Of a DNA stretch of 33,572 nucleotides, positions 1-33,572 are shown one piece after another; positions within the stretch are counted from its first letter, which is position 1, and each line of letters starts with the position of its first letter. A program made the translations under genes and the position numbers. The notes under the pieces were generated by a model, which saw only the letters and a list, made by a program, of their open reading frames with translations, ran no database searches and was not told the DNA's origin. The stretch comes from Porpidia crustulata (taxonomy: Eukaryota), in contig CAXUWE010000011.1 in the NCBI GenBank assembly GCA_964255105.1, positions 1 through 33,572 of the forward strand. The letters are read 5' to 3'.

Positions 1-16
1 ATTTCGGGGTGGGCGC

Positions 17-64
17 TGTCTCGTTTGAGGGTGTGTCTCGTTTGAGGGTAGACTATCTACGTTA
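17..64. mobile_element. Terminal inverted repeat (one end) of a Fot1/pogo-type Tc1-mariner DNA transposon or MITE, with TA target site
   Basis: On the minus strand it reads TA-ACGT-AGATAGTCT-ACCCTCAAACGAGACA-C-ACCCTCAAACGAGACA. That is TA (63-64), an ACGT terminus (59-62) and two perfect 16-bp direct repeats (17-32, 34-49) with a 17-bp period, the known layout of fungal Fot1/Pot2/Tan1-type TIRs. The element body would lie left of the window. Confidence 0.65.
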
Positions 65-521
65 GCTTAACCTCCAAAATCACTTCGACATCTCCAGTTT
101 GGCATTCAGTCGAAGGTTATTTTCCTTTCAAACTGTGTGTGAAAAGCAGATTGAAAAGCAAGTCATAAAGAAATGAGCTTGCCTCAATCGCCATTCGTCA
201 TTGCAGTCGGATAAGTCATCTGTGGTGGCTTCTCACGTGTCTATATGGTCTTTAGAGTACACTGAAGTATGTATGCCGAGATGGAAATGAAAGGACATGG
301 ACTAGGGGATATATCAAAGCTTAATCCAAGACAAATGGTACGCTACCAGCGATCTTTGCAAGCTTTACGAGTACCTGCATATTTCTGATCGTCTTCATAA
401 ATGGTTTCGAAATACACTAAATTCTGACTTGAATATTTCATATCCTCGAACTCGTTCAGAGCGATCCTGGCAAACGAAAACTACCCGCAGGCCCCCTTCC
501 AAATAATTGCTGAGCAAGTCG

Positions 522-2764
522 TTAGCCAGATACTTTACTGGGCGTGAAGTATGCGGCTTGATCCGTGACTAGTAGCCCGGCGATGCTTGCACTCGTCAAC
601 GTACTCAACGCACCCGCAATGAGTGCTGAAACCGCCAGCCTGCTCACGTCACCGCTGCGTCCAGGCGCGATCTGGGAGAGCACACCAATCTGTGTGCCGA
701 GGGAACCGATGTTGGCAAATCCACAGAGGGCGTATGTAGCAATGAGGCGTGAGCGGGGCGACAGGTCGGCATAGGCTGGGTCGGATTGAAGGGCAGTATA
801 GGCAACGAATTCGTTCTAAGGCATTGTCAGTCAAGATCACACAGAAGAAATGATGAGGGCTCACAGCTATTAGTTTCGTGCCGATCAACTGACCAACCTT
901 GAGGAGGTCTCCATTGCGGGGTACACCAAGGAGGAAGGCTATGGGGTAGCAAATGTAGCCGACAATGAGCTCCACAGTCAGGGGAGGATCGTTAATATTG
1001 AGATAGCGTCCCCACCACGTCAGCAGGCCATCTAGCAGTCCCAGAAGACTGATAATGCATAGGAGCGTGGCAAATATCATGCCCGCAATCTTGAGCCCTA
1101 GCCAAGCACCGTTGGCGAAGGCATGTAGAGCGTTGGCGGCTTTGTGCTCATCGTCATCAGGAATAACCACACGACCAGACGTAAGAGTTTCTTCGGTTTC
1201 GGGATAACGAAGCTTGCTAATCGCAAGACTTGCCGGAATGCTCATGATGCAGGAGGAGACTAAGGCTTGCCCGTTTACGCCGATGGAGATATAAGCTATC
1301 AAAACACTGCCAGCAATTGTGGCAAAGCCAGAGCACATGATCTGATGTAACTCTGCTTGGGTGAGATGGGCAACAAAGGGCTTAATCAAGATGGCTGATT
1401 CTCCCTGCCCAATAAATGGCGACGCGGCGGCAACGACAGCTTCTGCACCGGAAACTCTCATGGACCAGAAGAAAAATGTAGCGAATTTTCCGATGAACCA
1501 TTGTAGCGTTCCCCAGTAATATAGGAGCTGGATCAAGGCTACAAAGAAGATGACTGCCGGCAAGACACTGATAAGGAACCAATGAACGGTCGCTGGTATG
1601 GTCTTATCGGTGAGGAAAGCAGTCCCTTTATTCGCGAAGCCCAGTAAATCATTTGCAAGCTCTGAGATGAAGGCGAAAATGTTGACTAGATGAGCAATCA
1701 GTAAGGCCGGGCAAAATGGTGCAAGAAAAGTCTTACATCCTACACTAGACCTCAACACGAACAGAGCCACGATGAATTGCACAAACATGCCTACAATTAC
1801 TGTCCGCCAAACGACCAATTTTCGGTTCCTGGATGTCAACCACATCACGAAAATGATCACCGCCAGCCCGAAGAGGCTGACGGCACGGTTTGCACGTGTA
1901 TTATCTTGACTTTCAGGACTCGCGAAGCCCCCAATAAGCATGACAGCGACCACAAGGGCTGCACCGGCTGGGATTTGAAGCTTTTTGGGAATCAAAGCAG
2001 CAAATCTTACAGCGGTATTATTCCAGATAAGGTGCACTGGCTGCATGACAAGGCGCACAGGTACGTAGAAGGTAAGGAATCTGATCGTGATGGCGAGATA
2101 TAGCAGGAAGGGTTTGAGCCAGCCAGTGTTCGAGCTTAGCGTATCTTTGGAACCATGAAGTACAAGACCTGCAATCCACCAGCTTTAAGGGCGTCAGTCT
2201 CATTCCAAAGAACCAAATTCACCAGATCGATACGGCGCCATGCTAATAGACCACAGATGTAAAGCATCCTAAACAGCCATGCTTGCCTGCTGGTCAAACC
2301 TCTAAACATTATCGTAGAAATGAACGAGATGTAGAGACTAGCACTAACCCAGTGAAGAGCAGCCAGATGAACAAATGGACAAAAATACGATATTTGGCAT
2401 AGAAGGACGATAGAGTATGAGTTTGAGGGTCTTCTTCGGAACGGACTGGGCTCAGTGTACCCTTTTCAGCATCGACCGTCTCCGTTGCCATCTTCGTTTC
2501 GTTTCCAAGGTGTCTCCGGTGTAAATCGTGGTCTTGCGCGTCTTGGTGCGGGATTGTACTTTTCTCAGAGGTAGTATCCTTGGAGTAGACCACACCGTCT
2601 TCTCGGCCTTGTTCGGCACGGGCGCTGTGATGTAGATGGCCGTGATTGTGCTCGCGCGATATATCCAGCGCAGGGTCATTGTTGGGGACTACATGCTGCT
2701 GGACAGACGAGTTGTGGCCATGAGGGACGTCTGCAGTGACATCGACGTAGTCCGGGGCAGACAT
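522..2764 (-). CDS. cnt: Concentrative (H+/Na+) nucleoside transporter, CNT/SLC28 family
   Basis: Exons 2764-2349, 2182-1737, 1685-865, 815-522 with canonical GT..AG introns. Motifs WRTVIVGMFVQF, SGAEAVVAAASPFIGQGES, SGFATIAGS, MSIPASLAISKLRYPE, KLIANEFVAY and YALCGFANIGS are typical of CNT transporters. Confidence 0.95.
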
Positions 2765-3986
2765 ATTGAGCAAGCAGAAGGGCGATGAATTCCACACCTT
2801 GGAGGATGGTTTCGAGGTGATGCCAGAAGTCGGCACGACTAAATGATCCAAACCACGAGCAAGCTCTTTAAAGCCCAATTCCTAGTTGCATGCATTCGCA
2901 CCCTCGCTCTCGCTTGACAGCCGGCGATTGATAGCCAGATTCATACATCTTTCCAGTGTGTAGACCGGTACTGATGGTTTCATTGGCTGGCTCCGGAGGG
3001 GGACTGTCAGGCTGACACGCTGATAAGTGTCGTTCCTTATCAGCAAGGTTCCCGAACTTCTAGAAGCTTTGCGACGAAGGCTGGCCTGATAGGACAACGA
3101 CGGAGCCGAGGCGATGGCATGCAGCTCGGCTGAACATTGATGTTCCCATTGTCGCCACATATGCTTGAAGGATCGACACAGAGGCTTTTCGAACGTTTCA
3201 TCAGTAATAGCATGTACCGTAGTATGTAGCTGTCGAAATGACTTACCTGGGGTGCTAGGCACGCTAGGGTAGGCCCTGGTACGGAAGCCTTACTCGGAAC
3301 GGAGCTTATTGTGGAGAGCTTCCATAACTAGCTAGTTCGGTGCTTATCCGGCATGTGCCAGGCAAAAAAATCCATACCGCAAATCTCGATCGTCCGCTCA
3401 CGTCGTTAAATTTACTACTGCATCTGTAGAACACATCGTCTGAACGCTATAGAATTAAGCGACGATGAACGCAAAAAACAAGATTGAAACGACACGCTGT
3501 CAGATTTCTAGATTCGTCGAAAAATCTTCTTGAAGTAATCATTAAATCTGATAGATGTTGGTGGAAGTCGACTTTTGCGGTATGGATTTTCCTGCACCCC
3601 GCGTGCCCGGTCTTGGATATCGTTTTGGGTAAGTGCACCCGTTGCGGATGGGGCGTAAAACGCAATCTTGATAGACAGCGTGACAGCTCCAGTGGCTTGG
3701 CGTACGGATGTACTTTTTTAAGACTCTCAATTAGCAATAAATCCTTCTCCCTCTTATCAGGCGTCTCCATTCACGTACCATTGCTATTCCTGTCCGAGGG
3801 CCAAGCTGTGATTGGTCGACTATCAACTGGATAAATACATTTTCTATGTGCTCTCGTCGCATCCCCAGAACAGGTAAACAAGGTCGAGGGGATGGAACTC
3901 TTGCTGGAAGATATCTAGAGTCATGTCATCATAATTTCCGGTATACGTGATAGAGCAGAGATCGGAAAATAGATTAGTATCGCGTG

Positions 3987-5726
3987 ATGGCTTCCAATCC
4001 CCTCCTCGAATCCAGTGTGCCAGATTGGGAAGTGGAAGAAGGCTTACCCCAGTTCGGTGATCATTTCATCCAGCAGTATCTCCGAGGTCGTGAGGCGCTG
4101 ATTGAACAAGAAAAAGCCCAGCGAAGCGACTATGCGTTCCGTCAGACTCTCACTCCACTCGCCGCGGAAGCTTGCGCAATTGTTTCACGCATCAGAGCAG
4201 AAGAACAAGGTACCGTCTGGACTGGGGCTTTCGAGAATGATCTGGCCCAGCAAGAGGGAATTGATATTTATCCTGGGATGATGTTTGCACTCGCAAAAAA
4301 AAAGATGGAACAGACGAAGTCGTGGCAGATAGTAAGCAAGATGCCTAAAGGAGCGCTTCTACACGCCCATTATGACGCTATGATCGATGTCGACTGGCTC
4401 ATTGATCAACTCTTGACAACAGACGGAATGGCAATGGTGGCAACTCAAGCACTCACCAGTGCAGAATTAAGGCAAACCGCCTCGATTTCATTTCGATATT
4501 CAGGAGGTGTACCCAATGATATCGCTTCTATTTGGAGTGAAGCTTATCAAGCCAACAGACTGGTATCTGTGAAGCGGGCAGCAGACACATTCCCCAATGG
4601 TGGAAGACAAGGTTTTAAGGAATGGCTAGAGAATCGCTGTACCATCACGCAAGAGGAATCGTTGAAACATCATCATGGAGTCGATGCCATCTGGAAAAAA
4701 TTCCAGGATACGTTTCCAATACTAGGCTCAATGATATTTTACGAGCCAATATTTCGGCTTTCTGTCCAGCGTTTGTTACGCCAGCTCTCCGATGATGGTC
4801 TAAGGTGGGTAGATCTTCGAATTGCGTTCGTCTTTCAATATAGGCGAGCGAAGCACGCGGAGCCTGATGAGACCTACGATGAATTCTTCAATGTCTTCCG
4901 TGAAGAAGTTAAGAAATTTCAGAGTACAGAGGCTGGAAAGGGGTTCTGGGGCTGTCGCTTCATCTGGACCACGCTAAGAAGACTCCAGAAGAAGGAGATT
5001 GTGGAGAGCATGAAAACATGTATCGCAATGAAGAGCGCCCACCCAGACCTGATTTCTGGCTTTGACCTCGTGGGGCAAGAAGACATGGGCCGATCGCTCG
5101 CAGATCTGACACCTGAGTTATTCTGGTTTCGCAAACGATGTGTCGAGAATCAAGTGGATATTCCATTCTTCTTTCACGCGGGTGAGTGTTTAGGGGACGG
5201 TGATGAGACTGACGAGAACTTGTTTGATGCGATATTGCTCGGGACCCGCCGAATAGGGCACGGGTTTTCGCTTTACAAACACCCGTTGTTAGTAGAGATG
5301 GTGAAACAGAAGAAGATACTGATAGAGTCATGTCCAATCTCGAATGAGGTGTTACGCTTGACAAGTTCAATAAAATCCCACCCTCTACCAGCTCTCCTAG
5401 CCAAAGGGGTCACTGTGGCACTATGCAACGACGACCCTGTAGTTCTAGGACATGGAAAGAATGGGGTGACGCATGATTTCTGGCAGGCACTGCAGGGATG
5501 GGAGAACCTTGGCTTAGAGGGCCTCGGATCTCTTGCTGAGAACAGCGTGCGCTTTGCAGCATATACGCCAGACCAAAGTACCAAAGAATGGAATAAAGAC
5601 ATCAAAGATGGCATCTTCGGTGACGGAATCCGGGCTTCACGAATGAGGGAATGGAGTACGGAGTGGAACAAATTCTGCGAATGGATTGTGATGGAGTACG
5701 CTGCAGACTATGTTACGGAGGATTGA
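3987..5726 (+). CDS. Adenosine deaminase, ADA2/CECR1 (ADGF)-like, intronless, 579 aa
   Basis: Single ORF with amidohydrolase-fold motifs MPKGALLHAH, GFDLVGQED, FFHAGE, RRIGHG, ESCPISN and NDDP, plus an ADGF-type N-terminal extension. No evident signal peptide. Confidence 0.93.
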   Translation: MASNPLLESSVPDWEVEEGLPQFGDHFIQQYLRGREALIEQEKAQRSDYAFRQTLTPLAAEACAIVSRIRAEEQGTVWTGAFENDLAQQEGIDIYPGMMFALAKKKMEQTKSWQIVSKMPKGALLHAHYDAMIDVDWLIDQLLTTDGMAMVATQALTSAELRQTASISFRYSGGVPNDIASIWSEAYQANRLVSVKRAADTFPNGGRQGFKEWLENRCTITQEESLKHHHGVDAIWKKFQDTFPILGSMIFYEPIFRLSVQRLLRQLSDDGLRWVDLRIAFVFQYRRAKHAEPDETYDEFFNVFREEVKKFQSTEAGKGFWGCRFIWTTLRRLQKKEIVESMKTCIAMKSAHPDLISGFDLVGQEDMGRSLADLTPELFWFRKRCVENQVDIPFFFHAGECLGDGDETDENLFDAILLGTRRIGHGFSLYKHPLLVEMVKQKKILIESCPISNEVLRLTSSIKSHPLPALLAKGVTVALCNDDPVVLGHGKNGVTHDFWQALQGWENLGLEGLGSLAENSVRFAAYTPDQSTKEWNKDIKDGIFGDGIRASRMREWSTEWNKFCEWIVMEYAADYVTED

Positions 5727-5953
5727 ATATGACCAAATGAGCATAGTGATCCAAATTACAAAATATAAAACCCGGATTGAGATCATTTCGGCATGGAGTC
5801 TAAGCTGTCTTGGGGTGAGCTTCTCTGACTCTAACGGAACGGCAAAGTAGCTGGGATGGTTGTACCTTGAATCTTATGATTAAGAGAATATTAAGGGAAG
5901 ATCTGGGTACAGCGGCCAGATCTCGGAATAGGCGAAGATAAACTTGCTCATGA

Positions 5954-6089
5954 ACAATCCGCATGATTTATGTCATCATTTAAAGATGATGCTGCCGAAC
6001 TAACGGCTGAATTAGTACCCTTCATCAAAGAGTCAACTTTATTGTTTATGGCACAATCCGCATGACTTATACCAACATTTAAAGATGAT
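5954..6089. repeat. Imperfect 37-bp direct repeat, two copies with a 99-bp period
   Basis: 5954-5990 acaatccgcatgatttatgtcatcatttaaagatgat versus 6053-6089 acaatccgcatgacttataccaacatttaaagatgat; 33/37 identical. Confidence 0.85.
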
Positions 6090-6465
6090 TCAAATCAGGA
6101 CGGTACTGGTCAAACCGAGTTGAGATGCCGTCGACGGGATGAATAAGCCAGGAGCCGTTAAACTCAAGATACGTTTTTACTTAAGTCAGAAAAAGTCTGT
6201 GCTTTAAGATATTTCCTCATTCGTAATGATTTTATTTACTTAATCTCAGTCCAGGTGAAATGATAACCGTTTCCTGTCTATTTCGACGCCTTTTTCAGCG
6301 GCTTTTGCACTGGAACCCTCACACATACCCAATGTCCCTACTCAGTACCAACAATGCACTACTGCACGCAAGCGCTTCGTGCCTTTGAATTGTTTCTTAA
6401 AAATGGTACGTAAAATGGACTGCTTCGAGGATGTCTTTGCTGGATTCCTGCAGGGATTAGTTCGT

Positions 6466-7242
6466 TATCCTTGCTCATTTGCAGAACAGCACCATTGCAC
6501 TATCACATTCAGTTCCACAGCCAGTGCAAATCGACACAAAGCCAAGCATTCCGCTATTCGCTACCCTTGTCCATTGGCAGAACAGTAGCATTGTACACGG
6601 ACATTCGTATGCAAGGACTCTGCTCGTAAACACGGAAAAGCGCACGCTGAGTCCCACATTTGTTATCCTTGCCCATTGAAGGACCAGTATCAATGCACTC
6701 TAACGTTTTCTACAAAATGGGTTGCCCAGAATCACGCAGCTCAACATTCTGGTATCCGCCAGCCTTGCATGGTCGCAGACTATTACCAATGCTCTCAAAC
6801 TTTTGCTGATGTGGCTTCTGCTCGGTTGCACGCTCAAAGCCAACATTTAGGGATCCGCTTCCCCTGCCCTTTGGCCGATCGGTTTCAATGCTTCCTTCAA
6901 AATTTCCTATCACAAAAGGATGCTCGATTACATGCTGGATCCCAGCATCTCAATATTCGATTTCCTTGCCCTTTAGCAGATCAATTCCATTGCTCCCAAA
7001 CCTTCACTCGGAAGCGTGGTGCAAGCGCGCATGCTCGATGGAAGCACGCGGGCGTCGGCTATCCCTGTCCTTTGGCAGAACAGTTTCAATGTTCCCTAAC
7101 ATTTCGCAGAGAATCCGACGCTCGCAACCATATTAACGTGCACCAAGGAATATCTTATCCTTGTCCTGCGGCAGAAAAATATAACTGCTCTACAACATTC
7201 AGGTTGGAGTGCGAGGCTCGGAGGCATGTGCACAGGCGCCAT
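6466..7242 (+). repeat. Eight tandem ~32-33-aa zinc-finger repeats, C-X7-C-X12(13)-H-X3-4-H
   Basis: Units: YPCSFAEQHHC, YPCPLAEQ*HC, YPCPLKDQYQC, QPCMVADYYQC, FPCPLADRFQC, FPCPLADQFHC, YPCPLAEQFQC, YPCPAAEKYNC. Each is followed by xxTF (xxxNF in unit 5), then A..H...H. Two more divergent C-X4-C fingers follow, to ~7434. Confidence 0.9.
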
Positions 7243-7665
7243 CAAGCCAACTTTGGTTGCTGGCTTCTAGGGTGCATGGCACGCTTTGAAACATGTGTCC
7301 GCCTTCTTGTTCATGTAAATGAGCCTGAAAGCCACATGGAGAAGTTTCTTCTTTGTCCTGTTTCGACTTGTTCACTGGCAGTTTCTCAGACTCCGCTCCA
7401 AAAAAACAAGTCCCCCCGTCATTTTCGAAAACATCAGAAGAGAGGAGAGATGACGGGAGATGAGATCGTCCAGGAAATCAAGCCAGAACAAGCAAGTCGT
7501 TGCGATCTGTACGATGTTATCATTCGAGACTCCTACATAGACATGAATTGGACCGAAAACTTGAATGATAAAATTATAGGGGTGAGAGACTGCTCTTTGA
7601 AAGAGATCGCCGATGTTCTCTGTCTCCAAGACCGACACGTATCAGGAAATGGTACGAAGGATAGC

Positions 7666-7713
7666 TCCGAAGATGGCTCCGAAAATGGTTCCGAAGATGG
7701 TCCTGAAGACGGT
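7666..7713 (+). repeat. 12-bp coding minisatellite x4 (SEDG SENG SEDG PEDG) in the acidic linker
   Basis: tccgaagatggc tccgaaaatggt tccgaagatggt cctgaagacggt. Confidence 0.8.
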
Positions 7714-9782
7714 CTGGGCGATGAGCTAGTCAATGACTTGGAAGAGGGCCCAGACGACAACATGGAAGACGGGTTGAGCAACGACTCGGGGAGCGTTTCG
7801 AAAGAAGACTCAAACTTCAGCTTTGGGTATGTGCTTACTGCTCTGATAACTACCTAGGTACGATTCGCTAATCTTGAATAAGCAGTTCAACTTACGCTGG
7901 CAATGAAAATCCAAGTGACTCGAAAGCTGACTTCGTTTCTGACATTGTTCGCTCTCACTGGCAGGAAGCACGTCAGTTGACAGGAGAAAATCAGCATATC
8001 TTTGGCTCCATTCATTAGATGAAAAGATGCGCAAGTCAATCCTCGAGATGAATATCGAGTTCTGGTGTAAGAAATGTTCTATCTTCTCAGACTATTGGCT
8101 AATCTATTGAAGCTTGGAAACGTCAGAAGCAAAATCGACCTGCAAACATACGACTCGTCGGACTCAAGTGCATCGGCCCAATGCCATTGGAAGGAAAGAG
8201 AGTAGCGACAGAGGAAAATCACTGTCCTTTTCAAACCATTTTGGACCTTGACAATTCATACCTATACATGAGCACCTTAACCGAGAGCGATTCACACACC
8301 ATCAAGCTCAGCAAAAGATGCGTGTCTTGCTGGGCTCGTCATCGACTTACGGTGGTGTTGGCAACTCGACAACTCTTTGCTAGTGCAGAGGATCAACAGA
8401 GCACCTGCGCCAAGAATGGTTACTTTCAGACAGAATGGTCCGGCACTCGATACTGTTACCGTCATGCCGACGATGAGTTGGGCACAAATTGGCATTCAGT
8501 GCTACGATATGATCCGGCCCAAATCAGCTCTAAGTTCGGAGGTTGACAATTGCATTTCATATCAGTAGCTTCGAAACAGTGGACCAGTAGCGAAGACATT
8601 CAGCTTGCGATGTCTCGTGCCGCTGAAACTAGAGCAGGTCATCGACAAGGCACTGACTTGGTTATCTTGGATATTGAGTTCAACCGAACTGGTCAGGTTA
8701 AGGAGGTTGCTCTCATCGAGTACGTATCCGGACGGGTCGACACATTGGTCAAGCCCCAAGCACCTCCGGAGCTTTCTCAATTGAAATTAGCTCGGAGGAG
8801 AGGTTTCATCGATCACTTGTGGTCCAGGAAGCTCGATTCTTCTGGTACAAACACTGATCAAGATCTCGATGTCTGGGCTATCGCAAAGGCCCTTGAAGAT
8901 TCGGGAGTTACAAAAGATTCCGTGATTTTGGTCTGGCATTCAACGTATTACGATTTGACCTTGTTGGACAATTTCTTGGTATCTGCTGGAGCTAACTCGA
9001 CGCTGCCATCGAGGGCAAACTGTGTTCGCCTGGTGCCTCACGTCCGCGCGGATGTGCCTCCTCACAACGGGAAACCCTTCTCTGCGACTCTATCCATAAA
9101 TTCCCCATTCCATTTCCCCACCATGAATTGGTTGGGCGTAATCATCGAGCTTTAGTGGATTGTCAGCAAACCCGACTTATCATGACGGCGTTTGAAGAGT
9201 TCGCCAAACCAATCGGCATTCCTGGAAAGCTAGAATTTTCTGATATTAAACCCATTCAGTCAGCAGACTCTGGAGAAATGGTTGGTTGACCCAACTCTGG
9301 TCTCCCATCACCATGAAACCGAGAATCGGGCCGATAGACTGACATCTAACTAAATGGGAACGCTTTCATGTGTAGAGCGTGCAACTCAATGGAGAGGTTA
9401 GCACAGCTTTGACTCGTTTGAGTCCATGTCGAAGACCACCTTCGACTATGCACATGTCCTTCTCATATACCTATTCTCTCGCCGAAACTGTTCATGGAAG
9501 CAGCTTGTCACGTGTGAGCTTGTTTAGAACGAGAAGCCCCAACCAATATTGCATTTTGCTCCAATGCAGCAACGGTGACCTGATTTTCGCGCGGAAACAG
9601 ATGTGACTTTGAGAGCGCGATATGTGTTTACAAATCGATGAGAGCGTCGGGAGATAATATCGGTTGATGTGGAGAATACCTCAGCTAGGAAATGTATAAG
9701 TACAAGTTCTACATTTCAAGTTTCATCAAAACAAAGCGTGTTCTCATGCCATACTCAGATTGAAGACCAACTTACTCAAAGG

Positions 9783-11012
9783 CTATATGTAGCCTTTCAG
9801 AATTGCACTCTCCGCATTCAAAATTGATGCCCCGGCAGCCCCCAGGACTGTGTTGTGGGTTAAGGCCACGAACTGGATGTCAAAGATACCACTTTCGTCC
9901 TCCCTGATTCTTCCGACGCTGCACGCGTATCCTCCTTCCGTCTCTATATCGAGGCGAGGCTGCGGTCGATCAGCCTCTTCTAAAACGATGATGGCGTGTT
10001 GTGGAGCCGAAGGACACCCCAGGAGTTGCACCTCTGAGGTGTACTCTTTCATCGCATTACAGACCTCGCTCACGGTCGGCGGAGGTCGGTTTACGAATCG
10101 TAACGACACACACACTGTATGGCCATCAAGCACCGGGACACGATTACAGGCAACGGAAATGTGGAGTGGTTGATCGATAAATCCAGGCAGGTCCGTATTC
10201 AAGCTGCCTAAAATCTTGCGAGCTTCAGCTGGAATCTTGGCTTCCTCTCCTGGGATGTATGGAATGATATTGTTAAGGATGTCCATGCCTGATGCAGTTA
10301 GCTGTAATATGTAGAATGTACCGGGCCCTGGGCGCTTTATGGGCAGAAGACTTGATCACTTACTGCTGACGCCAGGATAACCTGCTCCTGATACGGCCTG
10401 CATAGTCACCATGCTCACTTGGTCAATAGGTCCGAATTTTTGAATAAGTGCTGCGGCTGGGATGACGAGGCCGATGACCGCACAGTTTGAATTGCACACA
10501 AGGAGGCCTTTATCTAGTTGATAATGCCGACGCTGTGCTAGGATCGACTCAATATGTCCTAGGTTGACCACCGGAACAATCAGCGGAACCAGGGGTGCCA
10601 ATCGGAAGTTTTTGGCATTTGAAAAGACGGCAAAGTTTGCTGTAAGAAAGGCCAATTCAACATCGCCAGCCACATCAGAATTAAGGCCGGAGAAAATTAT
10701 GTCGCAATTTGTATATTCGGTGGGTACGCAGCGTCGGACGATCAGATTTGCGACTTGTGCGGGCATTGGGATCGACTGCTTCCAACGCACGACATCGGAG
10801 TATTTTTTACCGGCTGAATTTTCGGAAGCTCCTACAGCTACCAGTTCTAGCAGCGGATGTTGAGCGAGCAGGAGAATAAACCGCGTTCCCACCGCTCCAG
10901 TTGCTCCTAAAACACCTGGGAAATGTGAGTCAATGTCTTTCATAATAACCAGTGGAATGGGCTTCATACCGCATCGCTTTTTCGAAGACGTGTGATTGTC
11001 TTTGGAAGACAT
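9783..11012 (-). CDS. HOM2: Aspartate-semialdehyde dehydrogenase
   Basis: Exons 11012-10970, 10915-10364, 10288-9783. Rossmann motif [10 protein letters not shown], catalytic [37 protein letters not shown] and [10 protein letters not shown]. Confidence 0.95.
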
Positions 11013-12106
11013 TGCTGTGTCTCTGTGTGATCCTGAATATCGAGTCAGAGATTCTTCGTTGAGGGAGCCTGGAACTTTTATACACCGACTTGGGAGTCGC
11101 AGTGTCGGAGACCAGACCACGTGACCAAACCGTACAACAACAACTCTATATCTCCTAGAGTTAGCATTTCTATGAGTCCAAAATAGCGAACTTCATAAGG
11201 CGTGCAAGTTGTTGAAATAGTTAGTCTTTTACCTATAGCTGTCCGCACGATCGAGGCTACCTGTAATCCTTACTGCTATAGTCCCAGTTATATCAACCGA
11301 GAGTAACAAAGAGAGCGCTGAAGTAATAGCAGAAGCATGGCTTGTCTGCGATCAGGATAGAAGAAGAGAACGGTGGAAAGAAGCCGCGGGATCATTATTT
11401 TTTCTTATAGTGTGAATAATTAAGCGGGCAGTGGAAGTAGCTACCTACAATTTCAATCGAAGGGACGGCGTCAAACCGCATCGGGGAACTGCTAGGCCGA
11501 ATGCCGGAAGGCGCGCCAATTTCACTAGGACCGTCATTATTTATAAATTTACTCTGCGCTGTATTAATTGCATGAAAAAAGCGAACTTTTTTTAATTGTA
11601 TCGATTTTCTAACGACGACGAGATCTGAGCGATGAAGTTCGTAAAGTCATAATTAAATAGATAAATATTTGAGTAGTTAAATTAAATGTTTAAATGGGGC
11701 CTCGGTAGGGCTGACTCCGCTGACTTTGGACGTACGGTTGACATAACTACATATATACCTTATCCGGCTGCATAATTACAGACGCTAAGGTATTTTACTG
11801 TATGAGTGCGATAAGGTACGTCTGACGCCTCAAAGCATCATGTGCTGTTGTACTGGTTTTACAGAGGAGTCGTCACTTTGCATTCCCCCTTCCAAAGGAT
11901 GATGATGTGCTCTCCGACTCCAAGTTTCACTCACCATAATGTCAGCTGCGGTAGTGTTGAGTTCTCTTCCTCTCTATTCTCTTCCCACAGAAGAATGGTA
12001 TCTGGGACATCTCTTCACGCACCCGGATACCTCGAATTCGGCGCTCCCAAGAATATGATATTAAGGCAGTAGTGCCGAGATTCTACGTGTTCCTACAAGT
12101 ATCATA

Positions 12107-15100
12107 ATGTCTTACTTCTTACCCTCATTCTTCCAGAAGCGCATTCTGCGATATGCCCTTTCCCGACTGGAATTGGTTGATACCGATGATCTGGACTTGG
12201 AGAAGCTGGACGTTACATGGGGAAAGAGGAGCACGGTCGAGTTACGGGATGTTGGGATCAGACTGAAGGTACGAATATAAGACATAAAATGGAGTGAGAA
12301 AATGATACCTTAGTGCACATGCCTCCCACCAGGGATGAAGAGGGGCTGATTTGATATGTCTGTAGAAATTATCTTCCCTAGCACAACTTCCTGAATCTTT
12401 AAATCTAGAAAAGGCCAAGATTCTTCTCCTGAGGATCACCGTCCCTGCAGATCTGTATACCAGTGGCATCTTGATCGAAGTCGAAGGGGTGGAGGTTCGA
12501 TTATGCGTGAGCCCTGCAGAGAAAGAGAAAACAGAGAAAACTGCTTCGAATACCACGTCTAGGAAGATCTCGAGAGGAGTAAAGGCAGATAGAACAAGGA
12601 GTACCCAATTCCGAGTCCATGATCCGGGAGGACCATCACCGCCTCTCTCTTCGGACACTGATGAAGGGAACGACGAAAAACGGTCAAACAAACTACCAAC
12701 TACCAGTGATCTTGCGCAATCCTTTTTGCAAACAGAGCCCCCAAAGGAAAAAGCTGAATTGCAAGCCACTATAGCACAGTCTTACTGTTTGGAGCAGTCT
12801 CAAATATCAACCGCTTCCGAAGGTGAAACTTCCGGTATTGGCGTTGGCGAAGGCTTTTCTTTGCCAGGTTTTCTAGTAGATTTCCTCAAAGGTGTTGTTG
12901 AGCGGATCCAGGTTCGAATCAAGAACGTGGAACTAGATGTGGTCCTGAAGCTGAATGTTCTTTCCGAGACTTCAAACAGTAGCAACATATCAGACAGATC
13001 GGAGAGTGTAACTGTAAGGTTTTTGATTCAAGAATTACAGCTTGATAGCGTCACAAATGAGTATTCGACTTTCAAAGATATTGACTTCCAAGCGGATACT
13101 GGAGCAGAGGCAAAGGATATGCCTTCGTTGCCGAAGAACGAAGGGACGAGGCGGATCTCACTACAGAATATTCGTGGGATGTTATTGTCAGATGCCTCCG
13201 TGTTTGCTAACCTGTCACGATTCGTTCCGCCATCCTCCCCAGAAGCTACGCAGACGGGTGATTTTGAGAGGTCTAATCGTGGCAAACAGGCACCTAGCTC
13301 TCAATCCACCCATTCTTCATCGAGTAGCAACATGAAGTACGATGGACTTTCCGGTCAAGCCATGGGCCGTGCAGTGGAAAGCTCGACAGTATTCGGACGT
13401 TCCACGGCCAGCATCAATAGTGAGAGGTTTGCTAACGCAATCGATACACACGGCTCAGAAGGGGTGTTAGCTCCTCATGATCCACTGCAACTTGAAAGTG
13501 CAGATGTCCAGGACAGCGTCCTTGCAGACTCCTCTTATTCAAGTAGCATCCAAAGTCAATCCGATGATAATATTATTGCCGATCCCGAGATTGTACTTAC
13601 GGATCCTGCGCAGAGCGATGATCTGGCCCTCGCGTTTCGTTGGCAGAACTCCACTCCGTTCCTTGAGGGACTTGAAGACACATCGCCAGAGGACCTTACG
13701 AAGTCGAAAATTTTCAGCCATGAAGAAGCAGAGAGTATGTACATGAGTGCAATCAGTCATGCATCGGCTGGAAGTAGCGCAAAGAGTAGGAGATTACCAG
13801 GCGAATGGGGTGATTCCAGCTCTAGTGAGGAAGAACTAGAACTCAACCCGGATATCTCTCCAGTCGCTCAAGTACAAAATTCTGACTACGCTTTGTTGAA
13901 TCAAGATCACCGTCCGGCGGGTCAACATGAAGCGTACCGTTTACCCGATGTCCTTGATAAAGAACCCTGCGTTACTCCCAAGCAATCAGCTACGCCAGCA
14001 GCGTCGTTATCGGCATTGAACAAAGCTCATACCGTACAACCTACTGCAGTCTTGAACCCGGTTTATGCATCATCGCAACAATCCGAGCACTCCACAAAGT
14101 CGGAAACCCCCCTCATTATTCTTAAGATGTTCGTATTTGTGGATTCTATGGTGATGAAGTTAAGGCATAAACCGATCAGTGCAATCAGCGAGTCTGCGGA
14201 AATTATAGCATCTACAGTAAAATCACACCACCATCGTGCTCATTTCCGACCGTCTTCTTCGAGCATTCCTTCATCCAGTAGCGAGGAGATCGAAGAGCTG
14301 TCTGGACAAGATCTCTTAGTAGAAGTGGGAAATGTTGAGCTTGTCGGTGATGTGGGACTTACAAAACTCACAATCCTGATTATGCAACAGACTGTAGATA
14401 TGCTTGGTACTTTGCACTCCCAGAGAGCCGATGCCGTGATCCCGGAACCACTACCTAAGCTGATTGAGCTCAAAACTCGAAACATTTGCTGGAAGTTCGT
14501 CGATTCAATCAAGGGCTTCACAGTCGCTGGCTCTCAAAATTCCCCTGCCGAAATAGGAATATTACCACTTTCGAGCGGTGCTGAGGTTTTACTGAAAGCT
14601 GTCGTGACAGATATGTGTTCCGTCTATCGGGCAAGCGGGCCCTCAATGAAATTCAGAGTTTCGATGAGGAAGCTTTCATTTGGCTATGATTCAAGCGACA
14701 TTGTATCCTTTGATCCTAGTCTGAAGTTGAGAGAGTCTACGCGGGATACACTCGCGCCTGTTGACAATGACATGGTTTTTATGGGCAGCAATGTACGTGG
14801 GACTCTAAAGATCGAATGTACGACACTTCCCGTTCATGTTTCGCTGGACTTGCGACGACTCGACGAGACTTTTGGTTGGTTCGGCGGCTTCAGCAGCATG
14901 CTTGGTCTTGGAAGCTCAATGATGTCGACTGTGACGGTGGTCGACAAGGTCCGAACCGCGCAGCCCGCCAAACCTCGTCGTGGAGTGCACTTCGAAAACA
15001 GCAAACAAGTAAAACCGCAAGAGCGTCAGGACTACTCAGAACAAAAGATCACGGCAAGAGTTGGGGGAATCGTACTCGATCTTCACGGTACAAGTTCTTC

Positions 15101-18100
15101 AGTTCGACTAGAGAGCAGCGCATTAAAGCTGGTCAGTCGTGCAGAAGGTATTGGCTTGCAACTGGACAAGGTTAATTTCAGCGGGCCATATTTGAGAGTG
15201 GCGAATGAAGTGCCCTCAATTACAACTAAATTAGCAAACATTAGACTGGAATACTTATCAACCCCCAAAGAGGATGACTTGGCTAGACTGTTGAGCCTTT
15301 TGTCGCCGTCTAAGGATAAGTATGAACAGGACGATGATATTTTAATCGATACCCTTATACGTCAAAGGCGCCAGGGCGGCGTTATTCGTGCGACCATCGA
15401 TAGGTTTGACTGCCGTACCTCAGAACTACGCGATCTTGAATATTTTCCAGTACTGGCTGAGGAACTAAAGAAACTCTCAACAGTAACGAAGTATCTTCCT
15501 GAGGATGATCGCCCTGGCATACTGACTCTAGGTCTGGTTCGCAATTGTCAAGTCGAAGTATTTGTTAATGGCAGCTTTGGCACAGCTACGTGCAGTGCCA
15601 GAGAGGTGAAAGTAGCACATGTAACTCTGCCAAATTTGACGGCCTTCGGTATCACCGATGTGCAGATCCAACGAAACAAGTCTCAGGAATTGGTAGGAAA
15701 AGCATTTGCTGCAGACACCGGATACGAGCCCCAGGTGCCAATGATCATGGGAAGATTTGTGGGTAACGAAATGGACCCGACAGTCAAGGTCAAGCTTCAC
15801 AATTTCCGTATCGAGTATCACGTTTCTGTTATCATGGCGGTAATGGGACTCTCAAGCACGATGACAGCTGAAGCAATCATTTTTGATATTGCCAGCTCTG
15901 TTGCTACGGTCACAAATCAGCGAGAGTTTAGCATATCTCCGGCCAAGCCTTTAAGCCAGACCTCGTCAAGTAGTGATAGACCAATCACCACTTCGAAGTC
16001 TTTAAAATTTGAAATCGCCATAAGGGATTCCATTGTCGGGCTGAATCCTCGAAATTCGCCAGGTCGAGGCCTTATAGTCTTGACGGACACCCAATTTAAG
16101 AGTGCCTTGCTCAAAGAGGATGAAGTCACTGCATCTCTAGAGATACGGAAAGCATACCTCATGATCATCGATGACGTCCTGAACGTAGTCACAGTAGACA
16201 TTCCGATGAGAGACAGCTCTTCTAGCGGTCAGCATAGCCAAATACAAGGTCTGTCAGACATGGGCTATGTTTCTGTTGGCTATATATCGGCAGCACAAGC
16301 TACCATTAAGGTGGTAGATATAGATGGATGTCAGTCTATTGATGTCGAGGTTAAAGATGATCTCTTGGTGCTCGAATCATGCGCCGACTCAACACAAACT
16401 TTGCTGTCTATTATGAATGGCATGAGCCCACCAAAGCCGCCAAGCTCAGAGCTCAAATATCGAACAGAGGTCGTCCCAGTTCAGGATATGCTGGCTTCTC
16501 TATCTGGTAATGCTTTTGCTGCTGGGGACAACAATGACGGCAGCAACGAAGACTATCTATTGGGTCTTGAAGACGGCGATATGGTGGACGATGACGTGCC
16601 AGAAAACTTAGAGTTCGTCAGCAGCTTTTACAATCCTGATCCGGACGGACTTTATGATGGTATTGCAGAAAGTATGCTCGAGGACGACTTGGAAAGCATA
16701 GCGAGCCCGCCAGGGACTCAAGAAATCGGCGAAAGAAGATCTCTTGCAAGCTTTGAAGAGAAGTGTCAAGTTGCTCCGGGCGGTGCGCCTCTTGACTTTC
16801 GAGAAGATCATTTTGGAGTCAGCTCATCGATTGGGGGCACGGCACACAGATGGGATACCAAGCAAAACACCTATGAGCTGACGAACGACTTCAAGATTGC
16901 CAGAAGTCCTTTGAGAATACGTGTACGTGATGTACATTTCATATGGAACTTGTTTGATGGCTATGATTGGGAACATACAAGAGATGTAATAAGTCAAGCT
17001 GTCGCAGATGTTCAGGGCAAGGCTTTTGAACGCCACTTGAAAGCCGACGGGCGAAAGTCGCTTGATGCAGAGGAGGAGGAAGAATCTGTCATTGGGGACT
17101 TTCTATTCAATTCCATTTATATTGGGATTCCCGCAAACCGTGACCCTCGAGATTTGTCTCGACAAGTCAACCGCAACCTAGATGATTTGGTAAGTGAGAC
17201 GGAAAGCTATGCAACGTCATCAGCCTCAGGCTCGCCAAGTCGGCAAGCCCACGGGTCGCGCTTAAAAGGAAAAAGGTTGCGACTTAGTCGCAGTAAGCTC
17301 CACAAAATGACATTCGAGTTGAAGGGAGTCTCTGCAGATTTCATTGCCTTTCCAACTGGTCTGGAAGAAACCCAGAGCTCGTTAGACGTCCGAGTGCATG
17401 ACCTGGATATCTTTGATCATGTGTCTACTTCGACGTGGAAAAAGTTTGCAACCTATATGCATGACGCTGGAGAGCGAGAGAGTGGTACAAGCATGATTCG
17501 CCTTGAGATCTTGAATGTGAAGCCGGTGCCCACACTCGCAGCTTCGGAGATAATCCTGAAAGCTACTGTACTTCCCCTTCGACTACACGTTGATCAAGAT
17601 GCCCTTGACTTCATGACTCGATTTTTCGAGTTCAAAGACGACTCTGCTCCGATGCCCAGCTCCAAGTCGGAGCCCCCATTCCTCCAGCGTGTCGAAGTAA
17701 ATTCTGTCCGATTGATGCTCGACTTTAAGCCAAAACGTGTTGATTATGCTGGTCTTCGCTCCGGCCGCACAAACGAGTTCATGAATTTCTTTATTCTTGA
17801 TCGCGCAGATATGGTACTCCGGCACGTCATCATTCATGGCGTCTCTGGCTTCGACAGACTCGGCCAGATGCTCAACGACATCTGGATGCCAGACATCAAG
17901 CGCAATCAGCTCCCGGGGGTCCTTGCTGGGCTAGCACCCGTGAGATCTCTAGTTAACGTTGGAGGTGGAGTTCGGGACCTTGTGGTCGTACCCATACGAG
18001 AATATAGGAAAGATGGGAGAGTAGTCCGGAGTCTGCAGAAAGGCGCCCTAGCGTTTGCCAAGACTACCACAACTGAATTGGCTAAACTGGGAGCTAAACT

Positions 18101-18573
18101 TGCGATTGGTACTCAAACGGTGCTGCAAGGCGCCGAAGGATTTCTCACTCAGCCTTCCCAGCAGACATTGGATGTATCTGCAGGCTGGGAGGATAGCGAC
18201 TTGGAAGAAGACGAGAAGAAACAAATCAGCCTTTACGCCGATCAGCCTGTCGGCGTGGTACAAGGACTCCGAGGTGCCTACGCCAGCCTTGAACGAGATC
18301 TTCTCACGGCCAGAGATGCCATTGTAGCGATGCCTGGGGAGGTAATGGAAAGCGGAACGGCGGGTGGAGCGGCGAGAGCGGTATTGCGCGGAGCGCCTAC
18401 CATTATATTGAGGCCGGCCATGGGAGTCACCAAAGCTGTTGGGCAGACACTGATGGGGGCGACGAACAGCCTCGACCCTGGTAATAGGAGGAGAATCGAA
18501 GATGTAAGTTCTAGGATTTCTTGACTAGTACGACAACGGCTAATGATCCACGTAGAAATACAAGAAACACTAG
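12107..18573 (+). CDS. ATG2: Autophagy-related lipid transfer protein Atg2 (~2105 aa)
   Basis: Exons 12107-12268, 12366-18503, 18556-18573. N-terminus [21 protein letters not shown] (chorein-N like), CAD-type [11 protein letters not shown] motif, [31 protein letters not shown] and C-terminal SLYADQP...RRIEDKYKKH. Confidence 0.95.
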
Positions 18574-21383
18574 CTTTTAACGACGGTAATGATTTGCATG
18601 TCCATGGCACTGGAGTTTGGGGCAACTGGTGGGTGTCTGCATAGCGAGGCTTGAGCATTTTTAAACCCGGTTTCCCTGATGTGTTTATAAGAGATCGTGA
18701 CGCTGAATCTTATAGCCACGGCTATAATGACTAAAACCGAATGAGATGTGGTATATTATTTACCTACTTGCCATGAGACGAAAATTTTAGAATCATCGTA
18801 TCCCGAACTCCAAGTCCTCTGCCTTATTTTCCAGTGAGGCGTGCAGCACTCGCGAAAAAATCGAAATGAAAAGCGACCGTATGAGCGATTGTGTTACTTT
18901 TGTCAATTTCGATGCTAAAGCGGTTGCTCGAAGGATGTTTCTTACGGTAAATACGGACATAGATAATTGAATGACTAGGTATCGTTGCGGTAATGAAACC
19001 CCGTTCACCTGGCCTTCGCTTTCTCCATGCTATTGCTGCATAGAAATGTTTCACACTCGCAAAAGACGCAGCAATCGTCTACGAAGGAAGCCATGCCATC
19101 ATTTGCTGCAGGATTGGGTACACCGCGCATGCGGCGAGGCTGCCAGAAAAAACCATCGGCAAACATCTCACGCCGGAGTTGCGCTGTATTTTCACCACCC
19201 TGAAAAACAATCATAGGAGCACATATACCTGGGCGAGATGGAGCTGTGGCAAGGCCCAGGGACTAGAGCATGAAATAGGAGCAACGTCGAGAGAGCTGAT
19301 TCAGATAGTTGGAGCTCAAGACGTAGTCAAGTGAAGATTATGAAGATGACGGCTGATAAGACGATAGGATCAATTTCGAAGGCATTCAAACAACGCTGTG
19401 AAGTTTTAATGTATATGAACTGATTAGTCCGCCTGTACATGCTAGATTTCTGGTGATACATGGTCAATTTCCTAATCGACCCACTTGTTGCATATAGGAT
19501 ATTCCTCATTATACTTGATATACCGTGATTCCCTGCGCGAAATATCCAGATTATACTTTGGAGACTGAAGCCCGGGCGTGCGCCTTCACGAAATTACACT
19601 AGTCTGTTCCACCCAGAATATTCAAATAAGTGACGGGCCTGTCCATCTACCAGTATTCGTCGTCATTGTGATTTCCATGATTGACCAGGGAGGGGGTTGA
19701 ATGCCAGGATGGATGATAGCTGATAGATATCTTCTCTTACATTCAGCTAGACTGTGGACTACGGCGGGAAATGACTCGTGACTCAGAGGGGCTACTAAAA
19801 GTCATTAGATGATGAAGGTGGGATAATCCCGGCTAAATTGTTCAATGACTTTTGGCACCCCCGGTGACTCGCTTCCCATATCTCACGTAATCCGGCCTTT
19901 TATCGACGACCTCCCTTCGCGAGATTCTTCAACCAGCTTCTTCATTCTTGGTCTTACCATACCCACCGCTGACCACCGCTACTTTCAATCGGTATTCGTG
20001 GCCTAAGGTATCAAGGGCGCTCGGGTGGGAGAATACTCCCGGCCTACCCAATCTAGAAGTCACTCGGCTTCTCAGCTCTTCCTTCCTCCAGTCCAGAACT
20101 TCGTTCTGATCTATTCCGATATGACTATGTTGCGAAATATTCTTTTCCTTTCTTTCATTCTCTAACAGAGACTCGATTTCACCGGGAATCGTCTACTTCT
20201 TTCCTTGTCCTTCTGTTCGCATTATCGCAGCAGTGGCTGGAGCTTACTCTCCAGTCGTGATCATTTGATTCTATCTTTCCCTGGACCAAAATCCGCTTGG
20301 CCATAAAGAAATAGTACACTTCCAACGGCGAGACGTATATACCATCCCGGGACGCGCAGGACCAGCCGCAGAACCACATTCTCTTCTTGTTAGCTCTTGA
20401 AATCTTGTCATTGGGAGGAGCTAAAGATGCAAATGGAGACTGATTTAGCTACACAGGATTATTAGAAGAAATTGGAAAGCGCCGAAGCTGATCAATATCT
20501 CCTAAAGCTTCTTGCAAACTGCAAAGCCCTCTTGGAGGACCAAGTATGCATTGAACACCATCGTTATCGGTTGCCCCATGCAGGGAGGGGACTGTGTTGT
20601 TGCCTGCGTCGCTCTAGGGTATTGAATACGGAGGAAGAAGACAAGTGGTGTTAGGTATGACCTCGGAAAATGACAGCGGCATACGCTTGCTTTAGTAGGA
20701 CTAGGGCATCCAGCACGGTAGGAGACCTTGTCGTGGCGAAGAGAAGAACTCCAATGATCTGGTGAAGGGATTCGAACTATGCTAGCCAGTACAGACCCTG
20801 GTGAGGATGTGCGGCACATCACTCCTTACCCATCTAGGTACCCTCACCACTCCCTGCCAACGCCATTGAATCCACACTCTTTGGTCCGGACTTCGATAAT
20901 TGTAGGAACTTCATCTGGAGGTATTATTTTGCAAGACTACTATAAGAGCCAAGATCAAGCGCAACTTAGTAACTGTCTTAGAGCCGTGTTGGGGAAGTCT
21001 CTCGAAAACCCAGCTAGCAGCCCTATTTTTCACCAACGTCGATCACCTAACCTCCAACGTCCACCACCACTGTCACCGCTACCTTTCATCACAGGACCAC
21101 AGACTGTAGTACAATTACTTCACCCTGATAACCATAGCCAAGATTCGACTCTCTATAGAAAGAAGGAAAGTGCTCTGGAACAGCAACGTTCTGCTTCGGT
21201 CGCAATACCAAAATCATCGGGGCTGGATCAACCCTTTTTTTGACCATTAGAAAAGTCTCGGCCAGCATCGGAAAGTGCAAGTAATCACACTGCTGGACTT
21301 TTATGTCAATATGTACTACATCTAGCGTTTCTACACTCCCCGTCTTTGCTTGCATCAACGTCTAATCTCCTCATCCTCCTTAG

Positions 21384-24356
21384 ACCTTTTCCGCGCTACC
21401 CGGGCGGTTGGAAAACGCGTCGCGGTCTCAACCGCAGCAATCTCTCACTTTTAAAGAAGTACCGCCACTAGCCAAATCGCGTACTCTACATATCCTGCGT
21501 GGTCGAGATCCTTCTTCCCAAATCTTGAACTCACAATGCTCCTGGGCCCCCGCTGAGACTCATTTGCCCTTTGCAGATCAAGAGACACAGGAACGCTCTT
21601 ATAGCACATCTTCTGCAATGTCGTTCACGATCTTCTTCAAGCGGGGTCGCAGCAAGAGCGAGAGCCAGGCGAATAAATCGAAAGCGAAGTCTGCAGACGC
21701 TGGCGTTCTTTGCGACCGAATGACTCTCCGTCGGAAGCATTCGGTGCCAGCAATCCAAGTACCAGAGCTTGCTCGCATTAGAACGGGAACTTTCATTGAT
21801 ATGGGAATGAACAACCCAGATTCCCTGTCCGGACCTCTGCAAAACAGGCGGCTGTCCGATTCGCCCCGTGGTCTATCCGTATATAACGGCATAGGAACTA
21901 CAAATATGATTTCTAGCTCGTCGCCTGTTCTTACATCCGAACGACGATATGTCATGGATTCGCTACATCAGGTTCAAGCCCGAGGGTCCATTGCAATAGA
22001 TAGCTATTCCCGGGAAACCGACCAGCAACCCGATCCTATGAACGACAACACCATCGCCGATATTGTTCAGGGATATGCTCGGCCCAGAGACGTGGAGACT
22101 GATTCAAGATTGAGTCGATTTGAGTGGTCTCCAAGAGGGAGCACAGAGCGTCGATCACGATCTGCCGACCAGAGTGTCTCTGGAACTGCACTGTACCAGC
22201 ATGATAGCCTAGATTTCCCCGATCTCTCCTCCAGTGGGCTTCAGATTGGCTTGGCGATCTCTGACATCACGAGAAACAATCACGAGCGATCCCCTGTGGC
22301 TCGAAACCCGACAGAACCTCCAACTACGCCACTGCCACGGCTACCCGTGGGAAACTTTAATTATGAGAGCCACAATCTTTCCCTTTCAAGTAGCCCTTCA
22401 AATTCCTACGGAACTACTCGCCATCTACTCGAGCTTTCGTCACCAATTCGAATAAATGTTCCGCAGCGTATGAGAGGTCAACCAGTCCCAATGCCAGTGT
22501 CGAGTAGCGGTTCCACCCCGCCTCAAGATGGCTATCTGCCGCGAGGGTGGGTGTCGCTGGAGGCTCCAGAAGATGCTGTAGACCTTGGTCCTGGCGGTAG
22601 CCAGACCTCCTCATCAAGTGCTATTATCCGGAGCGGTACGCCGCCCCTTTTATTCGGCACTCGAGCTATTGGTATCAGGGGTACCTCACGCGCCCCTTCG
22701 AAGGGTATCAAGTCTCAAGATGATGAGCACGACTGGGAGACTGTGGCCGACAGTGGGTTCAATTTACATAGGACCCTAGTAGATATCGGCACCTTTCGCA
22801 CCACAGGGAGTAGTCTGGCCGATGTGTCAGACTCGAGTCAACCAAGTGTGACGAGGAGCATTGTCGGAGCGCGTGTGCTGGTACATCCAGCTCATCCTCG
22901 ATACCAGTATTCATGGAGGATGCTTCAAGACATGCAGAGTGGGGAGACTGTCCTAACTCCAGACTACTCGGAGAGTAAATTATTTGCTGATGAAAACGTA
23001 TATCAGCATCCAGAACCATTGCAATCTAATCACGAACATCCATTCAGCACACCACCCCCACAAATGAAACCTTTACAGGTCAGGGAGGCTACTACCGGCG
23101 GTGGTATTACCTTGCCGCTACGAGTATCGTCGGCGAGACCCGAGAGGTCCTCCGACACTAATAGTGAGCCGTCGATACAAAGTGAGCAGTGGCTCACTAC
23201 TACTGATGGCCTTACTTCATTTACAGGTGGTGAGTGTTGATGTGTCCGAAAGGGAGGCTTTGGTGAACTCACAGTGTTAGGTACCGTGAAGCTTCATCAC
23301 CGACGGACCATTGACGGAAGTCTAGACGCGATCTCCGCAAATGCACCTGGTAATTTTGAAGAGAGAATAAAGAACCATCCAATCTTTAGACGTGACTCTG
23401 ATGTGGATTCTCTCGATCAACTCTTCACATCTACGTCAATAGAGGACTTATCACCGGAAATCCAGCACCACCGGCAACACCTCATAAACAACTCATTGCT
23501 CCCACGAGAGCAGCCACCTCTCGTTGGCGCGTCAAAGCGCCACTCGACACCGCTTCCCCCACTAAGGCCAAGGAGTCTGGCACCAATGTCAAAATCCACT
23601 GCCACTGGTGTAGCGCCGGATGGTAACCAAAACATGCGGATGAGGTCGCCTCGCCGAAATGGTCGAACAGAGGATATCACTATGGGCGTTTTAACGCCAT
23701 TCTCATCTCAAAACACCCACTTCACGAATCCAAGCCTAGAACGTCAGAATAGAAGGCAAGCTCGACGAGCAAAGCGTCGGGCCAAAGACAAGATGTCCGA
23801 TGGAGAAAGCTCACCTGAGGCGAAGATTTCTGCAGAGTTCTTCGAGCAAGCTCGGTTTCGTAACGACGACGCCGCTTCTCTGACACCCACACACCACCCT
23901 GAACGAAGGTCAATTCACAGTCAAACTGAGTCTTCGATCAGCATTACGCCTACCATAGGGACAACGATCCATTGGGTTGGATCTTATGGCTATTTTATCC
24001 AAGACATGCGTGGTCCTCCCACTCGCACGGGGCGCATTCAACGTCCAATCTCAGTTGACCGTCCTGTTGCACGTGTCGAGTCGCCCCGCCTGCATCGTCT
24101 TCCACGTCCGGAAGGTCCTGTGATTGAGAAACGCAAAATGGAACTCTCATGTGTATTCCTGGCTCTGTGTATGGTTGTCCCCCCAATGCTAGTGATCTAC
24201 GGACATGGATTCCTGGATGGCGTTATGCAAAAGCTTTCCAAAGGCGAGATTTTGGGTTTCCGCAAGCGAGAGAAGATCATAGCCTTAGTCATGGGTTACA
24301 CGTGCATAGCCCTCATCTGCGTTGGCTTAATGCTTTTGTTCATACTTCTTCTGTGA
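21384..24356 (+). CDS. Ser/Pro/Arg-rich, largely disordered protein with two C-terminal transmembrane helices; 5' end unresolved
   Basis: ORFs 21408-23240 and 23274-24356 join in frame via intron 23230-23280 (GTGAGT..CTCAC..TAG; alternative in-frame acceptor at 23274). An in-frame acceptor at 21383 (ctaat...ccttag) implies upstream exon(s); otherwise the first in-frame ATG is at 21618 (MSFTIFF). Hydrophobic segments VFLALCMVVPPMLVIYG and IIALVMGYTCIALICVGLMLLFILLL. Confidence 0.8.
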
Positions 24357-25933
24357 CTTGACACCAATCCCGCTACGCCGCAAGATCTAATCTCATTGTT
24401 CTTGCCTGCATTGGTGTCTTACAACATGCACAATTAGATCAACATCATGGTTGATGTTTTCACGGCAAACATTGACATCTCAGATACACACGCCACTCCG
24501 GGTACGACTCAACCGATATGTTCTATCAGTTACTGCCACCACTCCATCTCGATAGGACTCATGACAGACATCATTATTCCAGATTCCATGCTACCTCGGG
24601 AGCGACACACTACGATGCTTTACATCTTATGTAGTCGGTCCGCCACAGCCTGTTGCCAGAAAACAAAATCTTTCTCCAGGGACCATTCTAAGTGGACGTC
24701 AATACCAGCTTCCGTGTATATTGAGACAGGCAGACCTTGTAAGAGAACGCATATCTTGACCGACTCATCAGCTACCGTTTTTTGTACGAGGACTTCGAAT
24801 CTAGAATTCATCAGGATTATTATCCTCATTCCATAACACCGAGAGTGTTTTGTCGCCATCTTTGTGCCCTGAGAATATATTACATGTTCCAGTCTCAGGG
24901 CCGCGGTGCAGACTAAAGCTTGACAGCTCTCGTCCCGTTGGTCTATGGAAATTTCTGAGAAGGATCTACTTACCCTCAAATGGACCTGACGTCTAATCCA
25001 TGCTCAACAGTGTACCTTGGAAGCCTGTATAAGAGGACATCGTCTCACCTAGTGGCTTCGGATTACATCCCGCGCTTGTATGATACCAGTCGAATGTGTA
25101 CACAATGGGGACTTCTTGTCACGATATGGTAACCCGATTCAAGCCTTGATGGGGTACGACGGAACAGCTCTTCTCAATGGTTCTCTTTTTCTCTCCAGTA
25201 GACTCTGGCACCAGCAGGCTTAGATCCGCTTTCCTTGTTCTTTAGTTTCACGCATCAGGGATGTACCAACCCTCGGCATTTATTAGGCATTCAGTCCACT
25301 TCACCACTTAGGCTCAGATAGCTGAAAAAAGAAGTAAATTTTTTAATCAGTACCGTTTCTGGTATGTAGATGAGGCGCCGGTGAAGTTTGTGCTGTGATT
25401 CTCGCTTCGGGTAAATTGATGATGAAATGCATTGTTAAGAATAAATCTGGTCATGTGCCTCAGACCCCCCTAGAGCCCAAGTCAATAACGCAACTGTAAA
25501 TCCCCTTCCACCACCCTGCTTCCTCAGCGTCTACACAGCTCCCACCTCTACACCCACCTTCGATCCCCAAATCCCCTCTCCCTAGCTAGACCTCCTTCAT
25601 AAAAAAAAACCTTCAACAGCACAGAAAACACCCCATCGCATCATCGAATCCCGTACCTCGTGATCCTCACCCTCTGTATCACACTCTCACTGCAGAGTAA
25701 ACGCGTATGTCTTTTTATTGGTTTTGGCTTTGTGGCGTGGGATTTGGGTTGGGATGTTTGATGTTGGTTTTGTTTTTATGGTTTGCTTTTTTATGTTTGC
25801 TCTGTTTGTTTATTTATTGTTTAGTTTCTTCTTCATCTTCTCTTCTTTCGGGTCGGAATTCTGACAGTCTTTCTTAGATCCGTGGGGTTTGGGTTTGAGT
25901 TTTAGGTTGGAGATGAATGGATTGGGCATGCTT

Positions 25934-25981
25934 TTCCGTTTTCGATTTCGATTTCGATTTCGTTTTCGGTTGCGGTTTCGG
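25934..25981. repeat. Degenerate hexanucleotide microsatellite (TTTCGA/TTTCGN), about 8 units
   Basis: ttccgt tttcga tttcga tttcga tttcgt tttcgg ttgcgg tttcgg, inside a T/G-rich low-complexity tract downstream of the Mae1-like gene. Confidence 0.8.
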
Positions 25982-26306
25982 GTTAGAGGTTTTTTTTTCT
26001 TGTTTCTTTGGCTTTTGATGAGGGTTGAATTAGTATTGGATGAGTATTGATGGCGGGCAGAGGGCAGACGGCGGTAGAACTTCACATTCATGCAGGCTGC
26101 AGGGAGATAGCGCACCCTTTGGCGGTTTTGCGACAGGGAGCAAAAAGAGAAGCGAAGAATGAAAATGCTTGATGTACTGAATGGGGTATCTTGCATGAAC
26201 CGACATCTACCGTCCTCCATACCTTCGTAGTCGCTCTCTCCAAGACTCCAAGCGCTGACCTTTGAGAGCCCCCAGCACTCCTTTACTCCAATCCAAAAGT
26301 AATTCC

Positions 26307-27530
26307 CTACTCATCCCTATCCTCGTCTCTGCCAGGCCAAAGGATCTGCCTTTGGTAAACTGCCCGCACGTGACAAGCACCTACGAAAAGCCACACCGCC
26401 ACCTGCACGCAAGTCAAGCCACTCGTGACCCACAGGATCGAATCGCTACCAATTGCCGTGCCGATCTGGATCGCCGCGATGATGAAGCCCGTGTTTGGAA
26501 AAACAAAACTCCACCAGGTAAGATGGAACCTGATTTCCCGGACACCTACTATCACGCTCGTGGCGCTGATGACGAAGAAGAAGAGGGAGACGCTCCAGAG
26601 GAAGATGCCGGAGAAGACGGCCACGATCTTGAGGACTTGGGCGGCGGGGATCGTGGTGCCTGCGATGTAGTTTTCCGGGAAGTGAATGAGGGCGGCGTTG
26701 GCCATGCCGATAAGCGCGAGGGCGGTGAAGGAAGGCGGGCCGACGGCTATGAACATGCCTGGTCGGGTATTGGACGAGGGTAAGCCGGATGACATGAGCC
26801 GCCCGATATAGTTGGAGTACATGAACATGGCGACAAGCCAGCCTAAACCTTGGAATGTTGTTCCAGCAATGATGATGGGAGTGGCTTGGGGTGTTGGTTG
26901 AGCACTAGCGATCACAGAGGCAATGGTTCCGCAGAGCATGACGGGGAAAATTGGTAGAAGCCATGCGGGGGTCATGGATTGCAGGGTCAGGGGTCTGCCG
27001 GTGAAGAGGATATGGTATTGGATGATGGCGGAGACGAAGGACAGGAAGGTGTAGAGCCAGAAGAGGATGCGAACGGTTGTAATGAGCCATGTGCCGCAAT
27101 GTGGGATGCCGTACTTTTGGATGTTGGAGATGAGCTAAACGAGGGGGTGGATTAGTCGAAGATAAGGGCATGAGAACAGTGGAAGGCGTACCGTTGCAAT
27201 GCTCAGCCAGAAGGTAGGGATAAAAAGGGCCTCCGTAGGGTGAGTGAGGGCGGAAGTGAAAGTCCCCCGGAAGAGGAAGAAGCGCGTGGTTATAAGACTG
27301 GTTAGTAGGACGAAGAGGATGAGATCGAAGATGAAGATAATGGTGCCAATTGTTCCAAGCCCGCTGAATTGATGTGGAGTGTCGGAGAGAAGAAGTGCGA
27401 TGCCACCGGTGGACATGGTCAGAGTAAACCATCCCCAGGTGAAATGGTGCAGGCGTTCTCTAAGGGAAACGGCCTGCGGTGTTGGGGATTTCTCTCGGCT
27501 GAGAGGACTGTGGGACTCGCGGTCCATCAT
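26307..27530 (-). CDS. mae1: C4-dicarboxylate/malic acid transporter, TDT/SLAC1 family (Mae1-like), 388 aa
   Basis: Exons 27530-27192 and 27134-26307. Motifs RERLHHFTWGWFTLTMSTGG, HPTEALFIPTFWLSIAT, MTPAWLLPIFPVML, RPGMFIAVGPPSFT, WWSFVFPNTG and ILWPGRDED. Confidence 0.92.
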
Positions 27531-28094
27531 GGCGATTCTCAACCAACACCTAGAGTAGGAGAATATATGGAGAGATTTCGAAAAGCATAAGGACAGAGGT
27601 CAGGGTACATGGTGATCAAGTTTAGGTCACGATCAGGAGACATGAGGAAGGTAGGAAGTTATGGAGATTTAGCTTGTGCCCTAAGTCTCCCGTTCTCGAC
27701 GATTGTCATGTGATATCATATCTACGACATGTTGAGGTACGGAGGTGAATATACAGAACTCATTCAAGCCAGTTTGCATAAGAACATAGCATGAACGACA
27801 CTGATAAAGATCATCGCATTCAAAAGCCTTTCCTTAATATGAGTGCAGCTTCTCAATATGATAGTGGGTTTGTACTAGATGCAGTACGGCCGGGCCTGCA
27901 CCAATGACATCAAAAGAGCTCAGCTACGGCTTATTCAATTACACTTACCAAGGAATGCCAGTATCAATTCAACGAAGAAATCCAGCGGCTTTCCCACTGT
28001 CTTCCAGTATCGCTTGCTAGGCGTCATGCGCCTGCAAATAGTCCCCAAACCTCACAGACCTTCCCTTAACAATACCGTCAGCCCCCTTAGCCAA

Positions 28095-29279
28095 TCAAGC
28101 TGCCATACCCCCTTCATCATAAATCGTGACCGTAATCATTCCAATATCCCCTATAAATCTCCACCGTGAGCCAACCCTGCTATCCAATTTCGCCCCTATG
28201 AAATCTAATCAGTTCAACTCACCATGATGCGTTGTTGTCCCCATCAACCCCCTGTCAGCACACATCGTCTTCAGCGCAACAGCCGCAAGCCACAACTCAT
28301 ACCATGTGCCGGTATCTTCAGTCCCGTTGGAGGTGACGGCAATGGTGCAGCGACCAGCTTCTGCCCGTTTCCAAGGTGTAGATTAGTAATTGACAAGACG
28401 GAATTTGAGGGCAGATGACGGCAGTGAAATGCGTGGACTTACGCCCAGAGAATCTCCTTGGAAGCGGAACATTTACCTCTGGAGCGCCGTATGGGCCAAA
28501 TATGCGCTGGCCCAGGGATGTGGGTATCAGGTCTAGTGTCGGTTGGCAGGTCTCGGGGGCCAAGGGGTGAAAGGGGTTTGGCAAGCAGGATACCATTGGG
28601 GTGTAGGGTGTTATTGCTACTCCGAGGCTTTGGGCACTGCCTTTACACGTATTAAACCATGGTGCTATCAGGCTAGGACGGGTTTCATCGCCTACCGATG
28701 TCCGTCCTCGTACCTCCCGTCGGCTCATCTCGCCGTATACATGTATTGAAGATGGAGAAGGCGGCTACCATAATGTCGTACTCTGACGTAGTATCCACTC
28801 CAGTTTCTTGCTTCACGTGGACGTCTACTGCGCAAGTACCGGTCGCTGCCACCAGAAGTCAGTGGCAAACCTCAGACCCATAGACATGCAAGCGATATGG
28901 GAACCAAAAGCTTGCGCCAAGACCTACAGTCTAAGATCCTTTGAGGCAGATTGACGTCCCAATGCCCTAGGAAACGCTGTCCATACTGATGCGGAGTCTT
29001 GTTACGGCCGATTCTCGTGATGGCTTCCATGCAGCGACTGGCGCTCACGGTGGAGCCGAAGCCTTGAGGATCGCAGTTTGTTTTTGGCTGCAGGAGATCT
29101 GATGCATTCAGTGTGAAAGGCAACGCTGGAGCCGTAGACAGTTTTGAAGTGTTGACTGTCGAGACAGTGTTCGAGATTTGTGTCAGGTTGTCTGCATTCG
29201 GAGCATGTGGCAGCACGCTCGCTGTTGCGATGTCTAGCATGTGAGAAAGAGAGCATAAAAGCAAAAGGCAAGACCGCAT
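28095..29279 (-). CDS. Secreted Cys-containing protein with two tandem homologous modules (effector-like), 297 aa
   Basis: Exons 29279-28928, 28845-28696, 28640-28443, 28360-28223, 28150-28095 total 894 nt and read open, with four canonical phase-1 introns. Signal peptide MRSCLLLLCSLSHMLDIATAS, N-glycosylation sequons in the pro-region, four Cys per module. Confidence 0.85.
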
Positions 29280-29770
29280 GGCTAAGAGACGACGGAGAAG
29301 AGATGGAAATCGTATTGCCTAATCAGCAGATAGCGGCCATTGTTGATAGGGCATGGCCGTAATACATATGCACTTTGGGACAAATCGGATGCAGATGACA
29401 AGATCATGAAGCTATTATAATATCTCACGGAGTTTTCACGTGTTAACGACATATTTCTGCAACTTGTTTCAGCTGTCAAGCGCCAAACCGGAAGTTTTTG
29501 ATGCGCCAATATTGGCGATTGCCATTGATAACGAAGGCACATTATATGCGCCGCCTGTGCCAATATAATTATTCGGCAGATCTCGTGGGACGAATATGCT
29601 CCTAAAGTGGGAAAGTGTGATACAATACTGCGACAAGAAAGGATTGAGGCTTTTATTCCTCGAAGCGATGGGTTTAATGGATCCGTCTCGCATTTATCCC
29701 CTCTCTTTAACCCTGTCAGCGGTAAAGGCTGTTATTGAATAGTGATGACCTGGTATCAGCTAACTTATGC

Positions 29771-30816
29771 TCAGCCGAAATGAGTCCCTTCCACAGAGCC
29801 GTCCTCATCGTCCTCAGGCACGAACGGCACGAATCGAAAGTCAACGAAGCTTACCGCACCCCCGTCAACTTCAATCATAAATTGCAAGCTCAGAACCCCC
29901 TGTTTATCACCTCTGATGCTGACTTTACTGGCAATTGCCATGGCTCTACTGGCTCCCTTGATGAGTGAGTACTTGTATGTATTCACAGTCCTCTCCGCTA
30001 CCTGGAACGTCTCCAGTAATTGGGGGTCCTTGCTGAACTCCACGGTTGCCGACCCAAGGGGTCCATTGGAAGAGAGGGTGAAGTATGGTGCTTCTGGGGA
30101 AGCCATGATGGTGAGTTGGGTAGGTGATGTAGAAGATAGTTCCGTGATGGCATCGTTCAGCCAGCTTGCACGCATGATGATTTTCTGGGCCAAAGCATCT
30201 CTTTGTAAAGGGATCTCCTCTCGCAAGTCTGGTTCGTATGTGACAAGTTCACAGGTAGTGGTTACTCCATTCTCTTCTAGGATAATGGATAACGGGTCAC
30301 CTATTGCGCCGTAGCTCAATCGACACAAACCGGTCATACCAAGAGCACGATTTTCGAAAGGTGCAGCACGATCGCTTCGAGAGAAAGAGTCTGGCATTCC
30401 TCCGTAAGCTGGATCGCGACTGTCCCAGCGATCCTTGCCGTCGCTGATACCGAATATCTGGAGGGTCTCAAGTAGCGACGAGAGGGATATATCAAATGCC
30501 GGTGCCTCTAAGTCATCATCATCATCTCCATCCCGTGTTTGAGAATTAAAGGTATAGGTAGTGAATAAGGCTCTGTCCAGAAACGCAAGACCTGCGCTCG
30601 CTCAGTTTATGACATCTATGGAAGGTATACAAACCGACCTTGCATGACTTGAGACTCCTCGACAGTGAATCGCAGCCCTTTCCTACTGATTCGAACTTGC
30701 GCCTTTGTCGCAAAGCCGATACATCTAAGAAGCTGAAAAAGGTGGCGAGCAGAGCTTGACACAGCGCTGAATAGTAGGGCTTCGCTACTATCCTCTGCCG
30801 CTAAGTTCGTGGCCAT
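29771..30816 (-). CDS. rad1: 9-1-1 DNA damage checkpoint clamp subunit Rad1/Rec1 (S. cerevisiae Rad17 family), 332 aa
   Basis: Exons 30816-30639 and 30591-29771. Motifs FSAVSSSARHLFQLLRCIGF, GLRFTVEES, LLETLQIFG, TTTCELVTYEP, ASKVSIRGDKQGVLSLQFM and SFVDFRFVP. Confidence 0.92.
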
Positions 30817-31687
30817 GACACTAAAGCAGTCTTTACCCTATCAAATCTTAATTAATGTATAGTAGCATATACCTCAGGTGGCTCGATCTTTAAGGCATGT
30901 GTGAACGTGCCAGTCTTTGTGACTGCCAGTGATATGAGAGCTAGGCTTTATCGGTATTGATTGTATATAATGTACATTGCCAATGTAGGGCCGCCTGAAA
31001 GGTTGTTTGCAATCCGTCAAACGTAAACTCCCACAGCACAGATCATGTAAACCGCCCCGAAGCTGCAACGCTGTTAGAGTTTTGCGCAACTTCGAGGATG
31101 GAACAAAGTTACCCAAATGCCAATGACGCAGGGACCCCTAACGTGATAATACTCTGGAATGATCGATCTTTTCACATAGTGAGTAAGAATTGGGAGTCTT
31201 TGTGCGTTTATGAACTTACTCAACCCAAAGAGACCGGTCAGCAAGAAGGCTGCTAGCTGTTAGCGTGTTGCTCCATACGATATGACAGGTAAAAGTGGGT
31301 CACCTGTGATCAGTAGGCTAAAGCCTAGTAAGAATTGCCTGTCTTTTGATACTGCTGGATGAAAGGGACTGCCCGCTGCTGCCTCCCAAACTTCATTCAG
31401 AGACATTGAAATCAGCTTTAGACCTGATTCCAGTGATCAATCAAGAGGATTAGGGACGGAAGGTCTTTGGAATGTGTAAGTGAGACTCTGGTGAGTGTAT
31501 TGCGAAAGAAAAGTTGTTTACTGATGGTCTGGGCGACTTTTAGGTCAATCTGGCTTCCAGACAAACAGGCGCGATCGGCTAGAAAGGGTAAGCGCAAATC
31601 TCCGCAGCTTGCGTTATCTCCGACAGCCCTACAGCACCAACAGACCGCAAACAGTGCTGACGGTCAATAACAGTACCAGCGACTGCC

Positions 31688-33114
<1,427 letters not shown>

Positions 33115-33572
33115 GGAATGCAAGGTTGTTTAGTGTTTTGGACGAGTTAAAGCATATTATGGGAGCGACGATGAGATACCCCGGGAAAGGAGGCGCAAAG
33201 GATTGTATTTAGTGAATGCGTCGGCGGAATTTGGTCTCATTTAGAAGGGCAGTGGACGAGAAATCTACTTATTTTTATCACCGTAATCTCATATAGATCA
33301 TTTCCATAAGGCTACCTAAACGCCCGGTCGATTGAGTGGCGCCCTCATCGCGAACGATAAGCGTGTGCCTGGTCCGCCTGATGCTTCAGCCAGATAATCC
33401 GCCAAGCAACTATCTCTGATCAAGACGCGCGTGACGCCTGTTTCGTACTTCGTAATGTTTGTCGTCGCGGCAGAGTTTCCGTAGTCTACTCTTAACCAGA
33501 GAAGCGATGCAAAATTTGTCCCTCCATGACAAACCCTCTCATCCCCCTAACTTCCTGCCCTGCCCTGTAGCC

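Follow-up and report, generated by a model that had tools for sequence, protein, structure and literature searches.

A stretch of 33,572 nt of Porpidia crustulata DNA (the window, meaning the whole stretch analysed) contains a set of open reading frames that raises two questions: whether these are pieces of one gene joining a zinc-finger array to a DEDDh 3′-5′ exonuclease, and whether that gene can still be expressed as a whole. The original prediction had merged four ORFs into a single gene ending at 9289. Comparison with intact relatives by tblastn supports one gene at 6403-9353 on the forward strand, with two short introns and present once in the window. It starts at the ATG at 6403, but it is split into more than four ORFs and its end is moved to the TAA at 9351-9353. 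Because its full length aligns to an intact protein of 768 amino acids, P0167 of Cenococcum geophilum (P numbers denote relatives), this arrangement is not a chance pattern. The ORFs at 6259-6588 and 6589-7857 share a common frame and match residues 1-286 of P0167, the finger region, at 34% identity (tblastn, E 3e-46), and the C-terminal half matches at E 4e-30. The eight plus two fingers, the acidic linker, the Cys/His region and all three nuclease motifs, the last of them behind a frameshift, were found as predicted, the motifs at the coordinates given for them. The features are as follows.

6403..7826 (+): exon 1, with start codon, zinc-finger array, conserved helix and acidic linker; interrupted by an in-frame TAG
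6472..7434 (+): ten zinc fingers by regular expression, eight C-x7-C-x12-H-x3/4-H (6472-7242) and two C-x4-C (7258-7335 and 7354-7434)
6586..6588 (+): lesion 1, in-frame TAG within finger 2 (PLAEQ*HC), where other fingers have F, Y or H
~7640..7815 (+): acidic Ser/Asp/Glu/Gly-rich linker, from the translation; aligns with an acidic stretch of P0016
7827..7885 (+): intron 1, GTATGT...CAG, 59 nt, phase 2, read directly from the sequence
7886..8066 (+): exon 2, from relatives P0015 and P0016; contains lesion 2
~8013/8014 (+): lesion 2, 1-nt deletion, frame 3 to frame 2, by tblastn against P0015 and P0016
8067..8112 (+): putative intron 2, GTAAGA...AAG, 46 nt, phase 1, from fitting splice signals and phase
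8113..9353 (+): exon 3, Cys/His module and predicted DEDDh exonuclease domain; tblastn of P0002 spans 8181-9350
8169..8465 (+): Cys/His module, family columns C15, C47, C50, C76, C81, C92 and H95 (P0002 numbering)
8544..8546 (+): lesion 3, in-frame TGA at an Arg of the relatives (P0002 FRGRQLHF, window FGG*QLHF)
8670..8678 (+): Exo I motif, D-I-E
8738..8739 (+): in-frame 6-nt deletion that removes two Leu of SGRVLLDTL, from tblastn gaps against P0002 and P0016
8937..8954 (+): Exo II motif, (LVW)H-STYY-D, with the Asp at 8952-8954
9096..9100 (+): lesion 4, 1-nt deletion, frame 3 to frame 2, by tblastn against relatives
9143..9160 (+): Exo III motif, H-RALV-D, in frame 2
9257..9261 (+): lesion 5, net +1 from an extra 4 nt, frame 2 to frame 3, by tblastn against relatives

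In the gene model of P0016, ...SFG continues directly into S(S)T(H/Y)AG at the position of intron 1. Intron 2 is probably genuine as judged from its sequence, but it is not proven because P0015, a single ORF-style prediction, reads across it in frame. Within the acidic linker lies a 12-nt tandem repeat of 4.5 copies (7655-7709).

The zinc-finger array

At the DNA level, seven copies of the finger unit recur at a spacing of 96-102 nt. An AlphaFold model of the window fingers (pLDDT 79.6) consists of repeated strand-strand-helix units, and a Foldseek search of the PDB with this model returned 67 matches at E≤1e-3, with CTCF and ZFP568 in the lead, TFIIIA among the arrays, and DNA-bound CTCF as the best match (E 3.3e-10). 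The tandem beta-beta-alpha fold of classical C2H2 arrays is thus present in the prediction. In their sequence, however, the window fingers are atypical for C2H2. The classical C-x2-4-C knuckle is not the rule, TGEKP-type linkers are absent between the fingers, and the array scores 13.2 bits against the Pfam zf-C2H2 (PF00096) gathering cutoff of 25.2 bits. In intact members, the fingers would nonetheless bind nucleic acid and confer specificity.

These departures also suggest another role for the array, namely that of a SIAH/TRAF-like adaptor that binds proteins, with the exonuclease recruited by a protein partner. The C-x7-C spacing is wider than the classical one, the canonical linker is missing, and Sina_ZnF is the sole Pfam family above noise (E 0.0069 for the first fingers of the window, 1.3e-4 for P0167). 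Both Sina_ZnF scores, at 17.2 and 22.8 bits respectively, nevertheless fall under the curated cutoff of 32 bits, and past the second Cys the spacing is canonical (x3-F-x5-A-x2-H-x3/4-H). In addition, all 39 of the Foldseek matches listed are C2H2 arrays, nearly all in DNA- or RNA-bound structures, with no SIAH or TRAF protein among them. In other family members, moreover, the arrays consist of classical C-x2/4-C fingers and score above the Pfam zf-C2H2 cutoff, as does that of P0085 at 67.3 bits. We therefore regard recruitment through a protein partner as unlikely, and prefer nucleic-acid binding as the proposed role of the array.

Relatives and genomic neighbourhood

Searches recovered 24 close and 145 representative relatives, and all named members of the family are from Pezizomycotina. 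Intact, collinear, full-length homologues exist in Cenococcum geophilum (P0167, 768 aa) and Zopfia rhizophila (P0168, 784 aa) and as P0036 (863 aa). Since these share the same layout, fingers and exonuclease belong to one gene and are not always encoded separately. The original prediction knew of no characterised fungal protein with this architecture; consistent with this, no curated family in Pfam or NCBIfam matched the combination of finger array and DEDDh domain, and no paper on it was found in the literature searched. The architecture is therefore real and uncharacterised.

The array was also predicted to be variable, and this is borne out: by regular expression, 16 of the 28 relatives of at least 450 aa carry N-terminal fingers, from 2 to 9 in number. 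Pfam zf-C2H2 matches 9 of the 71 members of the family alignment A1. Many relatives lack fingers, and most are 250-450 aa long; the short finger-less proteins may be truncated gene models. When the C-terminal half was used to search for longer proteins, no match was returned, which is weak evidence. A FastTree phylogeny of the exonuclease domain was built from 69 of the 71 A1 rows (two short rows were dropped, and P0167 and P0168 are absent from the alignment). On this tree, 9 of the 10 finger-bearing rows fall in one clade of 34 rows, and the presence of fingers requires 6 changes against a mean of 9.5 after shuffling. Since the lack of fingers in many rows probably reflects truncated models, we draw no conclusion from the tree.

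The gene had been described as inserted between housekeeping genes, possibly as cargo of a selfish element. If so, it would have moved horizontally or on a mobile element, and the window copy would be a decaying insertion and not an old resident. Several observations are in keeping with such a history. The C-terminal half is 83-88% identical in amino acid sequence to close relatives with source names from two fungal classes, P0008 (Lambiella insularis) and P0016 (Cudoniella acicularis). The best full-length homologues are only 33-37% identical. The HOM2 of the window is closest to two fungal ASD chains in the PDB, at 321 bits each against 254 for the third. Furthermore, the gene models of 6 of the 24 close relatives switch frame within window positions 8383-8766, which suggests that several copies are broken. 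The surroundings of the gene, however, do not bear the marks of a transposable element or of Starship cargo. Neither terminal inverted nor long direct repeats were found flanking 5727-9782. Among the 13 large ORFs of the window, of which 4 matched no family, Pfam detected no transposase, integrase, tyrosine recombinase or captain; the gene, as noted, is single-copy here. In another record, P0021 extends from the gene into antisense HOM2 (window 10615-10860, 74% identity), so that the HOM2 neighbour is retained there, and the similarity of P0024 continues past the stop codon to 9514. The source names behind the high identities could, in addition, stem from mixed or contaminated assemblies. Neither the insertion nor the cargo proposal was upheld by these results, and we consider horizontal or element-borne arrival improbable. 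The region 5600-9900 gave no Rfam matches, and the window holds no tRNAs.

The C-terminal half and the decay of the window copy

The Cys/His module that opens the C-terminal half has no usable match to a known family in Pfam or the Atlas; Pfam returned just zf-C3Hc3H (E 0.095), in 5 of 71 A1 members. Its Cys/His columns are conserved in 39-55 of 44-57 filled rows, and all seven residues are complete in 31 of 34 gap-free rows. The AlphaFold model of P0002 covers the module at residues 11-100 with block-mean pLDDT of 80-95. The module is probably zinc-binding.

For the remainder, the expected Pfam match to RNase_T (PF00929) did not materialise. The profile matched neither the window pieces (E≤1) nor 68 homologues (E≤0.01), and it is absent from the 25 Pfam families shown for the 71 A1 members at E≤1. 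NCBIfam, run on 10 homologues, left the domain unmatched, as did PDB sequences searched with the window piece (phmmer) and with the A1 profile. The predicted DnaQ-like character of the domain is instead supported by modelling and by residue conservation. The AlphaFold model of P0002, built with 71 aligned sequences, has a pLDDT of 83.2 and a pTM of 0.71. It places the D-x-E of Exo I on the first strand of the domain (residues 160-167) and D260 of Exo II at the start of the helix following strand 250-253. Among the PDB matches listed by Foldseek, 38 of 43 are DEDD-type exonucleases or proofreading domains, including PolC exo, ISG20L2, REXO2, TREX2, Cas2-DEDDh, Orn, RNase T and epsilon, with probabilities of 0.80-1.0 and target-normalised TM scores of up to 0.61; the E-values are weak, the best being 2.3e-3 and none reaching 1e-3. 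Against viral models the best match is a DnaQ epsilon-like protein (E 8.1e-6), one of 7 at E≤1e-3. Language-model neighbours are RNase_T clusters (score 0.90), which serves as a lead only. The local family motifs LD-x-E, hhxH-x4-D-L-x-hL and H-x-AL-x-D are similar in wording to those of classical Exo I-III.

Given that no profile of active exonucleases matches its sequence, the domain could in principle be a catalytically dead DEDD-like fold that serves purely as a binding module. Conservation of the predicted active site makes this very improbable. Of 71 rows, 70 have D164 and 70 have E166; D260 is retained in 69 of 70 rows, and of 59 rows 53 keep H324 and 56 keep D329. All residues of the D-E-D-H-D pentad occur together in 52 of the 59 rows free of gaps. 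Conservation to this extent is not expected of a dead site. Intact members would instead have exonuclease activity.

The window copy itself is another matter. Relative to intact relatives, its ~3 kb carry five disabling lesions, comprising two nonsense codons (TAG 6586 and TGA 8544) and three frameshifts (~8013, ~9098 and ~9259). Around lesion 2, P0015 and P0016 carry FGSILLDEKMRKSIL in a single frame where the window needs two, and around lesion 4 the same holds for LSTIFPILFPHHELVG in the relatives. At lesion 5, the relatives have DIKPTQQTLENWLVDPTLVSHH; the corresponding window sequence is QQTLEKWLVDPTLVSHHHETENRADRLTSN, in frame 3 as far as 9350. Placement of the TGA within a small intron was considered and ruled out by the in-frame Arg of the relatives. 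In addition, one conserved Cys of the Cys/His module has been lost, with Tyr (8421-8423) at the C81 column. Because the adjacent long ORFs, encoding a 582-aa ADA-like protein and the 2052-aa ATG2, are uninterrupted, a general assembly error is unlikely. The gene in this window cannot make the full protein. That it is nevertheless functional, with its stops and frameshifts being sequencing or assembly errors or somehow bypassed, is scarcely credible: the sequence still specifies the five catalytic residues and most of the finger ligands, and decay is therefore slight, but five independent lesions of two kinds, the 6-nt deletion, the Cys-to-Tyr change at a conserved ligand, the unbroken flanking ORFs and a TGA that splicing cannot remove all stand against it.

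Disabling lesions in a gene that retains its introns, set against intact relatives, form the pattern of a unitary pseudogene. We thus read 6403-9353, with a probability of roughly 80%, as a recently decayed unitary pseudogene of an uncharacterised fungal family that joins a finger array to a DnaQ-like DEDDh domain. The window copy only records the loss of the gene in its lineage.

Proposed function and comparison with known systems

Intact members of the family would comprise, from N to C terminus, a C2H2-like finger array, an acidic linker, a probably zinc-binding Cys/His module and a DnaQ-like DEDDh domain. In such a protein, the finger array may guide the enzyme to its target on nucleic acid, and the DEDDh site (D-x-E, D, H-x4-D) would trim nucleotides off a 3′ end, using the two-metal mechanism typical of the superfamily. 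Sequence-targeted action, as well as a role in genome defence or RNA silencing, is pure conjecture at this point. It is tempting to speculate that intact members are natural zinc-finger-guided 3′-5′ exonucleases, in which a fast-changing array directs the DEDDh domain to transposons, viruses or small-RNA precursors and repeated gene death reflects an arms race, though we think it rather unlikely that this full scenario is correct. Should the choice of target indeed lie with the fingers, the family would represent a natural programmable exonuclease. It would then be relevant to RNA processing or genome defence in fungi and might provide a new scaffold for tools. At a minimum, it adds an unannotated DnaQ-like family of ~145 clusters at 50% identity with a putative zinc module of its own.

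Among known systems, the DnaQ-like DEDDh enzymes (pol III epsilon, PolC exo, RNase T, Orn/REXO2, ISG20L2, TREX1/2 and ERI1/3′hExo) share the predicted fold of the C-terminal domain and the order of its elements, with D-x-E on strand 1, an Asp where the helix following strand 4 begins, and H-x4-D at the last long helix. The family differs from them in having no detectable sequence-profile similarity and a long helical insert after strand 3. It also carries additional N-terminal parts, namely the Cys/His module and, in many members, the multi-finger array. Other DEDDh proteins, such as Cas2-DEDDh (8fyc), the arenavirus NP exonuclease (7v3a), Pan2 and CAF1/Pop2 (Foldseek ranks 7, 46, 23 and 3, respectively), illustrate how commonly the DEDDh fold relies on an attached module or a zinc site for recruitment. 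None of these four has a multi-finger C2H2 array, however, and their link to the family is the superfamily fold only.

On the finger side, the poly-C2H2 arrays of CTCF, ZFP568, TFIIIA, WT1 and PRDM9 have in common with the window array the tandem beta-beta-alpha units and the spacing C-x3-F-x5-(A/L)-x2-H-x3/4-H. In contrast to these arrays, the knuckle of 8 of the 10 window fingers has C-x7-C spacing and a short helical turn, the units lack the TGEKP linker and stay under the Pfam cutoff, and they are joined to a nuclease and not to a regulatory domain. Engineered zinc-finger nucleases consist of a finger array fused to FokI, an endonuclease. We take the family to share their concept of a modular finger array and a nuclease domain in one polypeptide, with the differences, as we see them, that it is natural, that its nuclease is a DEDDh exonuclease and that its targeting is putative. 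Were the array to guide the exonuclease as speculated above, the intact members would be the natural counterparts of these engineered enzymes.

Gene structure and decay of the window copy

When joined, the run of plus-strand ORFs between the adenosine-deaminase-like (ADA) ORF and HOM2, the aspartate-semialdehyde dehydrogenase (ASD) gene, forms one gene, as the original prediction held. The joined reading runs from the ATG to a TAA with two short introns, and the predicted 8+2 zinc fingers and three catalytic motifs lie exactly where they had been placed. The gene end had been set at 9289, 64 nt short of the true stop.

Features of the gene and its neighbours
3978-5726, +, ADA-like ORF, upstream neighbour
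6403, +, start codon ATG
6472-7434, +, ten finger units (eight C-x7-C-x12-H-x3/4-H, two C-x4-C)
6586-6588, +, lesion: in-frame TAG inside finger 2
~7640-7815, +, acidic linker containing a 12-nt tandem repeat
7827-7885, +, intron 1; splice signals and phase fit
~8013/8014, +, lesion: 1-nt deletion; relatives have single-frame FGSILLDEKMRK
8067-8112, +, intron 2; splice signals and phase fit
8169-8465, +, Cys/His module
8544-8546, +, lesion: TGA
8670-8678, +, DIE motif
8738/8739, +, in-frame 6-nt deletion
8937-8954, +, H-STYY-D motif
~9096-9100, +, lesion: 1-nt deletion
9143-9160, +, H-RALV-D motif
~9257-9261, +, lesion: net +1 change
9351-9353, +, true stop TAA
9783-11192, -, HOM2, downstream neighbour

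Intron 1 is supported by the gene model of the relative P0016, and intron 2 we only infer, because the ORF-style prediction P0015 stays in frame across it. At the DNA level, the finger unit recurs in seven copies spaced 96-102 nt. The tandem repeat (4.5 copies, 7655-7709) codes for a Ser-Glu-Asp-Gly stretch within the acidic linker and is likely to vary in length from strain to strain.

Lesions were mapped by aligning intact relatives to the window with tblastn. The TGA at 8544-8546 is not part of an intron, as relatives carry Arg at that position. In addition, one Cys/His ligand position is Tyr in the window; 41 of the 44 rows filled at this column have Cys. Neighbouring long ORFs run uninterrupted for 582 and 2052 codons, and the lesions are therefore not general assembly noise. 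Judged from its sequence, the copy in the window is an inactive pseudogene. It still encodes all five of the five catalytic residues, indicating that decay was probably recent. A frame switch within 8383-8766 in 6 of 24 close relatives hints at further broken copies.

Four public gene models from close relatives resemble artefacts predicted over broken copies. In the P0021 model the exonuclease gene is joined to HOM2 antisense sequence, the P0016 and P0007 models take a different frame through part of the Cys/His region, and the P0024 model continues through the 3' flank with loss of the D-x-E.

Finger array and its fusion in relatives

A search with the C-terminal half, translated past the TGA, retrieved 24 close relatives (36-88% identity), mostly fragments, of which two are named, from Lambiella insularis and Cudoniella acicularis. 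In a 1.84-billion-protein library, the same half matched 145 cluster representatives at E<=1e-3, the majority of 250-450 aa. The finger region led to two full-length named proteins, from Cenococcum geophilum (768 aa) and Zopfia rhizophila (784 aa). Both of these and P0036 (863 aa) are collinear with the window gene, sharing its C-x7-C fingers, two conserved odd fingers, acidic linker, Cys/His module and C-terminal domain. Fingers and exonuclease are thus fused in these three proteins and are not always separate genes. The array is variable, as predicted, with 2-9 N-terminal fingers of mixed spacing in 16 of 28 relatives of at least 450 aa. Among the 71 aligned members, Pfam zf-C2H2 matches nine, and one carries a Myb domain in place of fingers. 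Together, the collinear homologues and fingered relatives indicate, at the level of predicted proteins, that fingers and C-terminal domain are one gene in intact members, with a variable number of fingers.

The array was modelled from window residues encoded by 6589-7449, with seven homologues, and gave repeated strand-strand-helix units (pLDDT 79.6). Compared with classical C2H2 fingers, the spacing is canonical after the second Cys, whereas the knuckle is wider and holds a short extra helical turn in the model. Foldseek returned 67 matches at E<=1e-3 and paired the model with DNA- or RNA-bound C2H2 arrays, among them CTCF (E 3.3e-10), ZFP568, TFIIIA, WT1 and PRDM9. Sina_ZnF matches to the fingers were weak and under the cutoff. 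The fingers of the window array differ from one another at the helix positions through which classical fingers touch bases, which is compatible with diversified recognition without proving it.

Assignment of the C-terminal domain

In Pfam, NCBIfam and PDB sequence searches, the C-terminal domain matched no sequence model, and the suggested Pfam check for RNase_T (PF00929) gave no match. In the family alignment, numbered by the intact relative P0002, conservation reaches 70/71 rows for D164 and likewise for E166, 69/70 for D260, and 53/59 and 56/59 for the Exo III residues H324 and D329, respectively. All five residues of the D-E-D-H-D pentad are present in 52 of the 59 rows without gaps. In the AlphaFold model of P0002 (pLDDT 83.2, pTM 0.71), the first strand carries the D-x-E, the third Asp opens the helix that follows strand 4, and the H-x4-D lies at the last long helix. 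Of the 43 PDB fold matches listed, DEDD-type exonucleases or proofreading domains of polymerases account for 38, the rest being three other RNase H-like proteins and two unnamed polymerases; the best has E 2.3e-3, with none at 1e-3. Against viral models, seven matches reached E<=1e-3, led by a DnaQ epsilon-like protein (E 8.1e-6). Language-model neighbours are RNase_T clusters (score 0.90), which serves as a lead only. On family conservation, model topology and fold searches together, we place the domain, as modelled, among the DEDDh exonucleases as a distant member, assigned through its fold and motifs and covered by no curated sequence model; its predicted DnaQ-like character stands on the same basis.

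The Cys/His module has seven conserved ligand columns, with all seven ligands present in 31 of the 34 rows without gaps, and is modelled with confidence in P0002. A shorter three-Cys form exists among family rows, and the module matched no known family.

Locus and proposed function

The window carries housekeeping genes (nucleoside transporter, ADA, HOM2, ATG2, SLAC1-type channel, RAD1 and GCN5), and the gene had been proposed to be inserted among them, possibly as selfish-element cargo. No terminal repeats were found flanking the gene, no transposase by Pfam in the 13 large ORFs of the window, and no second copy in the window. The P0021 gene model passes into HOM2 antisense at 74% identity, and P0024 similarity persists up to 9514, so at least some records share the neighbourhood. 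As far as these sequences go, this argues against recent insertion. For this fast-evolving gene, relatives at 83-88% identity (P0008, P0016) are named from two fungal classes, while the HOM2 domain (10359-10949, -) is much closer to two of the ASD chains in PDB (321 bits each) than to a third (254 bits). Horizontal movement could lie behind this, as could mixed assemblies or a mistaken source taxon.

The HOM2/ASD gene is itself split by an in-frame stop into ORFs 9783-10355 and 10356-11192 (-), with its N- and C-terminal Pfam domains on opposite sides, most likely because of an intron. ORFs 21384-23240 and 23241-24356 (+; 618 and 371 codons, same frame, neither with a Pfam match) are separated by one stop, which may mark a stop-bearing intron or another broken gene. 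A 37-nt direct repeat (5954-5990 and 6053-6089, 89% identical, 99-nt spacing) is intergenic upstream of the gene. A concentrative nucleoside transporter (649-2184, -) lies near the ADA-like gene, and the two may form a purine-salvage pair.

Intact members display the fold, motifs and fusion, and are best read as putative two-metal 3'-5' exonucleases. We infer their activity, DNA or RNA substrate, specificity and biological role: the variable C2H2-like array would bring the exonuclease to nucleic acid, and the putative zinc module would stabilise or extend it. Our literature search found nothing on a family joining a finger array to a DEDDh exonuclease, in agreement with the original prediction that no characterised fungal protein is known to have such an architecture. 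We regard it as a DEDDh exonuclease, a known class, whose domain combination is undescribed. Its interest is limited by the dead window copy and raised by a likeness to engineered design: with a finger array joined to a predicted nuclease, intact members would resemble a natural version of a zinc-finger nuclease.
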